From the NCBI GenBank assembly GCA_965214775.1, contig OZ243974.1, positions 800,001 through 864,000 on the forward strand: a DNA stretch of 64,000 bases, given 5' to 3'. Positions within the stretch are counted from its first letter, which is position 1; the number at the start of each line of letters is the position of its first letter. Below, one piece after another: positions 1 through 64,000 of the stretch. Source of the DNA: Nitrosopumilus sp. Lineage in GTDB: Archaea; Thermoproteota; Nitrososphaeria; Nitrososphaerales; Nitrosopumilaceae. A program made the position numbers and the translations under genes. The notes below the pieces were generated by a model. The model saw nothing but the letters and a program-made list of their open reading frames with translations, was not told where the DNA came from and did no database searches.

Positions 1-354
1 GGTGCAGTTCATAGAATGTCTGGAGGCGTTGCGCGCCAAGTTTGGCAAGGTTGCCGTCTTTTGCGACAGGTGGAGTGTGCACAGATCTACTGATGTCGCA
101 GAATATCTGGCCGACCATCCCGACGTCAGGCTGATAATGCTCCCGAAAGGATCGCCGTACCTCAATATCGTGGAAGAATGCTGGAACCTGGGCAAGCATT
201 TTGTTTTCAGGGGGATAGTGTACAGAAGGATCAGCGAGCTACGACATGCCATATCCGAGTACTACAGGACGGTGTCGTTTGCCCACCTTAGCATGTACAA
301 GTACATTTACAGATCGCCGGTCAAAGCCCTCAATTACTTGTGACCGTTGCTATA
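1..354 (+). mobile_element. IS630-family element (type A), 3' part: transposase C-terminus (2..343) and right end CGTTGCTATA
   Basis: D..H..LPxxSPxLNIVEECW DDE motif; end sequence shared with the MITE at 11818-11900. Confidence 0.85.
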
Positions 355-392
355 ATGAATGCAGATCAAATAGAATTTGTGCCTAAAGTCGG

Positions 393-518
393 GGTTGTCG
401 CCTAATTCCATTTACTTGACTCAATCTGCACATTTTTTCTGAATTTCCGCCCTTTTGCACGCCTGATCCACTGGTATCTCAACGGTTTTTAGGAATTCTG
501 GCAAATTAGGAAACAACC
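393..518. mobile_element. MITE family D, copy 1 (about 126 bp; TIR GGTTGTCGCCTAATT...AATTAGGAAACAACC)
   Basis: Imperfect 15-bp terminal inverted repeats; homologous over its length to 7476-7603. Confidence 0.8.
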
Positions 519-548
519 ACGGCACCAATACCATTTGCCGCCCTATTC

Positions 549-1949
549 TCATTTTAGGATTACATCCAATGCGCGAACCACCGGATCGCCTGATGATGTA
601 TCTGACGTGACCACGCCGTAGACGCCAACCTTGTCCTGTTTTGACATGGCGATGCTTCCATAGTGGTTGAGGAACTTGACTGCGTCAAATTCATGCGGCA
701 GTTGGTTGACATCCAGCCTGAATTCTTGCAGGTTGTCGTCAGAATCCTTTTTGATGGAGGATACCAAACCCTCATAGTATACGACGGAGCCTTCCAGGCT
801 CTTTGAGTTTTCCTTGAGCAGATCATAAGGTATTTCCAGAGCTGCGTCCTTCAACATGACGGAATCCATTTGGGCAGGATTCCTTAGGACCTGCATGGAT
901 GATGTACTTATGACAGGTATTTGCAACTGTGTTCCTTCACCTGCCAGTGATCCTTCCTGTTTAACACTAACTGTTTTATTCCCTGACTCGATTCGTGTTT
1001 TGCTGGACAAGTAATCCTTGTCTCTAATTTCCAGGCCCGTAATGGTGCCCACAGCCCGTACATAGTCACCTGCCAGCATCCTAGGACCGGCATAATTGAT
1101 TATGACAAAGGCATCACCGTCTTGTGGCATTAAATTGATTTTGTCTGCGCTTACAAGCAAGTCATACAGATTCGCATCACCGGACCTGTCTACGGCATCA
1201 AGCACGATGCCATCAATAAAGAGGTCGTCTCCAACGTGATCAAGGTTGCGTCTGACAAGCTGATCGTAGGATGTATCATACATGGGATTCACTCTTGCGT
1301 TGTCTAGCATCTTGGTAACTGCCACATTCAAGGAAACCGTCCCTTCTAGCACTGCTTTTTCCATGGCTCTTGCGTCGTTTAGCATCTTGGTAACTTCTGC
1401 CTTCTCCGAGCCCGATAACCGGCCCACCGTCATTGCGTGCAGTATCTTTTCTTCCATTCCCAGTAGCGTTTTGTCCTCTTTGGATTCCGACAGCCAGTCC
1501 GTCATTGTTACATAATCAATCAGTCCTTTGGCAGGTAATTTGTCTGAATCTGCTAGAAATATTCTAACAAAGTCAACGGGCGAGTCTTTTGCGACGACTT
1601 CTATCTTGGTACTCGTAGTAGAGTCCGCTCGTGTGGCATCCACGGCGGGGTTATCAATGTCATCCTCGATGTCGTTGATTGCCTCTATTCTTTGCCTCAA
1701 ATCGGCATTTTCCTTTTCCAGTTCTTGAATTTTTTGTGAATCATCAATGTGAATAATGCCTTGCTCAATCAGCAACTCCAATGCGTCAATAAATTCCGAG
1801 TCTGTAATTCTATCCTCTGCCCAAAATCCAGCTATGCTCTTGATCCATTCTGGGATTTCGTTGCCTTGAGAGTATGCAGTATCAAAACTGACACTGCCTA
1901 CAATAATAATTGCCACGATCAGCAGGACGGTTGCAAACACTCTCTTCAT
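549..1949 (-). CDS. Secreted/surface protein: signal peptide, thaumarchaeal IPEWIK..FW domain, coiled coil, two OB-fold-like C-terminal repeats
   Basis: 466-aa ORF; IPEWIKSIAGFWAEDRITDSEF motif; repeated YxxL.R/K...G..v...G units. Confidence 0.7.
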   Translation of the reverse strand: MKRVFATVLLIVAIIIVGSVSFDTAYSQGNEIPEWIKSIAGFWAEDRITDSEFIDALELLIEQGIIHIDDSQKIQELEKENADLRQRIEAINDIEDDIDNPAVDATRADSTTSTKIEVVAKDSPVDFVRIFLADSDKLPAKGLIDYVTMTDWLSESKEDKTLLGMEEKILHAMTVGRLSGSEKAEVTKMLNDARAMEKAVLEGTVSLNVAVTKMLDNARVNPMYDTSYDQLVRRNLDHVGDDLFIDGIVLDAVDRSGDANLYDLLVSADKINLMPQDGDAFVIINYAGPRMLAGDYVRAVGTITGLEIRDKDYLSSKTRIESGNKTVSVKQEGSLAGEGTQLQIPVISTSSMQVLRNPAQMDSVMLKDAALEIPYDLLKENSKSLEGSVVYYEGLVSSIKKDSDDNLQEFRLDVNQLPHEFDAVKFLNHYGSIAMSKQDKVGVYGVVTSDTSSGDPVVRALDVILK

Positions 1950-2080
1950 GGTCTAGTATATGAAAATCATTTTGTCATATAAACCACGAGTTGGCCAGAA
2001 GAGACATGGTCCAAAGCCAAGCTCAATGCCCGTACGCTGCTTCTGGAGAAATGATCTATAACATCAGTTGAGTATGATTC

Positions 2081-2096
2081 AAAAAAAAAGAAAAAA
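2081..2096 (-). terminator. Oligo-T archaeal terminator downstream of the S-layer gene
   Basis: T-tract on the minus strand about 30 nt after the stop codon. Confidence 0.5.
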
Positions 2097-2123
2097 GGGG
2101 TAGTTTGAACTAGTTTGTTTGTT

Positions 2124-5100
2124 TTAGCTTACGTTGATGGTCGTACTTAGCGGTGGTGATAGTGCCGTAGGATTGGTAACGGACTCCCAGACAAATGCAG
2201 TAGCAGTGTATGCTCCTGAATCGGCTGGAATCCATGACACGGCCGGGCTGAATGACTGACCTGGAGTCAGTTCACCATCAATCCATGACAGTGAGACTGT
2301 GACGCCGTTTGCATCCTGAATCTGTACCAGGTATGCAAATAGCTGCTCCTTGTCCTGGCCATTTGCCAAGTCGGCGCTGACCTGTACCTGTTGATCAACG
2401 GAAACAGAGTCTAACGTGTTTCCAAATGAGTCAACTGTCTTCAAGTTAGCAACTGGTGCTCTCTCGAGGGGCGGTACGACAGTGCCGATTAGCGAAGTGG
2501 CCTTGACATCAATACTGTCTCCAGTGTCGTATGGTTCAGGTAGCGTATAATCATCGTAACTTGCGGTGACTGTGTCACCTTCTGCGACTCTGAGTCTGTG
2601 GCCGGTTGATACGTCGGTAACCGTAAAGAATACGGTGCCTTCGAAGATTCCGGTTGCCTCGTTTGTCTCAGTTACGGTAAGACCAATACCTCCTGAATCG
2701 GAGTCAGACCATACATCTACCTCAAAGTTGTCGACTGCTTCTGGATCTAGGTTCATGTCTGGATCAATTATTCTTACAACACCTGTTCCGCTAGCTGGAT
2801 AGCTTGCCTCTAACCACTGGACTTCACCGATGTTCCATCTGACGAGTGCTGACGCAACTACAGTCTCCTTCTCTGAGAATTCAAAGGAGATGGAAAGTCC
2901 GTCATCGTCCCTGGCTGGCAACAGTCCATCAGTTGGACCGTTGCCCTCGGCGTCACGTGGATTTACATCATAGCCGGCATCATCGCCAGTCTCGGAATCG
3001 CCATCAGCATCATATCTGAAACCAGTAAGGATAACCTCACCGGTAAAGATACCTGTGTCGGTTCCGGTCTCGACTAGCTTGTACTGGTCAAGATCGGCGT
3101 CTCTGGTTGAGACCTTTATCGGGTCCAAGTCAGTGTCACCGATTTCGTCAACCAGGTCGCCGTCGAAGTTGTGGTCTGGGGCTACGATTGTGATGTATAC
3201 CTTGTCAGTCCATGTGTAGACTTTTTGATCAAGCTCTATGGTTGCACCGAAGTTCGAAGTGTAGACAGTCAGGTTGACGTCTTCGTCTTCGTCACCTACA
3301 TAGTCAGATCCGGATGGGCCCCAGTCAGTATACTCGAGGGCAATCTCTTCGCCCCTTTCTAACCTGTCACCAGCAAGTTCATCAGGAACCTCGATGACAA
3401 CCTGGAAGATACCAGTGCTGTCACCTGTTTCTCTAAAGTCTGTTGGTTCTGGGTCGAATTTGTCTGGCTCAACGCCACGGTCGCCCATGGAAGTTGTTGC
3501 CGCATCAGAGTCCCATTCGATCAGGTCCAGGTCATAGGTCTCGGCACCGTCATTGTCCAGATCCAAGTCTGGCTCAATGAGTGTCAGGATCATGTCTGAA
3601 CCGATGATGTAGACGGATTTGTCGGATTGCAATACGCCGTTTCTCAGGTCAAAGGTTGCAGAGTCAGTTACAGAGTTCTCATCGCCTGATGCATCAGTCG
3701 GGTCTGTGTATTCTACCTGGAGAATGTCTCCCTGCAGGATACAGAAGTCCTCACCCTGTGAGTAGGTATCATCGACATCAAACCTGTCTTCTGTGTTACC
3801 AAGGGCGTTATTCTCGCTGTCGACAAGGATTTCGTAAACAGAGTCGTTTGGACATTGGTTATCTGCAGGACCATCAGTGTATCTAAGAGTCAAGTCTAAC
3901 TCGTAAATGCCTGCGTCTGGTGCAATTTCGGAAATCGGACCAAATTCCCTGATGTTGTCTGCCGGATTAGGGTTATCATCACCGACATCAATCAGGCCAT
4001 CTTTTGGATCCGGACCGCCTGCATAACCGAGTACTACTGTTGAAGAACCTCTGGTAACAGAGACTTTAACAGGTCCTACTCCCTCGTCTGTAGTGGTAGC
4101 GATTGAATCTTCACCGGATGCGTTTACGTCAAAGTCTGGATCGTTGACTCGGATGTGTATTGTGAGATCACCGTTAGCAAGGTATTCGCCAGTGTCTAGA
4201 CCACGTGTACCTCCCATACCAGTTTGATGGATTGGGAATACTGATCTGCCATCTGGGTTTTGTGAATTGCTGTCAGCAAAGTCATCTGCGGTACCAAATG
4301 GTACTGGATAGACGGTTCTGTCCAGGCTGACAGAGCCGGTGTTGGCCCTAACGCCTGCCGAATCGCCTACCTCGATGATTTCGCCGGATGCGTCACGGAA
4401 GTCAACATAGTTGACCTCAATGTCAAGTCCTGTCGTAGTCTCTGGCTGTGTTGCATCTGGCCTACACCATTGGGATGGAATCTGGAAGTCACCAGTGAAA
4501 ATGCCTGTATCTGAACCAGTTTCCGCTAATGTGAATCCGGTAGCGCCAAGACCGTCAAAGTCTGCGCCTGTAGAACAGTCATTTCCATCAGTCCACTTGG
4601 CATCATCAAATGTGACATCAAGCAGTCTTCCCAGAGAACCAAATGCAAGGCCGTCTGGATTATCGTTTGATCTCTTCTCCAAATTACTGTGTACATCGTT
4701 ACCGACTTGGTCATTGTCTGCATCAAGTGATGCGTCAATGTCAACGACGGTATAGATTTCGAGCAGGTCAGAGTCCACGTTGAGATCCGCGTCCTCAAGC
4801 GTAATCACCACGGTATCAGCAACCTTGTAGGAATCCTGATTCAGTGACACGACGCCAGAGTGGCTCGGAGCTGGTTCCTGGTCAGATCGTACAGTAATAA
4901 CGCCATCTTCACCCAAGTCATTGTATGAGACTCTAGGTGAATCCTCGTCAGTAAGATCCTCAATTACGATGAAGGAGGGATCACTGGCGATGGTTGCAAG
5001 ACCAGAGTAAGTACCCTCGTCTAAGATGTTAAGCTGGTTGACCATGGCGTATTCAAGTTCGCCCTCAAAGGTGCTGGTATTGTCACCTGACTCTTCGGCC

Positions 5101-7061
5101 TCGATTCTGATTATTTGGTTTGCAACCCTTTCTCCGGCTTGCTCACCGTCATCAGTAAAACCAAATGAGAAGAAGTCGGTGACTATCGGATATTTACCGT
5201 CGATTTCAAACGTAGTACCTTCGCTCCAGGAATACTGTATGCCTACTGTACCACTTCCTACATCATTGGCCACAGCGCTAGACTGGGCGTCTGTTAGGAC
5301 TACCAGACCCTGTGGATCAGATACTTGGAAGCTGGCTATTGGACGATTGGTATCCGCAACACCCAGCAGACTGATCGTAATGTCGCCTGTAGTGTTAAGC
5401 GATCTGATGTCGTAGTTGAGTAGGTTGTATCCTTTGAAGTCAGTGCTCCAGTCCACGGTGTTTGATTCCATGACTGTGCCTTGCAGATCGCCTATTGTGG
5501 CTTTTGTATCAACGAGTATCGTTGTAATATCGGTAGAATCGATTAAAGTACTACCAGAATACGTGATGACTGCTCTGTCACTGAATGTTTCAATGTTGAC
5601 GTCTGGAGTGGCTAAGTTATTCGCACTATCACGTACCTCTACAGTAGCATTAGTATCGCCCTCGACTCCACCTTCACCTAACGTAAACGGATCACCAGTA
5701 CTAAGTGCTGGAATCAGTGATACGTTTGGATCAGATAGAATAAGATCCTCGTCTGCCCTGCTGTTCTTGTTTTGATCACCATCGACAATGACTACTGGAA
5801 TGGTCTCACCAGAGTTCCATGTATCGTCGACTGGTTGGATGACAACATCAGCAGTGTAAAATCCTGCCAGAACGGTTACTGGTGAATCGTTATAGCCTAC
5901 TGTCGCCGATGTTTGTCTTTTGGCATCATTGCTTATTGTGAGAATCGATGTGTCGGATTCGTCATACGTACCAAATACACCGCTGTTTGGTCCCTGTTCT
6001 GTGAGCGTTACAAGGTGTGTGATATCACCAATGGATATGTGAGCAGCATCACTGTTAGATTGAAGCTCCACAACATCAACATCAGTGCCCTGTGCATCAG
6101 GATCCAGCGTAAAGACCGCATCTTCCTGCATCAGGGATGCACCGGAAACGTCGGTAGTGACAAGAGCGCCACCATCGATGCCCGGCGAGTTGCCGCTTTG
6201 GTCAAAGACCTGGTAGTATGTTCCACCGTTTATGGCGTCCCAACTCCAAGAGTCCTCGTCTGTAGGATCGATGTTCAGCCAGGTGTCGGTAACGGTTGCG
6301 TGGACTTGTGAGCCCGGTGTGTATTTGCTACCGTCCATCATGATACCGGCAAAGCCGTCGACTGTGTCAAAGGTGAGCGAAGTCGACTGGACTCCGCCAC
6401 CGGCGTTGTACTGTACGACAACACTGCCTGTTGGGTTGAGATCATAAAGTTGGATTATGGGCCAAAATTTGTTTTTAAGGCCAATTTGACCCCGCTCAAC
6501 AGTAATGTTGTTATTATTGTCCATTCTTTCTGGATTGATTTCTTTTTCTCCTCTTAGTACGTTCATGATGTCACTACCAGCGAGTGCGCCTGTAGTCGTA
6601 CAGTCTGCAGTAGCATTACTGGGAATTGCAACACCATCAGCATCGGAAAATGAGACGCCACCAATTGTATCCTCATAACAGATTGTACCAAAGTCAAGTC
6701 CTTTACCAGGATATTCTACGGTATCATCTGCGTTTTCTGCCATTGTTTTTTCGGCAAAGTAGCCGTACCATTGGCCGTCAGTGGCCTGAACCATTCTCAA
6801 GTCCTGGCCGTTAACGGTAACGTCGGGCTCACCTTCGCTTTCATCGGTATCACGTAGGTCAGAATCACTAATGACTACCTCGATTACCTGAGGACCTGCC
6901 ATATAGTTCTCAAACTGTGAGTTTTCTGCGGAGACAACCAGGTTCTCGTTGGCAGCATATGCAGCCGGCATCATGCCAGGGACTGCAAATGTCATACCGC
7001 CGGCAACCATGATTGCCATCAATATTAAACTAGTTGTTTTTCTTTGTATTTCTTCATGCAT
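2124..7061 (-). CDS. slaA: Major S-layer protein, Nitrosopumilus SlaA-like
   Basis: 1645 aa, very acidic, signal peptide, repeated ETGxxTGIFxG Ig-like modules, typical C-terminus AFVWESVTNPTALSPP. Confidence 0.9.
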   Translation of the reverse strand: MHEEIQRKTTSLILMAIMVAGGMTFAVPGMMPAAYAANENLVVSAENSQFENYMAGPQVIEVVISDSDLRDTDESEGEPDVTVNGQDLRMVQATDGQWYGYFAEKTMAENADDTVEYPGKGLDFGTICYEDTIGGVSFSDADGVAIPSNATADCTTTGALAGSDIMNVLRGEKEINPERMDNNNNITVERGQIGLKNKFWPIIQLYDLNPTGSVVVQYNAGGGVQSTSLTFDTVDGFAGIMMDGSKYTPGSQVHATVTDTWLNIDPTDEDSWSWDAINGGTYYQVFDQSGNSPGIDGGALVTTDVSGASLMQEDAVFTLDPDAQGTDVDVVELQSNSDAAHISIGDITHLVTLTEQGPNSGVFGTYDESDTSILTISNDAKRQTSATVGYNDSPVTVLAGFYTADVVIQPVDDTWNSGETIPVVIVDGDQNKNSRADEDLILSDPNVSLIPALSTGDPFTLGEGGVEGDTNATVEVRDSANNLATPDVNIETFSDRAVITYSGSTLIDSTDITTILVDTKATIGDLQGTVMESNTVDWSTDFKGYNLLNYDIRSLNTTGDITISLLGVADTNRPIASFQVSDPQGLVVLTDAQSSAVANDVGSGTVGIQYSWSEGTTFEIDGKYPIVTDFFSFGFTDDGEQAGERVANQIIRIEAEESGDNTSTFEGELEYAMVNQLNILDEGTYSGLATIASDPSFIVIEDLTDEDSPRVSYNDLGEDGVITVRSDQEPAPSHSGVVSLNQDSYKVADTVVITLEDADLNVDSDLLEIYTVVDIDASLDADNDQVGNDVHSNLEKRSNDNPDGLAFGSLGRLLDVTFDDAKWTDGNDCSTGADFDGLGATGFTLAETGSDTGIFTGDFQIPSQWCRPDATQPETTTGLDIEVNYVDFRDASGEIIEVGDSAGVRANTGSVSLDRTVYPVPFGTADDFADSNSQNPDGRSVFPIHQTGMGGTRGLDTGEYLANGDLTIHIRVNDPDFDVNASGEDSIATTTDEGVGPVKVSVTRGSSTVVLGYAGGPDPKDGLIDVGDDNPNPADNIREFGPISEIAPDAGIYELDLTLRYTDGPADNQCPNDSVYEILVDSENNALGNTEDRFDVDDTYSQGEDFCILQGDILQVEYTDPTDASGDENSVTDSATFDLRNGVLQSDKSVYIIGSDMILTLIEPDLDLDNDGAETYDLDLIEWDSDAATTSMGDRGVEPDKFDPEPTDFRETGDSTGIFQVVIEVPDELAGDRLERGEEIALEYTDWGPSGSDYVGDEDEDVNLTVYTSNFGATIELDQKVYTWTDKVYITIVAPDHNFDGDLVDEIGDTDLDPIKVSTRDADLDQYKLVETGTDTGIFTGEVILTGFRYDADGDSETGDDAGYDVNPRDAEGNGPTDGLLPARDDDGLSISFEFSEKETVVASALVRWNIGEVQWLEASYPASGTGVVRIIDPDMNLDPEAVDNFEVDVWSDSDSGGIGLTVTETNEATGIFEGTVFFTVTDVSTGHRLRVAEGDTVTASYDDYTLPEPYDTGDSIDVKATSLIGTVVPPLERAPVANLKTVDSFGNTLDSVSVDQQVQVSADLANGQDKEQLFAYLVQIQDANGVTVSLSWIDGELTPGQSFSPAVSWIPADSGAYTATAFVWESVTNPTALSPPLSTTINVS

Positions 7062-7475
7062 AGTTATTAATTATTAGTCAAAATCTTGGTTTATAAGCTA
7101 AATGGATCATTTGTCCATTTTCTTATTATGCCATATCTGCCTGCTTATAGCATCGACATTCTGGCCCCCGTCAAGTAGGAATGCCGATGCGTGAACTTTG
7201 TTCATGTTGTTCTTGGCGGGGGCATCAGATTACATTCCCATTGGTATTTGCAGGATATGAGGATGCCAAATGCTGCCCATAGATATGATCCGAAATTAGA
7301 AGCTATGCGAGTTTTTCAAGCGATTTCACGGACAATTTTTACGTATTTTGTCGATATTTTGAGATATTTTACGCAGATTCGTTCACAGATGGTTCAGAAT
7401 TCGCTAATTTTGGGTCAACTGACAAGTATTTTTGCAATGAAATCCACGGCTGCGTTGCCCGTCTTGTCACCAAGC

Positions 7476-7603
7476 AGTTGTCGCCTAATTCCATTTAATT
7501 GACTCAATCTGCCATGTTTCTTTTTTGAATTTCCTCCCTTTTGCACGCATTCCATGTGGCATCTCAACGGTTTTCAGGAATTCTGGTAAATTAGGAGACA
7601 ACC
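7476..7603. mobile_element. MITE family D, copy 2
   Basis: GTTGTCGCCTAATT...AATTAGGAGACAACC; colinear with 393-518. Confidence 0.8.
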
Positions 7604-7898
7604 CACACAGGCACACGAAACGCGCCATACGCCCCCCACCATAAAATTCCAAGCACAAATTAAACTTCAAGCAAAAATTAAAACATTATTCCACCAACAA
7701 ATTCAATTTCATCGCTACATTCACACAAATTCAAATTCCAACAAAAATAAAAAAGCGTGCCCCGCCGTCATACAAATTACATTTTAAAATAAATTCAAAC
7801 GTCAAACTAAAAAATTATAATTTTTTCCTGGCATCTACTGCAAAAGATCAAACAGACATGAATTCAAGCTAGACAGACAACTGGTATGATGGTATGGG

Positions 7899-7933
7899 GG
7901 TTGTTTCCTAATTCCACTTGTTTGACTCAATCT
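7899..7933. mobile_element. Left end of a family D element, interrupted by the IS110-type insertion
   Basis: GGTTGTTTCCTAATTCCACTTGTTTGACTCAATCT matches the first 35 bp of copies 1 and 2. Confidence 0.7.
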
Positions 7934-7990
7934 CCCATATGAAATCGTACCTAATCCTACCGTGGACTCTTGCCAGCTTGATGTTCCAAA

Positions 7991-8218
7991 TCAGGACAAT
8001 GTTACTATGCGATGCATCCCCATATACTTTCTCTGCGTGAGAGTCTTGTTCTGAATGCGGTACTCTTCTCCGGTGGTCAGCATGTGCCAGATTATCTCCA
8101 GCATATGCCTTGCAACTGCAATCTTTGCCTTCTGCCATCCTCGTCTCTTTCTTATCCTTTCATATATAGAACCAAGTCTTGAGTCGTTTCGTACTGCTAC
8201 TGTGGCCGAGTTGATCAT
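7991..8218 (-). pseudogene. IS110 recombinase remnant: start MIN fused to the C-terminal region
   Basis: YERIRKRRGWQKAKIAVARHMLEIIWHMLTTGEEY is a typical IS110 C-terminus; SD GGAGGTGA precedes the ATG. Confidence 0.85.
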
Positions 8219-8239
8219 GTTATCACCTCCTTTTTGATC

Positions 8240-8400
8240 AAAATGCCTGATCCGGGCGGAATCTCCCATTCACCGTCTGCGCGGTATATTGCTTTCCGCC
8301 TGCTGTTGTTGCAAGTCAGTCTGTTTGACACCCTTGTACATGGTAAGATTAAATCGACTCTCAGGCCCAGCAGTAATTGTATATCACAGGATACAGATAA
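8240..8400 (-). ncRNA. Putative IS110 bridge RNA, copy 1 (target-binding hairpin 8314-8359; donor-binding hairpin 8256-8299)
   Basis: Covarying stems versus 34810-34960; loops match the element's own junctions; boundaries approximate. Confidence 0.75.
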
Positions 8401-8541
8401 GATTTCATATAGCGTCTGTTTGTTTGCATCGCAATTTATTTTGGCACCATCTGAATTTTGTTTTTGAGACACATATGGTTACACGTATACGATGATAATA
8501 ACGGACAGGAAAAAGTCCGGGGACGACAACAAGACGGTGGA

Positions 8542-8632
8542 GTACGAGTTTGCCCCTCACCTGAGATACGGCGTGGCAGGCGTGAACATGAGGACTCTGG
8601 ACAGCAGTGACGCCCAAGGGGTAAACTCGTAC
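8542..8632. mobile_element. MITE family A (91 bp; TIR GTACGAGTTT(G/A)CCCCT)
   Basis: 16-bp TIR; reverse-orientation homolog of 35033-35123; no TSD visible. Confidence 0.85.
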
Positions 8633-9080
8633 CGTCCAAATTTCCTGTTCACACCTGATTTTATGGAGGATCTGATGTTGTACTTTCGGATAGTCTCTCA
8701 GGATGCCTGTACCCCTAGCCTTCGGGCCGCACCAGATCCAGGGAGGCCCGTGGCATGTCATACTCGAAGCGAAAACGGCTGAGGAGATCGGTGCCAAACA
8801 GTGCAAAGGAGAATGGGTCTTTGATCTCCGGATCCGGTCTCAAGACTTGCATGTCGGCGTGTAGCACGATGGGTTCTGAAGCCTGATCGTCTTCGAATAT
8901 GAATTTCGTGTCATCCATCACGTATGTGTCCTGCCTGCCGCCTATCCCCGTGGTACCGGTGGGGTGTTTTTCCAGCAACGCAAAGTCAATTTTGTGGTCT
9001 TTGGCTGCACCCTGCAGCATGGTTGTACTATTTGCCCCCGTATCTACCAAGAATCTGGTCTTGATAAAATTACCGTCACG

Positions 9081-10215
9081 TAGTATCCTCGACTACCAAT
9101 TGATCACAAAAAGGACAATTTTTTTCAACCAAAGGATCTAAGAGCTATTAGTCCCATATATACACATGAAAGGAAAGAAGGAATTACCGACGGGAACAGC
9201 GTTCCTGTACGGGATAGCAAGCAAGGACGAGCTTTTTAGGATGCACAAGTCCGAGAAGGACGCCAAGGCGGCAATCCGGCTCCTTGCATACCACATGAGA
9301 AAGTGCGGCGCGAGCATATATGATATTGCCGAGAAGCTGAGCAGGCCGTATGGAACCGTACGATACTGGCTGGTGCGTGCGCACAAGCATGGCCTGGAGG
9401 GCAGGTTTGACATAAAGCATGGCGCCCCGTGCAGGCTCGACAAGAAACAGCTTGAACGGCTGCGCGCAGACCTGATCAAGGGCCCGGACAACTGCGGCTT
9501 TAAGGCCACAACATGGACAGGGCCGCTGGTCATTGCCCACGTCAAAAAGAAGTTCGGCATCACGTATGCAGAAACGAGCATGTACGACCTGCTGCACAGA
9601 ATCGGCTTCTCATGCAGAAAGCCCAGGCCAAAACACCCAAAATCAGCCTCAGAATCCGAGAAAAAGGAGTTCAAAAAAAAAGCTAGGCAGAGCGCAAAGT
9701 ACTATTCAAAAAAGGGGTACACGGTAATGATAGGCGACGAGTCCATGTTCATACTGGGATGGAACGTCAAGAACAGCTGGTACCCCGTAGGAGAGCCGGT
9801 CTATACGCCCGTCAGCCTGTCTAGGAAGCGGTTCTATGTCATAGGGGCCCTCTCAAGAAACAGGTTTGACTATCGCTTTTACGAAAAGGCCAACACGGGA
9901 ACGTTCTACAAGTTTCTCAGGACACTGCGCCGCAAGTACGGCAAGGTGTTGTTGTTTGTCGACAACGCATCGTACCACAAGTCAGCAGAACTCAATAGAA
10001 AGATGGCCAAGTGGAACGGGGACGTGGTGCTAAAGTACCTGCCGCCGTACGCGCCGGAGCTTAACAACTCGGAGGGGCAGTGGCGCGGGTTCAAAAAGGC
10101 GACTTCAAACTGCCTTTACAAGACCGTCAAGGAGATGCAGAGATCACTGCGCAGTATGACGCGCAGGGGCGAGATAAAGGTGGTAAAGATGAACAAATGG
10201 CTGACGTAGATACTA
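9081..10215 (+). mobile_element. IS630-family element type B, copy 1 (1135 bp), flanked by CG
   Basis: Ends TAGTATC...GATACTA; near-identical to 47266-48400. Confidence 0.95.
9166..10209 (+). CDS. IS630 transposase (single unframeshifted ORF)
   Basis: HTH region, GDES, DNASYH and LPPYAPELNNSE motifs. Confidence 0.95.
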   Translation: MKGKKELPTGTAFLYGIASKDELFRMHKSEKDAKAAIRLLAYHMRKCGASIYDIAEKLSRPYGTVRYWLVRAHKHGLEGRFDIKHGAPCRLDKKQLERLRADLIKGPDNCGFKATTWTGPLVIAHVKKKFGITYAETSMYDLLHRIGFSCRKPRPKHPKSASESEKKEFKKKARQSAKYYSKKGYTVMIGDESMFILGWNVKNSWYPVGEPVYTPVSLSRKRFYVIGALSRNRFDYRFYEKANTGTFYKFLRTLRRKYGKVLLFVDNASYHKSAELNRKMAKWNGDVVLKYLPPYAPELNNSEGQWRGFKKATSNCLYKTVKEMQRSLRSMTRRGEIKVVKMNKWLT

Positions 10216-10302
10216 CGCAACAGCGGATGAGATACAAAGCCGTCAATCCAGACCAATCCGTCCTTCACGATTGTCCTCATGCCCACACGTCATCACATGC
10301 CG

Positions 10303-10632
10303 TCAGAACAACAGATTCGTCCTTTGCTTTGAGATGTATTCTATGCGAACCCCGTCCATCTCACTGTATTTTTTCTCGACCTCGTCTAACAGCGTCGAGT
10401 GATCCTTGTTGCTGGCGCAGATCTTCTCGTCACAGACAGCTACGTACATGCCGCCATGGTCCTTTCTTAGCGCCTCCCGGTTATCTGCAATCCAGTTTGC
10501 ATTGGCAGTGAATTTGTGAAGGCCTGACATCATCTTGTCATAGTCTCTGACAAGCAATTCGGCCGTCCTTTTGGTAAGCGGATCTGACGGAGAACAGCCA
10601 ACAAAGGTAATGTCGGACTCACGGATTGGCAT
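10303..10632 (-). CDS. DUF5678-like protein
   Basis: WIADNREALRKDHGGMYVAVCDEKICAS pattern; lies upstream of the aspartyl protease. Confidence 0.7.
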   Translation of the reverse strand: MPIRESDITFVGCSPSDPLTKRTAELLVRDYDKMMSGLHKFTANANWIADNREALRKDHGGMYVAVCDEKICASNKDHSTLLDEVEKKYSEMDGVRIEYISKQRTNLLF

Positions 10633-10694
10633 TAGATAACACCTACCTGTACTTGGATATCGTCATATAAAAACCACATAACCAAGATAGTCGT

Positions 10695-11746
10695 TGTCTT
10701 ATATGGAAATTAGGTTCGCCTAAGATTTTGAGAAAAGCCAAGGAATACTTTACCCTTTACCGATCAAGAAAAAAGATGAAAAGACAGTACTTACAGAACG
10801 ACAGATAAGATACGCCACAAGACAGCGTAAGAAGGGCAGGACGCTCAAGGTAATAGCATCAGAGCTGGAGGTGACGCCACAGTACGTGGGCAGGCTTTGT
10901 GCCGAGTTCGAAAGAACCGGCGTAATACACGTGCAAAAGAGTCCCGGCAGGCCAGCATCGCCGCCGCCCTCAAGCGACGAGGTCCAGACTGTGCTTCGCC
11001 TGTACGCCGAGCAGGACATCGGTGTGGTTCGCACGGCTAAGCGTGCAAGGGAGCAACTGAATATAAGCTACGACTCTGTATACAGGATAATGAGTGAGAA
11101 CAAGCTGGTATCAAAGTCTGCTACAAGATCCGGACAGCGCAAGTGGCTGCGCTATGAACGCAAGTACTCCAACGCAATGTGGCACGTGGACTGGCACGAT
11201 ATGAAGGATCCGCGCCTGAGAGGGCTCAAATTAGTCACGTTTTTGGACGATTCATCCCGGTGTATCATGGCGGCACGGACGTTTGCCGAGGCCACATCAG
11301 AAAACGTGGTGATAACCCTCAGGGATGCCATAGACAGATTTGGCACGCCGGCTACCATACTGTCTGACAACGGCAGGTGTTTCAACGGCGGCCGTAGCAA
11401 GAAGAACATGCCACGCGAAACGTGGAAGCCGACTGCATTTGAGGCCGAGCTGCTGGACCGGGGCATCGGGCTGATAAACTCCAGGCCGTACCATCCGGAG
11501 ACCAACGGCAAGTTGGAACGGTTCCACGGCAGCATAGAGGCTGAGATCCGCCACTATGAGAGCTTGGATGCATACATCAAGTATTACAACGAGCGCAGGC
11601 TACACTTTGGGCTGGACATAGCCCACCGCCAGACACCCATCATGGCGTTCTCGGACAAAACTGCCACAGAAGCGATCAGGAAATCCGACCCAAAATGGAT
11701 GGAGAGGGACATCAATGAATAGCGGACATTATTTCCATATAACACA
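10695..11746 (+). mobile_element. IS481-family element
   Basis: TGT...ACA ends with imperfect IR TGT(C/G)TTATATGGAAAT; rve-type transposase. Confidence 0.85.
10871..11722 (+). CDS. IS481 transposase; frame open upstream to about 10724 without a canonical start, so possibly a pseudogene
   Basis: WHVD, LDDSSR, SDNG and PETNGKLERF motifs. Confidence 0.85.
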   Translation: MTPQYVGRLCAEFERTGVIHVQKSPGRPASPPPSSDEVQTVLRLYAEQDIGVVRTAKRAREQLNISYDSVYRIMSENKLVSKSATRSGQRKWLRYERKYSNAMWHVDWHDMKDPRLRGLKLVTFLDDSSRCIMAARTFAEATSENVVITLRDAIDRFGTPATILSDNGRCFNGGRSKKNMPRETWKPTAFEAELLDRGIGLINSRPYHPETNGKLERFHGSIEAEIRHYESLDAYIKYYNERRLHFGLDIAHRQTPIMAFSDKTATEAIRKSDPKWMERDINE

Positions 11747-11817
11747 CCAGCCAGACGGGCCTGTAGCTGCACGGTACGCGGACTCTGCCACATTCATACG
11801 CGTCATCTGATGCTATT

Positions 11818-11900
11818 TATAGCAACGAGCAGAAATAATTGAGGTTTTTTACGTGTAGTTATGGCCTACTTTGACTCAAAGACTTCTGCCCGTTGCTATA
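11818..11900. mobile_element. IS630 type A-derived MITE (TATAGCAACG...CGTTGCTATA)
   Basis: 10-bp IR including TA; same end as the IS630 at 345-354; partial reverse copy at 35237-35305. Confidence 0.85.
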
Positions 11901-12120
11901 CTTTGCATGCACGGTAGACTTTCAATCGGAATGTTTCGATCCGGTCGATTACGCATAAGGTCTTCTGCCTTTCTATGTACCGGAGCGATTTTTCCTCCAG
12001 TCTTTTCTTCACGTTTTTTGATCGGTGCAGCCTGAAATAATCCTTCAAAGCACGCCTGATCTTGGGCCGAACTAATTTTCGTATGATAGAGTGCCCAAGA
12101 TTACACAGAACCTTTCCCAT
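11896..12120 (-). pseudogene. Basic ORF fragment, possibly a transposase N-terminus truncated by the MITE
   Basis: Very basic 74 aa ending in the MITE end; family not recognised. Confidence 0.3.
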
Positions 12121-12179
12121 CGCCAGAAAACTCTTGAAATTCCTTCAACTTTTTATTCTCAGCCCGGCATGATGCATTG

Positions 12180-13229
12180 ATGAGTAAAACAGAAAACCTT
12201 CTTGAAAAAATTCAAGTTCTCATTACAGATAACAAATTCAGACAGGCAATCACGGCTTGTGATCACATCTTAAAGACAAACAAAAAAAATTTTCAAGCAA
12301 ATTTTAACAAGGCGAATCTTTTGGCAGAGATTGGGTTCCACAAAAAATCATTATCGTATTACAACAAAGCGTTAAAGATAATCCCGGATGAACCTTTAGC
12401 CTTGTTCAACCTTGGTACAACTTTGTATGATTTGGACAGGTATGATGAAGCTATACGCATGTTTGACAAAGTGATAAAAATTCAACCAAAAAACGTTGAT
12501 GCGATATGCAACAAGGCAAATACGTTTGTGGCTCTTGGAAAACATAAACAGGCAATGTCAAACTATGATAAGGCCTTGAAAATATCCCCGGATGACATTG
12601 TAATTCTTAACAACAAGGGAATTGTTTTTGCTGGAAAGTCAAAGCACGAAGAGGCAATAAAATGCTTTGATGCGGCGCTGAAAATAAATCCGGATGACAT
12701 GTATTCCTTGTGCAACAAAGGAAATTCTTTGGCAGAACTGGAGGATTTTGGCGAAGCTGCAATATGTTTTGAGTCAGCCTTGGAGATCAACCCTACGGAT
12801 TATGACGTATATTTCAGGTTGGGAGTTGCCTATGCAAATACCAATCGGCCAAAAGAGGCAATTCTCTGCTTTAACAGGGTTCTAAAAAAAGATCCTTCCC
12901 ATACTGATGCGTTGATAAACAAGGGAATTGCCTACATTGCATTAGAAAAGTACAAACATTCTGTTCAGTCTTTTGAGAAAGCACTTGCAATTGACAAGCA
13001 GAATACAGATGCCATGTATCATAAGGCACAATGCCTAGCAGAGATTGGCAGGCATGCTCAAGCAGTTTCCCTGCTTTGCAAGATTGCTGCAAAAAAAGAA
13101 AAAACCCATGATCACCATAATCATGAGCATGAACGTTTGTCTCTAAAAGAAAAAATTCTCAAGGATGCCCATTTTGCAAAGGTGAAAAAAGAAGAAAGCT
13201 ATTCATCCCTTATACAGAATCTTCATTAG
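12180..13229 (+). CDS. TPR-repeat protein with His-rich C-terminal patch
   Basis: Eight or nine 34-aa TPR units; HDHHNHEHE. Confidence 0.9.
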   Translation: MSKTENLLEKIQVLITDNKFRQAITACDHILKTNKKNFQANFNKANLLAEIGFHKKSLSYYNKALKIIPDEPLALFNLGTTLYDLDRYDEAIRMFDKVIKIQPKNVDAICNKANTFVALGKHKQAMSNYDKALKISPDDIVILNNKGIVFAGKSKHEEAIKCFDAALKINPDDMYSLCNKGNSLAELEDFGEAAICFESALEINPTDYDVYFRLGVAYANTNRPKEAILCFNRVLKKDPSHTDALINKGIAYIALEKYKHSVQSFEKALAIDKQNTDAMYHKAQCLAEIGRHAQAVSLLCKIAAKKEKTHDHHNHEHERLSLKEKILKDAHFAKVKKEESYSSLIQNLH

Positions 13230-13668
13230 TTGAAATTTGGTTTGGGCTAGACGGAATGCGTTTTCCATTTGGGGATATTTTCGGATCTCCAAGAATTGAA
13301 GAAAGCGAATTTGTAAATTCGTCACTCATATGATGTTCCATGCCACAGACAATTTTGTCATCCGGTTTGATCTTTAGATGATTTACCATCAATACTTCTA
13401 GCAATCTGCTTTTTCTTACAATGCCTGCCCCAATTTCTTTTCCTTGGTCTGTCAGCTGAATATCCAGTTTGGTGTACTTTGCAAATCCCATTTCCTCAAG
13501 TTTTTTCATCATCTGCACCACGCTTGGCTGCCTGATTCTTAGCATGTTGGCAATTGTGCTTATTCTGATCGGTTTGTTGTTTTCATTTGTCAGCCACATT
13601 GCCTTTAGATACATTTCAACGTGCTCTTTTGGGGCGGTTCCCACATAGAGTTTTTCCTCAGTTGTCAT
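13210..13668 (-). CDS. DtxR/MntR-family metal-dependent repressor
   Basis: EMYLKAM...PSVVQMMKKL...CGMEHHMS motifs. Confidence 0.9.
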   Translation of the reverse strand: MTTEEKLYVGTAPKEHVEMYLKAMWLTNENNKPIRISTIANMLRIRQPSVVQMMKKLEEMGFAKYTKLDIQLTDQGKEIGAGIVRKSRLLEVLMVNHLKIKPDDKIVCGMEHHMSDEFTNSLSSILGDPKISPNGKRIPSSPNQISTNEDSV

Positions 13669-13915
13669 CTTTGCAGTCCGTTGCCTCCTCGTTAATCTTT
13701 AGAATATAGGTAGACCTGACATTTTTAATCTTTCGAATCTTCCACGTAATTGTCTCATTAAGCTCCTCTAGCGTTGATGCCTCTACTTTAACAAGAACGT
13801 CATATGGCCCGGTAATGCATTGTGTCTCCGTGACCTGGGAAATTTCTTTGAGATGTGAGATTACATCTTTTTCATTGTTTTCGGTGCAGTTTAACAATAC
13901 AAATGCTGCTGGCAA
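13658..13915 (-). CDS. Lrp/AsnC ligand-binding domain protein
   Basis: ITGPYDVLVKVEA...KIRKIKNVRST. Confidence 0.9.
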   Translation of the reverse strand: MPAAFVLLNCTENNEKDVISHLKEISQVTETQCITGPYDVLVKVEASTLEELNETITWKIRKIKNVRSTYILKINEEATDCKDDN

Positions 13916-14070
13916 TTTTTTCCTCCGTCAGTTTTTGACATTGTTTTTGCTTTGTTAGAACTCACTCTTGCGACTGTTTTTTGCGCATCTGCCAATGTAA
14001 CAGGCTCGGATTTGATCATGTTGAATATTTTTTTGACACTATGATCATATGCAATCCATATTTCTTTCAT
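13891..14070 (-). CDS. Small ORF, diverged paralog of 14598..14786
   Basis: 59 aa; WIAYDHSVKKIFNMIKSEPVTL aligns with WVAYDVKARKKVKMVDPRLVTL. Confidence 0.45.
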   Translation of the reverse strand: MKEIWIAYDHSVKKIFNMIKSEPVTLADAQKTVARVSSNKAKTMSKTDGGKNCQQHLYC

Positions 14071-14180
14071 GCCAATACTGGGTTTTGAGTATATTAATTA
14101 TTTTTCTTATTGTATTAAATATTGATAAAATCAGCATAATTTTTAATAACTAGTGAGTAATATTTCAGGTAGAAACCGAA

Positions 14181-14264
14181 ATGACTGCCATTCCTACGCA
14201 TTGCCAACCACATGCATTTTACACGACAAGAATTTCAGTTTTTAACATGCCGGTGAAACAATGA
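14181..14264 (+). CDS. Putative leader peptide (27 aa)
   Basis: MTAIPTHCQPHAFYTTRISVFNMPVKQ; ATGA overlap with the next gene; similar to 14898..14972. Confidence 0.35.
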   Translation: MTAIPTHCQPHAFYTTRISVFNMPVKQ

Positions 14265-14458
14265 AATTAACCAAGCAAGAAGATCAAGACGAGAAAAATG
14301 TCAATGAGATCAGAATTGAGATAAACGATTCATCTTCAACCCATAACAACAATTTTGCCATTACTCTAAGATCAAAAAAAGTGGATGTAGACAAGTTACT
14401 CCCCATGGCAAAAGAATGGGTAATGGAACACAAACAGAAAACCTGGCTTGAAAAATAA
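14261..14458 (+). CDS. Small hypothetical protein
   Basis: 65-aa ORF. Confidence 0.55.
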   Translation: MKLTKQEDQDEKNVNEIRIEINDSSSTHNNNFAITLRSKKVDVDKLLPMAKEWVMEHKQKTWLEK

Positions 14459-14597
14459 TCTCTCAGTTATCCTGCCTTTCAAGTCCAAGGATAAACGCCA
14501 AAAAAATTCAAACCGGGTTAAAAAACTGCATGTACAATGATTTTTGAATGTAAAAAAGAATGATTGATGGTTTCTTCTCTTTTGTAAGAGATTGATC

Positions 14598-14786
14598 TTA
14601 TTGAGACTTGAAAATTTTTGCATCTTCAGGACCGATGATCCTAAAGAGCGAAATTCCAGTCTCTGCACTTGTACCCTTGAGAGCCATTTTGCCATTCTTC
14701 AGGGTCACAAGTCTAGGATCTACCATCTTGACTTTCTTTCTTGCTTTTACATCATAAGCAACCCATTCTTTAGTCATACTTTTCAT
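14598..14786 (-). CDS. DUF5679/Cren7-like small basic protein, cysteine-free variant
   Basis: AYDVKARKKVKMVDPRLVTLKNGKMALKGTSAETGISLFRI pattern. Confidence 0.7.
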   Translation of the reverse strand: MKSMTKEWVAYDVKARKKVKMVDPRLVTLKNGKMALKGTSAETGISLFRIIGPEDAKIFKSQ

Positions 14787-14897
14787 TCGTGTATGTGTAT
14801 ATTAAAACAATGCATAATTAATATTAACAATTATTAAAATTAAAATAGTTCTTAATAAAATATAAATACTCCGTGTACCGTAAAAGAACATAATGCC

Positions 14898-14972
14898 ATG
14901 CTTCAACCACATGCAGCCCTGACATACAGATGCTCATTTTTCGCATGGCATTATCTAACAATTTGGATGTAA
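14898..14972 (+). CDS. Putative leader peptide (24 aa) or structured leader
   Basis: MLQPHAALTYRCSFFAWHYLTIWM; stops 4 nt before the next ATG. Confidence 0.3.
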   Translation: MLQPHAALTYRCSFFAWHYLTIWM

Positions 14973-14976
14973 CAAA

Positions 14977-15387
14977 ATGGATGAAAAATCAAGATATCAC
15001 GTATATAAACTAGAACGAGAAAAGGATCTCTTTTGCAGTGTTCTAAACGTCAGTGGGACAGGCAGCGCAAATATTTATCAAATTGAAGATTCTGATTATT
15101 TCTATTCGGCATATTACTTTTCTGATGGCCATCTTACTGATATTAATCTCTATTATGTCAGAAGCAAGATATTACAAGACACGATTACTCGTAAAGGCAA
15201 TGTTATAAAATTTGAACCGGGTACCGGAGAATGGAATTCTCATCAGGGCGAACTAAAAGACATCTATTGCTGGCTGTTTGTTCTTAGAATCATCTCTTCA
15301 TCATCTAAAGAGATTAAGGAAATTTACAAGCTTGAGGAAGAATATGAAAGAAAGTACGGAATTAGACAGTTGGCCTTGACAGAATAG
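14977..15387 (+). CDS. Hypothetical protein
   Basis: 136-aa ORF. Confidence 0.6.
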   Translation: MDEKSRYHVYKLEREKDLFCSVLNVSGTGSANIYQIEDSDYFYSAYYFSDGHLTDINLYYVRSKILQDTITRKGNVIKFEPGTGEWNSHQGELKDIYCWLFVLRIISSSSKEIKEIYKLEEEYERKYGIRQLALTE

Positions 15388-15389
15388 GA

Positions 15390-15614
15390 GTGAAAGTCAT
15401 GTCCCCAGACAGGAAAACAATATACTTTGATCATAAAGGAGATTTTGAGATTTTGGCTGATGACGAAACTTTCCAGGTAGACATGCAATCAATTCAAAAA
15501 ATAGTGTTTACAGATCACAAAAACAAGATACGATACTTGTTCTCAAAGTTTAGAACCGAGATGATAGACGATGATCTAATTCAAATTGACAGCACCGGTT
15601 TACAAAGCAACTAG
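15390..15614 (+). CDS. Small hypothetical protein
   Basis: 74-aa ORF, 2 nt after the previous stop. Confidence 0.55.
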   Translation: MKVMSPDRKTIYFDHKGDFEILADDETFQVDMQSIQKIVFTDHKNKIRYLFSKFRTEMIDDDLIQIDSTGLQSN

Positions 15615-15983
15615 TTTTACCGTATCCATTTTTTTATCAGTAAGAAATCCTTGTGTAATTGCTTGGATCTTTTTTGAATCTCCATCCAAGAAAAACATCT
15701 CCATGCATCTTTCTCCATCAATTTTGTTGTGAAGATGTGTTTTAATCAGATCCTCATAATCATGCTTTATTCCTGCAACTTGATCATCGTGCTCATCTGC
15801 ATGGACCACAATCAACACTGCATTCTGCTTTCCTTTCAATTCTCTTTTTTGTTTCTCCTCTTGTACAAAAGTTCTGATTCCGGCGCGAATAATTTCAGAT
15901 CTCCCGGTGAATCCCATGGAACCCTGCAGTTTGTCAAGTTCCTTTAAAATCCCATCATTAAGAGAGATTGAAACGATTGCCAA
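15600..15983 (-). CDS. NikR/CopG-family ribbon-helix-helix metal-responsive regulator
   Basis: IVSISL...GRSEIIRAGIR; HLH..C.E metal-site motif. Confidence 0.9.
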   Translation of the reverse strand: MAIVSISLNDGILKELDKLQGSMGFTGRSEIIRAGIRTFVQEEKQKRELKGKQNAVLIVVHADEHDDQVAGIKHDYEDLIKTHLHNKIDGERCMEMFFLDGDSKKIQAITQGFLTDKKMDTVKLVAL

Positions 15984-16141
15984 TGGCTGGAATGTTATTA
16001 ATTGTTATTTAAACCTAATATCATTTCTTAATAATTTTAACAAAAACCAAGCCTATTGGATTATTAACATAAAAATTCGCTCTTTCAGTTTTTTATTAAG
16101 TTTATATTATATTATTAATAACCATCCCACAACGTGATAAA

Positions 16142-17446
16142 ATGAAAAGCTTGTCAATTGCTGCCATAGGTGTTGGAATCGCCGCAGCTATAGCTGTTGC
16201 AATTGCAGTGACAATGTCAGGAGTTTCTGACAGTCCAGAACTTTCTGAAAACTACATGGGCAAGACAAATGAAGCTGACATGTCTTTGCAGGAAAGCAAG
16301 ATACGGGTTCTGGCCTCTTTTTATCCATATTATGAATTTACAAAAAATGTAGCAGGTGATTCTGCAACAGTTGTTCAGTACATGCCATCCGGAGTAGGAG
16401 CACATGATTGGGAACCAAGACCCCAAGAGATTCAGGCGTTGAAAGATGCGGATGTTTTTGTGTATAATGGATTAGGAATGGAGCCTTATATCGATAACAT
16501 GATTGATTCAGGCGAGTTTGACAATGTTTTGTTTGTTAAAGCCTCTGAAGGAGTTGAACTGATAAAACCTGAGGACGGACATGATGAGCACGCAGAAGAA
16601 GAGGCACATGATGAGCACGCAGAAAACTTTGCAAGAGAGATAGAGCACGTAATAGAAGAATTTGAACACGGTCACATTGATGCAGTCCAGGCACTTGGCG
16701 AGATAGAAGAGATTCTGCACGAGCATGAAGGAGACGGGCATGATCATGGAAATGAAACTATTGAGAGAATTGAGTCAGTAATGCATGAAATTGAGGACGG
16801 ACATATGAGTGCAGAAGAAGGACTAGAGAAAATCCACCATGTTGTTTTAGAAATCAAGGAGGACGGACATGATGAGCACGCAGAAGAAGATGAACACGGA
16901 CATCATCATCACGACTTTGAGTTTGACCCGCACATCTGGTTGGATCCAGTTTTGGTAAAGCAACAAGTAAACAATATTCGAGATGCACTAATTGAGGCAG
17001 ATCCACAAAACACAGAACAGTACAAACAAAATGCCATGGCATACAATGAAGAACTAGACCAATTAGACATGAACATAAAGTCGTCCTTGGCATCATGCAA
17101 GAAAGACACCTTTGTTCCATATCATAATGCATTCACATATCTTGCCGAAAGATATGACCTCAAAGTTATGGCTCTTGGCGGATTAGCTCCGGATTCAGAG
17201 GCAACTGCTGCAGAGATTTCAGAATTTATCGACTTTGTAAGGGAAAATGACGTAAAGGTAATTTTTAATGAAGAACTAATTGATCAAAGACTAGCAGAGG
17301 TCATTGCAGAAGAATCGGGCGCAACAGTAATGCTGTTTAGCCCATTAGAGGTGCTAGCACCTGAAGAATTAGGGAAAAACATATCATACATCGACAAGAT
17401 GGAACAAAATATGGATTCCCTGAAGGTGGCCCTTGAGTGTCAATGA
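16142..17446 (+). CDS. znuA: Zn/Mn ABC transporter substrate-binding protein with long His/Glu-rich insert
   Basis: AHDWEP, DPHIWLDP and HNAFTY motifs. Confidence 0.9.
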   Translation: MKSLSIAAIGVGIAAAIAVAIAVTMSGVSDSPELSENYMGKTNEADMSLQESKIRVLASFYPYYEFTKNVAGDSATVVQYMPSGVGAHDWEPRPQEIQALKDADVFVYNGLGMEPYIDNMIDSGEFDNVLFVKASEGVELIKPEDGHDEHAEEEAHDEHAENFAREIEHVIEEFEHGHIDAVQALGEIEEILHEHEGDGHDHGNETIERIESVMHEIEDGHMSAEEGLEKIHHVVLEIKEDGHDEHAEEDEHGHHHHDFEFDPHIWLDPVLVKQQVNNIRDALIEADPQNTEQYKQNAMAYNEELDQLDMNIKSSLASCKKDTFVPYHNAFTYLAERYDLKVMALGGLAPDSEATAAEISEFIDFVRENDVKVIFNEELIDQRLAEVIAEESGATVMLFSPLEVLAPEELGKNISYIDKMEQNMDSLKVALECQ

Positions 17447-18243
17447 CAAGTGTGCTAGAAGTTGACGATCTTGTCATAGGCTACGATGATCACATAGCAG
17501 TAGACAAAGTCAGCTTTGATGTCCAAGAAGGGGACATACTTGGCATTGTGGGTCCTAACGGCGCAGGCAAAACAACACTGTTTCGAGCAATTTTGGGATT
17601 GCAGAAATATTCTGGAAAGATCAAGATGTTTGGGTTGGAAGATTCAAAGTATCATTCACTGCTACATATGATCGGATATGTGCCACAAAAGGTAATTTTT
17701 GAGCCAAACTTTCCTGCAACGGTTTATGATGTTGTGTCAATGGGCATCATATCTAAGAAAAAACTTGTCAGGGGGGCAAAGTTTGTCCAGCAGTGTGGCT
17801 GCTGTTGGAATCAAATTTACAGCAATCTTGGAGACAACAACAAGGTCATGACAGCGCTAAAAACCGTAGGTCTTGAATCTCTAAAAAACAGAAGAATTGG
17901 GGAACTCTCAGGCGGCGAATTACAACGCGTCTTTATTGCAAAGTGCCTTGTCAAGGATCCGTTGTTGCTAATTCTAGACGAGCCCGTAGCAAGCGTGGAC
18001 GTTGAATCACAAAGTAAATTCTATGATCTAATAAAGAAAATCAACCAAGAAAACCAAATCACAGTCGTTTGGTCATCACATGACTTGGATGCGATATCAA
18101 AGTATGCAAGCAGAGTCGCATGCATGAATAAAAAACTGTTTTTCCATGGGGAGAAAGAGGAATTCTTTTCAAACAAGGATCTTCTAAAAACATATACCGA
18201 GTCATCAATGCAAATGCACATGCGTCATCATGGTTACCATTAG
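17443..18243 (+). CDS. znuC: Metal ABC transporter ATPase
   Basis: GPNGAGKT, LSGGE and LDEP motifs. Confidence 0.9.
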   Translation: MTSVLEVDDLVIGYDDHIAVDKVSFDVQEGDILGIVGPNGAGKTTLFRAILGLQKYSGKIKMFGLEDSKYHSLLHMIGYVPQKVIFEPNFPATVYDVVSMGIISKKKLVRGAKFVQQCGCCWNQIYSNLGDNNKVMTALKTVGLESLKNRRIGELSGGELQRVFIAKCLVKDPLLLILDEPVASVDVESQSKFYDLIKKINQENQITVVWSSHDLDAISKYASRVACMNKKLFFHGEKEEFFSNKDLLKTYTESSMQMHMRHHGYH

Positions 18244-18260
18244 CAAATCAGGCAGAAAAG

Positions 18261-19115
18261 ATGGTCCTTGAAGCCCTGTCTTATGGATTTGTTCAGAAGG
18301 CACTAATTTCGGGCATTGCTGTTGCGCTAATCTGCTCTTTTATGGGAACGTTTCTTGTATTGAGGCGCTACGCTTTATTTGGGGACGGAATTGCCCATGT
18401 GGCCTTTGGCGGCGTGTCAGTGGGATTGTTCCTGGGGGTGTTTCCAATTTGGACTGCATACATGGTTTCAATATTGGGAGGAATAGGACTGCAAAAACTC
18501 CGACAAAGTACAAAGATTTCGGGAGATGCTGCCGTAGCTGTCGTACTGGTTACCGGATTGTCTTTGGGCGTCATCCTGGTAAGCTCGTCAGGAGGCTTTT
18601 CAGTGGATTTGTTCAGTTTCTTGTTTGGAAGTATCCTGTTGATCAGCAACGAGGATACAGTCATAATTCTAACGATCAGCACGGGAATCATCGCAACGCT
18701 TGTTGCATTACGAAAACAATTCCTGCAAATTACGTTTAATGAAGAACAGGCAAGAATCTCAGGATTGCATGTTACATTGCTAAACTACGCATTCGTAGTA
18801 CTGGCAGCCGTAACGGTAGTAACATCTATGAGACTGGTTGGAATCTTGTTGATATCAGCATTAGTTGTAATTCCCAACATCAGTGCAATGATGTTTGGCA
18901 AAGGATTCAAGCAGACAGTCGGAATATCGATGTCAATTTCAGTCATCTCAGTAGTAGCCGGAATACTTTTGTCATATTATTACAATCTTGCGCCATCCGG
19001 AATCATTGTCATGGTTGCAGTTGCAATTTTGGTAGGAATTGTCCTAGCCAGATCTGCTGGCTTGATTTCGAAAATAAGTACAAGGAAAAAATCCGAAACC
19101 ACGCACAGCGTCTAA
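18261..19115 (+). CDS. znuB: Metal ABC transporter permease
   Basis: GDGIAHVAFGG and FLFGSIL; hydrophobic. Confidence 0.9.
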   Translation: MVLEALSYGFVQKALISGIAVALICSFMGTFLVLRRYALFGDGIAHVAFGGVSVGLFLGVFPIWTAYMVSILGGIGLQKLRQSTKISGDAAVAVVLVTGLSLGVILVSSSGGFSVDLFSFLFGSILLISNEDTVIILTISTGIIATLVALRKQFLQITFNEEQARISGLHVTLLNYAFVVLAAVTVVTSMRLVGILLISALVVIPNISAMMFGKGFKQTVGISMSISVISVVAGILLSYYYNLAPSGIIVMVAVAILVGIVLARSAGLISKISTRKKSETTHSV

Positions 19116-19145
19116 ACAAGCCCACGCTTGAAATATGATGTATGT

Positions 19146-19226
19146 GGTCACGTCCCCTTGCTAGCTAGGCACGAAGATTACAATCATTCATGCTAATTCG
19201 TGCCTGACTGATGGGGGTAGGTGACC
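19146..19226. other. Long imperfect hairpin, function unknown
   Basis: GGTCAC..CCCC..AGGCACGAA / TTCGTGCCT..GGGG..GTGACC. Confidence 0.5.
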
Positions 19227-19352
19227 TCGTACCAAGAGGTTGTTGCAAATATAATCCTAGATGGTAATCCTAGTGGTAATAAGATAGCCCCTAGGCAGAA
19301 TTGAAGTCATGATTCCCTACTGGACAGGCATGAAAATCACAACTGCAGGCAA

Positions 19353-19479
19353 ATCAGTACTTCCTAGGTGTGCTTTTGCAGACCAGGCACGGCATAGCCG
19401 CTAACTTCGTTTATGCATAAGATCTTTTGCAAATTACGTAATTACCGTGCCTGTAAAAGTACACCTAGGAAGTACTGAT
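19353..19479. mobile_element. MITE-like foldback element with CAGT-type ends
   Basis: About 35-bp IR ATCAGTACTTCCTAGGTGT(G/A)CTTTT... Confidence 0.65.
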
Positions 19480-19544
19480 GTGGAGCCTGAAAAAGCGCTA
19501 ATCAAGAGAACAGCTGTAGCATGACATTTCTTGGACAAAATCGT

Positions 19545-22349
19545 TCAAACAGACTTCTGGGAGTTGATCAGATCATTTAGCCTTCGTTTGTCATGTATGC
19601 TCTTTACGTAGAACAACGAAGTTGCAATTATTCCTGCGGCAATTAACGGCGATGCGATCTCCGTATATTTTAATTCAGTTTTTTTATCTGCTGGCTGGGT
19701 TTGAGATGGTGATGAAGCAGGAATTTCAGTCATTTTTATCGTTCCAATCTTGTTTCCCTGCTGTTCGACAAACCAAACGTTGTCGTTCCCATCTGATGTC
19801 ATGAACTGGACAAATGAGGATTCGGTTGGAACTGGAACTTCCAATAGATCATTGTTGTCAGGATCATAAACTGCGATAGAGTCAATCACATGCTGGGCAA
19901 ACCACACATTGCCATATCTGTCAAACGTCATTCCGAATGGAAGTGACTCGCTATCTGGAACAGTTACTTTATCAAAAGTTTCCAAGACAGGATCAAATCT
20001 GGATATTGCCAAGCCTGCATGCTCTGCAACCCACAAACTGCCATCCTCATCATCAAACAGCAGGGCTTCTGGACCCTGAAGGACGGTATCTGATGAAATT
20101 TGAGTCAGTTGATTGCTTTCAGGCTCAATATGACCAATTTTTCCAGAACCGGTGGCAGTATACCATATCTTTCCTTCGCTGTCAATGGCCAGGGCAAATG
20201 GCAGTGACCCTTTTTCAGGCAAAACAATCTCGTCAAAGGTATCGTCTTCGGGAGAATACTTTAGAATCCTGTCCTTGTTTACAATTGTAATCCAAATGTT
20301 TCCATCCAGATCTGCCTGAATAAACAGTGGCGTATTATCTGAAATTACAGGATCCACTTTCGGAATTGTCCTGGTCGTTACTTCCTTTGTATTAGCATCA
20401 AGATATCCTATTTGGTTTCTTTGTCTGTCAACAAACCAAATGTTTTCCTTGCTGTCCTGTGTTAGAAACGTTGTTCCCAGCCCATCAAAGGAATATGGCG
20501 TAAACTCTTGGGAATCCAGTGAGAACTCCCAGAGCCTTGGAGATGATGCATCACTAATCCATAAAGAATTTTTTCCGCCATACAATGCATAAAGCGGCTT
20601 TGCATCCTCTTCTGGCAATTCATATTCTACAACCTGCATCTGGATATCTGCAAGCCGTGGCTTGACAAGCAAGTTGAGCGTTTTTGATTCGTTTGCATTA
20701 TCTGTTCTCTGAGCTTCAACCTCAACTAGCCACTTGCCGGAAAATCCAAAGGTGATCTCCCCTTGAAATTCGATTGGCCTGCCTTCTGTCTGTCTAGTTA
20801 TCTCCATGGGAACTTCAATGGGAGAAATATTCTTTGACGGGTTTGAAATTTTGACCTTCACTTGCTCTGAATCATAAAGCTGATTGCCATCAAAGTCTGT
20901 AACTTTGACAGTTATTGCGTTTGAACCGCTTGTAAATGGCGATATTCCAACATCAAATCTTGCATTCTCTGTAAATTCAATTGTGTTAAAACCATAAGCT
21001 GCTTCTTGTGCATCAACTCTTTGAATTTCTCCTGCAGGCAGCGTTCCATTGGTCAGCAGTGCAACGACACCCAGCAAGGCTATTCCTAAAGCGGCATCAA
21101 CTTTGAGCGATTTTTTTAATTTCTTATGCACGGTAATTTTTCCTGATGATAAGTTCTTTTCTGCATTTTTTTGCAGCCTAAACTGAAAGAATCCGCCCAA
21201 TGCCACCATGACAGCAGCTATCGCAATTTTTAGCATGATTAGCTTCCCAAACACTGATTCTGTGATTAGGCCTACGTCGCTTTCAAGGAACCACATCAGG
21301 GTTGGGCCCGTAACAATTACAATTCCCACCGAAATGATAAACGCGATTGAAAATCTGGGAATCATTACCAGGCTCATTTTCTCTTGGTTTTCTTCCTGTA
21401 ATTGTGAAAATGTCGGAAGCAGTGCAAATACAAAGTATATGATTCCTCCAATCCAAACTGCGGCAACCAGATTGTGGATATAGTCTAGCACTACTGCGCC
21501 AAGCTGCTCACTTGCAGCGCCATGCCCTATCATTGTGGTCGTTGAAATTAATACAAGCGAGACTGCAAGCATTGGAATCTGATTCTTAGTTGATAGTGAT
21601 TTTTTCCTGTCCATTCCAAACCAAATACCCAGCAAGACAAGAGTGATGATCATTCTTGCAAGCCAAATTGTTCCAAAGTATGTTTGAATTACATCAATTG
21701 GCGAAGTTTCCAGTCTGATTGTTTGGACCGCAATCATGAGAATGTCAGATACAAAAACAAGCACGAGTCCGGTTCCTGTCACTGACATAAACTTTCCATG
21801 GTGGAAACTCTGGACTTTTTCAAGCTCCTCTCTGATCAGATTTTTGTTTTGGGTTCCCCAGATAATCAGAGAGGCAATAACTGATCCCAGTACGATGGTC
21901 TGTCCGACAATTCCGGGAAATCTTGCGCCTGCTTCAGGCAAGAATACTAGCTCTGCAGGCCCATCGGGGATATCTTTGACGTCAATAATTACATCGCCTA
22001 TTCCAAAAATAAAAGCTCCCGGTACCAAATGTCCGTCTACCTTGGACAGAACCTTCGTCGTAGCTGTGTACACTCCCTCTTCAAGTGGCAGAGTAGTCAC
22101 AATGATCGATAGTTCGCCTTCATAGTAACTGGTATCCCTGTTATCAATCTGGTTTCCGTTTGGATCAAAAACTCTCATTTCACTAAAACCAATGTCTACC
22201 GGTTCTGAAAAATACACGATTACCTCGGTTGTTCCAACAGGTCCGTTTGATGATATGTTTGGGATCGTCTGTTCGGTAAACGGATGTGCTGCCGCAAACG
22301 GGATTGAAATCAATGATAATGCAAGTAATATAAAGAGAGTTTTTTTCAT
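19545..22349 (-). CDS. CopC/CopD copper-transport fusion with C-terminal Vgb-like beta-propeller
   Basis: AHP...VDGH (CopC), GH...H.L.AAVWIGG (CopD), GNIW-type propeller repeats. Confidence 0.9.
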   Translation of the reverse strand: MKKTLFILLALSLISIPFAAAHPFTEQTIPNISSNGPVGTTEVIVYFSEPVDIGFSEMRVFDPNGNQIDNRDTSYYEGELSIIVTTLPLEEGVYTATTKVLSKVDGHLVPGAFIFGIGDVIIDVKDIPDGPAELVFLPEAGARFPGIVGQTIVLGSVIASLIIWGTQNKNLIREELEKVQSFHHGKFMSVTGTGLVLVFVSDILMIAVQTIRLETSPIDVIQTYFGTIWLARMIITLVLLGIWFGMDRKKSLSTKNQIPMLAVSLVLISTTTMIGHGAASEQLGAVVLDYIHNLVAAVWIGGIIYFVFALLPTFSQLQEENQEKMSLVMIPRFSIAFIISVGIVIVTGPTLMWFLESDVGLITESVFGKLIMLKIAIAAVMVALGGFFQFRLQKNAEKNLSSGKITVHKKLKKSLKVDAALGIALLGVVALLTNGTLPAGEIQRVDAQEAAYGFNTIEFTENARFDVGISPFTSGSNAITVKVTDFDGNQLYDSEQVKVKISNPSKNISPIEVPMEITRQTEGRPIEFQGEITFGFSGKWLVEVEAQRTDNANESKTLNLLVKPRLADIQMQVVEYELPEEDAKPLYALYGGKNSLWISDASSPRLWEFSLDSQEFTPYSFDGLGTTFLTQDSKENIWFVDRQRNQIGYLDANTKEVTTRTIPKVDPVISDNTPLFIQADLDGNIWITIVNKDRILKYSPEDDTFDEIVLPEKGSLPFALAIDSEGKIWYTATGSGKIGHIEPESNQLTQISSDTVLQGPEALLFDDEDGSLWVAEHAGLAISRFDPVLETFDKVTVPDSESLPFGMTFDRYGNVWFAQHVIDSIAVYDPDNNDLLEVPVPTESSFVQFMTSDGNDNVWFVEQQGNKIGTIKMTEIPASSPSQTQPADKKTELKYTEIASPLIAAGIIATSLFYVKSIHDKRRLNDLINSQKSV

Positions 22350-22425
22350 TCACTGCAAGTTCCGCAGCTGATGTTTTAACAGTTTACATGTTTTCAAGTT
22401 TGTACCAATTCGCATAAAGATAATA

Positions 22426-23082
22426 ATGTGCTATTCTGGTATGATGGTCGTGAAGATAGCATTCTGGGGCCTTGTTGGACTATTGTTTTCCATAGGCATG
22501 ATTGCTCCATCATTTGCCCACACTACTGTTCATGTTGATCCGTATGAAATTGAGGCAGGATGGGGAACCGAGCCTCCTGTTGTGGGAATCAGAAACAACA
22601 TTGTTTTCAAAATTATTGAGCGTGGAGAAAACGAGGGTACGTACGCCGGAGTAACCAGTGTTTTCAAAGGCGTTGATGCAACTGTCATGTTTGGCGGCGC
22701 CTCAAAAGGCATTGACATCAACTCTGATCCAAGACCCGGATACTACTTTTCTCCGATTATTCCAACCAAGACTGGAACCTACATGGTTGAATTAAAGGGT
22801 GAAATTCGAGGGGTTCCAGTTGACGTTAAAATTCCAATTGAGGATGTAGAGCCGACTGCAATTTTGGATTTTCCTCCATCAAGCAGTGCCGGTGACGCCG
22901 ATATTGCCGCATTGAAAAATGCGATTTCATCACTCCAGCAGGATGTCTTGAAGTTAAAATCCGGTGAAACTGAAGTTACATCTACTGATGACGGAGCTGC
23001 TTATGACTTTGCGATATTTGGGTTGTTTATTGCAGCAGCGGCCATTATCTTGGCGATAATTGCTCTAGTAAAAAGAAAATAA
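22426..23082 (+). CDS. Membrane-anchored secreted protein with His at the mature N-terminus
   Basis: Signal ...SFA|H, EAGWGTEPP, C-terminal TM helix plus KRK. Confidence 0.8.
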   Translation: MCYSGMMVVKIAFWGLVGLLFSIGMIAPSFAHTTVHVDPYEIEAGWGTEPPVVGIRNNIVFKIIERGENEGTYAGVTSVFKGVDATVMFGGASKGIDINSDPRPGYYFSPIIPTKTGTYMVELKGEIRGVPVDVKIPIEDVEPTAILDFPPSSSAGDADIAALKNAISSLQQDVLKLKSGETEVTSTDDGAAYDFAIFGLFIAAAAIILAIIALVKRK

Positions 23083-23096
23083 GAAAAGAGGAATTC

Positions 23097-23963
23097 CTAA
23101 AATCTTGGAACGACTCTAGATTTTGCAGTAACTGCTACAATGCTTATGATTGCAACAGCAAGTATCATCATTGCAATTGTTCCAAATTCCGGAACAACGT
23201 TTGTGAATGCTACTTCTTCACCGATTGGTCCTGTTTTTTCATCAATACCATAGCCTTGGAAGGTAATGGTGATGTCGACTGGATCAGCAGAGCCTAGTGG
23301 TGCAGTTTCGTGCATTCCTGAGCCCTCATGATGGTGTGCGCCCATATCATCTAGAACTGTTTCGCCATTCTGTGTAACAGTAATGTCGTGGTTGACATGT
23401 TCTGCATCTACAAATTCTACGTGAACTTGCATTCTCTCACCTGCCATTGGTTCAGAAGTCCAAACTGAAACTTGTGTTCCGTCTGACATCATTCCTGTAG
23501 CAGATGCATCTATGATCAAGTGACCTTCGTCATCCATGTGGTCATCATGGCCATGATCGTCTTTAACAGCTCCTGCCTCTTGTACAATGATTACACCTTG
23601 CATCCAAGGATGAACCATACAAAAGTAATCATATTCTCCCACTTCAGTCGGATTCCATTCAAATGAATTTCCAGGCGAAAACAAACCAGTGTCAAAGATG
23701 CCGTCCGGTCCGTCCTCTGGAGTTCCTGAAGTGTATGTGTGTGCTGCCGTATCGGTATTTGTCATGATAACAACCCCGCCAACATCAACTGTTGCAGTGC
23801 TTGGAATGTAACAGCCTTCTGAGGTCTCTTCACATCCCGGAACAGCTGAACCGGCTGCTGAGTCAATAGTTACTTCTGAATGATCTGCAAAAACTGCCGG
23901 TGATCCAACACCTGCTGCCAATGCAAACAGTACGAAGAAAGAGCTAATTGCTATTGTCTTCAT
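23097..23963 (-). CDS. Blue-copper (cupredoxin) protein with PEFG-CTERM anchor
   Basis: AHT...YFCMVHPWM; VPEFG followed by TM helix. Confidence 0.92.
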   Translation of the reverse strand: MKTIAISSFFVLFALAAGVGSPAVFADHSEVTIDSAAGSAVPGCEETSEGCYIPSTATVDVGGVVIMTNTDTAAHTYTSGTPEDGPDGIFDTGLFSPGNSFEWNPTEVGEYDYFCMVHPWMQGVIIVQEAGAVKDDHGHDDHMDDEGHLIIDASATGMMSDGTQVSVWTSEPMAGERMQVHVEFVDAEHVNHDITVTQNGETVLDDMGAHHHEGSGMHETAPLGSADPVDITITFQGYGIDEKTGPIGEEVAFTNVVPEFGTIAMMILAVAIISIVAVTAKSRVVPRF

Positions 23964-24157
23964 TAGACAGATTACTTGTTCAGATACATAAAAACCTCAC
24001 TGAAAGTTGATTCGAAATTAGCATATTCGGAAATCATGTATAAGCAAATTTGCACTAAATCGATTAAAATGCATGTAAATGACAAGTTACCTGTCAAATT
24101 ACTTGACAAAGGTACAGAAAAATCCGGGCAATGATTTGCACGGCTTTTAATTTCGGA

Positions 24158-25015
24158 TCACTTTTCGGGGATTTCCAGCTGCTGGATTCTGGCTTTTTCT
24201 ATAAAATTATACAGTTTCAGAACTCCAAACATGGGAATTCCGGCATACATTGCGATGTTCAGCAGGACTATGGGGATTCCATATCCGAGCATTTTGCCTT
24301 CAGAATCAATTTCTACGTCGTTTAGCAGTGACAGAGACAAAAGCATTGGCGTTAGTGCCACCTTCATAACCTCTTTGAACATTGGGTTTTCCCTTTGATA
24401 ATCGGCTACTGCTGGTGAAAACGAGTAATAGAATTGATTGAATGCTGTCATAAATGCAGTTCCAGAGCTGGTCTGCAACACAGTGTTGTCCCTAAGTTCT
24501 CTTAACTGTTGAACTTGAGGCGCTAATTCAGAACCAAATGTCGCAGTGGCAATTAGACATCCTCCATTTTGGCCATTGTTACCCGGTTTTTCCTTTGGAG
24601 GAGAAACCGGCTGTGCGTTTGCCTCTCCTACTTGGATATCAAACGATACCACTTCTTTAGGAATCGGTTGGAACAAAATTCCTTCCACTTCCAAATCCAT
24701 TGTGTAGACTCCTTTGCCTAAACTAAAATCAATCGGGATTTTTACGGTTCCTAACGACGTATGTGTCAACTGGATTGGACCAAAAACAGCTTCGCCATCC
24801 TTTGACACAGCAACAGCATAATCAATATGCTCTTGGACTTTTTGCGTTTGTGGGTTGATGAAATCTATGTTGATCCTAGTTTGGGTGTCGGGCTCTATTG
24901 GATCGTAAGTCAGTCTTACATCCAAGGTTTCTTTGTCTGTAGGCAATGTTTGAGTTTCTGCATATGCGGGAACTAGCAATAACGGAGCTAAAAGCAGTAC
25001 AAGAAAAAGTTTCAT
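24158..25015 (-). CDS. CFI-box-CTERM surface protein
   Basis: GGCLIATATFGSELAPQVQQLRELRD. Confidence 0.88.
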   Translation of the reverse strand: MKLFLVLLLAPLLLVPAYAETQTLPTDKETLDVRLTYDPIEPDTQTRINIDFINPQTQKVQEHIDYAVAVSKDGEAVFGPIQLTHTSLGTVKIPIDFSLGKGVYTMDLEVEGILFQPIPKEVVSFDIQVGEANAQPVSPPKEKPGNNGQNGGCLIATATFGSELAPQVQQLRELRDNTVLQTSSGTAFMTAFNQFYYSFSPAVADYQRENPMFKEVMKVALTPMLLSLSLLNDVEIDSEGKMLGYGIPIVLLNIAMYAGIPMFGVLKLYNFIEKARIQQLEIPEK

Positions 25016-25127
25016 ACACAGGTTTTTCTTTTGGCAAATAAAAATTCTACTCCAATTTCCAAAATAGAAAGTTTCTCATGCGTAGAAATGCTGTGCCAGC
25101 TTTAAATATGGACTTTGCATAATTTGA

Positions 25128-26849
25128 GTGTTGTACCACCACAAGTTCGGGTTGTTCATTACAATAATTGGAATCTTTACGATTCCAGCTTTAGTTCCTG
25201 ATGCGTTTGGTCATGGACTTGGCGGGGATCAAGCGCCTCCGATTAGCTTTGAGGGAATGGAAGTCACGGTAAGAACAGATCTTACTCCATCAGACATCAC
25301 AGTCGAGGACATTGATGACGTAAACATGAAAGTTAGATTCTTTGATACGTTGACAGATACCACTTTGGAGAAGGTAACGTATAGAATTGAAGTCTGGAGA
25401 AGCGGAGACTTGCTTGCGCGAAATTTGTTTTATGATCTTGATGGACGGCTAGATGTCGAGATCAGGCCTGAAGCCAGCTGTGATGAAGCAGAACTTTGGA
25501 AATGCAGCGTTTATGGCGGCTCTGAGCACGTAACTGCTCCGGGAGCACTCTACGTATTTGGGGAAGATTGTACTGATGAAAACCTGGAGACCTGTGCTAG
25601 GCCAACGATCACCGGACCCATCTTTGAAAAAGGCGGTCTGTACAATATTCGAGTAGACATCGAAGGCGCCACAAGTCCAAAAACACTATTGCCAATCCTG
25701 CTAAGTTATGATACCTTTGTCAGCGTAGCCCAGGAACAGGACTTCCTAGTTCAAACAGCGTCTGCCCAGGAACTTCCAATTGTTGTAAAAACGTACTATG
25801 ACGATGTTGAAAATTTCCAATTTGACACCTTTGATAATTCAATTAGTTTTGACATGGCATTTGACTGGAGTCCGGACTATGTTGATCTTGTCGAAGTAGT
25901 CCACGAAGAAGTTAGAGTTCCAAAATCATTTGTCCCATATGCAGAAGGCACACAGTTCAAGGGATATGTAAATGGAATTGAAGTTGATCAACGTGCGCTA
26001 CTAAATGATCCGTATACGTATAACGACACAAACATAATCCACTTTTTGATTACAAATGCCGAATTGACTAGAATTAACGAGGAACTTGGTCCTGACAATT
26101 ATGGTTCCAAAAACATGAATTTGAGACTGGTGCCATTAGATGAAGTTTCAAAAAGTTCAACCGAGTTTTACCTGGTTGACACTGATAATTTAGAGCGGGT
26201 TCCAACGACTGTAAACATTTCTTGGGACGGAAAATACGGGGCAGATGGAGAAATTCCATTCGAGTTTACCTTCTTCAAAGAGGACAAACAGTTGCTAAAG
26301 GACGTCAGATACTCATACATTGCATTGGACGAAAACAATAATGAAATTGCACGTCATGACGGAGATGATCCAGACAACCCCGGAATCATGTCAACTGAAG
26401 GAATTGACATTCAGAGAATTTTCGTTCCCTCCGAGGGCCAAATGAGAATTGACATCCTGGTTTATGGAACCGGCCTTGATTATGACCCAACTTATTCCGG
26501 AATTGGTTCTGCCATCATCGAAATTGGTCCTAGCGTTCCAAACTCTACAGTAACTCCGGCAATCGAGGAGAAACCCATTCCAGAGTGGATTAAAAACAAC
26601 GCAAGATGGTGGGCAGACGGAACGATTGATGATGATTCCTTTGTGCAAGGGATTCAATATCTGATTAAAGAAGACGTTCTAAGAATACCTCCAACCACCA
26701 CGCAAGGCCCGGGAGATGGTCACAATGAAATTCCAGAGTGGATTAAAAACAACGCAAGATGGTGGGCAGACGGAACGATTGATGATGATTCCTTTGTGCA
26801 AGGGATTCAATTCCTTATCAAGGAAGGAATGATGAGAATCCAGTCATAG
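25128..26849 (+). CDS. Thaumarchaeal surface protein with two C-terminal IPEWIKNNA domains
   Basis: Signal ...AFG|HG; duplicated C-terminal domain. Confidence 0.85.
26577..26811 (+). repeat. 82-bp identical direct repeat (26577-26658, 26730-26811)
   Basis: Exact nucleotide identity. Confidence 0.9.
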
Positions 26850-26864
26850 GTTTTTAAATAAATT

Positions 26865-27089
26865 TTGACAAGTGATGATTACATGAAAGACATCAATGAC
26901 ATAATGCCAAAAGTGCCCAACATGAAATGGGGGGCCTTGATGAACAAAGCGCCAACAAATGAAAAATTCGAGGAGATGAACAAAATCTTTCCAAGCAACG
27001 GAAAATGGCATACGGTTTTTGAAGAAAAAGATTCTGTCACAATAGACGGAAGGCAGATTTGGAAAAAAAATCCCGACAAGTGGACCTAG
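26865..27089 (+). CDS. Small hypothetical protein
   Basis: ORF fills the operon gap; possible start at ATG 26883. Confidence 0.7.
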   Translation: MTSDDYMKDINDIMPKVPNMKWGALMNKAPTNEKFEEMNKIFPSNGKWHTVFEEKDSVTIDGRQIWKKNPDKWT

Positions 27090-27090
27090 C

Positions 27091-28656
27091 TTGAAAAAAT
27101 TTCTTTTAATTGCAATTCTTACCTTGCCGCTTGGATTGGCATCGACATACGAAGATGTATTCGGCCATGGCATAGGAAGTGAGACGTTTCCTCCGGTTGA
27201 TCTTAACGGAAGGCAAGTGACGCTTGAAGTATCCTCGTCTCAAAACGATCCGGAAACAAATGATGATGACCAACAAATTTCAATATCCCTTGTTGATTTT
27301 GACTCTAAAATCACCCTAAGGGATGTGAAGTTTTTGATTTCAGCCGAACGTGGCGAAAAATTTCTTTTCAAGCAGGAATTTAATGCCGATAGCGGATTTC
27401 TAGTTTTCAATTTTGTGTCCTGGGATACGGATAAAATAATTTTAGAGGAACAAGAAGAAACTGTCGGAAGCTTCTTCGGATCACTGTTGGGCTTGGAAAG
27501 CAGAATGATTCACGTCAAAGGACCCAGTCTTGGCAACGGCGGGCTGTACAAATTCGATGTTTATGTGCTTGCCGCAGACGGATATTCAAACGTCCTTGCA
27601 GAACCGCTTGAATTCAATGCCGGCATATCAATAGCCCAGACTACCAGCCATGCAATCAATGACGAGTATTTTGGACTTCAAACAGTCGATGTCATTACAT
27701 ACTATGACGAAATTTCAAATTTTGAATACGACTCAGAGTCTAGAGAAATTAGCTACACGATGCCGTTTGAGTGGACCGAGACCAACATTAACCAAACGTC
27801 AGTGGTTCATCAGGAGATATCCATTCCCAAATCCTTTGGGGACTTGCTTGCCTCAGGGTTTGTCATGAATGTCAATGGCGCGGATCTATCAGGGGACATT
27901 GTAAATATTGATGACTTTTTTGCCGAGGACAGAGTTGTTCATTTCACCATATATCAAAAAGAACTTTTGAACGTTTTAGAAAGCGGTTCAAATGACAGCA
28001 AAATGAATTTCAAGATCAGGCCCAGCCTGGATTACCCTCATCTAAGTTCCGTAACTGAGAACGGCCAGTTTAGAATTCTGGTGTCATGGGAGCCAGAAAA
28101 TTTGCAGTCAAACTCCAGTGCAAAGGTAATTTTTGACGTAACTGACATCTTTCTAAGGAACAGGCCGGTATCTACAAATTACGATTTTTCAGTTTCGCAG
28201 GGAAACAACATTCTTCATCAACAAAGCGGCGTTAGCACTGATTCAAAGGACGAACACAACGTAGCCGAGTTCCTTGTCTCAGAGGACGTAAGCGGAATAA
28301 TAAATCTGAACTTTTATAATTTGGATGGAAATGATCTTGCAAGAACGTCCATTCCTGTTCCAGTCAATAGAGGAACCAGTGAAACTTTAATTTCAGTTCC
28401 TGACTGGATTCGAAACAATGCAGAATGGTGGTCCGATAAGCAGATTGAGGATGCAACATTCGTTCAAGGAATAGAATACTTGATAAAAAATGGAATTATT
28501 CAAGTTTCCCCAGCACAACAGCAGGATTCAGAGCCTGAAGGTATTCCGGACTGGATTCGTAGCAACGCAGAATGGTGGGCAAATGGGTTGATAGGTGATG
28601 AAACATTTGTCCGGGGACTGGAATTTTTGATTCAAAAAGGAATCATTCGCATCTGA
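27091..28656 (+). CDS. Thaumarchaeal surface protein, paralog of 25128..26849
   Basis: FG|HG start, TYYD..FxW...VHxE core, two PDWIRxNA domains. Confidence 0.85.
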   Translation: MKKFLLIAILTLPLGLASTYEDVFGHGIGSETFPPVDLNGRQVTLEVSSSQNDPETNDDDQQISISLVDFDSKITLRDVKFLISAERGEKFLFKQEFNADSGFLVFNFVSWDTDKIILEEQEETVGSFFGSLLGLESRMIHVKGPSLGNGGLYKFDVYVLAADGYSNVLAEPLEFNAGISIAQTTSHAINDEYFGLQTVDVITYYDEISNFEYDSESREISYTMPFEWTETNINQTSVVHQEISIPKSFGDLLASGFVMNVNGADLSGDIVNIDDFFAEDRVVHFTIYQKELLNVLESGSNDSKMNFKIRPSLDYPHLSSVTENGQFRILVSWEPENLQSNSSAKVIFDVTDIFLRNRPVSTNYDFSVSQGNNILHQQSGVSTDSKDEHNVAEFLVSEDVSGIINLNFYNLDGNDLARTSIPVPVNRGTSETLISVPDWIRNNAEWWSDKQIEDATFVQGIEYLIKNGIIQVSPAQQQDSEPEGIPDWIRSNAEWWANGLIGDETFVRGLEFLIQKGIIRI

Positions 28657-28710
28657 TCGCATGCCTTTCGATGAATGAACCAGTCGTTTTAAATTGGAAG
28701 ATCCGCTAGT

Positions 28711-29112
28711 TTGATCACGTTGTTTCGGCCCGAAAGAATTGTGGAAAGAAAGTCCGCATTGTTCTCCATAGTTGTTACAGGAGTTGTTGCAATTCTAGCA
28801 CTGCCAATCATCATCCCTCACCTGTTACACGGGTATCATATTGCACACATATTCTTGCATGTTGGAGGAATCTCACTTGCGGTATTCATCTCAGTTCTTG
28901 CAGGTTTTGCATATTATCGATTAAGAACAAAACGGCTGCTTCTTAGTGCAATTGCATTTGGAAATTTTATTGCCGCAGAATTTACCTTGCTCATAGATGC
29001 GACTTGGCCTTCGGTATTTGACTTTGAATTCATGCCACTAGCGGAGGTAGGACACTTATTGACCTTTGCAACACTGGGATTACTGGCGTTAGGAGTGTTT
29101 AGAAATGACTGA
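28711..29112 (+). CDS. Small integral membrane protein with His residues in TM helices
   Basis: Four hydrophobic segments; coupled to the wHTH gene. Confidence 0.75.
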   Translation: MITLFRPERIVERKSALFSIVVTGVVAILALPIIIPHLLHGYHIAHIFLHVGGISLAVFISVLAGFAYYRLRTKRLLLSAIAFGNFIAAEFTLLIDATWPSVFDFEFMPLAEVGHLLTFATLGLLALGVFRND

Positions 29113-29605
29113 TAGAGATTCTCAATTGCAGCATATAATTGAACAAAATCCGGGAATTCAGTTCCGTGAATTAATGAGATCATCCGGATTGAAAAACGGG
29201 GTTCTGAGCCACTATATTGGAAAATTGGAAAAAAATGGAGTTATCAAAGTCGTTCGCGGGCCCAGACAAGCAAGGTTCTTTCCACCACAAATTACCGATG
29301 AAGAATCAATAGTGATAAAGGCGCTTAGAAAAGATACTCCTCGTGCATTATTACTTGCATTAATTGAAAATGACGGATTAGAGTTCAATCAGCTGGTCAA
29401 AGAGGCAAGGAAATCACCGTCAACAGTTTCACTTTATCTCTCACAAATCGTAGAGGACGAGCTTGTTGAAATCAGAATTGCGGATCTAAAAAAGCGATAT
29501 TATATTAAAGTAAGAGATCTTATCGATAAGTTGATTGAGGACTATAGACCAAGCCTGCTTGAAAGACCGACTTCCGGATTCGAAGACATCGTCAGCTCGC
29601 TTTAA
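29105..29605 (+). CDS. Double winged-helix transcriptional regulator
   Basis: NPGIQFRELMR...GVLSHY; SPSTVSLYLS. Confidence 0.85.
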   Translation: MTDRDSQLQHIIEQNPGIQFRELMRSSGLKNGVLSHYIGKLEKNGVIKVVRGPRQARFFPPQITDEESIVIKALRKDTPRALLLALIENDGLEFNQLVKEARKSPSTVSLYLSQIVEDELVEIRIADLKKRYYIKVRDLIDKLIEDYRPSLLERPTSGFEDIVSSL

Positions 29606-30836
29606 CCTGCACAGTCTGCTTCTGGCTGGAATTGTTGCCGTAATCCTCTTTTCGTTTGTGTTGTTATTTCCCACGGCAGCTTTTGCCAAAGTCCTTATTC
29701 CTGCACATGAGTATGTGGGCTATTTTGATTCAAACGGAATCTATACCGTTGTAGGAAATATCAAAAATGAACTTGTGTATGCAGTCCTTCCAACAATTAC
29801 AGTCTCAGTTAGCGATGACGGAAATATCGTTTCAAAAACAATCCGACATGTTCCACTGGCAGCAGGCAGTGAAGTTCCCTTCAAGATGAAATTTTATGAA
29901 GTCAAAAACGGGTTTCCAGGGCTGCTTCCTGCAGAATTTACCTATGAAATAACAACAAAAAATCCTGTTCCAGTAGAGGTCTTGTATGACGACACTTTGA
30001 TCAAACATGATGACGGACATCTGACTGGAAGAATTCAGAATACGGGTGATCAAACAATCTACAATCCAAAAATCTTTGCAGTGATTCACGGATATGAAAG
30101 GGTGCTGGATATTGGCCAAAACGTAGAGCAGATTGATAGGATAGAACCCGGAGAGATTATCGGATTTTCAATGTATCCGGATCCCTCCATTACCGATGAT
30201 GTCTTTTACTATAGCTGCTTTGCACCGGTTGACACTACTGTGGTTCCCGTAACGGCCAAAAAGAATGGCGGTGAGTTTGATTTCAGATACGACTCTGGCG
30301 CATGGTATTATGCAGCAAAGTTTGACGAACCTGGAACAAGCATGACTATGAGGGGATACAACAGTTATCCGTTAGAGACGTATGCAAATTTTGAATTTCC
30401 GCCGATTTCGGGAAATGAAAGGTTTTCAGTAACAATGGATGGCAAGCCCATTGAATTTATTCAGAGCATGGATGAGATGGGATTTTGGCATGTCGCATAT
30501 ACTGTCGAACCAAGATCTCAGGGCGTTGTTGAAATTAGTGGTTTTGAAAAAGGGCTGCCTCCCCAGATGCCGACAGTCCCTGCATGGGTTAAACAAAACG
30601 CTGGTTGGTGGTCAGCCCAGCAGATTACTGACTCGGAATTTCTAGAAGGCGTCGATTTTCTCCTTGAAAAACAAATTCTTTCTGTCCCTCAGAGGGGGGT
30701 TGTAGCCGAGTCTCAATGGACGATTCCGTCCTGGGTAAAAAGTTCGGCCGGTTGGTGGTCTGAAGACAAAATTACCGATAATGAATTTCTAAACATGATT
30801 CAAAATCTAGTAAAGCGGGGCATTCTGACCGTATAA
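29535..30836 (+). CDS. Surface protein with FxLYD-like Ig domains and two PxWVK domains; true start probably downstream
   Basis: VVGNIKN and LTGRIQNTG repeats; C-terminal domains. Confidence 0.75.
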   Translation: MRTIDQACLKDRLPDSKTSSARFNLHSLLLAGIVAVILFSFVLLFPTAAFAKVLIPAHEYVGYFDSNGIYTVVGNIKNELVYAVLPTITVSVSDDGNIVSKTIRHVPLAAGSEVPFKMKFYEVKNGFPGLLPAEFTYEITTKNPVPVEVLYDDTLIKHDDGHLTGRIQNTGDQTIYNPKIFAVIHGYERVLDIGQNVEQIDRIEPGEIIGFSMYPDPSITDDVFYYSCFAPVDTTVVPVTAKKNGGEFDFRYDSGAWYYAAKFDEPGTSMTMRGYNSYPLETYANFEFPPISGNERFSVTMDGKPIEFIQSMDEMGFWHVAYTVEPRSQGVVEISGFEKGLPPQMPTVPAWVKQNAGWWSAQQITDSEFLEGVDFLLEKQILSVPQRGVVAESQWTIPSWVKSSAGWWSEDKITDNEFLNMIQNLVKRGILTV

Positions 30837-31868
30837 TTTCCACATATTTTACATATACAGCTGGCATAAACGCAAGACATGTCTCGTTACGTAAAAAGAT
30901 ATGATCGCTTCCCAAACGCAAGAGACTGGAACTTCTAACATTGAAAAAACCCGGCGAGCAAAAGTTATGCCGGCGAGCAAAAGTTCTTGGGCAGCATTTC
31001 ATTGTAAGACGCCCCTACAGACGGTGTCTGGTCCTCGAGAATTCATGGTTGTCAGCATGCCGTATGCTTTGCATGAACTTGCATGTCCTGCCCGAGTCCA
31101 ATCAAAGAGATGGAATCCGTGCGTAATTTTTGGCATCTTCATTGATAGGTGGATTCATACCATGGTTTTTTGAAGAGGTTAAATAACATACAAAGAACAT
31201 TTTTCTATGAAATCCTACGGGCGTATAGATTCTTCATGGGACAAGGCAAAAACCAGGAGTATACTTGAGGATGCTTCGGAGATGGCTAGAGAACACAGCA
31301 TGTCATTTCGCATAGGCGAAGACGCCGATGGAAACGTAGTCATCCTTCCCAATCAAGAGGAAAGTGGCATCCACATATTTGTGTGTGGAATAACAACAAA
31401 AAAGACTGATGGTGACTCTGAAACCAAAGAGGAGTCAGAAAGAGAGTTCTGGGACAATGTAGCATACCATAATTACACAATTGACGAGATGACTCCAAGG
31501 GCGTATGATTGCCTTGTAAATGGAATAGTCAAGTACGGAGGTTTGAGATTTCTTTCAGAAGGACGTTTCCAGCTGCGTAAAGTGTTAGGAGATGCCACAA
31601 AGATGGTAAAAAAACATAACAAGCCTTTCATCATGGGCCTGAGCAAGGAACACGGGATAATGATATCTCCAATGTCTGAAAAATCGAAATTTCTTGCTCC
31701 CTTGTCGTATGTGATCACAAAGTCAGGTTTTTGGAGTGTCTCAGACATGCACTCTGATCAATCAAATCCACCAGAGTCGCTGTATGAGGGTATTGCATAC
31801 GGTAGTTTGTTGCATAACTCCGACTAGAGCCAAGTCAGTCCGCCCGGATCACTACTGGCACCAGGTTC

Positions 31869-33155
31869 CTACACGGCAGCCACCGCCTCTGCTATCCACT
31901 TGTTGTACAGCCATATCCTCAGCTTTACTTCCTGCACTATATTGGACCACTTGAGGGCCATTACGCATTCGCCGAACATGCGCTTTATGGCCGATATTAC
32001 GATCTCGACGATCCATCTGCTGCCAAAGCCGACCGTGCTCTTCCAGTACCGCAGGTTCTCCTGTCTTTCCTCCTTTGAGAGATCACCCACCGGCACCTCG
32101 GGGCCGCCCCCGAGCTGCCATCGCACCAGCCGGCCCCACTTGTCGCCGGTGCCCTTGCCCTTTGCATTGCAACTTGTCAAAAGCCGTATGAGTGGTTTTA
32201 TGCCGCGTTTGTGACACTCGGCTACGTTTTTCCTCGAGCCGTATCCGCCGTCTGCAAGCAGGATCTTTCCCGGTATATCTGGATTCGCGCCGGTGCCGAG
32301 TACAGCCAGCGGCGATGTCCCGTCTGCAAGCATGTTGGGGATCTTGACTGTATCCGCGCTGTCGGTGCGGCTCTGCTCCTCTTCCTTCTTGATGTTCTTG
32401 ACTGTATCCGCGCTGTCGGTGCGGCTCTGCTCCTCTTCCTTCTTGATGTTCTTGACTGCATCCGCGCTGTCGGTGCGGCTCTGCTCCTCTTCCTTCTTGA
32501 TGTTCTTGACTGCATCCGCGCTGTCGGTGCGGCTCTGCTCCTCTTCCTTCTTGATGTTCTTGACTGCATCCGCGCTGTCGGTGCGGCTCTGCTCCTCTTC
32601 CTCCTCTTCCTTCTTGATGTTCTTGACTGCATCCTCAAGCAGTGCCGGCAGTTCCGTGCTGTCGCCGATTGCATCACTTGTGACAGATACTGCCAGCACC
32701 TGCTTGGTGTCTGCATCGACCATCAGGTGCATCTTGACAAATCCGCGCCTTACCTTCCATTTCTTGCATATCCACTCGCCCCGGTTGTGCTGCTTGAGGC
32801 CAGTGGCATCGGCTATCATGACCAGGTTGCGGGACTTGTCGCGCACCGTGATTATGTTCTCTGCAATGTCGACGTCAAGCTTCTGTATCCTTCTGAATAT
32901 CGTGGTGTAACACGGCGAGTCCGCACCCTTTAGCATCTCCCCGAGCATACCTGACAGCTGCCTGTACTTTAGCATGAATGCGGTCCTGAGGGCGGCTGCG
33001 GCCATTATCATGCCTTCTGCATACAGGAACGGGGCGCCCTCCTTGTGGCGGTTGGCAACCTTGAGATCCTTCTCCCAGTCCGGGTTGTACTTGACGACCA
33101 GGCCTGCCCCTCTCTCTACGTACTTTGCATTATCCGTGCGTGTCAATGTATACAA
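31869..33155 (-). CDS. IS5-family transposase with in-frame tandem repeat
   Basis: ADATG, ADGGY and RWIVEIVISAIKRMFG motifs. Confidence 0.9.
   Translation of the reverse strand: MYTLTRTDNAKYVERGAGLVVKYNPDWEKDLKVANRHKEGAPFLYAEGMIMAAAALRTAFMLKYRQLSGMLGEMLKGADSPCYTTIFRRIQKLDVDIAENIITVRDKSRNLVMIADATGLKQHNRGEWICKKWKVRRGFVKMHLMVDADTKQVLAVSVTSDAIGDSTELPALLEDAVKNIKKEEEEEEQSRTDSADAVKNIKKEEEQSRTDSADAVKNIKKEEEQSRTDSADAVKNIKKEEEQSRTDSADTVKNIKKEEEQSRTDSADTVKIPNMLADGTSPLAVLGTGANPDIPGKILLADGGYGSRKNVAECHKRGIKPLIRLLTSCNAKGKGTGDKWGRLVRWQLGGGPEVPVGDLSKEERQENLRYWKSTVGFGSRWIVEIVISAIKRMFGECVMALKWSNIVQEVKLRIWLYNKWIAEAVAAV
32342..32633 (-). repeat. 54-bp tandem repeat, five copies (AVKNIKKEEEQSRTDSAD)
   Basis: Direct period of 54; one unit has 9 extra bp. 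Confidence 0.95.
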
Positions 33156-33765
33156 TACGAGGCATCCTCATGATCCATTACTTTTTCGGTCAGAATTAGT
33201 TGATCATTCCGGTGATTTTCAGTAAAGTTTCAAATTTTAGGCAGGGTTATGCAACAAACTAGCATACGGGAGGAAACGTTACGATGTGGATCGAGCCAAC
33301 CGAGACGGGTACATCACAAGGCTGGAAAGTGCGTTTGAAGATGCCGTAAACATGCCTAATCGTCGGGGTCCATATTGCGTAACATTGGACAAACGTGGAA
33401 TAACCATGAACCCCAAAAAAGATCGCACGCAAGATCGTGCCAATTCTGAATGTTGGGAGGTAAATCCAAAGGAGTTTCTGGATGGCGACACTCTGTTGCG
33501 TGAGAAGATATCCGTTGCTGCCAGAGACGCATTGAAAAATTTCTTCAAACAGTATGAAAACCCCGACACACAGCATTATGGAAAAGACATGGAATCAGAA
33601 CAAACAGAAGAGCAAAAGAGACTGGAAATGGAATTGGAGAAATACAGATATGACATTGACCGGATGGTGAGAAGTTCCATAAAGTTCGGCATGTCACAGG
33701 AAAAGGCCGAGAAAAGCCTCCGCCCGAAACTGGAGAAGATCAAGGCCGCCAAAGGCAAGTGATAG

Positions 33766-33908
33766 GAAAGAGTTTACTCCTCAGGCGTAGTACCAACATC
33801 AAAAAATGGAATATAATTTTGTCACATCGTGCCTGTTTTGCCAAAAAAATATTCGATTTTCAACTGCACGCACTACTGCACTGCTGGCCGGGCAAGAGTT
33901 TGCCCCCG
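33766..33908. mobile_element. Family A MITE fragments (GAAAGAGTTTACTCCTCAGGCG...; GCAAGAGTTTGCCCCC), interrupted
   Basis: Similar to the start of 35033-35123. Confidence 0.6.
33788..33875. mobile_element. 88-bp MITE with TAGT...ACTA ends (IS630 type B-like)
   Basis: Homologous to 48846-48933; preceded by CG. Confidence 0.75.
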
Positions 33909-33916
33909 CCCTGCGT

Positions 33917-34056
33917 TAGTTTGTTGCATAACTCGATTTTTTTACTCGAATTCGTCCTAAACGACAAATCCAGATAAAAACCACAGTTGATTTCGGATCT
34001 ATCTGTGATCGAAATCAGGAGTTTTTTGACGAAAAAAGAAGTTATGCAACAAACTA
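33917..34056. mobile_element. IS5-derived MITE (140 bp), 8-bp TSD CCCTGCGT
   Basis: Same TIR as 31803-33261; TSD at 33909-16 and 34057-64. Confidence 0.95.
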
Positions 34057-34099
34057 CCCTGCGTGTAAAATATAATAACGACGTACCATACATGAGAAC

Positions 34100-34627
34100 A
34101 TGCAACATGCTGCACGGATACACGTAAGCGGAATCGTCCAAGGCGTCGGTTTTCGCTACCGGGTAAGGAGCGAGGCAGGCCGCCGGAGAATCACCGGACA
34201 CGTCGAGAACCTTGAGGACGGCACGGTCATGATAGAGTGCGAGGGCAAAAGGGAGGACATTGAGGGGCTTGTCGCCTCAATAAGGGACAGCAAAGAGCCG
34301 GTGCAGGTAGACGACATCGACGTGCAGTACTCAGAGGGTACCGGAAGGTTCAAGACATTCAGGATAGTGGCAGGAAACATGGAAAGCGAGATTGTCGAGG
34401 GCTTTGCTACCGGTGCCATGTACCTGAATGACATTGCCGCAGGGCAGAGACAGATGCTGGACAAGCAGGATCAGATGCTGGACAAGCAGGATCAGATGCT
34501 GGACAAGCAGGATCAGACCATAACGGAGATCCGAGATCTTTCATCCAACATCCACGAGATGCTTGACTCTCGGTTCGAGAGGATAGAAAACGACATAACC
34601 AAGATAAAATCAAAACTGCAGATATGA
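34100..34627 (+). CDS. Acylphosphatase-like protein with C-terminal coiled coil
   Basis: GIVQGVGFR...GHVENLEDGTV; (QMLDKQD)x3 from a 21-bp repeat at about 34451-34516. Confidence 0.88.
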   Translation: MQHAARIHVSGIVQGVGFRYRVRSEAGRRRITGHVENLEDGTVMIECEGKREDIEGLVASIRDSKEPVQVDDIDVQYSEGTGRFKTFRIVAGNMESEIVEGFATGAMYLNDIAAGQRQMLDKQDQMLDKQDQMLDKQDQTITEIRDLSSNIHEMLDSRFERIENDITKIKSKLQI

Positions 34628-34809
34628 CCCGCATCTGCCGGGGTGCGGTAAGGCCATAGGCCTGAACAATGAACTGACGCGCCCTAGGATGCGGCGTGAG
34701 GTACATGATGATCAGGATCTTGTCCGGCAGTGCAGCCTAGGGAGTGGTGGGATAAACTCCAATATCAAATTATGCTGATTCCTTGCAGTATGAGACGTTA
34801 TATCAAATC

Positions 34810-34960
34810 TTATCTGTAGCGGACGCCATATTATCCGTGTTGGGCCCAAGAGCCGAAGTAAACTTGCCACACATGAGGGCGCGTAAGAGACTGGCTCAGA
34901 GTAGACGGACGACGAAATGCCACATAATCGAGGGCGAATGGGAGTTTTCCGTTCAGTTGG
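34810..34960 (+). ncRNA. Putative IS110 bridge RNA, copy 2 (target-binding hairpin 34851-34896)
   Basis: Covarying stems; loops differ from copy 1; boundaries approximate. Confidence 0.72.
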
Positions 34961-35032
34961 GCACACACACTTTGATCAAAAAGGAGGTGATAAAATGATC
35001 AACATAGGAATAGACGTTCATAAGAAGACATG

Positions 35033-35123
35033 GTAAGAGTTTACCCCTCAGGCGACTCTGCTGGTCGGAGCCTTGATCACCGTGCCTACCACGTCGTATT
35101 TTCTGGAGGGGGTGAGCTCTTAC
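35033..35123. mobile_element. MITE family A (91 bp), 9-bp TSD GAAGACATG, inserted in the IS110 recombinase start
   Basis: TIR GTAAGAG(T/C)T(T/C)ACCCC; TSD at 35024-32 and 35124-32. Confidence 0.95.
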
Positions 35124-35154
35124 GAAGACATGTATAGTAACCATCAAAGACCAG

Positions 35155-35236
35155 GTACAACTTCAGGTCCTATTTATACTGGCAAGCAAATACTTCCTAG
35201 ATTCCTAGGCGGTTTAAATAGGACCTGAAGTTGTAC
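35155..35236. mobile_element. 82-bp MITE-like element with perfect 22-bp TIR
   Basis: GTACAACTTCAGGTCCTATTTA...TAAATAGGACCTGAAGTTGTAC. Confidence 0.8.
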
Positions 35237-35305
35237 GAAGTCTTTGAGTCAAAGTAGGTCATAACTACACGTAAAAAACCTCAATTATTTCTGCTCGTTG
35301 CTATA
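35237..35305 (-). mobile_element. Partial IS630 type A end/MITE
   Basis: Reverse complement of about 11818-11886. Confidence 0.85.
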
Positions 35306-35434
35306 CAAACAGTCGAGGCCTTTGACGGGCAATCTGACCGTGTTTTGACTCAAAGACTTTTACTGTTGCCATATTATTGGTACATTTTTCGAATGAACCA
35401 CTTTGCTAATTATTCAAAACGAGTATTGCGGATC

Positions 35435-36457
35435 ATGGCACTTGGAGAGACTAGTACAAAATATTCCGTATCCAATCAAGAGATACAAAATCTAAGTGAT
35501 GATGCCCAAAAATACTCTGAAAAACTATTGGGAATATTTGATGAAACTCACAAGGTCATTATCGGACAAGAGAACGCACTGCAAAAAATCCTCATCTCAA
35601 TTATTGCAGACGGACATGTGCTTTTGGAAAGCGTTCCCGGTCTTGCTAAAACTTTGATGGTAAAAACCATGGCACAAATTTTCAATGTAGATCACGTTAG
35701 AATTCAATTTACGCCAGATCTCTTGCCTGCAGATATTTTAGGAACAAAAATTTACAAAAATTCTTCGGGTTCCTTTGTCACCCAAAAGGGCCCAATCTTT
35801 CACAATTTTGTTTTAGCTGACGAAATTAATCGCGCACCGCCCAAAGTCCAGTCTGCATTGCTTGAGGCAATGCAAGAAAGGAATGTGAGCATTCATGGCG
35901 ATACCTATGAACTAAAACGGCCGTTTTTGGTTCTGGCCACCCAAAACCCGATTGAAAACGAAGGAACATACAGGCTTCCAGAAGCCCAGGTTGACAGATT
36001 TGCCCTGAAAATCCTACTTGATTATCCATCAAAGCAAGAAGAGATGGATATCATCGAGAGAAATTCTTCAAACTACAACCCCGAAATCAAAGCAATGGTT
36101 AGCCCCGAAGAAATTCTAGAGATTCAAAAGTTTAATGAGAAAATTTACGCCGATAAAGTGATCACTGAATATATTGCAGATATTGTCAACGCAACAAGAA
36201 ACCCAAAGGAATATGAGCTGGATTTAGAAGACATAGTTGAATTTGGCGCATCGCCAAGAGCATCAATATGGCTAATGAGAACAGCAAAGGCAAACGCGCT
36301 GCTTGATGGAAGGGGATTTATCATTCCTGAGGACGTAAAGGCAGTTGCTCACGAAGTCTTGCGTCATAGAATTATCCTGACTTTTGCAGCAGAAGCAAAC
36401 GGGTTGACTGCCGATAAAGTCATTGACTTTGTTTTAGAAAAAATTAATTCCCCATAG
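35435..36457 (+). CDS. MoxR-family AAA+ ATPase
   Basis: PGLAKT, RIQFTPDLLPAD, DEINRA and ATQNPIE motifs. Confidence 0.95.
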   Translation: MALGETSTKYSVSNQEIQNLSDDAQKYSEKLLGIFDETHKVIIGQENALQKILISIIADGHVLLESVPGLAKTLMVKTMAQIFNVDHVRIQFTPDLLPADILGTKIYKNSSGSFVTQKGPIFHNFVLADEINRAPPKVQSALLEAMQERNVSIHGDTYELKRPFLVLATQNPIENEGTYRLPEAQVDRFALKILLDYPSKQEEMDIIERNSSNYNPEIKAMVSPEEILEIQKFNEKIYADKVITEYIADIVNATRNPKEYELDLEDIVEFGASPRASIWLMRTAKANALLDGRGFIIPEDVKAVAHEVLRHRIILTFAAEANGLTADKVIDFVLEKINSP

Positions 36458-36459
36458 AA

Positions 36460-37341
36460 ATGACTGAGATATCTGAGATTCTACAGAAAGTAAAGAATCT
36501 TGAAATAAAGACCAAAAATATCTCCGAAGGCATGGAATCTGGCGCCTACAGATCCCGATTTCGCGGTGGCGGCGGGATAGAGTTTTCAGGGGTGCGGGAA
36601 TACACGGCCGGAGATGATGCAAGAAGGGTTGACTGGAACGTTTCGGCACGTTACAACGATTTGTTTGTCAAAGAGTTTGTAGAGGACAAAGAGCTGAATG
36701 TCTATGTGATTGTGGATCTATCATCAAGTAATGATTTTGGTTTTAAGAAGAGCAAAAAGGAGCTGGGCTTTGAGATATCAGCTTCGCTGATGTTTTCGGC
36801 ATTAAAAAACAATGACAGAGTTGGAATGGGGCTGTTTACAACCTGCATGGAAAAATTCGTTCCAGCAAAAAAAGGAAAAAAACACATGATGGAAATCTTA
36901 AAACAATTGCTTGATCATACCCCAAAAGACAAGAATACGGACATTCTAAAATCGCTATCCGAATTGCAAAAACATCTCAAACAAAGAAGCATAATTTTTG
37001 TCATTTCTGATTTTATCTCTGATTCGTTTGAAAAGCCTCTGAAATATTTGAAACTGCAACATCAAGTGGTTCTAATTAATATTTCAGACATTAGAGAAGC
37101 CGAAATTCCTGATATCGGGTACGCATATTTAGAGGACGCAGAATCCGGCGAACAAATTCTTGTAAACACCTCGGATGAAAAATTCCGGGAGGAATATTCG
37201 AAACGAATCAAGCAAGCAAGAATTGAAAACGAACGTCGGATGAAAAAATTGGGAATCGGCCATCTTAGTCTAAGCGCAGAGGAGCCGTTTGATGTTACGT
37301 TTAATCGGCATATCAGAAACAAAATCAGGAGAAGACCGTAA
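36460..37341 (+). CDS. DUF58 protein
   Basis: EFSGVREYTAGDDARRVDWNVSAR; ISDF. Confidence 0.92.
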   Translation: MTEISEILQKVKNLEIKTKNISEGMESGAYRSRFRGGGGIEFSGVREYTAGDDARRVDWNVSARYNDLFVKEFVEDKELNVYVIVDLSSSNDFGFKKSKKELGFEISASLMFSALKNNDRVGMGLFTTCMEKFVPAKKGKKHMMEILKQLLDHTPKDKNTDILKSLSELQKHLKQRSIIFVISDFISDSFEKPLKYLKLQHQVVLINISDIREAEIPDIGYAYLEDAESGEQILVNTSDEKFREEYSKRIKQARIENERRMKKLGIGHLSLSAEEPFDVTFNRHIRNKIRRRP

Positions 37342-38291
37342 TGGATTTGCACTTTGAATATCTCCATGCCTTGCTTTTGCTGCTGATGATACCCGGATTG
37401 TATTTCTTGTATGCAAAATACAGCTCGGAAAAAAAAGAATCGGCACTAAAATTTAGCTCCCTTAAAATCATAAAAAAATCAATCACCGGAAGAAATTTTG
37501 CAAGAAAGCACCTGCCATTTGTGCTAATGATGGGAGTGCTGGGGCTAGTCATCATAGGATTTGCAAACCCCCAGATTCCTTCTTTGGCATTTGAGAGAGG
37601 CATCAATTTGAGCGTAGTTTTAGACGGTTCTGGGAGCATGGCAGCATCTGATTACAACCCAACACGCCTGGATGCTGCAAAAGACGCAATTGTCAAACTG
37701 ATTGCAAAGATTGGCCCTCAGAACAATGTAGGGGTAGTTCTCTTTGAATCAGGAGCTACAACAATCACCTACCTGTCCCCTGACAAACAAAGGGCTATCA
37801 GTGCCGTTTCGTCAATTCAACAGGGCCAGGGCGCAACTGCGATCGGTGATGGCCTGTCATTGGGAATTGACATGTCGTCTTCAATTCCTGACAGAAAAAG
37901 CGTAGTAATTTTACTAAGTGATGGCGTACACAATTCAGGCTTTGTCACTCCCGATGAGGCAATTGAGTATGCCAAGGCCAACAATGTCCAGATTCATGCT
38001 GTTGGACTAGGTTCGGCCGAGCCGGTCTATCTCAGGGATGACATCTATGGCGAACCACAGTATGCAAAATTGGATGAAGAGACTCTGATGAAAATTTCAA
38101 GCGAAACCGGAGGAAGTTATTTCAAATCACTTGATGAAAAAACACTCGGCGATATTTTTGCCACACTTGGCAGTAATTTAGAATTTGAAACGGAATATTC
38201 CACCATAAGAGACTGGTTTTATGCAGCAGCCATTGGGCTGATGCTGATTAATGCCTACGTTATTTATGGGAGATACAGGATAGTTGCATAG
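37341..38291 (+). CDS. BatA-like VWA domain membrane protein
   Basis: DGSGSM MIDAS, TAIGDG and LSDG motifs. Confidence 0.92.
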   Translation: MDLHFEYLHALLLLLMIPGLYFLYAKYSSEKKESALKFSSLKIIKKSITGRNFARKHLPFVLMMGVLGLVIIGFANPQIPSLAFERGINLSVVLDGSGSMAASDYNPTRLDAAKDAIVKLIAKIGPQNNVGVVLFESGATTITYLSPDKQRAISAVSSIQQGQGATAIGDGLSLGIDMSSSIPDRKSVVILLSDGVHNSGFVTPDEAIEYAKANNVQIHAVGLGSAEPVYLRDDIYGEPQYAKLDEETLMKISSETGGSYFKSLDEKTLGDIFATLGSNLEFETEYSTIRDWFYAAAIGLMLINAYVIYGRYRIVA

Positions 38292-38309
38292 AGTTTTTGG
38301 TAAGAGATT

Positions 38310-39644
38310 TTGAAATCGGTTTTTATCTTTGGTTTGTTTTCTGCAATGTCTTTTTTGCTTTTCAATCCCGTTTTTGCTCAAGAAGCGAATCTTGAAATGG
38401 ATTGGATTGTTGAAGGACAGATTAATGAGCAGGAAATTTCCCCTGAAGAAGCTGAAATTGTCTCATCTTATGAAAAGCTAATCAAAGAAGAAGAAGAACC
38501 AAAAAAACCGATCTATGACAGGTTTGTGACAAACAATCAGTATTCTGTTGGCGATCGCAAGATTACAATCGAGTCCGAAGAAGGACAAATGCTAAACGGG
38601 GTGATTATTGAGCAGCAAGAACTTCAAAAAGACAGTTTCAAGCACAAAATCAGGTATTATGACAGGTTTTCAGACGGTTATGTAGAGGTTGCAGAGGCGC
38701 TTTTAGACCCGATTGGAGAAAACAAGTATCTCATCGAGGGGCGTTCGCTTGATCATAATCCGAACTCAAATCTTGAGTTGTTTGTGATCGAAAGAGGCTA
38801 TTCCTTAGATGATCTTGAGGCAATTCCAAATGATATCTTCTCTCCCAAAGAATTCACGCTTGGACGGCAACTAATGCAAGAGTTCGAGGCAGCTGGAGAA
38901 GGGGGGGTTGATCTCAGACAGTATGCAGTTAACCACCTACATATGAACAAGGAGCAGATCCGAGAGAAAATGATAGAGTCATTCTCAAAACAAAGTTCTG
39001 AAATGTTTGCAGACATCATGGCAGGAAACACATTACAGTCCGAGTTAGAGTCCAAGGCAGGGGTTCCCGTATCTGTGCCTTTGAGAGAATCTCAAAGCAT
39101 CTTTGATAATTTCAAATTCGAGCAGCCTAAATTTGAAAGCACGCGATACGTACGTGATTCATTACAAGGCGGGCCAGTTGAGACTCTCCAGCCGGCCACG
39201 GACATGGAGGACAATCCATGGTTCATTCTAATTCCGGCAGCTGCCGGCCTGGCAATCTTTGGATACATGATGAAGAGAAAATTATCTCAAGGAACCACGG
39301 AAGAACCGCCATTGTTGTCTGCAACAGAACCCCGTGTAAAATACAAAGACATAACACAAGACATGCTGAATAATTCGTTGAGTCTTTACAATTCCAACAA
39401 ACAAAAGCAGGCATACAAAGTTCTAAGTCAGGCAATTAGATACTATTATTCGCAAGACCTGAAAATTTTCAGAGATATTACAAGCTTTGAATTGGCTGAC
39501 TTGATGAGGAAACAAAAGCCTTCAGACTATTCCAAGATCAGGAATTGGCTGTTGCTGTGCGGCAGTGTAGAATTTGCAAGGCATCCAACAGATGAGGCTG
39601 CCTTCAGAGATGCGTTGTCCCAATTCTCAAAGATCATATCATGA
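38310..39644 (+). CDS. Membrane protein of the MoxR operon with C-terminal DUF4129/DUF4381-like domain
   Basis: Signal peptide, TM helix, LSQAIRYYY...TSFE...VEFA. Confidence 0.65.
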   Translation: MKSVFIFGLFSAMSFLLFNPVFAQEANLEMDWIVEGQINEQEISPEEAEIVSSYEKLIKEEEEPKKPIYDRFVTNNQYSVGDRKITIESEEGQMLNGVIIEQQELQKDSFKHKIRYYDRFSDGYVEVAEALLDPIGENKYLIEGRSLDHNPNSNLELFVIERGYSLDDLEAIPNDIFSPKEFTLGRQLMQEFEAAGEGGVDLRQYAVNHLHMNKEQIREKMIESFSKQSSEMFADIMAGNTLQSELESKAGVPVSVPLRESQSIFDNFKFEQPKFESTRYVRDSLQGGPVETLQPATDMEDNPWFILIPAAAGLAIFGYMMKRKLSQGTTEEPPLLSATEPRVKYKDITQDMLNNSLSLYNSNKQKQAYKVLSQAIRYYYSQDLKIFRDITSFELADLMRKQKPSDYSKIRNWLLLCGSVEFARHPTDEAAFRDALSQFSKIIS

Positions 39645-39647
39645 TTC

Positions 39648-40979
39648 CTACCTGATTTCTATCTGACAGTTGTGAAAAACACCATTCCACTTGGTGTGGC
39701 CCAAGAACCTCTTTACTTCAAACTCTTCCAAGTCATAAAATGTTGTGCCTGTTTTGCCCAAAATGCCTCCATTTTTGTCATAAAATGAAACAATCAAATC
39801 CACCTGTTCTCGACTGATATTGTCATTGTTGTATTTCCCAGACACTGTCACTAGTCCAAAATCGTCTTTTGTACATGAAAAGTCTTCGACCCCCTGAACA
39901 GACGAGGTTTCAGGCTCGATGGACTTGGGAACGATTCTTTGTATTGGTTCTGTTTCTCCTACCGGCTCAGATGGGGCTTCCCTTTGCAAGGTTTTGTAGA
40001 GTTGCGTATTTACGCTGTCATTGTGATAAAAGTTTATTTTGTCCAGTATTTTTCCTGCGAATCTGGTTGTCGGCTCTGTTTTGTCTAGTTTGATTTCATT
40101 TTTATTGTAGTCATAGTGTTCGGCGTATTCATCAAAAATCACTACATGAAAAGCCATGTTCTCATAGCTGCATGAGGTCATTGCACCGTTGATTTTGTAA
40201 TCAAAAAAGCACTGAGAATTTTCATTTAGAACCGTTGATAAGTATGACGATTCAAAAATTGTTGAATTGTCATTTCTTTCAAACGAATTCCAGTAACTGT
40301 CAAGATCATTTTGATCATTGAATTCGGCAATTTGTAAAATCAACGAGGGGACTTTGAATTTGTAAAATGTTGGATCATATACCCTTGTAATATCAGTAAA
40401 CATGATTCTCACAGAGTCCGTTACCCCCTGCTTTTCTTCAAATCCATATTCAGTGGAAAGAACCCTCCATTTGGTTTCTTTAGTTATGCCGAGAATCTCT
40501 TTTTCTGTCAACAAGTATTTTTCAAGACTTGATTCAAATGCCTGCTCTTCATCAAGGTATCCTGTCTCTGGTGCATATTCCAGGTATCCGGATTCCCTCA
40601 GATAATGAACTGTTCCTAGGAATTGCTCATCGGTAATTTTTCCCTCGGTCCACCATTGTGCGCGATCTTTTGTCCAAATGGGAATTAATTCCGAATCTAC
40701 ATTTTGAGTGAGTTCTGGAATGTCTTTAACCACTATTTTGGAAGCATGTTTGAGATTTTTCTCATCTGCAATCTCAATTGGAAGAATGCCGTTGTTTAGC
40801 ACATTTTCAATCAATGCCAAGTATTCGGCATCTGTAATGCCTCCATTTACCCAGATTTCAGTTGATTGCCTAACCCACTGGGGAAAAATTGAATCGTTCT
40901 GGGCAAAGGCTTCTGTTTGAAATGAAATTAAAACCAGAGTCAGCACTAGTCCAATTAGAAGATCAGAACAAGTTTTCAC
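39648..40979 (-). CDS. Surface protein with two N-terminal PxW domains
   Basis: Signal peptide; FPQWVR..W..GGITDAEY. Confidence 0.75.
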   Translation of the reverse strand: MKTCSDLLIGLVLTLVLISFQTEAFAQNDSIFPQWVRQSTEIWVNGGITDAEYLALIENVLNNGILPIEIADEKNLKHASKIVVKDIPELTQNVDSELIPIWTKDRAQWWTEGKITDEQFLGTVHYLRESGYLEYAPETGYLDEEQAFESSLEKYLLTEKEILGITKETKWRVLSTEYGFEEKQGVTDSVRIMFTDITRVYDPTFYKFKVPSLILQIAEFNDQNDLDSYWNSFERNDNSTIFESSYLSTVLNENSQCFFDYKINGAMTSCSYENMAFHVVIFDEYAEHYDYNKNEIKLDKTEPTTRFAGKILDKINFYHNDSVNTQLYKTLQREAPSEPVGETEPIQRIVPKSIEPETSSVQGVEDFSCTKDDFGLVTVSGKYNNDNISREQVDLIVSFYDKNGGILGKTGTTFYDLEEFEVKRFLGHTKWNGVFHNCQIEIR

Positions 40980-41077
40980 GATCCGTGGTTTGTCTTTTAA
41001 AATAAATAAATAATTGGTACATTTCTCGAATGGACCATTCCTTTTTTATTCAAAACTGAGTCTTGAAGAGCACCAAC

Positions 41078-42868
41078 ATGCACAAGAACTTACAATTATT
41101 TGCAGTCATGGTTTTTGCAGGAGTTTTGGTTACTTCAGTTCCCATGCAATCCGGATTTTCAGATACTGGATTTTCCAACGTAAAGAAGGCAACAGGCATA
41201 ATTATGAAGTTCTGTGAAAATCACGCGATTGTTCTAAATGATTGCATAGAAAAATATGACGGCTATACTTGGACTGACAGAGTTAATGTATTGATTTGGG
41301 CTCCGGGCTGGAATAATGATTCTGATAGTATAGATAAAATTGGCGAATCCGAAGGCACACCAATTACTGTTTCTACTAGAGCCGAATCAGTCGATACTGC
41401 AGTCTTTACCGAAACCGGCCCAGACACGGGAGTTTTCTTTGGCGTTGTAAAGTTATCTGGTCAGCATTTCACTGTTCATGATGAAAATGGCTCTGAGGTC
41501 AAGGGACACGGACATTTGTCAAGCAATTATGGAACCATTGTCAGTTCAGACTGTAGGGATCCAAATGAATCATCAGGAGGGCATAGTCACGGGTTTTTAA
41601 TTCCATTAATCAAGTTACAACATTTACTATTCTCAGCAGTCATGTATGATTTCATTCCAAATGCACATGGTCAGATGCATGGCGGTGATGACATGCATGG
41701 CGGTGATGACATGCATGGCGGTGATGACATGCATGGCGGTGATGACATGCATGGCGGTGATGACATGCATGGCGGTGATGACATGCATGGCGGTGATGAC
41801 ATGCATGGCGGTGATGACATGCATGGCGGTGATGACATGACAGATATTCCTACCTGTTCGAACAAGGGAGTTATTGGAAGCGCATTAGATGTTGCAGTTA
41901 GAGTTCCAACGGATTTACAAAATGGCGCAGTAACTGTTTCATGGGAGCCAAATGAGGACACTATAATTACCAAGACAGCAACTTGGGAATGGAGAACCGG
42001 AGAGATTTACTTTCAGAAAGATATGTACACAGTTGACGAATCGATAAAATTCACATTACATGATGCAGATTTATGGATTCATCACGCAGATTTCTTTACT
42101 TATTGGATGCGTGTGTATTCTGACAGCGATCAGGCAGGAATTTTCGTTCCAGTGCAATTCCAACCAAATCATGATCATGGAACTGAACCTGCATACGAAG
42201 GCGTGACTCAGAAACTGACTGAACCGGCCGCCTCATCACTTACAAAGTATACCCCTGATGGCGAATACAAGATCTACTTTTGGTGGCAACCAGGCGGCGT
42301 AATAGGTGTCGACCAAGATTATGACCTAAACATCATGGTTCATGACGGAATGACAGACATTCATCAAACACATCTTAGCTATGATATGGAAATTTATCTT
42401 AATGGCCAACTGATAGATGTTAGAGAAGATAGGTTCTCCGGTGACGGCCAAGGAATCGAAACGGTAAACTTTGCCGAAAGAGGCTCTGCAAAAGTTATCA
42501 TCAAGAACATCTTTGGAAATGACGTTGAACAAGATTTCTCCTTCCAAGTTGCCCCTGAAGCAATAATTGAAGAACTTGTTCCAAGACATCATGCATTTGA
42601 TACCCCCGTTGACGAATATGAAGGACGATATGGTGCTCACTACATTAACGTACTTGAGGGTGAATTCTATGTAACCCTTGAAGACGCTTCGTCAGAGCAA
42701 GACAGGCTCAGAGTCAATAATGGCGACACGATCACAGTAGAGTATGTCGACTTGACCTTGCCAGAGCCGTACACTTCTGCAGATTCGGTTGATATTCAGG
42801 CAACGACAACGGTTTATGATGTAAAGAACCCATTTGCCAAGGTTTCTGCAGAAAATACCTCCTCATAA
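41078..42868 (+). CDS. SlaA-related surface protein with His/Met-rich inserts
   Basis: YTWTD...ETGPDTGVF and LRVNNGDTITVEYVDLTLPEPY align to the SlaA C-terminal modules. Confidence 0.8.
   Translation: MHKNLQLFAVMVFAGVLVTSVPMQSGFSDTGFSNVKKATGIIMKFCENHAIVLNDCIEKYDGYTWTDRVNVLIWAPGWNNDSDSIDKIGESEGTPITVSTRAESVDTAVFTETGPDTGVFFGVVKLSGQHFTVHDENGSEVKGHGHLSSNYGTIVSSDCRDPNESSGGHSHGFLIPLIKLQHLLFSAVMYDFIPNAHGQMHGGDDMHGGDDMHGGDDMHGGDDMHGGDDMHGGDDMHGGDDMHGGDDMHGGDDMTDIPTCSNKGVIGSALDVAVRVPTDLQNGAVTVSWEPNEDTIITKTATWEWRTGEIYFQKDMYTVDESIKFTLHDADLWIHHADFFTYWMRVYSDSDQAGIFVPVQFQPNHDHGTEPAYEGVTQKLTEPAASSLTKYTPDGEYKIYFWWQPGGVIGVDQDYDLNIMVHDGMTDIHQTHLSYDMEIYLNGQLIDVREDRFSGDGQGIETVNFAERGSAKVIIKNIFGNDVEQDFSFQVAPEAIIEELVPRHHAFDTPVDEYEGRYGAHYINVLEGEFYVTLEDASSEQDRLRVNNGDTITVEYVDLTLPEPYTSADSVDIQATTTVYDVKNPFAKVSAENTSS
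41675..41836 (+). repeat. 18-bp perfect tandem repeat, nine copies (MHGGDD)
   Basis: ATGCATGGCGGTGATGAC x9. Confidence 0.97.
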
Positions 42869-42910
42869 ATAATCAAGGCACCCGCCGAGTCCAACAGATG
42901 AGGGAACGAA

Positions 42911-43210
42911 ATGTATTCAAGAAACAAAACCCAACATTGTCTCGATTACATCTTAAATTTCAATTCCAACGCAGGCAAAGAAGAATGCATGCGACGGTGG
43001 TTCAATGGGCAAATCAATGAACCAGAGTTTGCAAAGGGAATCGGATGTTTGGTTCAAGAAAGAATTATTGGTGTTAAGAAAACTGGTGAACTAACAAAAG
43101 AAGTTGGTGATGCAAACATTACATCTGTTCCAATACGGGTTGGAAATAATGCGGCATGATGGAGGTCTGAGAGTCAATTGACTGGTGTCGACTTTGCAAA
43201 CGGAACCAAA
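42911..43210 (+). pseudogene. Degenerate PxWIKNNA-domain remnant
   Basis: WFNGQINEPEFAKGIGCLV; VPIRVGNNAA*W with an in-frame stop. Confidence 0.55.
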
Positions 43211-43278
43211 TGCTTGATTTCAGCAGGTCCAATCAATCAAAGTTTAAAACATTTATTGAGTTCAAGTCATTTTGTCAA

Positions 43279-45180
43279 ATGAATCAAATGAAAACAAAGT
43301 CTCTGATTTTTTCTTTGTTTGTTTTATTTGCAATCAGTACAATACAAACCGCCTCTGCCGGCGGGTCAGGAAGTGAGCAGAGTGACGTTTTATTCATCAA
43401 TGACAGTTACTACAAAGTCGGATTAGAGACAGAGCCATCTGTCTTGGAGGGAAATGAAGAATTTGTCGTGTTCAATATTTCAACAATTAACGATGACACC
43501 CAAGAAATAATCTCCAATGTCAAATACAAAGTTGAGATTTTTGATACCAGTAATAATAATAATCTGATTGTCAATTACACTGCTTTTTCGCCTGATGACA
43601 AGCTGCATTCAAGAATTGTTCCTAATTCCGAGATTCGCTTTACAGGAGAATCTATTGGGGATGGTTCCTGGCTAGCATCAGGTGATTCCCCACTAGTAGT
43701 TGATGCCCCGTTATTTCAACAAGGAGGCCTGGTCGATGTTTTTGTCACAATTTTATCAATTGATTCTGAACCTGTCTCGGGAGCAAACACCACATTTCAA
43801 ATTCGATTTACGATGGGCGAATTCATCCCGTTTTCTGTAGAGATTGATGGCACCCAAGCGAGTCTGATGTTTGCCACATATTTTGAAGATATTGAGCAGT
43901 TCCATTTTGATGAGAACGAAAAAAAGCTGACTGCATTCATGCCGTTTGATTGGAACAAAGAATTTATCGAATCCATTCCGTTTGTTCATGCCGAATATTA
44001 CATTCCAAAAACCATAGACATGTTTGAAAATCATGAAATCGTTTTGACTGTAAATGATATTCCGTATTTTGGAACAATTGATCGTTCTGGTGATGAAGAA
44101 ACGGTGATTCATTTTTTGCTTTCTTCTTCAAAACTATTGAAAATGATTGGTGATATTCCTGCTGAACAACGAGGTGTGATGACTTTTGGGATTGAACCCG
44201 GAAAAGCTAGGGAAGTTCAAAAATCCGACGCGTCTCTTGAGGATGGCGATAAGATGATTTTATTATCCACCGAAGAAGATTGGAAGTTTCATCTATCGCT
44301 ATCTCCTGCCGGAAAGATAAATCCCAAAGAACAAATCACGTTAAATTTAGAATTTCATGATCCTGTTACAAATTCCATAATTCCTCAGATTACCTATGAC
44401 ATTGATGTTTTTCTAAATGGAAAAATTATCGAGTCTAGAGTCGGACAAGAGACTCCTGACGGAGTTGATGCAATCAAGGTCACGTTTGACAAAGTAGGGG
44501 CCGTAATTGTTAGAATTTCCAATGTAAATAATTTTGATACCTCGGGCCAGTTTTCATTCAAGGTCACCGAGCCAAAAAGTGAGCCGATGGTGGTGGCGGT
44601 TCCAGATGATCAACATGTTGATATTGCCAAGGGAACTTCCCTTCCCGGATGTGAAAAAGACGATTCGTGTTATTTGCCATCATCAATAACAATTCAAACA
44701 AACGAGGTTGTTTGGTGGTACAATCTGGATGATGTCGCACATACGGTTACTTCGGGAAGCCCCAGTGGGGGGCCATCCGGTATTTTTGACAGCAGTGTTG
44801 TTGCCGGAGGCAAAACCTTCTCGTTCGAATTTGAAGGTAAAGGCACTTTTGATTACTTTTGCTCCCTTCATCCTTGGATGACAGGCACTGTAATTGTAAG
44901 AGGCGATTCTGAGCCCGGCGTGCCTGAATGGATAAAAAACAACGCCAAATGGTGGGGAGAAGGACAAATCAATGACTCAGATTTTGCAGCGGGACTAGAA
45001 TTTTTAGTTAAAGAAAATGTAATCAATGTTTCAAAAAGTACCAAGGCTGAATCGTCTGAGGACTCGATTCCTGCCTGGCTTAGAAATACCGCAAAATGGT
45101 GGGCCGATGACTTGCTGTCCGACTCTGAATTCCTTCGAGGAGTCGAGTGGATGATAAAAAATGGAATCATTACGGTGTAA
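43279..45180 (+). CDS. Surface protein with cupredoxin domain and two PxW domains
   Basis: AHTVTSG...YFCSLHPWM; core paralogous to 25128 and 27091. Confidence 0.88.
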   Translation: MNQMKTKSLIFSLFVLFAISTIQTASAGGSGSEQSDVLFINDSYYKVGLETEPSVLEGNEEFVVFNISTINDDTQEIISNVKYKVEIFDTSNNNNLIVNYTAFSPDDKLHSRIVPNSEIRFTGESIGDGSWLASGDSPLVVDAPLFQQGGLVDVFVTILSIDSEPVSGANTTFQIRFTMGEFIPFSVEIDGTQASLMFATYFEDIEQFHFDENEKKLTAFMPFDWNKEFIESIPFVHAEYYIPKTIDMFENHEIVLTVNDIPYFGTIDRSGDEETVIHFLLSSSKLLKMIGDIPAEQRGVMTFGIEPGKAREVQKSDASLEDGDKMILLSTEEDWKFHLSLSPAGKINPKEQITLNLEFHDPVTNSIIPQITYDIDVFLNGKIIESRVGQETPDGVDAIKVTFDKVGAVIVRISNVNNFDTSGQFSFKVTEPKSEPMVVAVPDDQHVDIAKGTSLPGCEKDDSCYLPSSITIQTNEVVWWYNLDDVAHTVTSGSPSGGPSGIFDSSVVAGGKTFSFEFEGKGTFDYFCSLHPWMTGTVIVRGDSEPGVPEWIKNNAKWWGEGQINDSDFAAGLEFLVKENVINVSKSTKAESSEDSIPAWLRNTAKWWADDLLSDSEFLRGVEWMIKNGIITV

Positions 45181-45370
45181 AATTCTAGTACATTTTAGAA
45201 ATGAACCAATTTTGTTTTTATCAACTTTGTCGAATTGCCAGTATGCAGGCCATAGTTTGATGAGAAACGTGGCAGAGTCATCTTGCTTGCCCGTTTCTCA
45301 TTTTTTTGATAAATTTGTAACAATTCTTGAATAATGTTATTATACAAATTTTTATCAGTTCAATCATCTG

Positions 45371-46129
45371 ATGCTTCCACTACGAGATGAAAATCCTCAT
45401 CCCCCAGGATTCAAACCCAAAGTAACAATTTCGTTAATCATCATTAATGTCGCAGTCTTCATTATGGAGATAGCAATAACCGGTCAATTCTGGGAGTTTT
45501 CAAATCAAAGGGCGGCATACATGTTTTTTGATTGGGGTGCAGTTCCTTCCTGTGTAACGGGATTTTCATCCATGATACAGCCAGGAATCGCGTGTCCGGA
45601 CATGCCATACATTTCCTTGCTTAGTTCCATGTTTATGCACGGAGGATTGATGCACTTGGGTGGCAATATGCTGTTTTTGTGGATATTTGGAGATAACATC
45701 GAACTGAAATTCGGCAAGGCAAAATTCCTTTTAATTTATCTCGGATGGGGGGTAGGTGCAGGACTTGCACATATTGTGTTAGACCCAGCAAGTTCTATTC
45801 CCGCAGTCGGTGCTTCGGGAGCAATCTCCGGGGTGCTGGGTGCATACTTGGCAATCTATCCCAAAGTTAGGATCACGACCTTTCTCATGCTGGGATTTTT
45901 CTGGAGAATGATGCACATCCAAGCACGATGGTTCCTGCCTTTCTGGCTGGTCTTTCAAAACCTGCTGCCTTTTTTCATAGGGGGCTTTGGTGTAGCAGGT
46001 GGCGGCGTAGCTTACATGGCACACATTGGAGGATTTGCAATAGGATTTGCCACGGGATATCTGTACAAGAAAGCCCATAGTGCCGAGTTTACATATGGAA
46101 CACGCTATGGATACAGGCCAGACTATTGA
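45371..46129 (+). CDS. Rhomboid intramembrane serine protease
   Basis: HLGGNM, GASGA and AHIGG motifs. Confidence 0.95.
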   Translation: MLPLRDENPHPPGFKPKVTISLIIINVAVFIMEIAITGQFWEFSNQRAAYMFFDWGAVPSCVTGFSSMIQPGIACPDMPYISLLSSMFMHGGLMHLGGNMLFLWIFGDNIELKFGKAKFLLIYLGWGVGAGLAHIVLDPASSIPAVGASGAISGVLGAYLAIYPKVRITTFLMLGFFWRMMHIQARWFLPFWLVFQNLLPFFIGGFGVAGGGVAYMAHIGGFAIGFATGYLYKKAHSAEFTYGTRYGYRPDY

Positions 46130-46161
46130 AAGAATAAATCGCCGTAAACTTTTGGTAAGTT

Positions 46162-46338
46162 ATGCCATTGATTACAGTTTCAATGTATCCTGGAAGAACT
46201 CAGGAACAAAAAAACGAGTACGCAAAAGCAATCACAAAGGCCGCAGTCGACATTCTTAAAACAAAGGAAAACCACGTTATTGTTGTCTTTGAAGACAATC
46301 CAAAAGAAAATTGGTTTTTGGCGGGAAACCAGCTTTAA
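46162..46338 (+). CDS. 4-oxalocrotonate tautomerase-family protein (58 aa, not in the ORF track)
   Basis: MPLITVSMYPGRTQEQK...ENWFLAG; Pro-1. Confidence 0.88.
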   Translation: MPLITVSMYPGRTQEQKNEYAKAITKAAVDILKTKENHVIVVFEDNPKENWFLAGNQL

Positions 46339-46836
46339 TTCTTTTTAAAATGATCATGCTCCGTCAAAGCATGCGGCCACCTGTTCCTTGACTGTTGGAC
46401 TTTGTTCGTAATCGACCCGAATGAGACGAATTTGTTCGTAATAGTCCCAGATGTGAACCGATTACGCATAAAGTCATTTGTAGGCATTTTGATCTGTTTG
46501 ATGGAGGTCCATTCATGCATGATCCGATTGCCAATTTCGAATCAACTCCCTTGCATAACCCGGCAACTCGATAAACCATCCATGACAGTCAGGCGTTCTA
46601 CTGCCATTCTGCTGTGACCCATGGCCTCTAGTTGCATGCAGGTCACCAATAACACCCCATGACAATGACCTGTCATCTCCTCGGACTGGCTTTCGTCGTA
46701 TTGACTCCACCAGGCCACGAGAACGATGGCAAGAACGTGAGATCCAAAGCTGTTCTTATGAGACAATATCGATCAGCCTGTCATTTGTTATACAAAGCAA
46801 ATGATCAGACTGGAAAACCCAGTCCAAGTATTATAT

Positions 46837-46957
46837 CAGTCTTCCCAGAAGTAACCAGGAAAACGGCTCCAATCTTGAAACATCTCAAACTAGGCTTCCT
46901 GCAGATCCACACATTGCCGTCTCCGCCGACACGGGTCGTGTACATCTGGGAAGACTG
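46837..46957. mobile_element. ISH3-like MITE (121 bp; TIR CAGTCTTCCCAGA), copy 1
   Basis: TIR matches the IS end at 63926-63940; homolog at 49837. Confidence 0.85.
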
Positions 46958-47265
46958 AGAAATAAGAAAAGTATTAAAGGGCTATGTGCCTTTTACAAAT
47001 GTGTCTAGATCACAATCTGAACTAGCTGTTTTTGGCAGGATTTCCAAAGAGAAAATTATTGAACTTTGTGATTTTTTTAGCAATGAAATACCATACGTGC
47101 CACCAGACTTGTCTAAATTAAAAAGGATTTTAGGAAATGGATTTGTGATGGATGATATTGCGGAATTAGGAGCCGCATTTTATAACTTCGTCATAGGAAA
47201 ACGTAACCCAGAAAAAATCTTTGAAATCATCGATATGTCAAAATTAGATGCAGACAAAAAGAGCG

Positions 47266-48400
47266 TAGTATCTACGTCAGCCATTTGTTCATCTTTACCA
47301 CCTTTATCTCGCCCCTGCGCGTCATACTGCGCAGTGATCTCTGCATCTCCTTGACGGTCTTGTAAAGGCAGTTTGAAGTCGCCTTTTTGAACCCGCGCCA
47401 CTGCCCCTCCGAGTTGTTAAGATCCGGCGCGTACGGCGGCAGGTACTTTAGCACCACGTCCCCGTTCCACTTGGCCATCTTTCTATTGAGTTCTGCTGAC
47501 TTGTGGTACGATGCGTTGTCGACAAACAACAACACCTTGCCGTACTTGCGGCGCAGTGTCCTGAGAAACTTGTAGAACGTTCCCGTGTTGGCCTTTTCGT
47601 AAAAGCGATAGTCAAACCTGTTTCTTGAGAGGGCCCCTATGACATAGAACCGCTTCCTAGACAGGCTGACGGGCGTATAGACCGGCTCTCCTACGGGGTA
47701 CCAGCTGTTCTTGACGTTCCATCCCAGTATGAACATGGACTCGTCGCCTATCATTACCGTGTACCCCTTTTTTGAATAGTACTTTGCGCTCTGCCTAGCT
47801 TTTTTTTTGAACTCCTTTTTCTCGGATTCTGAGGCTGATTTTGGGTGTTTTGGCCTGGGCTTTCTGCATGAGAAGCCGATTCTGTGCAGCAGGTCGTACA
47901 TGCTCGTTTCTGCATACGTGATGCCGAACTTCTTTTTGACGTGGGCAATGACCAGCGGCCCTGTCCATGTTGTGGCCTTAAAGCCGCAGTTGTCCGGGCC
48001 CTTGATCAGGTCTGCGCGCAGCCGTTCAAGCTGTTTCTTGTCGAGCCTGCACGGGGCGCCATGCTTTATGTCAAACCTGCCCTCCAGGCCATGCTTGTGC
48101 GCACGCACCAGCCAGTATCGTACGGTTCCATACGGCCTGCTCAGCTTCTCGGCAATATCATATATGCTCGCGCCGCACTTTCTCATGTGGTATGCAAGGA
48201 GCCGGATTGCCGCCTTGGCGTCCTTCTCGGACTTGTGCATCCTAAAAAGCTCGTCCTTGCTTGCTATCCCGTACAGGAACGCTGTTCCCGTCGGTAATTC
48301 CTTCTTTCCTTTCATGTGTATATATGGGACTAATAGCTCTTAGATCCTTTGGTTGAAAAAAATTGTCCTTTTTGTGATCAATTGGTAGCCGAGGATACTA
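47266..48400 (-). mobile_element. IS630 type B, copy 2 (1135 bp), flanked by CG
   Basis: Near-identical to 9081-10215. Confidence 0.95.
47272..48315 (-). CDS. IS630 transposase
   Basis: One amino-acid difference (E/D) from copy 1. Confidence 0.95.
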   Translation of the reverse strand: MKGKKELPTGTAFLYGIASKDELFRMHKSEKDAKAAIRLLAYHMRKCGASIYDIAEKLSRPYGTVRYWLVRAHKHGLEGRFDIKHGAPCRLDKKQLERLRADLIKGPDNCGFKATTWTGPLVIAHVKKKFGITYAETSMYDLLHRIGFSCRKPRPKHPKSASESEKKEFKKKARQSAKYYSKKGYTVMIGDESMFILGWNVKNSWYPVGEPVYTPVSLSRKRFYVIGALSRNRFDYRFYEKANTGTFYKFLRTLRRKYGKVLLFVDNASYHKSAELNRKMAKWNGDVVLKYLPPYAPDLNNSEGQWRGFKKATSNCLYKTVKEMQRSLRSMTRRGEIKVVKMNKWLT

Positions 48401-48741
48401 CGTGCTAAAGGAAGCTGTGAAAAAAATCCATGCTGAAACTGATTTAGACAAAGTATCCACCAGTATCACCTCTGAATTTTTGAGAGTATTCGGGTATCCA
48501 CACGTCCATCGGATTGGCACTGTGACCGAGTTCAGACCCATCTCCAGAGACAAAGGCATTACAAAAATTGTTCCCTCTTTGATTGTAAGCGTAAATATTC
48601 ATGATTTGGACACTGATAAAACAGTCAACTTTCAGCTTGGGTTAAAGGAGGTCGAAGAATTTGTCGAGGAATTAAATAAAGGGGCCCGCTCATTAAAAAT
48701 TGAAATGCAGGATCTTCGAGATAAGTTTGGTGAGGATATAA

Positions 48742-49284
48742 TTGATTAGATGTATTTGGAACGAGTTGAATGATAAGCCTCATAAAAGAAAAAACAGTGA
48801 CATTAAACTGTGGGATTATTTAGATGAGCATGACGTTCATTTGCCTAGTCAATACATAAAAAAACGGAATACGATTTTGACACATCGTGCCTATTCCACC
48901 AAAAAAATATGCCATTTTCAACTGCACGCACTACATGATCAAAAAATATGGTTTGACAAAACACCGCCTTTATGTGATTATGAACGCTTTAAAGAGTTCT
49001 CAGGATTGCGGACTAGTGTTTTTACAACGCCAAATGACCCACCAAATAATGAAAACGTAGAAAACAAAAATGCGTTTGAAGACTTTCTCAGAGCCCATTT
49101 GGATGATCCGGCGTATAAAAATAAATTTATTGCATTTGTTAATGGAAAATTTCAGGCTGTCGGGGACAAAAGAAATGCGTTAATTGATGAAATGTATGAC
49201 AAGTTTGGCAATGTAGACATGTACGTAGACAAGGTTACGGATCACAAGCAGGTTATTCTAATAGACACTCCTGAATTTAATTGA
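48742..49284 (+). CDS. DUF5678-like protein containing an in-frame MITE
   Basis: YKNKFIAFVNGKFQAVGD...MYVDKV. Confidence 0.65.
   Translation: MIRCIWNELNDKPHKRKNSDIKLWDYLDEHDVHLPSQYIKKRNTILTHRAYSTKKICHFQLHALHDQKIWFDKTPPLCDYERFKEFSGLRTSVFTTPNDPPNNENVENKNAFEDFLRAHLDDPAYKNKFIAFVNGKFQAVGDKRNALIDEMYDKFGNVDMYVDKVTDHKQVILIDTPEFN
48846..48933. mobile_element. 88-bp TAGT...ACTA MITE, copy 2
   Basis: Homologous to 33788-33875. Confidence 0.75.
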
Positions 49285-49688
49285 CGTTGCAATTTAGACA
49301 TGACAAGAGGGATAATCCTAGCTCCTTAATTCTAGATCTAATTGTATGGAATAAATTTGGAGATTCTTTTCAAGAAAAAGGAAAAATTGACACGGGCGCA
49401 AGCCATACTGTAATACCAGATTATCTGGTCAGCACACTAAAATTGAAAAAGACGAGGGAGGCGATTGTAAAATCTGTAAGCGGGATGGAATCAGAGCATT
49501 TCAACTACTTTGTAGCCATACAAATTGGGGGGATAAAGTTTGATCGCTTTGAGGTGGTTGCAATGCCAAAAGACTATGTTCTTTTAGGCAGGGATTTAAT
49601 TAATTTGTGGAAATTAAAAATTGATGGGCAAGCTGAAACATATTCGATAGATCCTTGGTCGACGAATCCTGATGATGTCAAACAGTAA
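49281..49688 (+). CDS. Retropepsin-like aspartyl protease
   Basis: IDTGASHTVI and LLGRDL motifs. Confidence 0.88.
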   Translation: MTLQFRHDKRDNPSSLILDLIVWNKFGDSFQEKGKIDTGASHTVIPDYLVSTLKLKKTREAIVKSVSGMESEHFNYFVAIQIGGIKFDRFEVVAMPKDYVLLGRDLINLWKLKIDGQAETYSIDPWSTNPDDVKQ

Positions 49689-49740
49689 AGTATGGGGCTC
49701 ATCCACCACCACTGCCGCCTAGGATCACCTGGACGAAGGG

Positions 49741-49860
49741 GTGGCAATATCAGAATGTTGTGCAGTCTTCCCAGAAGTAATCCGGACATTGAATACCTGG
49801 GCGTGCAAAGAATCGTGGCAATATCAGAATGTTGTGCAGTCTTCCCAGAAGTAATCCGGA
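49741..49860 (+). repeat. 46-bp direct repeat spanning a MITE junction (49741-49786, 49815-49860)
   Basis: Exact identity. Confidence 0.9.
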
Positions 49861-49957
49861 AAACGGCTCCGGATTTGAAGCAGACCAAGTTATGACGCCT
49901 GCCGATTCACTTGCCACCATCTGCACAGTCATGAATAGCGTACTTCTGGGAAGACTG
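49837..49957. mobile_element. ISH3-like MITE, copy 2
   Basis: CAGTCTTCCCAGAAGTA...TACTTCTGGGAAGACTG. Confidence 0.88.
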
Positions 49958-50081
49958 TATATGCACATACACACATGTACTGTATGATTTGTTCATCCTG
50001 CCTTTGCATAATAATAAAATGGTACATCCTGTAATTGTACCATCCCTTTATCCTTTTATTCCCATCAGTTTATTTAATCTC

Positions 50082-50915
50082 ATGAAAGTCGCAGTTGTTC
50101 AGTTCAAGGCATCAACCAAAAAGGAAGTCAACTTAGAAAAAATCACATCATACATTTCAAAGGCTGCAGCAAATAACGCAACACTGTGTACGTTTCCGGA
50201 ATTTATGATGTTTTATACAAGTTCAAAACAAACACCAAGGCAACTTGCGGATTTGTCCGAAAAAATCAACGGAAATTTCGTCTCAGGCATAGCACAAGCA
50301 GCAAAAGAAAGCAGGATTCAGGTAGTCGGTTCCTTTTATGAAAAAAGCAGAAAGAAAGACAGGGTCTATGATACCTCCTTTGTAATTGACAAAGACGGAA
50401 AGGTGGTTTCCACGTATAGGAAAATCCATCTTTACGATGCCTTGGGGTTTAAAGAGTCAGATAAGATGGCGCCAGGCTCAAGGATTGCAAAACCCGTGAA
50501 AACTTCTGTAGGAAAAATAGGAATGATGATTTGCTATGATTTGCGATTTCCTGAAATGTCCCGCCTGCTTGCAGTAGCAGGATCTGAAGTTCTGGTTGCC
50601 CCATCAGCATGGGTAAAAGGAAGAATGAAAGAAGAGCACTGGCTAACAATTAACAAGACACGTGCAATTGAAAATGGGTGTTATGTCGTTGCGCCTGATC
50701 AGGTGGGAAACATCTACTGCGGAAGAAGCGTAGTAGTTGATCCTTATGGAAAAATTTTACTTGATATGAAAAAAAAGCAGGGAATTGGCTATGCTGTCAT
50801 CGATTTGAAAAAACTCAAAGACGTCAGAAAAGTCTTGCCTCTCTTAAAGAACAGAAGAACTGACGTTTATCCTACTGCTGCTTTGAAGGCTTGGACTTTC
50901 TACTATCACAGTTAA
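50082..50915 (+). CDS. Carbon-nitrogen hydrolase (Nit1-like)
   Basis: FPE, YRKIHL and ICYDLRFPE motifs. Confidence 0.95.
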   Translation: MKVAVVQFKASTKKEVNLEKITSYISKAAANNATLCTFPEFMMFYTSSKQTPRQLADLSEKINGNFVSGIAQAAKESRIQVVGSFYEKSRKKDRVYDTSFVIDKDGKVVSTYRKIHLYDALGFKESDKMAPGSRIAKPVKTSVGKIGMMICYDLRFPEMSRLLAVAGSEVLVAPSAWVKGRMKEEHWLTINKTRAIENGCYVVAPDQVGNIYCGRSVVVDPYGKILLDMKKKQGIGYAVIDLKKLKDVRKVLPLLKNRRTDVYPTAALKAWTFYYHS

Positions 50916-51351
50916 AGTTTGAGCACTGCCTTGTCCATTTTTGCTTTCTTGAGTATCTGAAAATTATCATTGGCCATTTGCATACTTTGCACGGACTTTT
51001 TGTTGCGCGAAGCTTTGCCTTTTGCAGCAAGGGTGATGATGCCTTACATCCCCCATAATAATTTGAGCATCCAATGAATCTTTTTCTTGTAGTTCTTGAT
51101 CGTATAACCATTAGTTCCCCCAGCTTGCAAACAGGACACGGAACCAGGCCTTTCTTGGGAGAATTTGTTCCCAAGATAATGTATTTTTTTTCTTTTGGGG
51201 ACCAGGACAAGAAGCCGTTGCTGTCAAGATACTGCACAATCTCTTTTTTGAAACTGGCAGTTCCGGCCTTGGTTGTTCTGACAACATGTCGTCTTTTGGC
51301 TGATCTTTTTACCTGAATTGTTGCTTGCGATCTGGATTTTCTCACTGACAT
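50872..51351 (-). CDS. Topoisomerase IA-type Zn-ribbon protein
   Basis: CPVC...FIGCSNY..C; CKVC. Confidence 0.8.
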   Translation of the reverse strand: MSVRKSRSQATIQVKRSAKRRHVVRTTKAGTASFKKEIVQYLDSNGFLSWSPKEKKYIILGTNSPKKGLVPCPVCKLGELMVIRSRTTRKRFIGCSNYYGGCKASSPLLQKAKLRATKSPCKVCKWPMIIFRYSRKQKWTRQCSNFNCDSRKSKPSKQQ

Positions 51352-51407
51352 TTTCTATGACGACTTTGCTAAAACGATTTTTATATGGACTTGGGTCAAC
51401 GACTTTC

Positions 51408-52562
51408 ATGGAAAAGGTTTGCGTTCTTGGTGCCGGAAGCACCAAATATGGCAAATTAGCCGACAGTATTGCCGATATCACCACACAGGCCTCAGTTGCA
51501 GCCATAGAAAGCGCAGGAATTGAGCCCAAGGAGATTGGGGCATCATACATCTCAAACGTATTTGGAGTAGCAGACAAACAAGTCCACATTGGTCCTGTCC
51601 TAATGAGCAGGCTGGGAATTCCCGACAAGCCGTCATTGACAATCGAATCTGCATGCGGAAGCGGCTCAGTTTCGTTCAGGGAAGCCTATGCAAACATTGC
51701 AGCAGGGTTTTATGATTGCCTTATTGCAACCGGTGTTGAAAAAGTGACTCATACTGGAACAGAATGGACTACGACATACTTTGCATATTGCTCGGACTTT
51801 TTCTACGAGGCCCAAGCAGGTGCGTCTTTTCCAGGATTGTTTGCATCAATGGCAAGGGCGTATCTCACAGAATTTGATGCGACAGAAGAAGACTTTGCCA
51901 AAGTCGCAGTAAAGAACCATGACAATGGGGCACTTAATCCAAAGGCCCACATGCAAAAGAAAATCACGGTTGATGATGTAATGAGTTCTGCAGTTGTTGC
52001 AAGTCCGTTGAAGCTTTACGACTGCTGTCCGTTCTCTGATGGAGCAAGCTCTGTTGTTTTATGTTCAGAAAAATTTGCAAAAGAACACGGAGGCGATTAT
52101 GTTGAAGTAATTGGTTCGGGCAGAGGCGGTTCACCTGCCGCATTACAGGGACGTGATCACATGACAACCATTCCAAGCACAAAGATTGCATCAAAAGCCG
52201 CATACAAGATGGCCGGAGTAGAGCCAAAAGATATTGACTTTGCAGAAGTTCACGACTGCTTTACAATTGCAGAGGTTGTTGACACTGAAGATCTAGGATT
52301 CTTTGAAAAGGGGCAGGGCGTTCAAGCCGTCAGAGAAGAAAGAACAAAGTTAAACTCGGATATTTCAATTAATCCTTCAGGCGGCCTTAAATCAAAGGGA
52401 CATCCAATTGGCGCAACCGGGATTGGCCAGGTAGTTGAAATGTATGATCAGCTAACCGGCAGTGCCGGCCAAAGATCGGTCAAGGGTGCGGAACTTGGCT
52501 TAACCCATAACTTTGGCGCAACCGGCGCAAGTTGTGCCGTTCATATTTTCCAGAGCGTCTAA
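51408..52562 (+). CDS. Thiolase (acetyl-CoA acetyltransferase, archaeal SCP-x type)
   Basis: ESACGSG, EVHDCF and KGHPIGATG motifs. Confidence 0.95.
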   Translation: MEKVCVLGAGSTKYGKLADSIADITTQASVAAIESAGIEPKEIGASYISNVFGVADKQVHIGPVLMSRLGIPDKPSLTIESACGSGSVSFREAYANIAAGFYDCLIATGVEKVTHTGTEWTTTYFAYCSDFFYEAQAGASFPGLFASMARAYLTEFDATEEDFAKVAVKNHDNGALNPKAHMQKKITVDDVMSSAVVASPLKLYDCCPFSDGASSVVLCSEKFAKEHGGDYVEVIGSGRGGSPAALQGRDHMTTIPSTKIASKAAYKMAGVEPKDIDFAEVHDCFTIAEVVDTEDLGFFEKGQGVQAVREERTKLNSDISINPSGGLKSKGHPIGATGIGQVVEMYDQLTGSAGQRSVKGAELGLTHNFGATGASCAVHIFQSV

Positions 52563-52563
52563 A

Positions 52564-52929
52564 ATGTCCATCGAAGAGCAAGTCATTGAAAATGCAAAGC
52601 AAGGAAGGCTTCTAACCCACAGATGTACTGATTGTGGACATCTTCATCTCTCGACTGCATACTATTGTAGGGAATGCGGAAGCAAGGGATTTGAGGATGT
52701 TTTGGTTGACGGAAAAGGCACCGTGGCTACCTATACCATCATTACTGTGGCCCCTGCTGGGTTTGAGAAATACACCCCATATGCCTTTGTGGTCCTGAAA
52801 TTAGACGGTGCTGACTTGAGAATATCTGGGTTTATGGAGGGAATCACCACTCCCGATGACCTGCCGGTTGGAACCCCCGCCAAAATCACTGGTTTTGACG
52901 AACGCGGCATTTTGATTCAAAAACAATAA
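52564..52929 (+). CDS. DUF35 Zn-ribbon/OB-fold thiolase partner
   Basis: CTDCG...CRECG plus OB fold. Confidence 0.9.
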   Translation: MSIEEQVIENAKQGRLLTHRCTDCGHLHLSTAYYCRECGSKGFEDVLVDGKGTVATYTIITVAPAGFEKYTPYAFVVLKLDGADLRISGFMEGITTPDDLPVGTPAKITGFDERGILIQKQ

Positions 52930-52998
52930 AAATTTTTGTCCGAATTATTAAAAAAATTAAGATCGATTCTTAATTATTTTGTGTTTGCTGTATCAATC

Positions 52999-53160
52999 AT
53001 GTCTGTTGAAGTTACATGTGGCAAATGCGGTGAAAAGATCACCAGCATGAAAATGTTAAAGTCGCTCAAAGATGCGATGAAACCTTACAGCGGAAAATGC
53101 CCGTCGTGTGGACAAAAACTTTCTACGTCCGAGTTTTCTCTTGACGTTCAGGAAAGATGA
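52999..53160 (+). CDS. Small Zn-ribbon protein
   Basis: CGKCG...CPSCG. Confidence 0.8.
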   Translation: MSVEVTCGKCGEKITSMKMLKSLKDAMKPYSGKCPSCGQKLSTSEFSLDVQER

Positions 53161-53326
53161 CGTCCCAAAATGATCACAGCGTGATCGATTTTCAATCCTT
53201 GAAAATTTTTTGAATATTTTTGATCCTGTCAGGAGAAAACTTTGTTCAATCAACATTCCAATGATCAAAAACTAAAAAAATGATCTGGTCACAAGTCTTA
53301 TTTACCTCCTTTTTTTAGAATCAGTT

Positions 53327-55486
53327 ATGAAAATGAGCAACGATGAGTTAGAACTGAATCTGGAGGATGATCTAGATGATGATTTTGACGAGGAGGAGGA
53401 TGATGATGACGAGGACTCGCCAAAAAGAAGCGGAGTATTACAATCCACATCAAAACGTGTAAGAATGATCTTCTCGGTCATGGCAAGCCCCAATAGAATT
53501 GACATCCTAAGAATTCTAAATTCCAAAGGCCCTTTGACTTATTCTGAGCTAAAATCACTGGCCGGTTTCAAATCTAAAAAAGAGAGTGGAAAATTTGCAT
53601 ACCACTTGAGAAAATTACTGAGACAGTCGCTTGTTGCATTAAACAAGTCCGAAAGGCGTTACACAATTACAAATCTTGGAAAACTTGTCATAAGTTTGGC
53701 AAGACAAATTGAGGAACGCTCCATCATTGAAAGTGGAAAGATGTATGTCAGAACATCACATGAATCCATCGAGGAATTCAATTCCCATAAAATTATTCAA
53801 TCGTTGGTTCGTGAAGGAAGTCTTCCGCTTGAACTAGCACAGAAAATCACTGAAGAGGTTGAAAATAGAATCTACAAATACCAAACAACCTATCTTACGG
53901 GCTCGTTAATCCGCGAAATGGTCAACTCTGTTCTTCTTGAGCACGGTCATGAGGAATACAGGAACAAACTTGCACGCCTGGGCATGCCTGCATTTGATGT
54001 CCAGGAAATGCTTTCGAACCTAGATGACGTAGATAACGGTACTGAAGGCCTTTTATTCCATACGGGACAAAGAGTCTTTGCAGAACGTTTACTGACCAAC
54101 ATTCTTCCAAAGGATGTTGCAGATTTCCACCTTTCTGGCGACCTGCACATAACGAATCCCGGAATCTGGTCCATGATACCTGATACGGTTTTTGTCAATA
54201 TCAAAGAACTCTTGGATAACGGAGTTGATCTTGGAGGAAAATATCTTGATGTTTCGAGACTTCCTGCATCAAAACGACTGGATGAAATCGCAAATTCATT
54301 ATCAATGATAATTTCGCTATTATCAAAAGAAGCCTCTCAGGAAATCGTTCTAGATGGAATGCCACAACTCTTTAGCAAACATTCAAAATCACTAGGAGAA
54401 CTTGAACAAAAGCTTACCAATGCATTTGCAATTGCATCCACTACTTCAAAGTATAACAAGACAAGCACGAACGTTTCAATCAGATTACAGCTAGGGACTG
54501 ACGCAAAAATCATCACTTCAATAATCAACGCATACAAAAACTACACAAAGTTCACACCGCAACCAAAAATTGGTTTGATAATCGATGTTGGAAAAGGAAA
54601 GATTACCGATGTTTCAGCAGATGCTGCAGAAATTATTTCCATTGGTGGAAAAATAATGTTTGCAAAAGGACAGACATCCAGCTATGGCATTACCAATGGT
54701 TCAGCTAAAAGTTCCGGTCCATTGACGATCATACTGCAGTCTGTCTCGATTAATTTGCCACGACTTGCGTTTGAGTCAAACAAGGATGAAACCTACTTTA
54801 GAGCAAGGCTTGCTTTGTTGATGAAACCGGCATTGTCTTCCATGGCATTAAGAAAGAAAGACATTTCTGATCTTACAAGAAGAGGTCTAAATCCAATTCT
54901 TGCAAAAAATACCCAATACATGCAAAAAAGCTCAATATCCCTTGTGATCAATCTAGTCGGACTAAAGGAGGCAGTGTTTAACATACTTGGATTCCAAGAA
55001 AACAGAGCAGGCAAGGGAATCCTGCACAAGGTGATAGAGACTGCAGTCGATGTTGCGGCCAAAAAAGGCAAGGAATTAGGCGATTCTGTGGCTATTTGCG
55101 TGTCTGAGACTGAGGGTTCTGAGAGGTTTACGACGCTAGACGGGGAAAAATATGGCAAAAATTCCGTTCTAATTTCAGAGGAAGGGGATTCCTATTCACA
55201 GGGCATCGTAATTAGCGCCTCAAAAGTAGGCGATTACACTGCAAAAAGTGCGCCTATCTCCGAATGCAACAAACTCGCCAAATTGCTCAACGGGGGCTTG
55301 CTTGTAAATCTGGACATTGACAAAAATGCCAAAGTTGCAGATATTAAAAAGTCTATTGAAAAGACTGCCAAACTTACTGCCTCCTTTAGGCCGGTCAAAG
55401 AGATCGCAATTTGTGGCGAATGTGGCTTCAAAGACAGGCCGTTTAAGGACAAATGTCCAAAGTGCAAGTCGCCATACATTGTCTGA
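53327..55486 (+). CDS. ArsR-type HTH + ATP-cone + NrdD-like domain protein
   Basis: HTH, ATP-cone (F..HKIIQSL..E), HLSGDLHI, SVSINLPRLA and terminal CxxC-CxxC. Confidence 0.85.
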   Translation: MKMSNDELELNLEDDLDDDFDEEEDDDDEDSPKRSGVLQSTSKRVRMIFSVMASPNRIDILRILNSKGPLTYSELKSLAGFKSKKESGKFAYHLRKLLRQSLVALNKSERRYTITNLGKLVISLARQIEERSIIESGKMYVRTSHESIEEFNSHKIIQSLVREGSLPLELAQKITEEVENRIYKYQTTYLTGSLIREMVNSVLLEHGHEEYRNKLARLGMPAFDVQEMLSNLDDVDNGTEGLLFHTGQRVFAERLLTNILPKDVADFHLSGDLHITNPGIWSMIPDTVFVNIKELLDNGVDLGGKYLDVSRLPASKRLDEIANSLSMIISLLSKEASQEIVLDGMPQLFSKHSKSLGELEQKLTNAFAIASTTSKYNKTSTNVSIRLQLGTDAKIITSIINAYKNYTKFTPQPKIGLIIDVGKGKITDVSADAAEIISIGGKIMFAKGQTSSYGITNGSAKSSGPLTIILQSVSINLPRLAFESNKDETYFRARLALLMKPALSSMALRKKDISDLTRRGLNPILAKNTQYMQKSSISLVINLVGLKEAVFNILGFQENRAGKGILHKVIETAVDVAAKKGKELGDSVAICVSETEGSERFTTLDGEKYGKNSVLISEEGDSYSQGIVISASKVGDYTAKSAPISECNKLAKLLNGGLLVNLDIDKNAKVADIKKSIEKTAKLTASFRPVKEIAICGECGFKDRPFKDKCPKCKSPYIV

Positions 55487-55688
55487 AAAGCGTTAATCAG
55501 AAACTAACTACGATCATTTTTCAAAATTTTTTGTTCCATTTCAGATCGACGATGATCGCAGTATTGCGCGCAGTTGGCCGGTATGAAGTCCATAGTAACG
55601 GTGTCAATATTTTTGAACCGAGTTTGAAGAAAAAATTTCAGAATGAGTTATAACTACATTGATCATAACCCCTGCGGGGAGGTTATAA

Positions 55689-58600
55689 TTGGATAATTCA
55701 CAAATAGAAAATACGATCAGTGAGATCCGTAAGCGCAGCGGCGCAGTCACGGTTTTCAACCAAGATAAGATTTCAAATGCCATTTATAGGGCACTGGCAG
55801 CCACCTCTAAAGCCGATCGTGGCCTAGCCGATCAACTGGCAGGCAAGGTAGTTGACAAGCTCGTAGAACAGGGATTTACCAGTTCTAGAACACCCACAGT
55901 CGAGGACATTCAGGACATTGTGGAATCAACGCTGATCGACAGCGGAAATAGCGATATTGCCAAGGCATACATCGTCTACAGGCATGAGAGAAGAAAACTA
56001 AGAGAAGAGAAGATGAAGGTCTTGAATCTAAAGTCGTTGGATCCCGTATCTAAGAAATTTGATTTGAACTGCCTCAGGGTACTTGCATCAAGATACCTGT
56101 TCAGAAACGGCAAAAACGAGATTGTTGAATCGCCAACTCAGATGTTTGAAAGGGTCGCAATCCTGGTAGGCATAGGTGATCTGTTGCATGATTCGCGAAT
56201 CTTTGACAAGTCGGCAAGCTCAAAACAGGATGCAGATGAAGCAAAGTCCTATCTTGAAAAACTGGATGCCTTTGACTACAAGTTCAAAATTGGGAAGCAC
56301 TACCTCAACAAGTGGCATTTCAGATCCCTGATCAACCACTATGTCACTCTAGCAGACAAAGATCAAATGAAAGTCAGCTTCAAAGATCTTCTAACACTGA
56401 TTGCAGAAAAGAAACTGGATGATTGTGCAGATAAAATCTCAGAATACTTTGAGCTGATGGTTTCACAGGACTTCCTGCCAAACTCTCCAACGATGATGAA
56501 TGCGGGCGGAAGATTAGGACAACTGTCAGCATGTTTCGTTCTCGGAATGGAAGACGGAATGGAACAGATCATGAAATCCACGTCAGACGCCGCATTAATC
56601 TTCAAGTCCGGCGGCGGCGTCGGAATCAACTATTCTGATCTTCGCGAAGAAGGCGACATTGTTGCGTCAACTTCAGGCGTGGCATCCGGTCCCGTATCAT
56701 TCATGAACATCATCAATACGGTCACCGAGGTAGTCAAGCAGGGAGGAAAACGGCGTGGTGCAAACATGGGAATCATCGAAGCATGGCATCCTGATGTTGA
56801 GAAGTTCATCACAAACAAGACCGAACCGGGAGTCCTGGAGAACTTTAATGTAAGCGTTGGAATCTGGGAGGACTTTTGGCATTCGCTTGTTAATACGTCT
56901 GATGGGAATTACATTCTACGAAGCCCGCGCGACAAAAAGCCTGTCAAGGAAATCAATTCACACCAATTAATTGATTTGATTGCACTATCAGCATGGAAGA
57001 GCGCAGAACCTGGCCTGATCTTCTTTGATCAGATCAACAAATACAACGTCTTTGCAAAGGCAAGACAGGCGCCATTAAGGGCTACAAACCCCTGCGTTAC
57101 TGCAGACACCTGGGTTGCAACGGTTCACGGTCCAAGGATGGTGCAAGATATCATTGACAAGCCGGCTACAATGTTTCTTGGCGGCAGGACATGGGGTACG
57201 GAGGGATTCTTTTGTACAGGAACAAAGCAGGTTTACTCCCTGAAAACAAGGGAGGGATTTGAGCTAAGACTGACTGCAGACCACAAGGTGCTTACAGTAA
57301 AAGAGCAGGCAAGGTACGGACAGGCCACGCAGTGGAAAAAGGCAAGCCAGCTGTCAAAAGATGACAGGATAATCCTTGATGATTGTAGATTCTACGAGTG
57401 GGATGGCAAGCATGACAAACCAGAAGGCTATGTGATCGGTCTTTTGGTCGGGGACGGCAGTCACATCAAAAGGAGCAAAGTTGCCCTGTCGTCTTCACTG
57501 GGTGGTGAGAGTAGTGGCAACGTCAATGTCAGCGAGCAGGTGATGCAGCGTGTAAATAATGACATGTCATACAGCTCTGACTTTGCAGGATGGATCAAGG
57601 TGGCAGGACGTAAAGAATACGCGTTGCAGCTCCCATCAATAAACAGACTTGCAGAATCATTGGGCCTGTGTCGTTCCCACAAAACCATAACACCGCAAAT
57701 CGAAAAGGCATCATCTGAATTCTACAGGGGATTTTTGCAGGGACTCTTTGATGCAGACGGAACAATAGTTGGAAATCAGGCCAAAGGCGTGTCAGTCAGA
57801 CTGGCACAAAGCGATCTCAGGATACTCCAAGCAACCCAGAGAATGCTGCAAAGGCTGGGCATCATTTCCAAAATCCATCAAAATAAAAGGCCAGAACATG
57901 ACACGATAATGCTTCCTGACGGCAAGGGCAAAATCGGACCACGCCACACAAAGGCACGACATGAACTGGCCATCTCAGGCCAGAACGTTCTCAGATTCTC
58001 ACAAGTGATAGGTTTTGCAGACACTGACAAGATGCACAGACTGGATTATGCGTTATCATCATGCCGCCAGAACAGCCTCAAAAAAGAGAGGTTCACTGCA
58101 ACCGTTCTGGAATTGGTTCCAGAGGGAACAGAACCGGTCTATGACGTAATGGTTCCAGGCGCAAACGCCTTTGACGCAAACGGCGTTGTAGCCCATAATT
58201 GTGGCGAACAGAGCCTCTACCCGTACGAATCATGCAATCTTGGCTCAATCAACTTGGCCAACCTTGTCAAAAGGCAGGCTGACGGAACCTATGAGTTTGA
58301 TTGGCAGAGATACGAAGAGACGATCAGAAAAACAACCCGTTTCCTGGATAACATCATTGACGTAAACCACTATCCTGTAAATGAGATCAACGTGGCTTCA
58401 AAGGAATCAAGAAGAATAGGATTGGGCGTTATGGGTGTGGCCGATCTGCTATACAGGCTTCGAATCCCGTACAACTCCAAAGAGGGATACGAGCTCCAGT
58501 CAAAGCTGTCCGAGGCGCTGACTTACTACTCCATGGAAGAAAGCGTCGCTCTGGCAAAAACCAGGGGCGAATTCCCGCTCTGTTCAAAGACCGAATATCC

Positions 58601-59447
58601 GGAGGGAAAGATTCCCGTGGCCGGATACTATGAGAAGCCAAAAGAGTCCCACTCCTATGAATGGGATGCGCTGATTGAGAAGATCAAACAATACGGAATC
58701 AGAAACGTGCTGACAACGACTGTTGCTCCAACCGGCACGTTATCCATGATTGCAGACTGTTCAAACGGAATGGAGCCTGCATTTGCCCTGGTCTTTGAGA
58801 AGAGAGTCACTGTCGGCAGGTTCTTTTATACGAACAAGATTATCGAGGAGGCACTCAAGGAGTATGGCCTTTACAACGATGAGATCCTTGCAAAGATTGC
58901 AGACAACTATGGCTCCCTGAAGGGAATTGATAAAATCCCGCAATGGATGCAAGACGTGTTTGTTACAGCCATGGACATCCACTGGGCCGATCATTTGATG
59001 GCCCAGGGCGTGTGGCAGGACTGGATTGGAAACGCAATTGCAAAGACAATCAACATGCCATATGACGTAACTGCCGAGGACGTAAAATCCGCATACCTTC
59101 TGGCACACGAACTGGGCCTAAAGGGAATCACGGTTTATCGTGACGGCTCCAGACACAAGCAGGTTCTTCACATGACAAGCGAAAACGCACAAAAGACGTT
59201 TGATGTTTCCCCGAGCAAACACGTCACCGGGTTTGTAACCGAACACATTACCAACCCGTACATCAAATCCCAAGTCAATGCGGCGCTCGCGCTCAGGGTT
59301 CACGACGAAGAGATAGTGGCCGAGCCTCAGAAACAAGAGGAGGTTCCAGAGGATCGCCTGTGCCCGACTTGCAAAAACAACCTTGTCTTTGTTGAAGGTT
59401 GTAGCATCTGCATCGAGTGTGGATACAGCGGCTGCAATTCCGGATAG
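55689..59447 (+). CDS. nrdJ: Class II (B12-dependent) ribonucleotide reductase with intein
   Basis: ATP-cone, PNSP, LSACF, NP[intein]CGEQ and APTGT motifs. Confidence 0.95.
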   Translation: MDNSQIENTISEIRKRSGAVTVFNQDKISNAIYRALAATSKADRGLADQLAGKVVDKLVEQGFTSSRTPTVEDIQDIVESTLIDSGNSDIAKAYIVYRHERRKLREEKMKVLNLKSLDPVSKKFDLNCLRVLASRYLFRNGKNEIVESPTQMFERVAILVGIGDLLHDSRIFDKSASSKQDADEAKSYLEKLDAFDYKFKIGKHYLNKWHFRSLINHYVTLADKDQMKVSFKDLLTLIAEKKLDDCADKISEYFELMVSQDFLPNSPTMMNAGGRLGQLSACFVLGMEDGMEQIMKSTSDAALIFKSGGGVGINYSDLREEGDIVASTSGVASGPVSFMNIINTVTEVVKQGGKRRGANMGIIEAWHPDVEKFITNKTEPGVLENFNVSVGIWEDFWHSLVNTSDGNYILRSPRDKKPVKEINSHQLIDLIALSAWKSAEPGLIFFDQINKYNVFAKARQAPLRATNPCVTADTWVATVHGPRMVQDIIDKPATMFLGGRTWGTEGFFCTGTKQVYSLKTREGFELRLTADHKVLTVKEQARYGQATQWKKASQLSKDDRIILDDCRFYEWDGKHDKPEGYVIGLLVGDGSHIKRSKVALSSSLGGESSGNVNVSEQVMQRVNNDMSYSSDFAGWIKVAGRKEYALQLPSINRLAESLGLCRSHKTITPQIEKASSEFYRGFLQGLFDADGTIVGNQAKGVSVRLAQSDLRILQATQRMLQRLGIISKIHQNKRPEHDTIMLPDGKGKIGPRHTKARHELAISGQNVLRFSQVIGFADTDKMHRLDYALSSCRQNSLKKERFTATVLELVPEGTEPVYDVMVPGANAFDANGVVAHNCGEQSLYPYESCNLGSINLANLVKRQADGTYEFDWQRYEETIRKTTRFLDNIIDVNHYPVNEINVASKESRRIGLGVMGVADLLYRLRIPYNSKEGYELQSKLSEALTYYSMEESVALAKTRGEFPLCSKTEYPEGKIPVAGYYEKPKESHSYEWDALIEKIKQYGIRNVLTTTVAPTGTLSMIADCSNGMEPAFALVFEKRVTVGRFFYTNKIIEEALKEYGLYNDEILAKIADNYGSLKGIDKIPQWMQDVFVTAMDIHWADHLMAQGVWQDWIGNAIAKTINMPYDVTAEDVKSAYLLAHELGLKGITVYRDGSRHKQVLHMTSENAQKTFDVSPSKHVTGFVTEHITNPYIKSQVNAALALRVHDEEIVAEPQKQEEVPEDRLCPTCKNNLVFVEGCSICIECGYSGCNSG
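57093..58199 (+). mobile_element. Intein (369 aa) with LAGLIDADG homing endonuclease
   Basis: CVTADTWV...TADH...GLLVGDG...GLFDADG...VYD...VAHN/C. Confidence 0.95.
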
Positions 59448-59498
59448 ATATCAACAGAATCACAACTTTTTTTTACTTTCCCTTCTTTCTCGTTCTTC

Positions 59499-60617
59499 AT
59501 GGACAAGAAAATTCCAGGCTTGATTGCAGGGGCAGTTGTTGCCGCAATCATCTCCGGAGTATTTTTGACCCTTTCGGATTCCGAAGTGATATCCCAAGAA
59601 CCGAATGAAAAAATAGGTCTTGCAGTCAATGCCCCGTTCCAATCCGTATCACCGCAGCAGATTGACGGGATTTTTACTGATGCGTCGGCTACAGGAATCG
59701 GAAGAAGCAATGTCTACTTGTTTTGGAACATCATAGAGCCCCAGCGTGGAAACTTTGATTGGAGGCAGTCTGATATCCTGATGGGCCTCAATGAAAAAAA
59801 TGATCTCAGGGTAACTCTATACTTTTCAGTAATTAACGGGCCTACGCTAGGACCGTTTCCAGACTGGATTGGAAGGCCCCCACTCGGCTCAATTGGCCAG
59901 GACAGGCTGGTTAGCGTTCTAGATGAGGTTTTGTCAAGATACCACATCGTAGATACAGTAATCATTGCCGGAGAAACCGAATCACAGTTTAGAAATTCGC
60001 CAGAAGACATTCCCGTATATCAGGAATTGTTTTCAGGAGTTTATGACAGGCTAAAACAAAAGCATCCGGACGTAAAATTTGGCAATTCGTTTGGGCTTCA
60101 TCATGTCTTGAACAAGGGTTTAGATCACATAGTCACTGATCTTGCAATGGGCGATTTTGTCGCCTTTTCCTATTTTCCTGTAGACAGCCTAAATGACATC
60201 GTCAAGTCTCCAGAACAGGCAAAAGATGATTTGCTCAAGGTATTTGAAATGGTACCAGACAGAAAGGTGGCGTTTTTTGAAACCAGCTGGAGTTCTTCGG
60301 GTTTTGTAGGCGGCACTGAGACTTCCCAGCGGGAATTTTTGAAGGAGGCGTTTGAATTTTATTCAGAAAACGAGTCTCAGATCGAATTTATGACATGGTA
60401 TCGCCAATATGACAAGCCGGAAGGAACCTGTGCGTCTGAGCGTCAAGACGTGGGCGATGAAAGCATATCAATCGGGGGCGGCTCCGGCCTGGGCAGCAGT
60501 GATCATGTTATTGAACGGCTGAATCATTATGTCTGCAACGCAGGACTAGTCAGGACAGACGGAAGCCCAAAGCCCGCATGGAGTGAGTTCAAAAATCAGA
60601 TTGAATCGATAAAATAA
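59499..60617 (+). CDS. Membrane-anchored glycoside hydrolase-like TIM-barrel protein
   Basis: WNIIEPQRGNFDW, FFETSW and GL...DGSPKPAW motifs. Confidence 0.7.
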   Translation: MDKKIPGLIAGAVVAAIISGVFLTLSDSEVISQEPNEKIGLAVNAPFQSVSPQQIDGIFTDASATGIGRSNVYLFWNIIEPQRGNFDWRQSDILMGLNEKNDLRVTLYFSVINGPTLGPFPDWIGRPPLGSIGQDRLVSVLDEVLSRYHIVDTVIIAGETESQFRNSPEDIPVYQELFSGVYDRLKQKHPDVKFGNSFGLHHVLNKGLDHIVTDLAMGDFVAFSYFPVDSLNDIVKSPEQAKDDLLKVFEMVPDRKVAFFETSWSSSGFVGGTETSQREFLKEAFEFYSENESQIEFMTWYRQYDKPEGTCASERQDVGDESISIGGGSGLGSSDHVIERLNHYVCNAGLVRTDGSPKPAWSEFKNQIESIK

Positions 60618-60619
60618 GC

Positions 60620-61288
60620 ATGATCTCCCTAATTCTTTCAGAATCCTCATTAGAACTTGTTCCAGTCAAGTTAAGACGCCATCCCTCGGTAATTTCTCAT
60701 GCAAGAAAATTGGGCAAGCTTCCCTCGGAAATTTTGCTTGACAACTCTTGGCATTTTGCAGCAATGAAGGGAATGGAAAACGAACTTAAACGCGGCAGGC
60801 CTGATCTTGTACACTTTTCCATACTAGAGGCAACGACAATTCCGCTATACCTAAAAAACAGACTCAGGCTTTATGTTCATACGATTGATGACAGGGTGAT
60901 CTCCTTTAGTCAAAACATCCGCATCCCAAGGTCATATCACAGATTTGCAGGCTTGATTGAAAAGCTGTACAAAGAAAAGGAGATCTCCTCAGAGGAAGAA
61001 ACCTTACTGACAGTTAAGGATCAAACCTTTTCCGGACTGCTTCAAGAGATCAATCCCTCGAAAACCATAGGATTTTCCACCCGGGGGACTGCACAAACAT
61101 ACGAACAGTCGGCCTCGAAAATTCCCGAAGGCGGATGCATTGTCATTGGCGGCTTTCAGAAGGGGCATTTTTCCAACTCCGTCTCAGATAAAGTTGACGA
61201 GATTTACTCCGTCGGAGACGAATCCTTTGAGGGACATGTTGTTGTTGCCAGACTGCTGTACGAATGCGAAAAAACCATTTTTATGTAG
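60620..61288 (+). CDS. nep1: rRNA pseudouridine N1-methyltransferase Nep1/EMG1
   Basis: RGRPDLVH, RIPRSYHRF and IGGFQKGHF motifs. Confidence 0.93.
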   Translation: MISLILSESSLELVPVKLRRHPSVISHARKLGKLPSEILLDNSWHFAAMKGMENELKRGRPDLVHFSILEATTIPLYLKNRLRLYVHTIDDRVISFSQNIRIPRSYHRFAGLIEKLYKEKEISSEEETLLTVKDQTFSGLLQEINPSKTIGFSTRGTAQTYEQSASKIPEGGCIVIGGFQKGHFSNSVSDKVDEIYSVGDESFEGHVVVARLLYECEKTIFM

Positions 61289-61310
61289 GCGGCAAATTTT
61301 GCACTCTGTT

Positions 61311-61384
61311 GCAGCCATCGTATAGCCTGGTTAGTATTCGGGGTTTCCAACCCTGCGACGCGGGTTCGAATCCCGCTGACTGCA
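61311..61384 (+). tRNA. tRNA-Gly(TCC)
   Basis: Cloverleaf; anticodon loop TTTCCAA; GGTTCGAATCC. Confidence 0.93.
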
Positions 61385-61431
61385 CCCTTTATCACAACAA
61401 CGAATTAGTACCTGTTGCCCTGTGCTAGATT

Positions 61432-61734
61432 ATGAAACCCGCACTGCGGCAACTGGCCATTAAGCGAATGGGGATTTTAATCGACAATGCAATTAGTAAT
61501 TCAAAGTCAAACCCGGAACTTTCACAACGACAGGCGTTACTTGCAAGAAGGATTAGCACGAGGCACAAGATTCGGATGCCTTATAATCTGAGAATTGTTT
61601 TCTGCAAAAAATGTAAATCCTTTATCGCACCAGGACTGAACTCGCGAATCCGTGTTGGCAGGACCCCTGTCAAGTCGATCAGGATATCTTGCAACCTGTG
61701 CGGGCATACCTATCGCAAAATAATATCTCAATGA
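61432..61734 (+). CDS. rnp4: RNase P protein Rpp21
   Basis: FCKKC..FIAPG...CNLCG..YR. Confidence 0.9.
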   Translation: MKPALRQLAIKRMGILIDNAISNSKSNPELSQRQALLARRISTRHKIRMPYNLRIVFCKKCKSFIAPGLNSRIRVGRTPVKSIRISCNLCGHTYRKIISQ

Positions 61735-61764
61735 TTTATAAGACGATTCTCGATTTTTTGCTTC

Positions 61765-62217
61765 ATGGCAAAGGTATACGACGTACCGGCAGATGTGCTG
61801 ATTGGAAGACTCGCAGGGATTCTCAAAGATGAAGATATTCCTGCACCATCATGGATTCCGTTTGTAAAGACCGGCGCTCATGCTGACAAACCTCCCCAAG
61901 ACAGGGAATGGTGGCATACTAGATGTGCGTCATTGATGAGAAAAATTTACCTTCACGGGCCAATTGGAATTAATGGGTTAAGAAAAGAATATGGCGGCGG
62001 AAGACCGTCCGGATATGGCGCAGCCCATCACAGGGATGCAGGTGGTGCAATCATACGAAACGCCGTCCACGGCTTGGAAAGTCTTGGATACGTTGAAAAG
62101 GTTGAGAAAAAGGGAAGGGCGGTTTCAAAACAAGGAATGCAAAAACTAGACAAGCTGGCAACCGAGATTCTCAAAGAACTGGTTGTGGAAAATCCCCAGC
62201 TCAAGGTTTACAGATAG
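61765..62217 (+). CDS. rps19e: 30S ribosomal protein S19e
   Basis: VYDVPA...FVKTG...WWHTRCASLMRKIY. Confidence 0.97.
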   Translation: MAKVYDVPADVLIGRLAGILKDEDIPAPSWIPFVKTGAHADKPPQDREWWHTRCASLMRKIYLHGPIGINGLRKEYGGGRPSGYGAAHHRDAGGAIIRNAVHGLESLGYVEKVEKKGRAVSKQGMQKLDKLATEILKELVVENPQLKVYR

Positions 62218-62224
62218 ATTCAAA

Positions 62225-62509
62225 ATGAGCTTTCCAGAATCTGACCAACCGCCTCACGGCAATGATCAGGAAAACGAGTTGGCAGCTCAAAAAGAGCGAA
62301 TTCTGAGGCAGATTCTCAGTTCGGAGGCAAGAATGCGTTTGAACAACATCAAAATGGTAAAGCCCGAACTGTCTGATTTGGTGGAACAATACCTGATTGG
62401 AATGGCAACTCAGGGAAAACTCCCAGGTCAGCTGTCCGATGAGCAGCTAAAACAGATTCTGTTGTCCATTCAGCAGCCAAAGCGAGATTTTAAGATAAAC
62501 CGGGTCTGA
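62225..62509 (+). CDS. PDCD5-like dsDNA-binding protein
   Basis: ILSSEARMRLNNIKMVKPE. Confidence 0.92.
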   Translation: MSFPESDQPPHGNDQENELAAQKERILRQILSSEARMRLNNIKMVKPELSDLVEQYLIGMATQGKLPGQLSDEQLKQILLSIQQPKRDFKINRV

Positions 62510-62613
62510 TGCATCCAAGCAAAACGTGAATCAGAGGGATCGTTTTTGCATCGTTACAGGAGGACATGTTCAAAGCACCGTGTTTCCCGCCGTCCCCATT
62601 TTTACCAGATTTT

Positions 62614-63906
62614 TCAGCATGTTTTGCCCAGCTGTGATGATTCAGTCTTCAGAACTAACTCAGGGAGGCACCGGTGGAGGGGTTGGGGCAGCATCCTATA
62701 GTCCGATATGCCGCGCTTGATCACGTCCTTAAGGCACTGCCGGGTGATCAGGGGATCCTCGGTGGTGATCCCCGTCATGATCCTCATCATCGCGTTTGCC
62801 ATGACCCGCGCGTTGAAGACCGCAGCCGAGTACACAAAGTACAGCATCCTTACGACCGGGCTCTTGCTGTGGGTCCTGACCCTTGCGTTCTCTATCATCC
62901 TGTATCCGGCCTCGATCCCCCACCTGCAGCTGTACTCGTCCGGATTTATTCCGGGAACGTTGGTTGCAAATCCGATGAGTCACTCGTGTGCCGGCAGCTT
63001 CTCCGCCCCGGTCCTGCCTGACCTCTTCTTCCTTCTCTTTGTGATGACCATCGTGTATTGTGCGGACAGGGCAGCTCCGGATATGACCGACCCGGCCTCC
63101 TTTCTTTTTCCCTTTCTTTCATCGTGCTCGCTGATGGTGGCAACGACTACATCCGTGTTCTTGCACGGTATGATACATCTGACACCGGCCGCATCCAGCT
63201 CGGAGATGGCTGCTGCCGAGAAGAACTCGCGGCCCGGCATAACGACTCCGAGATCGGCGCCTATGCGGCGTGCAGAATGGATGATCTTGCGCACGAAACC
63301 GGCCGTATCCTCAAGGGCCGGCATCTGCAGTACGCCCAGCACGAGGCGGCAGTGCTCCGCAATGTACTGTATGGTGATGTAACGCTCAAAGACATGCGTT
63401 CCGCCCTTCTTCCTGGAGCGGACAAGCTCCCCGCCGTACTTTTTGTCGTAGCGCGGTATCAGGTGCATGTCTATTGCCGCATCCAGCTTTTGGCCCCTTG
63501 TGATCATCCCAGTTTCCCTCAGCTGATCCAGCTGCCGGCCCACGGTTTCTGCAAGGCAGTCTTGGATCTGGCCGGGCTCGGATTTTATGGCGACGCTGCG
63601 GATCCACTCGTCGGTGGGACTGCGAAACAGTCCCGGGGCCGTCGGCACCTCGCGCGCGGACATCGTGCAGCCGGCCACCTGCCCGTTGGATACGGCCGCG
63701 CGCGTCAGGCACCCGGTAAAGTCGTCTGCAGTGTAGATGGAGTTGTGCTTGTCCGAGACCCTGATGCACGGGGCCATGCCGTCGCTGACGGTCTCCAGTA
63801 TATCTTGATATATGCGCGGGTTGTTAAGAGCATCACGTCTCAGTTGGTTCTTTTGGTAAGGCATGAGTGCCTTCTGGGACGCTCCTAATTGATCTGTTTC
63901 GGTCAA
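62614..63906 (-). pseudogene. ISH3-like transposase with an in-frame TGA at 62980-62982
   Basis: AAIDMH; altered second Asp motif (MPGREF); Y..RWGIEAGYR in frame after the stop. Confidence 0.85.
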
Positions 63907-63940
63907 AATGTACCATTTTGGGTTGCTTCTGGGAAGACTG
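62643..63940 (-). mobile_element. ISH3-like IS (CAGT ends), defective
   Basis: CAGTCTTCCCAGAAG at 63926-40; degenerate CAGTCTTCAGAA at 62643; no TSD. Confidence 0.75.
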
Positions 63941-64000
63941 TGGAGATCATCATCCTAGCGTACCCTCTCCTTGTTCCAGTAAGGTGAATTGCATTTCTTG

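Follow-up and report, generated by a model that had tools for sequence, protein, structure and literature searches.

The 64,000-nucleotide stretch of DNA analysed here (the window) belongs to a complete, single-contig genome of 2.83 Mb (G000), which also contains a full-length archaeal SSU rRNA match of 1459 bits. At window positions 7934-8417 lies a small mobile element of 484 bp, counting one copy of its core dinucleotide, whose transposase sense is the minus strand (Table 1). On the plus strand, the right-end junction reads ...GACTCAAT-CT(7932-7933)-CCCATATG... and the left-end junction reads ...CATATAGCGT-CT(8416-8417)-GTTTG. Contigs from four sequencing runs cover the right-end junction (7557-7959) with 0 differences. 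A preliminary description of this DNA had located the element and quoted strings for its junctions and loops, all of which are present in the sequence; its end coordinate of 8422 takes in 5 nt of flanking DNA, the element itself ending at 8417. The sole ORF with transposase-like residues in this copy is a remnant without a Pfam match, whose longest frame (7991-8269) spans 92 aa, or 75 aa from the authentic start at 8218. This 75-aa in-frame ORF sits behind an intact ribosome-binding site and corresponds to the C-terminal end of the transposase.

Table 1. The element and its flanking DNA, in window coordinates.
Feature	Position	Strand	Description
Right flank (transposase frame)	7893..7931	+	First ~39 nt of a ~128-bp repeat family; last 6 nt CTCAAT
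Core dinucleotide, right-end junction	7932..7933	-	CT on the plus strand, AG in the transposase sense
Right end	7934..7946	-	3-nt extension (GGG, transposase sense), then 10-bp subterminal inverted repeat (7937-7946); IR10 seen in full copy L057
Remnant ORF, 75 aa	7991..8218	-	Start codon plus 2 codons, joined in frame to the C-terminal ~72 transposase residues
Predicted bridge (seek) RNA core	8239..8373	-	Target loop, then donor loop; model R1 124.3 bits, E 1.1e-31
Donor-binding loop	8255..8300	-	Outer helix 8294-8300 with 8255-8261, plus inner hairpin
3′ donor guide AUGGG + AG	8263..8269	-	Equals last 5 nt of right end plus core
Short 5′ donor guide AGC	8291..8293	-	Reverse complement of left-end nt 5-7 (GCT)
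Target-binding loop	8313..8360	-	Outer helix 8355-8360 with 8313-8318; inner hairpin 8329-8345
3′ target guide UCAAAC + core AG	8321..8328	-	Same sense as left flank; pairs with the other strand of that flank
5′ target guide UUUAAU + core CU	8346..8353	-	Pairs with transposase-sense strand of right flank
Left end	8401..8417	-	7-nt extension including core (8411-8417) and 10-bp subterminal inverted repeat (8401-8410)
Left flank (transposase frame)	8418..8482	+	Terminal 65 nt of the left end of IS-B; IS-B body missing here

The surroundings of the element contain further repeats and ORFs. A full copy of the ~128-bp repeat lies at 7477-7604 and a ~91-bp repeat at 8542-8632, each with dozens of copies in the genome. 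On the plus strand lies an IS630-like transposase of 347 aa (9166-10209; DDE_3, 1.2e-26, together with HTH domains) with an element end near 9077, and the ~90 nt upstream recur at some 20 loci, with ~98% identity at about 15. Two ORFs on the minus strand encode a 1645-aa protein whose N terminus has a hydrophobic segment and whose sequence is acidic and rich in repeats (2124-7061) and a 111-aa protein with weak, sub-threshold aspartyl-protease-like matches (8715-9050; E 0.025).

Across the genome, 49 matches to this region were found, and the copies were sorted by BLAST with a full copy as the query. The full-length IS110 that the preliminary description had suggested seeking in the same genome is represented by three intact elements of 1338-1340 bp, at 2030284, 2746642 and 2751230, each with a 376-aa ORF; one disrupted copy lies at 2634801, and the genome also has many left-end fragments and diverged subfamilies at 67-86% identity. 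The right ends of one diverged subfamily (403763, 834793, 1100778 and 1191331) were not found, its copies being truncated. The window copy consists of full-element positions 1-208 joined to 1051-1340, with the deletion junction at window 8209/8210. This type I form, in which the deletion falls between two 9-nt near-repeats (full positions 200-208 and 1042-1050), has four copies in G000: the window copy, those at 181545 and 2787934, and an interrupted one at 1124124. A type II form (1-386 joined to 1227-1340) has three. The type I junction is also present in a second genome, G151. There, locus L069 (1805-2211) has the type I form, with the junction, left flank and guides of 181545 and 1124124, and ends after ~400 nt.

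Comparison of the copies confirms the window copy as a non-autonomous, internally deleted derivative of a 1340-bp IS110-family element, with no recombinase encoded, and it has diverged 5-7% from its siblings. The RNA-guided recombinase lineage proposed in the preliminary description has intact genes elsewhere in the genome, but none in this copy. The full ORF contains the domains PF01548 (7e-28) and PF02371 (6.5e-23) and scores 253 bits, against a cut-off of 140, with the model NF033542, "IS110 family RNA-guided transposase". Its catalytic D, E, D, D and Ser residues align with those of the IS621 transposase chain 8wt6, which it matches with an E value of 1e-12, mostly in the C-terminal half.

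Upstream of the ORF, from the left end to the start codon, the element has a non-coding region of 199 nt; the region downstream is ~59 nt long. The upstream region is the most variable part among the copies, with the variation confined to two short blocks and the surroundings conserved. RNAalifold, applied to 15 copies within the genome, predicted both helical parts of a first loop, its outer helix and its inner hairpin, and for a second loop the inner hairpin; the outer helix of the latter was taken from a single-sequence fold. A long-range pairing between the 5′ end and the donor-guide region, also proposed by RNAalifold, was without covariation and was left out of the model. When 16 sequences from G000 and other genomes were aligned with MAFFT (A2), the four helices were 89.7% paired, compared with 33-50% when the partners are slid, and pairs changed on both sides number 7, compared with 3.1 ± 1.1 in shuffles (0 of 500). 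In the target loop, compensatory changes occur in four of the six outer pairs and in 1 to 3 of the four inner pairs. The folding energy of the window sequence alone is no better than that of shuffles (z = +0.64); the support for the hairpins comes from covariation, not from single-sequence folding energy.

The covariance model R1 matches 32 places in G000, two of them in the window, and 19 in loci of relatives. In the model-fitted alignment of relatives (A4), 94.2% of cells are paired, a figure that leans towards the structure to which the alignment was fitted, and compensatory changes are seen in 12 of 20 pairs, with at least two such pairs in each helix. An oligo-T run lies behind the RNA core, near 8242-8245. 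A scan of window positions 7000-9500 against Rfam (E <= 10) returned one irrelevant weak match and no family that fits the bridge RNA region. The second R1 match in the window (34793-35030, plus strand) is an orphan left end carrying the complete bridge RNA of a diverged subfamily, and at 137.9 bits it is the highest-scoring R1 match of the genome. Its sequence breaks off soon after the start of the transposase, and a 370-aa ORF (35345-36457) lies downstream of the break; the left flank reads ..GTATG-AG and the guide CGTAAG-AG.

The internal strands of the first loop agree with the DNA on either side of the element. In the window, the two flanks fit the guides at 6/6 positions with wobble and at 5/6; the pairing of CTCAAT in the right flank with the 5′ target guide includes two G.U wobbles. 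For 22 copies of the left end in the genome, agreement between the 6-nt flank preceding the core and the copy's own 3′ guide averages 4.45/6 positions, compared with 2.2 for guides taken from other copies. When this comparison was restricted to the 15 distinct left flanks, the own 3′ guide matched at 4.4/6, compared with 2.29 ± 0.41 after permutation, a value reached in 0 of 100,000 trials. We also examined 17 elements with both ends, which became 15 after two duplicate pairs were collapsed. Here the 5′ guide fits the reverse complement of the right flank at 3.67/6 (permuted 2.35 ± 0.28) and the 3′ guide fits the left flank at 4.87/6 (permuted 2.30 ± 0.37), each reached in 0 of 100,000 permutations, figures that overstate the significance because the permutations treat related copies as independent, so that the agreement at the level of guide classes is sturdier.

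These classes include CAAAC, TTTAT/CTTAT, CTTAC, TCAGT, GTATG, GTAAG, TTCAC and GTAAT, each lying beside a matching flank. Relatives in other genomes behave alike, with CGTAAG-AG accompanied by AGTAAA-CT in L065 and TGTATG-AG accompanied by AGTAAC-CT in L067. Poor fits to the right flank were found in 4 of the 15 elements (c, 1/6; f, g and L062, 2/6 each), of which at least c and f adjoin fragments of other elements, and a fragment with the left end only (2169386) fits its left flank at 1/6. The comparison of loops with flanks over many copies, proposed in the preliminary description together with a covariance model, gave loops that covary with their flanks, and the claim that the loops match the element's own insertion site stands, far beyond chance, for either target guide. 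The distribution of guides supports the view that the lineage has been naturally reprogrammed, with at least eight guide classes, each in agreement with its own flanks.

After its core letters, the 3′ target guide continues with 2-3 nt (8319-8320 in the window) that equal the first letters of the left end past the core (AC, GAC, ACU or AAU), and read by eye this match holds in four of five core/end classes. In IS621, handshake dinucleotides lie next to the right guides, as described in PMC13626964. By analogy, the 2-3 nt after the core may be the counterpart of the IS621 handshake guides.

The second loop follows the ends of the element in the same manner. In five classes its 3′ guide is identical to the right end together with the core (..ATGGG-AG, ..ATGGAT-GT in 8/8, ..ATGAG-TG, ..ATAGA-TG and ..ATAGC-CG), always at positions 126-149 of the non-coding region. 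Locus by locus these matches are weak, shuffled patterns equalling them in 17 to 707 of 1000 cases, and the weight of the donor-guide case lies in the constant position across families. Best-match searches with single patterns of 7-8 nt are likewise mostly not significant alone, with shuffles reaching the score in 3 to 1000 of 1000. The 5′ donor guides, which are just 3-5 nt long and do not include the core, read AGC, AAC(G), AGUG and AGCA where the left ends read ..GCT, ..GTT, ..CACT and ..TGCT, in 13 of 16 rows; AAAG in L037 and GUAUU in L036 also follow their left ends when compared by eye. Two further elements of the preliminary description are borne out by this pattern: the donor guide AUGGGAG tracks the right end through all five classes, and the weakly matching left donor guide AGC is real, becoming AAC, AGUG or AGCA as the left end changes.

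The ends and the core dinucleotide change together as well. Subterminal inverted repeats are 10 bp long here and 10-17 bp in those relatives whose ends were correctly found. Automatic end finding by the longest inverted repeat was correct in 7 of 11 loci and one base off in L041; it gave spurious AT-rich repeats in L034 and L035 and none in L038. In relatives, the left end has a 7-nt extension whose first letters are the core, and the right end a 3-nt extension with the core behind it; cores assigned in this way are the same at both ends in L057, L063, L032, L059, L037 and L036. The window copy's family and its nearer relatives have an AG core, L034, L059 and L035 a GT core, and L036, L037 and L041 a TG core; the corresponding letters of the 5′ target guide (CU, AC or CA) and of the 3′ guides in both loops shift jointly with it. 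The earlier assignment to the IS621 type with a CT core is valid only for a target read in the direction opposite to the transposase; read in the transposase sense, the element has an AG core and the IS1111 guide order, and its ends are IS1111-like. The broader claim of an IS110-family bridge or seek RNA in an ammonia-oxidising archaeon is upheld by covariation-backed loops that match both flanks and ends.

The left flank of the window copy derives from IS-B, a second IS110-family element of ~1380 bp with a 376-aa ORF (PF01548 and PF02371), exemplified by G000 634160-635537. IS-B has its longer non-coding region downstream of the ORF, and about 5 of its copies are near full length. All 21 copies whose interior was examined have an uninterrupted ..AATCT-GT.. 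site or a close variant (..GATCT.. or ..AGTCT..), and seven of them read TAAT-CT-GTTTG exactly, the commonest intact site for the window RNA, at a position 65 bp inside IS-B. Judged by its guides, this IS110-family element is thus programmed for insertion into a second member of the family. The preliminary description gave the empty target as CTCAAT-CT-GTTTG; both of its halves pair with the guides, but they come from two different and unrelated repeat families, and the commonest intact site is the one in IS-B. A stretch of 103 nt at G000 1299348-1299450 is 100% identical to window 8380-8482 and lies in an unrelated context; it comprises 38 nt of the element's left end and the 65-nt IS-B fragment.

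The best explanation, to which we give a probability of roughly 0.9, is that the window holds a deleted IS110-family copy with an upstream bridge/seek RNA of ~135 nt and two loops, served by a recombinase acting in trans and directed to TAAT-CT-GTTTG-like targets. Its basis is the anatomy of the element, the covariation of the RNA, the covariation of guides with flanks and with ends, and the intact recombinase gene elsewhere in the genome. In the overall mechanism, which we infer from the sequence and the literature, the DEDD/Ser recombinase from the three intact copies would bind the window RNA in trans. The 5′ strand of the target loop (UUUAAU-CU) would pair with the transposase-sense strand to the right of the 2-nt core and the 3′ strand (UCAAAC-AG) with the opposite strand to its left, while the 3′ strand of the donor loop (AUGGG-AG) would read the right end and core of the element and the short 5′ strand (AGC) the left-end extension. 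Excision would release the element as a circle, which the recombinase would then integrate at TAAT-CT-GTTTG-like sites 65 bp inside IS-B. Transcription of the RNA, its binding by the recombinase, circle formation and present-day mobility are predictions of this scheme.

A quite different view would make the upstream region a cis-acting control of transposase expression, with the protein picking the target and the match being a coincidence or a by-product of site preference. The region does lie directly upstream of the ribosome-binding site and start codon, and the long-range pairing returned by RNAalifold joins its extreme 5′ end to the donor-guide region. However, against constant stems the loop letters vary with the flanks between genomes and over at least eight guide classes, the letters of the donor loop and core vary with the element ends, and the region is kept in copies that have no transposase. 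We regard such a control function as a highly improbable account of these patterns. A less radical alternative accepts RNA-guided placement in the past and takes the window copy to be an immobile relic, with an unused RNA whose match records the former insertion. The copy has no recombinase gene, its flanks are chimeric with the body of the targeted IS-B missing, no reciprocal junction was found, and given the divergence of 5-7% it may indeed no longer be mobile. Nevertheless, all 20 modelled base pairs, both target-loop guides and both ends are intact (124 bits), both flanks still pair with the guides, and the genome has three intact recombinase genes. Moreover, the same deletion form occurs at several loci with two different guide sets, and has therefore moved after the deletion. 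We regard a relic as credible on this evidence, at clearly less than even odds.

The origin of the present flanks is a separate matter. Rearrangement after insertion is possible because the flanks come from two repeat families, and exchange between two copies, or between a junction and a look-alike site, could have joined the left end of IS-B to the ~128-bp repeat. It would agree with such an exchange that the IS-B sites are uninterrupted or close variants in 21 of 21 copies, and that the sole exact 13-nt match in G000 to the hypothetical empty site (2259649) has no wider similarity to the window flanks and was rejected as the empty site. On the other side, no reciprocal junction, in which the IS-B interior would be joined to the rest of the ~128-bp repeat, was found among the 21 copies, and the pairing of both present flanks with the guides fits direct insertion into a pre-existing hybrid site. 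An orthologous empty site was sought in the related genome G151, which gave shared repeats only and no synteny. Neither direct insertion into a hybrid site nor later rearrangement is favoured over the other; the specific exchange just described seems to us somewhat short of an even chance.

Relatives of the protein were found in 26 of 151 genomes of the same order, and matches to R1 in 7 of 150 genomes, G000 included. All 16 named records with relatives are MAGs of Thaumarchaeota, Nitrosopumilaceae, Nitrosopumilus or Nitrososphaera. Within the searched set, which comprised one order of ammonia-oxidising archaea and a species-representative collection, the elements were met only in ammonia-oxidising archaea. 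Archaeal IS110 recombinases on record number 662, according to bioRxiv 10.1101/2024.06.21.599552. We found no description of guide RNAs of these archaeal elements in the texts of the papers searched. RNA-guided transposition as a mechanism is not new, and the name of the NCBI model NF033542 already states it. Sequence alone points to transposition guided by bridge or seek RNAs in ammonia-oxidising archaea, with natural retargeting visible within one genome. Judging from the short copies that keep the guides, the RNA module may be able to spread by parasitising the recombinase. A compact native recombinase of 359 aa and an RNA of ~135 nt would make a candidate programmable insertion tool for these archaea, which are not known to have a genetic system.

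An RNA-guided mechanism has been established for IS621 (PMC11208160) and for the seekRNAs of IS1111 and IS110 elements (PMC11187229). The full copies share with IS621 a DEDD RuvC-like domain and a Ser-bearing C-terminal domain with aligned catalytic residues. The RNA is likewise encoded upstream of the gene, with the target loop first and the donor loop second, and each loop reads opposite strands to the left and to the right of a 2-nt core, with the core within the guides and the longer donor guide reading the right end. However, seen in the transposase frame, the order of guides within each loop is reversed relative to IS621 and ISEc21, and the core in the transposase sense is AG (GT or TG in relatives) rather than CT. 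The 10-bp subterminal inverted repeats also differ from the IS621 type, which has none or repeats of 2-3 bp. The protein is only distantly related, the host is archaeal, and the present system is known from its DNA alone.

In its guide order and ends the element resembles IS1111. PMC11187229 describes IS1111 elements with subterminal repeats of 7-17 bp and extensions of 7 bp and 3 bp, and seekRNAs in which the complement of the top strand comes first, an order reversed in the IS110 type. The element described here has subterminal inverted repeats, a 7-bp left and a 3-bp right extension and no duplication beyond the core; its guide that pairs with the top strand comes first, and repeated targets are preferred in one orientation. 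The IS1111 motif GL-P----S(T)G appears as GLTPSRRDSA, with SA rather than SG or TG. In the same account, the long non-coding region of IS1111 elements lies downstream, with ISMtsp17 (upstream) and ISHvo10 (both) as rare exceptions, whereas here it is the upstream region that is long, and the RNA has a simple donor loop like that of IS621. As read from these features, IS1111-type ends and guide order are combined with an upstream RNA of IS621-like two-loop shape, a hybrid layout that bears on the divergence of IS110 and IS1111.

The deleted copies have parallels of their own. In Pseudomonas putida, transposase-less modules made up of the ssr9 RNA gene and the ends of ISPpu9 are multiplied with the aid of the transposase of the full element, according to PMC12288879. 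There, however, Ssr9 lies downstream and is not required for transposition, whereas here the RNA carries guides and the short elements arose by internal deletion. The copies also resemble MITEs, being short and internally deleted with their ends kept, present in several copies and dependent on a transposase in trans; unlike MITEs, they carry their own targeting RNA, and each copy can thereby specify its own site. It is conceivable that these elements form a distinct third layout of IS110-family RNA-guided transposons, whose mini-elements retarget by loop mutation, borrow the recombinase and prefer the left end of a rival IS110-family element, a proposal that we advance tentatively and that may well claim too much. 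What lies at this locus is, in the terms of the known systems, a known kind of RNA-guided mobile element with an unusual layout.

Follow-up and report, generated by a model that had tools for sequence, protein, structure and literature searches.

Recombinase-less IS110-family mini elements of a Nitrosopumilus genome retain a bridge-RNA region with guides that match their own insertion sites

Results

A 484-bp element with both ends and a transposase remnant

We analysed a window of 64,000 nucleotides, which corresponds to positions 800001-864000 of the single 2,833,656-bp contig (47% G+C) of a Nitrosopumilus sp. genome, hereafter G000 (GenBank assembly GCA_965214775.1, contig OZ243974.1). The window contains, on its minus strand, a mini element related to the IS110 family, to which we refer as copy A and whose features are listed in Table 1. 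Read on that strand, the element extends from AGACGCTATATG at window position 8417 to CATATGGG at 7934; it opens with AGACGCTATATGAAATC and closes with CGATTTCATATGGG, directly followed by the second AGA. It consists of a 199-nt left end that includes the bridge-RNA region, the in-frame codons ATG-ATC-AAC joined to the last 72 codons of a transposase gene, and the right end. The remnant ORF occupies element nt 200-427 and comprises 75 codons, and the 72 residues after MIN (SATVAVRND...) align with the C-terminus of a 359-aa IS110-family transposase encoded elsewhere in the genome. The sequence, the list of open reading frames and this alignment thus confirm the preliminary description, in which MIN is fused to the last 72 codons within 484 bp. 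We also find AGA at both junctions, a perfect 10-bp pair of subterminal inverted repeats and the bridge-RNA region, in agreement with the earlier statement that the RNA region, the core and the subterminal repeats are intact. A Pfam search of the 75-aa remnant matched no family.

When searched against the genome, the full 484 bp gave matches with E-values of 1e-215 and 2e-207, a similarity well above chance. Within the 64,000-nt window no full-length relative of copy A was found, and the only other relative there is a 67%-identical left-end remnant at 34793-35003. Contigs of four public runs over window positions 7700-8650 were short pieces, none of which spans the whole element, and they showed no joints of the kind looked for as a trace of the circular intermediate of the IS110 family, in which a junction promoter drives the RNA. 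None of the 22 public runs listed is recorded as RNA.

Table 1. Features of copy A and its target within the window
Feature	Position	Strand	Basis or match
Left part of the repeated target unit of copy A	8418..8482	minus	uninterrupted across the junction in 13 copies
Mini element, 484 bp: left core AGA, left end, bridge-RNA region, 75-codon remnant ORF, right end	7934..8417	minus	
Left core copy AGA (common to all copies: AG only)	8415..8417	minus	single AGA in empty sites
Left subterminal inverted repeat ATATGAAATC, element nt 8-17	8401..8410	minus	sequence reading
Structured bridge-RNA region, element nt 53-172	8246..8365	minus	alignment fold, pair counts
Target loop 5' strand UUAAUCU	8346..8352	minus	reverse complement of core + right flank AGATTGA, 6/7
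Target loop 3' strand CAAACAGA	8320..8327	minus	equals left flank + core, 8/8
Donor loop 3' strand AAUGGGAGA	8262..8270	minus	right end + core TATGGG+AGA, 8/9
Start codon and deletion junction ATGATCAAC	8210..8218	minus	comparison with full element
Remnant ORF: MIN, last 72 codons and stop, without catalytic domain	7991..8218	minus	ORF list, Pfam
Right subterminal inverted repeat GATTTCATAT (element orientation)	7937..7946	minus	sequence reading
Right core copy AGA, outside the limits of the preliminary description	7931..7933	minus	single AGA in empty sites
Right part of the target of copy A, to the limit of alignment with uninterrupted copies	7913..7933	minus	

The surroundings hold further mobile sequences. 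Just beyond copy A, at 9166-10209 (+), we observe a 347-aa transposase with DDE_3, HTH_33 and HTH_32 domains, which we take to be IS630-like. Short palindromic MITE-like repeats at 8540-8633, 35034-35123 and 35155-35240 gave 77, 67 and 68 BLAST matches in the genome, respectively, and one of them lies ~120 bp from the mini. The ORF at 2124-7061 (-) encodes 1645 aa, is hydrophobic over an N-terminal stretch and matches no Pfam family at E-values up to 0.01; in a second genome, the MAG G041, we find only 68-72% DNA matches to parts of it. The 67%-identical remnant belongs to a second IS110-family lineage, of which the left end, bridge-RNA region and first codons MINIGIDVHKKT are found at 34793-35033 (+), extending to about 35150, with a guide GUAAG beside the flank GTATG. 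A 90-bp palindromic element (35034-35123), with the 9-bp repeat GAAGACATG on its flanks, interrupts the frame of this second lineage, and a second palindromic element follows in it near 35155-35240. A motif search for right ends of this 67%-identical family found none.

Parent element and two types of internal deletion

The parent element in this genome has a length of 1336 bp, and three copies (F1, F2 and F3) carry an intact 359-aa gene, while a fourth full-length copy (F4, 1455 bp) is broken by an insertion. The 359-aa recombinase contains PF01548 at residues 4-155 and PF02371 at residues 219-303, and upon comparison with solved structures it matched the IS621 (8wt6) and ISCro4 transposases with E about 1e-12. 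In the minis of type 1, nt 209-1050 of the 1336 bp are lost with the frame kept. The full element has ATGATCAAC at nt 200-208 and ATGGTCAAC at nt 1052-1060, which form a direct repeat with 8 of 9 positions identical. The loss takes away the RuvC-like DEDD domain, as the preliminary description had proposed and as the absence of a Pfam match in the remnant, next to PF01548 and PF02371 in the full protein, corroborates. Nearly all of the Tnp domain is also gone, and the alignment to IS621 places the catalytic Ser region in the lost part. Since the remnant has no Pfam match and the parent has both domains, the mini is a derivative and not an autonomous IS110 member. A deletion between the two 9-bp near-repeats removed recombinase codons 4-287 and left the left end, the ~200-nt upstream region encoding the bridge (seek) RNA and the last 285 bp.

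We found four type-1 minis of 478-484 bp in this genome, namely A in the window, B (181545-182022), C (2787934-2788411) and D (1122591-1124124), and a further one in G041. All four share the junction of ATGATCAAC with TCGGCCAC, and a derived 3-bp deletion just past the junction is present in B, C, D and the G041 copy and absent from A. Copy D is interrupted by a 1040-bp IS, and copy C is followed by a partial copy that starts at nt 96 and carries the nested IS seen in D. Three minis of a second type (E, F and G; 487 bp) have lost nt 387-1226, also in frame, and the cis region that both deletion types retain comprises the first 208 nt and the last 110 nt. Additionally, there are five 3'-truncated copies and several short end fragments. 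Upon searching the genome with a profile of the upstream region, we obtained 39 matches, 28 of them near-complete, and an uninterrupted recombinase match follows in only 3 of these 28.

The genome search for copies that the preliminary description had called for therefore recovered the deletion junction four times here and once in a second genome. The suspicion raised there, that the mini could be a one-off deletion after insertion, would go with a single copy; the junction is multi-copy, and so is the second, independent deletion type. Minis of both types are small, lack a transposase and occur in several copies, as MITEs do. Their termini, AGACGC... and ...CATATGGG, are not inverted repeats, and we call them MITE-like only, because the 10-bp repeats are subterminal and the repeated AGA is a recombination core and not a staggered-cut duplication.

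Insertion sites of the minis

To find empty sites, the two flanks of each element were joined and searched against the genome. Uninterrupted matches spanning the junction were recovered for A (13), B (12), E (7) and G (5), and F2 gave nine weak matches at 76-85% identity; the same search returned no uninterrupted match for C and F4 and the self match only for F1. Empty sites contain a single AGA, whereas occupied sites read AGA-element-AGA. On the right side the core is AGT in F1 and TGT in F2, so the core common to all may be just AG, a dinucleotide reported as the recombination core of ISPpu9 in the accessible part of that study (PMC12288879). The core at both junctions, its single occurrence in empty sites and the lack of terminal inverted repeats are the marks of site-specific insertion.

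The targets of the minis are repeats. B and D lie 55 bp inside another IS, and E/F and G lie in two further repeats, the copies of other IS elements that house B/D and E/F being near-identical. As the flanks of B and D are identical inside that IS, the two may have been copied with it, and likewise E and F. Taken over this genome and G041, the copies with the type-1 junction occupy at least three unrelated target contexts. Copy A sits at the end of a 69-86-bp repeat unit, which in 7 of its 13 uninterrupted copies is followed ~50 bp downstream by the gene of an IS110-family transposase with 34% identity (for example G000:C1 1626191-1627280 and 635452-634448). About 50 shorter copies of this target repeat stop at the same AGA, and several IS110-type elements seem to use the one site that copy A targets.

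A conserved structure in the upstream region

Next, we examined the upstream region for secondary structure. The covariation alignment comprised 24 upstream regions, from the two families of this genome, outliers and two sequences of the relative G002. A long-range helix (nt 53-57 with 168-172) encloses two loop modules, of which the target-binding module has helices at nt 58-62/101-105 and 73-76/86-89, and the donor-binding module at nt 118-124/157-163 and 132-135/144-147. In four helices 97.4% of 429 cells pair, vs 18-43% with slid partners, and none of 500 shuffles reached the observed pairing or covariation score. Changes on both sides occur in 6 of 18 pairs; this double-change count was reached by 27 of 500 shuffles and the count of further pair types by 492 of 500, and there are few independent compensatory events, since most changes separate the two sequence families. 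The fifth helix, GGCGGAA/UUCCGCC at nt 118-124/157-163, closes the second module; at this place the alignment loses its register, and the helix was assessed by eye. Folding of a single sequence gave an energy that does not differ from that of shuffles (z = -0.17), so the structure is drawn from covariation only. An outer stem CUGCUG/CAGCAG considered for the target module was discarded, as it is absent in the second family and the alignment fold favours the long-range helix. An Rfam scan of window positions 7800-8700, at E-values up to 1, gave no match. A conserved RNA secondary structure, by which members of the IS110 family are recognised, is present.

Guides of the minis match their own flanks

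We then compared the loops with the flanks of each copy. The 3' strand of the target loop, with five variable nucleotides, equals the five nucleotides of the left flank at 88 of 105 positions over 21 distinct flank/guide combinations. After shuffling guides against left flanks the mean was 45 and none of 100000 shuffles reached 88, a comparison that overstates independence because the copies are related. The 5' strand, read as the reverse complement of core plus right flank, matches at 7/7 positions in minis E and F, 6/7 in A, B, D and F1 and 5/7 in G and F2, and more poorly in F4 (4/7) and in C and F3 (3/7). The match is thus 5-7 of 7 in 8 of the 11 complete copies, which are those at native-looking targets; the right flank of C and F3 is a partial copy of the element and not a native target. 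In the donor loop, the second strand showed no continuous stretch matching the left end of the element.

Four combinations of guides and sites were observed. The intact copies F1 and F3 have UCAGU with GGAACU (UCCGU in F2) and lie at ...TCAGT-AG-TTCC. Minis B, C, D and the G041 copy have UUUAU with GUGAUCU and lie at TTTAT-AGA-TCTC (C at CTTAT), whereas E, F and G have CUUAU or CUUAC with AUGAUCU and lie at CTTAT-AGA-TC. Finally, copy A has CAAAC with UUAAUCU and lies at CAAAC-AGA-TTGA, its target loop (CAAACAGA and UUAAUCU) differing from that of the intact copies (UCAGUAGA and GGAACU). All seven minis of this genome match their own left flank at 7-8 of 8 positions. None of the seven lies at the TCAGT-AG-TTCC target of the intact copies, and the complete G041 copy is also elsewhere.

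The position of the minis at sites of their own guides is as self-guidance predicts, although degraded full-length siblings with the same loops, acting as guides, would give an equal pattern; the truncated copies T1252 and T549 show that such siblings formerly existed. A further truncated copy, T2169 (G000:C1:2169386-2169916), lies at a site of the intact copies' type, and its guide CTTAT matches the flank TCAGT at only 4 of 8 positions, which points to trans guidance by the RNA of another copy, or loop exchange, occurring as well. Of the two readings offered in the preliminary description, a self-guided unit needing a recombinase in trans gains support, as each mini has guides that fit its own flanks and are unlike those of the three intact copies. 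The other, a stand-alone guide cassette, fits these guides less well, as does a one-off deletion.

Tandem joins and a solo left end

Several copies carry rearrangements that look like half-site events. Immediately behind F3 (G000:C1:2749477-2751230) lies a second, 100%-identical copy of its nt 919-1336, so that the right end of F3 is joined to its own nt 919, at an internal site, ATAGTAGA, that agrees with the left guide in 6 of 8 positions. In C, the right end abuts nt 96 of another mini, just past the stretch encoding the left guide. A solo left end (nt 1-97; G000:C1:~1348576-1348672) breaks off right behind the guide TCAGTAG, and what follows is TTCC, which forms the right half of the intact copies' target. 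The tandem joins and the solo end look like reciprocal products of a right junction recombining with guide-encoding DNA as a pseudo-target, and the 100% identity at the F3 join would be a sign of recent activity. Half-match recombination has been reported for IS621 in the accessible part of a preprint (bioRxiv 10.64898/2026.08.31.748434). The likeness is that right ends are joined here to internal sites that match the guide for the left flank only; the difference is that these are natural archaeal products, with the guide-encoding DNA itself as the pseudo-target.

The minis in a second genome and other relatives

An exact 30-nt donor-loop pattern was found at three places in one other genome, G041. 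Its type-1 mini has the junction, the 3-bp deletion and the guides of B, C and D; over 407 nt it shares 99.0% identity with C, and a 1253-bp insertion splits it. Both flanks of this mini align with G000 1189776-1191941, the left one along 2065 bp (99.86% identity) and the right one along 105 bp (100%). The orthologous site in G000 is empty, and the two flank alignments overlap by the 3-bp AGA. From this clean presence and absence it follows that a recombinase-less element was inserted or precisely removed after G000 and G041 diverged. G041 also holds one partial type-2 mini, at a different kind of target. The closest intact family recombinase of G041 is 55% identical, and as no intact one lies above this level, its minis may be relics.

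The surrounding stretch, G000:C1:1183958-1197643 against G041:C2:1900000-1917086, covers about 14-17 kb at 98-99.9% identity with several IS-sized insertion differences. The other compared regions of the two genomes are about 70% similar or unmatched, which suggests that the shared stretch is a recently exchanged island. At G041:C2:1917426-1917670 and 1962977-1963221, element nt 1-245 occur at 95% identity, followed ~240 bp on by a 76%-identical piece of nt 1178-1255, and the two copies may belong to a third short form, a chimeric one. No orthologue of the window region was found in G041, where the best matches are repeats, and the flanks of B and G gave only matches to repeated IS there. Among the genomes of 40 other relatives there were no close copies, and two had only weak matches, short and of 68-90% identity. 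Metagenome contigs scanned for the exact patterns of the deletion junction and of the donor-loop region gave 0 matches each.

Discussion

Building on the anatomy, the copy number, the empty sites, the insertion polymorphism of a sister lineage and the covariation of guides with flanks and of paired helix positions, we consider it probable that copy A is a non-autonomous, internally deleted archaeal member of the IS110 family, guided by its own RNA and moved in trans. The mini would retain the donor ends and the AG core that the complex of recombinase and RNA acts on, and would encode a complete bridge RNA while lacking the recombinase. One of the three intact copies would supply the enzyme, by which the mini is excised and joined, and the target loop of the mini itself would then steer it to a site whose left flank, AG and right flank match that loop. 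We infer that this RNA is transcribed and works on its own element, and that copy A went on moving after the deletion.

The placement of copy A itself is mixed. Downstream of the junction it is 96.7-98.3% identical to B and D vs 93-95% to the full-length copies, and in the 40 nt past the junction it shares with the type-1 minis three states that are absent from all four full-length copies. At the same time it keeps the ancestral AGT lost in B, C and D, is the only copy with its guide pair, and shares its 3' guide and a 3-nt linker insertion with T549, a truncated full-length copy in a paralogous target. Copy A may therefore be an early type-1 branch with a replaced loop, a recombinant, or a second deletion at the same repeat. 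The last of these leads to an alternative in which copy A is a dead relic: an element of full length, bearing the CAAAC guide, would have inserted here, dropped nt 209-1050 on the spot through slippage at the 9-bp repeat from which the other minis also arose, and never moved as a mini. A junction within an 8/9 direct repeat could recur, and the kept AGT, the truncated sibling with the same 3' guide and the sole copy of this guide type all agree with such a history; the three shared states and the closer identity to B and D past the junction speak against it, as does the movement, or precise loss, seen for the sister lineage and for minis of the second deletion type. We regard it as unlikely for copy A.

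Passive multiplication, by rides inside other IS, by segmental duplication or by gene conversion of resident full-length copies, could account for B/D and E/F within near-identical copies of other IS, for the partial second copy after C and for the recombinant look of the loops of A. It is nevertheless improbable, given that the contexts of A, B/D, C and the G041 copy differ, each with exact boundaries of element plus AGA, and that conversion would not yield the clean presence and absence of a whole mini between G041 and G000 with flanks 99.9-100% identical. Still more remote is the view that the minis are a domesticated, immobile guide or regulatory RNA gene kept by the host. The scarcity of intact recombinase genes behind the near-complete bridge-RNA-like regions (3 of 28) would suit it; yet the copies lie within mobile elements and repeats, differ between genomes and are themselves targeted by other IS, and close copies occur in none of the 40 relatives sampled.

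Compared with known systems, the full-length partner resembles IS621 and other IS110 elements, as described in the accessible parts of PMC11208160 and PMC11208158, in its DEDD and Tnp domains, its upstream RNA and the two loop modules. The two guides of IS621 both include the core, the left one pairing with the bottom strand and the right one with the top strand (accessible parts of PMC11208160, PMC11208158), and here likewise the target loop reads the left flank with the core, and the complement of the core with the right flank. Further features held in common with what is accessible on IS621 are a short core present at each of the two junctions and the use of repeats as targets. The differences from that account are the mini without a recombinase, the 10-bp subterminal repeats and the archaeal host. 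The core also differs, being CT in the accessible description of IS621 and AG(A) here. The order of guides is reversed as well: the accessible account of IS621 puts LTG (50-58) before RTG (77-80), whereas here the complement of the right flank comes first.

A top-strand complement in first position is the IS1111-type order in the accessible part of Siddiquee et al. (PMC11187229). In the IS1111 seekRNA elements, as far as that source describes them, the RNA lies downstream of the gene, whereas here it lies upstream, as in the IS110 type. All copies show, in element nt 1-199, this mixed layout of an IS110-type RNA position, an IS1111-type guide order and 10-bp subterminal repeats, measured against the accessible descriptions. 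The same source reports laboratory mini IS with ~84 bp and 71 bp of ends that move with transposase and RNA in trans (Siddiquee et al. 2024, PMC11187229), and it notes natural reprogramming of IS1111/IS110 seekRNA elements. Function in trans of engineered mini IS and bridge or seek RNAs is described in accessible parts of PMC11187229 and PMC11208160. The mini IS of the accessible PMC11187229 text are constructs without the RNA gene, whereas the natural minis found here retain it.

The closest natural case is MITEPpu9 of Pseudomonas putida, which lacks a transposase, has flanks like IS ends and is thought to be mobilised in trans (Pares-Guillen et al. 2025, accessible part of PMC12288879). According to that part of the study, it is similarly MITE-like, linked to the IS110 family and recombined at an AG dinucleotide; it carries the Ssr9 small RNA from downstream of tnp, whereas the minis here carry the upstream bridge RNA. 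In the accessible part of PMC12288879 it is not a guide-keeping internal deletion, and no match of its own guide to its flanks is described there. Partial IS110 fragments that share >99% identity and occupy independent sites, alongside donor and target loci that are empty, have also been reported in the accessible part of a preprint (bioRxiv 10.64898/2026.08.14.744561), in whose assay elements with a truncated recombinase were inactive. Those fragments are described as partial excision products of expanded bacterial loci, and no guide-diversified deletion derivative is described in the part accessible. We found no description of natural guide-keeping IS110 minis in the accessible part of the open-access literature, the supplements of which may list defective or RNA-only IS110 loci. 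What appears to be new, judging from the elements described here and from those accessible sources, is the natural occurrence, in an archaeon, of IS110-family elements that have undergone internal deletion yet retain and diversify a bridge RNA of their own.

Recombination by bridge or seek RNA has so far been described as a two-part autonomous system, and RNA acting in trans and mini donors have been shown with engineered constructs. Here a natural population splits the system into few enzyme-making copies and more numerous copies made of ends plus guide. It provides a natural record of guide reprogramming, with at least four left-guide classes, each at matching sites, and its two independent deletion types mark a minimal cis region. 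The minis are also a testable case of whether the RNA prefers the element that encodes it, and they extend bridge-RNA biology to an archaeon. More tentatively, the minis, which outnumber the intact copies here by seven to three, might be guide-carrying parasites of the recombinase, each drawing its own RNA preferentially from its own excised circle, reaching targets of its own and exploring targets faster than its masters, since loops would diverge or be swapped without cost to a protein gene. If such parasitism were true, minis could persist, or be cross-mobilised, without a close master, as in G041, and the guide-encoding DNA would be a built-in pseudo-target that generates tandem and solo-end rearrangements.

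Follow-up and report, generated by a model that had tools for sequence, protein, structure and literature searches.

INTRODUCTION

Recombinases guided by bridge or seek RNAs are under development as programmable genome-writing tools. To our knowledge, the members of this system that have been described and tested are bacterial. Archaeal IS110 recombinases were already known, 662 of them having been counted (Vaysset 2024). In IS621, the guide for the left target lies on the 5′ side (A50-U58) and the guide for the right target on the 3′ side (G77-G80), the core is CT, and handshake positions follow the 3′ guides (Hiraizumi 2024, PMC11208158; Durrant 2024, PMC11208160). The guides are described as including the core, with a variable first loop and a conserved second one (Durrant 2024, PMC11208160). 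In the seekRNAs of the IS1111 type, the complement of the top strand comes first, and the elements have subterminal repeats with extensions of 7 nt and 3 nt; the non-coding region is described as usually downstream of the gene, with “a few” cases upstream, e.g., ISMtsp17 (Siddiquee 2024, PMC11187229). The logic by which the loops guide the choice of target has been demonstrated experimentally for IS621, ISEc11, and ISEc21 (Durrant 2024, PMC11208160; Siddiquee 2024, PMC11187229).

Here, we analyzed a stretch of 64,000 nucleotides (the window) of a Nitrosopumilus sp. genome (GCA_965214775.1, contig OZ243974.1, positions 800,001 to 864,000), in which position 1 is the first letter of the stretch. 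The genome, a single contig of 2.83 Mb, is referred to as G000. Our search of the literature found no published description of the archaeal element family reported below; the supplements of Siddiquee 2024 and Durrant 2024 may list related elements.

RESULTS AND DISCUSSION

A probable left end of a decayed IS110/IS1111 element

Judging from sequence comparison, window positions 34795 to 34994 (plus strand) very probably constitute the left end, with the bridge/seek RNA gene, of an IS110/IS1111-superfamily (DEDD recombinase) insertion sequence that has decayed. This non-coding left end, of the type that we call variant 2, was delimited by alignment to a first copy in the window (copy 1) and to 20 to 30 homologues. 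Its predicted RNA gene, with two loops, is ca. 70% identical to that of copy 1 (window 8415-7932, minus strand), and the alignment with the minus strand of 8415-8215 extends over ca. 245 nt. The original prediction had taken this stretch for a second bridge RNA with the scaffold of copy 1 and different target guides. All the strings that it quoted were found at the positions it gave, and this reading is supported by the stems conserved among homologues and by the agreement between guides and flanks, both described below.

Copy 1 is a 484-bp variant-1 element with an internal deletion (7932..8415, minus strand), flanked by CAAACAG on the left and ATTGAGT on the right. It retains the left end, the bridge RNA gene, the codons MIN fused to the last ca. 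75 codons of the recombinase gene, and the right end, and it is non-autonomous. The two sides of its target loop are ATTTAATCT and GTCAAACAG, for a site that reads CAAACAG before the element and ATTGAG after it.

The window copy, all of whose parts lie on the plus strand, is preceded by the left flank GTATG and the core AG (34788..34794), which are the first 7 nt of the terminal repeat of IS66-family elements and of the miniature inverted-repeat elements (MITEs) related to them. The element itself opens with ACGTTATATCAAATC (ACGTT) at 34795, followed by the subterminal inverted repeat ATATCAAATC (34800-34809). A possible 5′ stem-loop, CGGA...TCCG (34820..34837), was read from the sequence and left out of the pair counts since it has no shared alignment register; the equivalent in copy 1 has another stem (GTGAT/ATTAC) in a shifted register. 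The predicted target-binding domain (34850..34897), delimited by structure alignments and by comparing guides with flanks, consists of the outer stem GAGCCG/TGGCTC (34850-55 with 34892-97), the 5′ target loop AAGTAAACT (34856-64), reverse-complementary to AG plus the right target TTTACTT, an inner hairpin (34865-80), and the 3′ target loop GCGTAAGAG (34881-89), which equals the left target plus the core; the AC that comes next (34890-91) corresponds to nucleotides 1-2 of the element. The predicted donor-binding domain (34905..34952) has the outer stem ACGGA/TCCGT (34905-09 with 34948-52), the 5′ donor loop CGACGAAAT (34910-18), in which GAC pairs with element nucleotides 3-5 (GTT), an inner hairpin (34919-35), and the 3′ donor loop GAATGGGAG (34936-44), which matches the terminus of the right end, ATATGGGAG, and precedes TTT.

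Downstream of the ribosome-binding site GGAGGTGA (34983-90), the DEDD recombinase gene starts with the ATG at 34995 and continues for 12 codons (MINIGIDVHKKT; 34995..35032) that align to the start of homologous full genes. A 91-bp MITE derived from the IS66 family (35033..35123; terminal repeats GTAAGAGTTTACCCC and GGGGGTGAGCTCTTAC) is inserted there, within a 9-bp duplication, GAAGACATG (35024-32 and 35124-32), and the left terminus of this MITE (35033) is itself an unoccupied variant-2 target. The gene resumes for ca. 22 nt (TATAGTAACCATCAAAGACCAG; 35133..35154), as seen by comparison with a near-full copy at genome position 403965, and is ended by a second MITE with the terminal repeat GTACAACTTCAGGTCCTATTTA (about 35155-35238). 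On the other side, immediately upstream of the flank, a BLAST search with a right-end query located a 31-nt right-end fragment of another variant-2 copy in inverted orientation (34757..34787, minus strand; genome row 834753-), whose minus-strand sequence is TGCAAGGAATCAGCATAATTTGATATTGGAG and whose own flank, TTTATCCC (34756-34749, minus strand), is the body of a decayed MITE. The DNA upstream of the window copy is thus a fragment of another insertion sequence, with no recognizable MITE adjoining the copy. The junction (34623-34817) was present unchanged in contigs from four sequencing runs, all of one study.

Conserved structure of the predicted RNA

The stem changes between copy 1 and the window copy that the original prediction had pointed out are real: GAGTCG/TGACTT becomes GAGCCG/TGGCTC, and in both domains the inner hairpins have GCC/GGC in place of ACC/GGT. 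Among 22 homologues, 91.4% of the cells in the named stems could pair, compared with 32 to 49% when the partner was slid by 1 to 3 columns, and 8 pairs had changed on both sides; the donor outer stem (helix 3) is under-counted in this set because nine variant-1 rows of the alignment (A3) are one column out of register. With 34 sequences from 9 genomes aligned to a covariance model, the proportion was 96.6% (27 to 51% for slid partners), and changes on both sides affected 9 pairs and 66 cells. These figures overstate independence, the sequences being related and the alignment (A4) having been fitted to the model. The covariance model does not include the donor outer stem, which we read with a script. 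RNAalifold, applied to 24 sequences, recovered the outer and inner stems of the target domain and the inner stem of the donor domain. The predicted RNA thus has the two loops with conserved closing stems that characterize the IS110 superfamily, with compensatory changes in the three helices counted.

Three conserved G-U pairs (GU in 33/34 sequences, UG in 31/34, twice; G-U was kept in 21 to 33 sequences) would be C-A on the other strand, so that only an RNA of the sense strand fits, and an RNA from the antisense strand was rejected. A conserved small open reading frame (ORF) in the left end was also discarded, since indels of 1 nt and of 3 to 6 nt between variants break every frame.

The folding energy of single sequences was no better than that of shuffles (z = -0.11 for the window copy and -0.22 for copy 1), and the elements do carry subterminal inverted repeats at the DNA level, as would be expected if the likeness to a bridge RNA came from chance palindromes in a repeated element that is recognized as DNA, for instance as a cruciform or a protein-binding site. 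This origin is extremely improbable, given that the conserved G-U pairs would be C-A mismatches in DNA too, that compensatory changes occur in three helices, and that the covariance model found the motif in 9 of 151 genomes and only beside IS110-type recombinase genes or their remnants. A search of Rfam gave no match to a bridge-RNA family; only tRNA exceeded the gathering threshold, and two further matches were at chance level (E about 2).

The first loop matches both insertion flanks

As expected of the IS110 superfamily, the two sides of the first loop correspond to the two flanks of the insertion and include the core: the 3′ side equals the left flank plus the AG core, and the 5′ side, when reverse-complemented, gives AG plus the right flank. 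For the left guide (the 5 nt before the core), 127 of 145 positions matched in 29 distinct contexts, while shuffled pairings had a mean of 61.8 and a maximum of 97, with 0 of 100,000 reaching the observed value. When elements from six more genomes were added (47 elements, 26 guide 5-mers), the match was 206/235 (shuffles: mean, 89.9; maximum, 129; none of 100,000 as high). Along similar lines, the right guide, available for 14 elements, matched at 52 of 70 positions, and none of 100,000 shuffles did as well (mean, 31.9; maximum, 50). As the elements are related, these comparisons with shuffles overstate the independence of the matches. There were misfits on both sides, namely 2169388 (1/5), 1690520 (2/5), and L089 (2/5) for the left guide and, for the right one, 2634801 (2/5) and two right ends fused to internal sequence of an insertion sequence.

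In the window copy, the flank GTATGAG agrees with the guide GTAAGAG at 6 of 7 positions, as had been noted from the sequence, and the other flank is indeed lost together with the right end. Intact copies of this variant had been predicted to be flanked by GTA(A/T/C)G-AG on the left and by AGTTTAC on the right. All 11 variant-2/3 left ends of G000 that keep their flank, and 6 of 6 in a related genome, show the predicted left flank. Among the 12 variant-2 right ends of G000, seven are followed by TTTAC, two by TTTAT, and three by other sequences. The one fully intact variant-2 copy that we found, L065, belongs to a related genome and has a recombinase ORF of 365 aa; it is preceded by GTAAGAG and ends in GATATGGGAG (element terminus GGGAG), with TTTACCCCTCAGG as the right flank, so that AG is followed by TTTACCCC as predicted, and the prediction passed this check. 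The insertion involves no duplication beyond the 2-nt core, as the empty site GTAAGAGTTTACCCC compares with an occupied one in which GTAAGAG precedes the element and TTTACCCC comes after its terminal GGGAG (L065). The variant-1 site GGTTTATAGATCTCC was also found in both empty and occupied forms.

The structure lies directly upstream of a ribosome-binding site and an ATG, and it could be asked whether it is merely the 5′ leader of the recombinase mRNA, involved in translational control, with the matches between loops and flanks caused otherwise, e.g., by a choice of site by subfamily-specific proteins. Since subfamilies inherit guide and target together, part of the correlation could be phylogenetic. 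Nevertheless, loop and flank agree position by position in 26 guide classes (with one element per class, 108 of 130 positions match against 48.8 expected), and recombinases that are 90 to 98% identical were found behind different guides. Single-nucleotide compensations also occur: in L067, the loop AAGTAAACT has become AAGTAACCT, and the right flank, GTTACG, shows the corresponding single change from TTTAC to GTTAC. L062, also with the loop AAGTAACCT, is a misfit (right end GGGGG, then TCACC). Together with the guide logic shown in experiments for the bacterial elements cited above, these observations make a mere leader very improbable, and we favor a guide RNA whose first loop specifies the target.

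The original prediction had further taken the match in the window copy as independent support for covariation between loop and target. This holds across the 26 guide classes of the family, from which the independence of the test comes. It does not hold within variant 2, whose copies are not independent tests of the guide because their conserved flanks come from the termini of a single repeated MITE/IS66 family.

The target is the terminus of IS66-family elements and MITEs

The variant-2 target, GTA(A/C/T)GAG followed by TTTACCCC, corresponds to the 15 nt at the outer edge of the terminal inverted repeat in an IS66-family element and in its ca. 91-bp MITEs. The IS66-family element is 1,557 bp long (PF03050 at 8.5e-34), and about 14 full-length ends were seen. 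BLAST gave 103 matches to IS66/MITE termini in G000, many of them corresponding to the unoccupied site GTAAGAGTTTACCCC (ca. 100 occurrences). That the target is a MITE/IS66 terminus explains why the sequence upstream of GTAxGAG varies while one and the same MITE body follows downstream in every case. Since one insertion sequence family lands on the ends of another, some of the dense nesting of mobile elements in G000 is also accounted for. Variant 1 also appears to land in a repeated element, given that copy 1 has its right flank within one of the repeats GTTGTCGCCTAATTCCATTTA.TTGACTCAATCT found at window positions 394-429, 7477-7512, and 7900-7935.

Other repeats were also recorded. The ca. 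91-bp MITEs are inserted even within other insertion sequences. A short element, CTCAATTATTTCTGCTCGTTGCTATAC.. (window 35251-35324), is very highly repeated, with 3 copies in the window and a summed contig depth in the four sequencing runs that is the highest by a wide margin; at G000 369543 it adjoins a variant-1-like left end. Coding tandem repeats of 18 nt × 9 (rich in His, Gly, and Asp), 54 nt × 6, and 21 nt × 3 are located at window positions 41650-41875, 32281-32671, and 34444-34517, respectively.

The second loop and the ends of the element

The second loop matches the two ends of the element itself, again as in the IS110 superfamily, although its 3′ side offers no covariation. The 3′ donor loop GAATGGGAG and the right end ..ATATGGGAG share 7 contiguous nucleotides; this guide is nearly invariant and for that reason cannot be tested by covariation. 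The 9-mer GAATGGGAG by itself is unremarkable, with 2 occurrences in the window and two or more matches in 18 of 100 shuffles. The 5′ side is more informative. In 29 of 33 sequences, its triplet pairs fully with left-end nucleotides 3-5, whereas five slid registers gave 0 of 33; four compensated states occur (AGC/GCT, AAC or GAC/GTT, GGC or GGU/GCC, and AGU/ACU), and RNAalifold gave the columns of the triplet as pairs 3-5:125-127. The claim that the donor guide is unchanged between the two copies therefore stands for the 9-mer GAATGGGAG and fails for the 5′ triplet, which goes from AGC in copy 1 to GAC in the window copy alongside a change of element nucleotides 3-5 from GCT to GTT (ACGCT to ACGTT). 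Only 3 of the 9 nt on this 5′ side clearly pair, and it ends in AU, not in the core complement CU.

We also looked at handshake-like positions, i.e., whether the 2 nt after the 3′ guides match the partner DNA. The two nucleotides after the left guide equal element nucleotides 1-2 in 22 of 33 sequences, and the donor domain was mixed on inspection by eye, so that such positions were discarded as inconsistent across the family. Between copy 1 and the window copy the match does hold, the nucleotides after GGGAG changing from AT to TT and the start of the right flank changing likewise.

The ends carry perfect 10-bp subterminal repeats (GATTTCATAT/ATATGAAATC in variant 1 and GATTTGATAT/ATATCAAATC in variant 2), with terminal extensions of 7 nt (AG+ACGYT) before the left repeat and 3 nt (GGG) after the right one. 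Beyond the stop codon of the recombinase, the right end extends for about 100 nt.

Copies in the genome and decay of the window copy

G000 contains more than 30 left ends of the element family, which were sorted into variants 1, 2, and 3. Variant 1, the type of copy 1, has three intact genes (359/376 aa), and its recombinases are 55 to 58% identical to those of variant 2. For the latter, a tblastn search of G000 found no intact recombinase gene; the sole near-full one, at genome position 403965, is interrupted by a MITE, and its right end is damaged. The window copy is unable to move on its own: a MITE breaks off its recombinase gene after 12 codons, it lacks the right end, and this genome yielded no intact variant-2 recombinase. 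It is most likely an inactive relic, in which the RNA gene still looks intact.

Recombinase-less derivatives of ca. 473 to 484 bp, of two deletion types, were found at window 7932-8415 (minus strand) and at G000 181547, 2787936, 2726224, 2784518, and 2831779. These mini-elements retain both ends and their own bridge-RNA gene and occupy different sites with different guides. Their presence at several sites with different guides suggests mobilization in trans within variant 1.

This apparent trans-mobilization raises the question of whether the orphan RNA gene of the window copy could be live, that is, transcribed and used in trans by a variant-1 recombinase, in which case it would recombine IS66/MITE termini or mobilize variant-2 remnants. 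Its left end is identical to that of the intact L065 element at 184 of 200 nt, with the same loops and stems and all the differences outside the guides; three intact variant-1 ORFs are present in the genome; and both variants have the scaffold and 3′ donor guide GAAUGGGAG in common. On the other hand, without a right end the window copy cannot serve as a donor, variant 2 differs from variant 1 in its donor triplet and left end, and many variant-2 copies are full of MITE insertions, as expected of a family that is no longer moving. We consider such use unlikely and retain the inactive relic as the preferred reading.

Three junctions elsewhere in G000 involve the guide-coding DNA or the ends. 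At 1348672 (minus strand), a variant-1 left end breaks off right after its own left guide (..GTTCAGTAG), and the sequence adjoining the break, TTCCGAT, belongs to a 9/9 match to the right guide of that copy; from its sequence, this looks like a deletion via recombination of the guide-coding DNA with a right end. At 2788409, a right end (..CATATGGGAG) is fused to ACTGACTCG.., the part of the bridge-RNA gene that is 3′ of the left guide. On this evidence it is the reciprocal type of junction, the guide segment of the RNA gene having presumably served as a pseudo-target, and a preprint on “half-match” recombination provides a case for comparison. Finally, at 1916176 (minus strand), GTAAGAG is followed by CATAATTTGATATGGGAG and then TTTACG, so that all that lies between the left target plus core and the right target is the final 18 nt of a variant-2 right end, possibly the footprint of an aberrant excision.

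Recombinase family and distribution

The variant-1 ORF matched PF01548 (3.3e-28) and PF02371 (5.8e-21), and the split variant-2 gene at genome position 403965 gave 1.3e-24 and 1.7e-24 for its two halves with these families. The variant-1 protein also matched the solved structures of the IS621 and ISCro4 transposases (E about 1e-11). In the phmmer alignment to 8wt6_A (IS621), GIDV, cEST, kDDrvD, and rrDS align with the IS621 motifs, and the serine of RRDS aligns with chain residue 243, which would be S241 if the chain has two extra N-terminal residues; S241 is the catalytic serine of IS621 (Hiraizumi 2024, PMC11208158). The protein thus appears to have both the DEDD motif and the serine of the Tnp domain.

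The 9 genomes with the RNA motif, out of the 151 of the class that were searched with the covariance model, include G000 and belong to one family (6 of 48 genera); the search did not find the motif in the others. One of the matching genomes (G164) was left out of the analysis. Related elements appear in records titled Nitrososphaera, Nitrosopumilaceae/Nitrosopumilus, and Thaumarchaeota metagenome-assembled genomes. More distant IS110-type genes, 33 to 34% identical, were seen in L033 (genome G002) and L035 (genome G014); they have another upstream non-coding region, with a GGTGAATGGGGCTATCC-like motif, which is possibly another bridge-RNA scaffold.

Comparison with IS621 and IS1111 and a proposed mechanism

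The family resembles IS621 in the position of the RNA gene, in the left end and upstream of the recombinase gene; in the two pseudo-symmetric domains of stem, internal loop, and hairpin, the first variable (target) and the second conserved (donor); and in guides that carry the 2-nt core, with one discontinuous donor guide, a 5′ guide ending in CU, and a 3′ guide ending in AG. It differs in that the order of the guides on the sense strand is reversed, with the complement of the right target first, the core is AG (CT on the antisense strand only), the subterminal repeats are long, and the 5′ donor loop side lacks the core complement. None of the features taken as IS621-like, i.e., a left-target guide on the 5′ side, a CT core on the sense strand, and absent or very short repeats, was found. 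On the other strand, the geometry equals that of IS621, with CU at the end of the 5′ guide and AG at the end of the 3′ guide; the cassette of RNA gene and recombinase is thus inverted relative to the polarity of the site.

With the IS1111-type seekRNA elements (ISEc11, ISKpn4, ISPst6, and ISPa11) the family shares the DEDD recombinase, perfect subterminal repeats, extensions of 7 and 3 nt, targets in repeated sequences, natural reprogramming between relatives, and the complement of the top strand in first position, the 5′ loop being the reverse complement of the core plus the right flank. Its repeats of 10 bp are one nucleotide under the usual IS1111-type range of 11 to 13 bp, and we counted them as repeats of this type. 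Whereas the RNA gene of IS1111-type elements generally follows the recombinase gene, here it precedes the ATG in every copy. The archaeal hosts and a clear second (donor) loop also set the family apart. Based on the guide order, the ends, and the position of the RNA gene, we classify it as IS1111-like with the minority gene order. Landing site-specifically in the terminal inverted repeat of another transposable element is a further likeness to known elements, here in an archaeon and with an IS66-family/MITE terminus as the target.

Transcription of the RNA, its binding to the protein, and catalysis are steps that we infer for the family from its sequences. In an intact element, the RNA would fold into two domains of stem, internal loop, and hairpin. 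The guides of the first would pick the site GTAAG-AG-TTTACCCC, at the outer end of the IS66/MITE terminal repeat. In the second, GAAUGGGAG would match the right end (..ATATGGGAG) and the triplet on the 5′ side would pair with nucleotides 3-5 of the left end, the two donor guides jointly holding the excised circle where its ends are joined. Strand exchange by the recombinase would follow at the AG core.

Implications

This archaeal family is a fresh example of a known system: the bridge-RNA mechanism was published in 2024, and neither the features of the family nor the junctions reported here alter it. What the family adds is a pairing of IS1111-type ends and guide order with the gene order of the IS110 type, natural cases of recombination at the guide-coding DNA itself, and a compact natural set of re-targeted guides, covering at least 8 target classes in a single genome and 26 over the 9 genomes. 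The broadest scenario would be an IS1111-like archaeal lineage with the RNA gene upstream, restricted to one family of the ammonia-oxidizer type among those searched, that has spawned mini-elements and re-targeted orphan guides, with the orphans transcribed and used in trans. Taken as a whole, we regard it as rather improbable. If it were true, orphans used in trans would recombine IS66/MITE termini, and guide-coding DNA and transposon ends would be hot spots of rearrangement in the host genome.

Follow-up and report, generated by a model that had tools for sequence, protein, structure and literature searches.

A decayed IS110/IS1111-family element in a Nitrosopumilus genome with a predicted guide RNA for the ends of a MITE family

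Does the guide RNA of a decayed insertion sequence point to the same MITE family that interrupts its recombinase gene and, if it does, is this the trace of a conflict between both elements? The question is raised by a relic in the window, which is the whole stretch of 64,000 nucleotides analysed here (G000:C1:800001-864000) from a genome of 2.83 Mb in a single contig. A sequence-only reading of this stretch had proposed a reciprocal parasitism, in which the guide targets the terminal repeat of the MITE family (family A) that disrupted the recombinase.

Layout and state of the relic

BLAST searches against the genome revealed that 34600-35400 is a set of nested repeats (Table 1). Positions 34788-35154 correspond to a relic of the IS110/IS1111 family, called Sub2 from here on, composed of a target remnant (GTATG), the core AG, a non-coding left end of 200 nt and 20 recombinase codons. 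The left part of Sub2 (34788-35032 and 35118-35154) has about ten relatives with 80-98% identity, and it is followed by three more small repeat families (35155-35236, 35237-35305, and 35305-35374). The recombinase starts with the ATG at 34995 and reads ATG ATC AAC ATA GGA ATA GAC GTT CAT AAG AAG ACA TG, which gives MINIGIDVHKKT plus two bases of codon 13. This codon (TG-T) is split by a family A MITE of 91 bp flanked by a 9-bp duplication, as the sequence-only reading had described, and the reading frame picks up after the MITE as CIVTIKDQ. The homology to the recombinase stops after codon 20, where other MITEs start, so the gene is truncated as well as interrupted. The pentamer GTATG is the remnant of the target and lies outside the element; a start of the element at GTATGAG was considered and dropped after comparison with the copies of the sister subfamily Sub1.

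Contigs of the sequencing runs X1, X5, and X7 (three studies) bridge 35123/35154 without differences, and those of X5 and X7 do the same for 35032/35033. Run X8 provides only a partial piece with 4 differences (35041-35123), and no contig skipping the MITE of codon 13 (empty site) was found among those of X1, X5, X7, and X8. The runs may come from the same strain, and their contigs add no independent support.

The DNA next to the relic (window 34400-34787) has an inverted segmental duplicate at genome 379922-380400, and this duplication covers the adjoining pile of repeats together with the 3' end of a neighbouring gene (34100-34627). The 175-aa frame of that gene also carries three tandem units of 21 bases (MLDKQDQ x3) at 34447-34510.

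Table 1. Features in and around the Sub2 relic (window positions).
Feature	Position	Strand	Basis
What is left of a family-A-like terminal repeat that an older insertion used as target (minus strand: AG TTTATCCCACCACTCCC)	34740..34758	-	Junction table (genome 834759); arrangement complete in the inverted duplicate at genome 380015
Right-end fragment (29 nt) from an older mini-element derived from Sub2, in opposite orientation to the relic	34759..34787	-	...GCATAATTTGATATTGG-AG; identity of 93% with the right end at 415387
Left target remnant GTATG, from the outer end (5 bases) of a family A-type terminal repeat	34788..34792	+	GTATG, GTAAG, or GTACG at 11/11 readable Sub2 left junctions; same 5-mers head family A repeats
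Core dinucleotide AG (CT on the other strand), at both element junctions	34793..34794	+	Junction comparison
Sub2 non-coding left end; subterminal inverted repeat ATATCAAAT at 34800-34808, TATA-like box, ribosome-binding site	34795..34994	+	Comparison of left and right ends
Predicted bridge/seek-RNA fold: closing stem, target-binding loop, donor-binding loop	34842..34965	+	93.5% of cells paired vs 25-50% slid; 9 pairs changed on both sides
5' target guide AAGUAAACU (DNA AAGTAAACT), complementary to core AG + TTTACTT of the top strand	34856..34864	+	Flank calibration and right junctions
3' target guide GUAAGAG (GTAAGAG 34883-34889; sense of left target + core), then AC, the first two bases of the element, handshake-like	34883..34891	+	Flank calibration; rule from passages of PMC11208158
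3' donor guide AAUGGGAG (sense of right end ATGGG + core), then UU, the first two bases of the right target	34937..34946	+	Invariant in 11/11 aligned sequences
Recombinase codons 1-12 and two bases of codon 13 (MINIGIDVHKKT, C)	34995..35032	+	Homologous copy c403 with PF01548 and PF02371
Target-site duplication, copy 1 (GAAGACATG)	35024..35032	+	Read in the sequence
Family A MITE, 91 bp, left repeat GTAAGAGTTTACCCCTC, ends GGGGGTGAGCTCTTAC	35033..35123	+	About 100 related copies; imperfect terminal inverted repeats
Target-site duplication, copy 2 (GAAGACATG)	35124..35132	+	Read in the sequence
Rest of codon 13 to codon 20 (CIVTIKDQ)	35133..35154	+	35118-35154 matches 403988-404024
Palindromic MITE of another family, truncating the relic	35155..35236	.	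Many copies, 97-100% identity, both orientations
Repeat of 69 bp, third family	35237..35305	.	More than 80 copies

Recombinase domains and the Sub1 sister subfamily

The genome contains 34 matches to PF01548 (DEDD recombinase domain) and no intact Sub2 recombinase. The best Sub2 copy, c403 (403765-405123), is cut about 100 bp short of its right end and its gene holds another MITE with the duplication CTTGCAAAG, but its two pieces still carry PF01548 and PF02371. The match to the N-terminal domain has E = 2e-24 for the first piece of c403 and E = 3.3e-28 for the Sub1 protein, which places both in the IS110/IS1111 family. PF02371 (C-terminal Transposase_20) is present in the second piece of c403 and in Sub1 and absent from the window copy, truncated at 35154, whose only 20 codons align to the c403 and Sub1 proteins. 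The remaining Sub2 copies are fragments of 36-371 bp, and Sub2 DNA adds up to 4746 bp in 24 intervals. Because no intact Sub2 recombinase remains, the guide of the window copy would be a fossil unless a related recombinase uses it.

The sister subfamily Sub1 is intact, with at least 3 full copies of 1336 bp encoding a 360-aa protein with PF01548 and PF02371, and shares with Sub2 67-70% of DNA identity, 58% identity in the N-terminal protein domain, the donor-loop 3' guide, and the element ends. Comparison of copies with their flanks set its true boundaries as ...N5-AG-ACGC...CATATGGG-AG-N... A tblastn of the Sub1 protein against plasmids gave matches labelled only 'IS110 family', the best one (38% identical) in a Haloarcula plasmid, and these labels do not separate the IS1111 type from the IS110 type.

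Both subfamilies have left small derivatives. A non-autonomous Sub1 derivative of 484 bp (window 7934-8417 on the minus strand, flank 8418-8484) joins a 209-bp left end with the RNA region to 286 bp of the right end; its insertion point, ...GCAAACAAAC-AG-ATT, belongs to the non-coding left end of a different IS110 subfamily. The guides of this derivative are TCAAAC-AG and AGATTAAA, and a second copy with the same left target is located at genome 549050. The Sub2 right end alone (GTAAGAG-TATAAAGCGATGG...GATATGGG-AG) forms mini-elements of about 93 bp at genome 380015, 90311, 1208183, and 710438 (minus strand), and window 34759-34787 is a fragment of one of them. They would have transposed or arisen repeatedly, since they share the internal left junction and differ in their flanks. 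At genome 1916198 (minus strand) only a 16-base remnant is left between GTAAGAG and AGTTTACG. In addition, a Sub2 left end at genome 2666049-2666350 stops at ...CACTTTGATC, where it is cut by a further IS110 subfamily through its left end (GTAACCATATGTGTCTC...); this subfamily has 18 copies with diverse left flanks.

Guide segments and flanks

The predicted target GTAAG-AG-TTTACTT depends on two segments of the left end being the target guides, and the calibration with the sister subfamily upheld that choice. The alignment of 22 Sub1 and Sub2 left ends displayed a conserved scaffold and two hypervariable segments, which in the sister subfamily Sub1 (16 copies) repeat the left flank and are complementary to the right flank. 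Specifically, the RNA segment directly 5' of AGACU repeats five bases of the left flank plus the core AG, and the segment after GUCGA is the reverse complement of the core and the right flank. Applied to the window copy, this rule reads the target given above.

The guide equals the flank at 98/115 positions on the left side of 23 Sub1 and Sub2 left ends (mean of 1.82/5 for non-cognate pairs; 0/10000 shuffles reach this value), and its complement equals the flank at 42/60 positions on the right side of the 12 copies with a linked right end (reached by 3/10000 shuffles), counts in which kin copies are not independent and several copies share flanks. The misses are s1_2169 (1/5) and s1b_1690 (2/5) on the left, and s1_2751 (1/5), s1_2787 (1/5), and s1_2634 (2/5) on the right. 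Only 3/7 Sub2 copies have a guide that agrees with the flank at the fourth base of the left target, which is variable, and this is close to random pairing. Regarding other genomes, the copy G014 L015 fits the rule on both sides (left ACGTAAT-AG with guide AGTAAT-AG, right AG-TTAATT with guide AATTAAC), and the fit is partial or absent in the G014 copy L020, G052, and G006. Taken as a whole, loop segments match both target strands and vary with the target, as expected from a bridge/seek RNA.

Sub1 carries at least five guide pairs (genome 2746642, 2030284, 2751230, and others), whose left targets are TCAGT, TTTAT, CTTAT, CAAAC, and TTTAC; no two pairs share the repeated sequence in which they are found. 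The TCAGT variant, for example, lies 14 bases inside GTAACCATATCAGT-AG-TTCCTAG, the end of a repeat of about 630 bp with 8 copies.

A broader reading of these data would be that the IS110/IS1111-type copies of the genome, whether live or dead, carry a set of RNA guides that each point to a different mobile element, at its end or its guide-RNA region, and that the intact Sub1 recombinase uses the orphan Sub2 guide RNAs and mobilises the derivatives of 93 bp and about 480 bp in trans. The targets may be the family A MITE ends, the end of the 630-bp repeat, and the non-coding region of another IS110 subfamily. We consider this quite improbable; if it were true, dead copies would keep steering insertions into rival transposons.

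RNA fold

The predicted RNA was evaluated with an alignment of 11 sequences (four of Sub2, three of Sub1, G052, G006, and two of G014). The consensus fold comprises the closing stem, the outer and inner stems of the first loop, and the inner stem of the second loop, with 8/23 pairs compensatory, and it includes two loop stems and two hairpins besides the closing stem. The outer stem of the second loop (ACGGA/UCCGU) was then added. In the resulting structure of five helices, 93.5% of the cells pair versus 25-50% when the partners are slid, 9 pairs change on both sides, and the covariation score is reached by 0/500 shuffles. The fourth helix scores 80%, in part because MAFFT misplaces one base in Sub1. 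The single-sequence fold of 34815-34985 is no more stable than shuffles (z = 0.39), so the case for the structure rests on covariation instead of a thermodynamic signal. An Rfam scan of 34500-35500 (E <= 10) gave no bridge-RNA family, and only chance miRNA and snoRNA matches on the palindromic MITEs. The predicted fold is that of a structured RNA with two internal loops in a long non-coding end, the arrangement of bridge and seek RNAs.

In the second loop, the 3' strand (AAUGGGAG followed by UU) fits the right end ATGGG, the core, and the handshake bases. The 5' strand, CGACGAAAU at 34913-34921 (Sub1: AAGCAAUAU), differs from the complement of AGACGTTAT that would be expected, and resembles the left end of the element in the same sense. 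No match of this strand to the element ends was obtained under the IS621 rule or across the five lineages compared by eye.

Family A ends and the Sub2 junctions

Family A presents the features of a MITE family: it is short and non-coding, with terminal inverted repeats, many copies, and a target-site duplication. The genome has 280 repeat-like ends and 83 pairs, 72 of the latter of 90-92 bp. A 9-bp duplication with at most one mismatch flanks 33/83 pairs, without a common sequence, and it is perfect in 30, including the MITE of codon 13. No autonomous partner with the same terminal repeats was found in the genome, since the only two long pairs with duplications are MITEs with another insertion sequence inside. 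These two, at genome 2049450-2050703 and 18055-20634, have perfect 9-bp duplications; one holds an element of 1166 bp (12 copies, 337-aa frame) and the other an insert of 2.5 kb.

The repeat of family A, GTAAGAGTTTACCC (right-end variant GTAAGAGCTCAC), matches the predicted target of the window copy at 12/14 positions and differs in the last two (TT vs CC). Its first 12 bases, GTAAGAGTTTAC, occur 60 times in the genome versus 0.42 expected from composition, nearly always followed by CCC, and GTANGAGTTTAC occurs 125 times. For the full 14-base target, an exact match is absent from the genome, and matches with at most one mismatch number only 2. In the window, the 12-mer has 3 matches with at most one mismatch versus 0.22 expected, a number reached by 0/100 shuffles. 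These are the matches that the sequence-only reading had listed: GTAAGAGTTTAC at 35033-35044 on the plus strand (12/12), and the variants GTACGAGTTTAC at 8621-8632 (minus strand) and GAAAGAGTTTAC at 33766-33777 (plus strand), with one mismatch each.

The Sub2 junctions were also counted across the genome. All readable Sub2 left junctions (11/11) are preceded by GTATG (5), GTACG (3), or GTAAG (3) plus AG, with unrelated DNA upstream, and a twelfth is cut by another MITE. On the right side, 7/9 junctions continue as AG plus TTTACC or TTTATC; beyond it, five of them enter a family A MITE, at one end of the MITE or the other, and the remaining two, which are a duplicated pair, lead into a related repeat. 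Another right junction reads AG+TTCTTACCCCC, and the ninth, at 90311, adjoins a different repeat. The core AG is present at 11/11 left and 8/9 right junctions, in one orientation relative to the repeat throughout and with no longer duplication, as in other IS110/IS1111 elements. Since several junctions lie in duplicated segments (two of the 11 on the left), the independent events are at most 10 on the left and 8 on the right. Genome-wide, then, Sub2 insertions are found in family A or family-A-like repeats split after GTANG-AG, the outcome that favours the sequence-only reading.

The 5-mers that head 201 family A repeats include GTACG (52), GTAAG (52), GCAAG (22), GTATG (15), and GTAGG (10). 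This bears on a different interpretation, in which GTANGAG would be the terminus of the element itself and its likeness to the MITE repeat would come from common descent or a shared transposase. The homology among Sub2 copies does appear to begin at GTA, and the RNA contains GTAAGAGAC, which is also junction-like. However, the fourth base varies as in the MITE repeats, the right end lacks the inverted CTCNTAC and continues into MITE sequence, and the same five positions in Sub1 differ per copy and follow the guide of each one. Moreover, the family A MITE at 710438 keeps its own 9-bp duplication (TGAGAACTG / TGACAACTG, 8/9) around a 93-bp Sub2 derivative placed 7 bases inside the repeat. This duplication lies outside GTAGG and, because it encloses the MITE together with the insert, the MITE was there first and the piece derived from the insertion sequence came later. 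An own terminus is therefore very improbable.

Insertion in the opposite direction, with MITEs landing beside IS110 ends, is the least probable reading of all. MITEs are indeed frequent in and around IS110 relics, but at the junctions the MITE is split, with 7 bases on one side of the insertion sequence and the rest on the other, and a MITE insertion would keep both of its ends together with a flanking 9-bp duplication, as at 35024-35132.

The best explanation, to which we give a probability of roughly 0.8, is a decayed insertion sequence with a DEDD recombinase and a bridge/seek RNA that would have guided it into family A MITE ends; judged from sequence, RNA-guided and orientation-specific insertion of Sub2 at these sites appears well supported. 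The 200-nt non-coding left end would encode the RNA with its two internal loops, and its pairing with the target would determine the site. The shared core, AG (or CT on the opposite strand), would be the site of the recombination that places the element between GTAAGAG and TTTAC; the insertion point would lie 7 bases into the terminal inverted repeat, with an orientation that does not vary. Splitting of the MITE repeat, perhaps with loss of the mobility of the MITE, would be a by-product. Given that at least 125 such ends are supplied, family A may act as an abundant and dispensable landing site, a possible safe harbour for the element. The MITE of codon 13 would be an ordinary insertion with duplication into an element already dead or killed by it, and the copy would later have been cut off after codon 20.

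Nesting in both directions

The reciprocal parasitism proposed by the sequence-only reading has two parts, the nesting of each element in the other and the antagonism between them. The former is present; the latter would require a fitness effect that cannot be read from sequence. As an arms race, the guide would have been selected to disable a competing transposon, and the MITE in turn would knock out the recombinase. Nesting in both directions is seen more than once. The layers of the window go from the older Sub2 mini-element to the MITE remnant GTATG-AG, then to Sub2, and finally to the MITE of codon 13. A second case of a MITE in Sub2 is likely in the copy c1191, where the gene reaches codon 19 (...ATCAAAGA) and gives way to GTAAGAG plus 26 bases from a further Sub2 left end. 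A third case of a MITE in Sub2 is implied by the GTATG-AG of the relic adjoining the mini-element fragment at 34759-34787, a mini-element that is complete in the inverted duplicate (379.9-380.4 kb). Under a uniform null, about 140 MITE copies would leave 0.23 insertions in the 4746 bp of Sub2 DNA (0.17% of the genome), with P(>=2) = 0.024 and P(>=3) = 0.002. Furthermore, the sister variants, too, are inserted in other mobile elements, at their ends or in their non-coding parts, and ISEc21 targets IS3 transposase genes according to the relevant passages of PMC11187229.

On the other hand, two of the three MITE insertions into Sub2 are deduced from only 7 bases, and a uniform null is unrealistic when insertions survive mainly in dispensable DNA. 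If this DNA is 15-20% of the genome (an estimate, not a computed value), about 1.2-1.6 events are expected and the excess vanishes. The MITE duplications lack target preference, other MITE families also strike Sub2 copies, and at most about 20 junctions stand against 280 repeat-like ends. Because survival is mainly in dispensable DNA, two of the cases depend on 7 bases, and other MITE families lie in the same relics, the nesting is read as two abundant elements that share junk DNA, and selection for antagonism seems unlikely. The suspicion that the insertion of the MITE into the recombinase might be due to chance is well founded, with P(>=1) = 0.21 even under the uniform null. The preferred reading thus remains an insertion sequence guided to MITE ends, with an ordinary MITE insertion on top.

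Other features of the window

Two open reading frames of 347 aa, at 9166-10209 (plus strand) and 47272-48315 (minus strand), lie 37 kb apart in opposite orientations and differ in one residue; they are probably the transposase of another insertion sequence family. A 428-aa frame at 31869-33155 (minus strand) has in its middle five tandem copies of an 18-residue unit (DAVKNIKKEEEQSRTDSA), in a stretch with 57% G+C.

Comparison with known systems

One precedent is IS4321/IS5075, which insert in the terminal repeats of Tn21 according to the title of Partridge and Hall (2003) as cited and to the target-logo passage of PMC11187229. From these descriptions, both they and Sub2 are insertion sequences with a DEDD recombinase and subterminal inverted repeats that take one position and orientation inside the terminal repeat of another transposon. 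Sub2 differs, in a comparison made by description, in its archaeal host, in having a 91-bp MITE as target instead of a Tn3-family transposon, and in an RNA region located upstream of the gene.

A MITE family as landing site of an IS110/IS1111-family element is also known from IS1111 of Coxiella burnetii, where, in the part of PMC5896051 that concerns it, 20/21 copies are in QMITE2, a MITE of which 10-20 bp remain at the 5' side. The target described there is a palindrome inside the MITE, whereas Sub2 targets the terminal repeat at its outermost 12 bases and thereby splits the repeat itself.

ISEc21, of the IS110 type, is guided by a seekRNA to a conserved part of IS3-family transposase genes and has naturally reprogrammed relatives (passages of PMC11187229). 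It shares with Sub2 the upstream non-coding region, the RNA-guided insertion (predicted in Sub2), and a target inside another mobile element. However, the top-strand match is 3' of the bottom-strand match in ISEc21 and 5' of it in Sub2, as in the IS1111 members described in those sections (PMC11187229, Siddiquee et al.).

The bridge RNA of IS621, as presented in the passages of PMC11208160 and PMC11208158 used here, has two internal loops, each with stem, guide, hairpin, and guide; the 9-nt guide ends in the core, and the shorter one ends in the complement of the core plus two handshake bases. Its targets are REP (same part of PMC11208160). Compared with these descriptions, Sub2 has the loop layout, the guide and handshake rule, and the core CT if read on the other strand. 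Nevertheless, the pairing frame of Sub2 is inverted with respect to the gene order, the flank read by its 5' guide is the one distal to the RNA gene, it has subterminal repeats, and the IS621 rule is not fitted by the 5' strand of its donor loop.

The ends and guide order of Sub2 are of the IS1111 type and not of the IS621 type. They agree with the IS1111 subgroup, as outlined in the corresponding passages of PMC11187229, in the left end AGACGTT + ATATCAAAT (an extension of 7 bases including the core), in the right end ATTTGATAT + GGG (3 bases), and in a top-strand match 5' of the bottom-strand match. The difference lies in the 200-nt RNA region, upstream of the recombinase gene in Sub2 and 'usually' downstream in that subgroup by the same account; past the gene, the right end of Sub2 measures about 100 bp.

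Among the papers listed by a full-text literature search, none reports an archaeal IS110 aimed at a MITE end, judged by title and start of abstract; the supplementary target tables of PMC11208160 and PMC11187229 may contain targets in archaea or in MITE ends. The targeting of transposon ends, MITEs, and other insertion sequences by IS110/IS1111 elements is already in print, and Sub2, which adds an archaeal case, leaves the picture of what these elements do unchanged. Its interest is that, in this natural case, the guide itself tells the target of an RNA-guided recombinase and some twenty junctions of one genome serve as a check, next to a sister subfamily that shows several naturally reprogrammed guides side by side. 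Moreover, Sub2 pairs an upstream RNA gene with ends and a guide order of the IS1111 type, an unusual mix which, together with the tiny non-autonomous derivatives, could be useful for defining the minimal donor.
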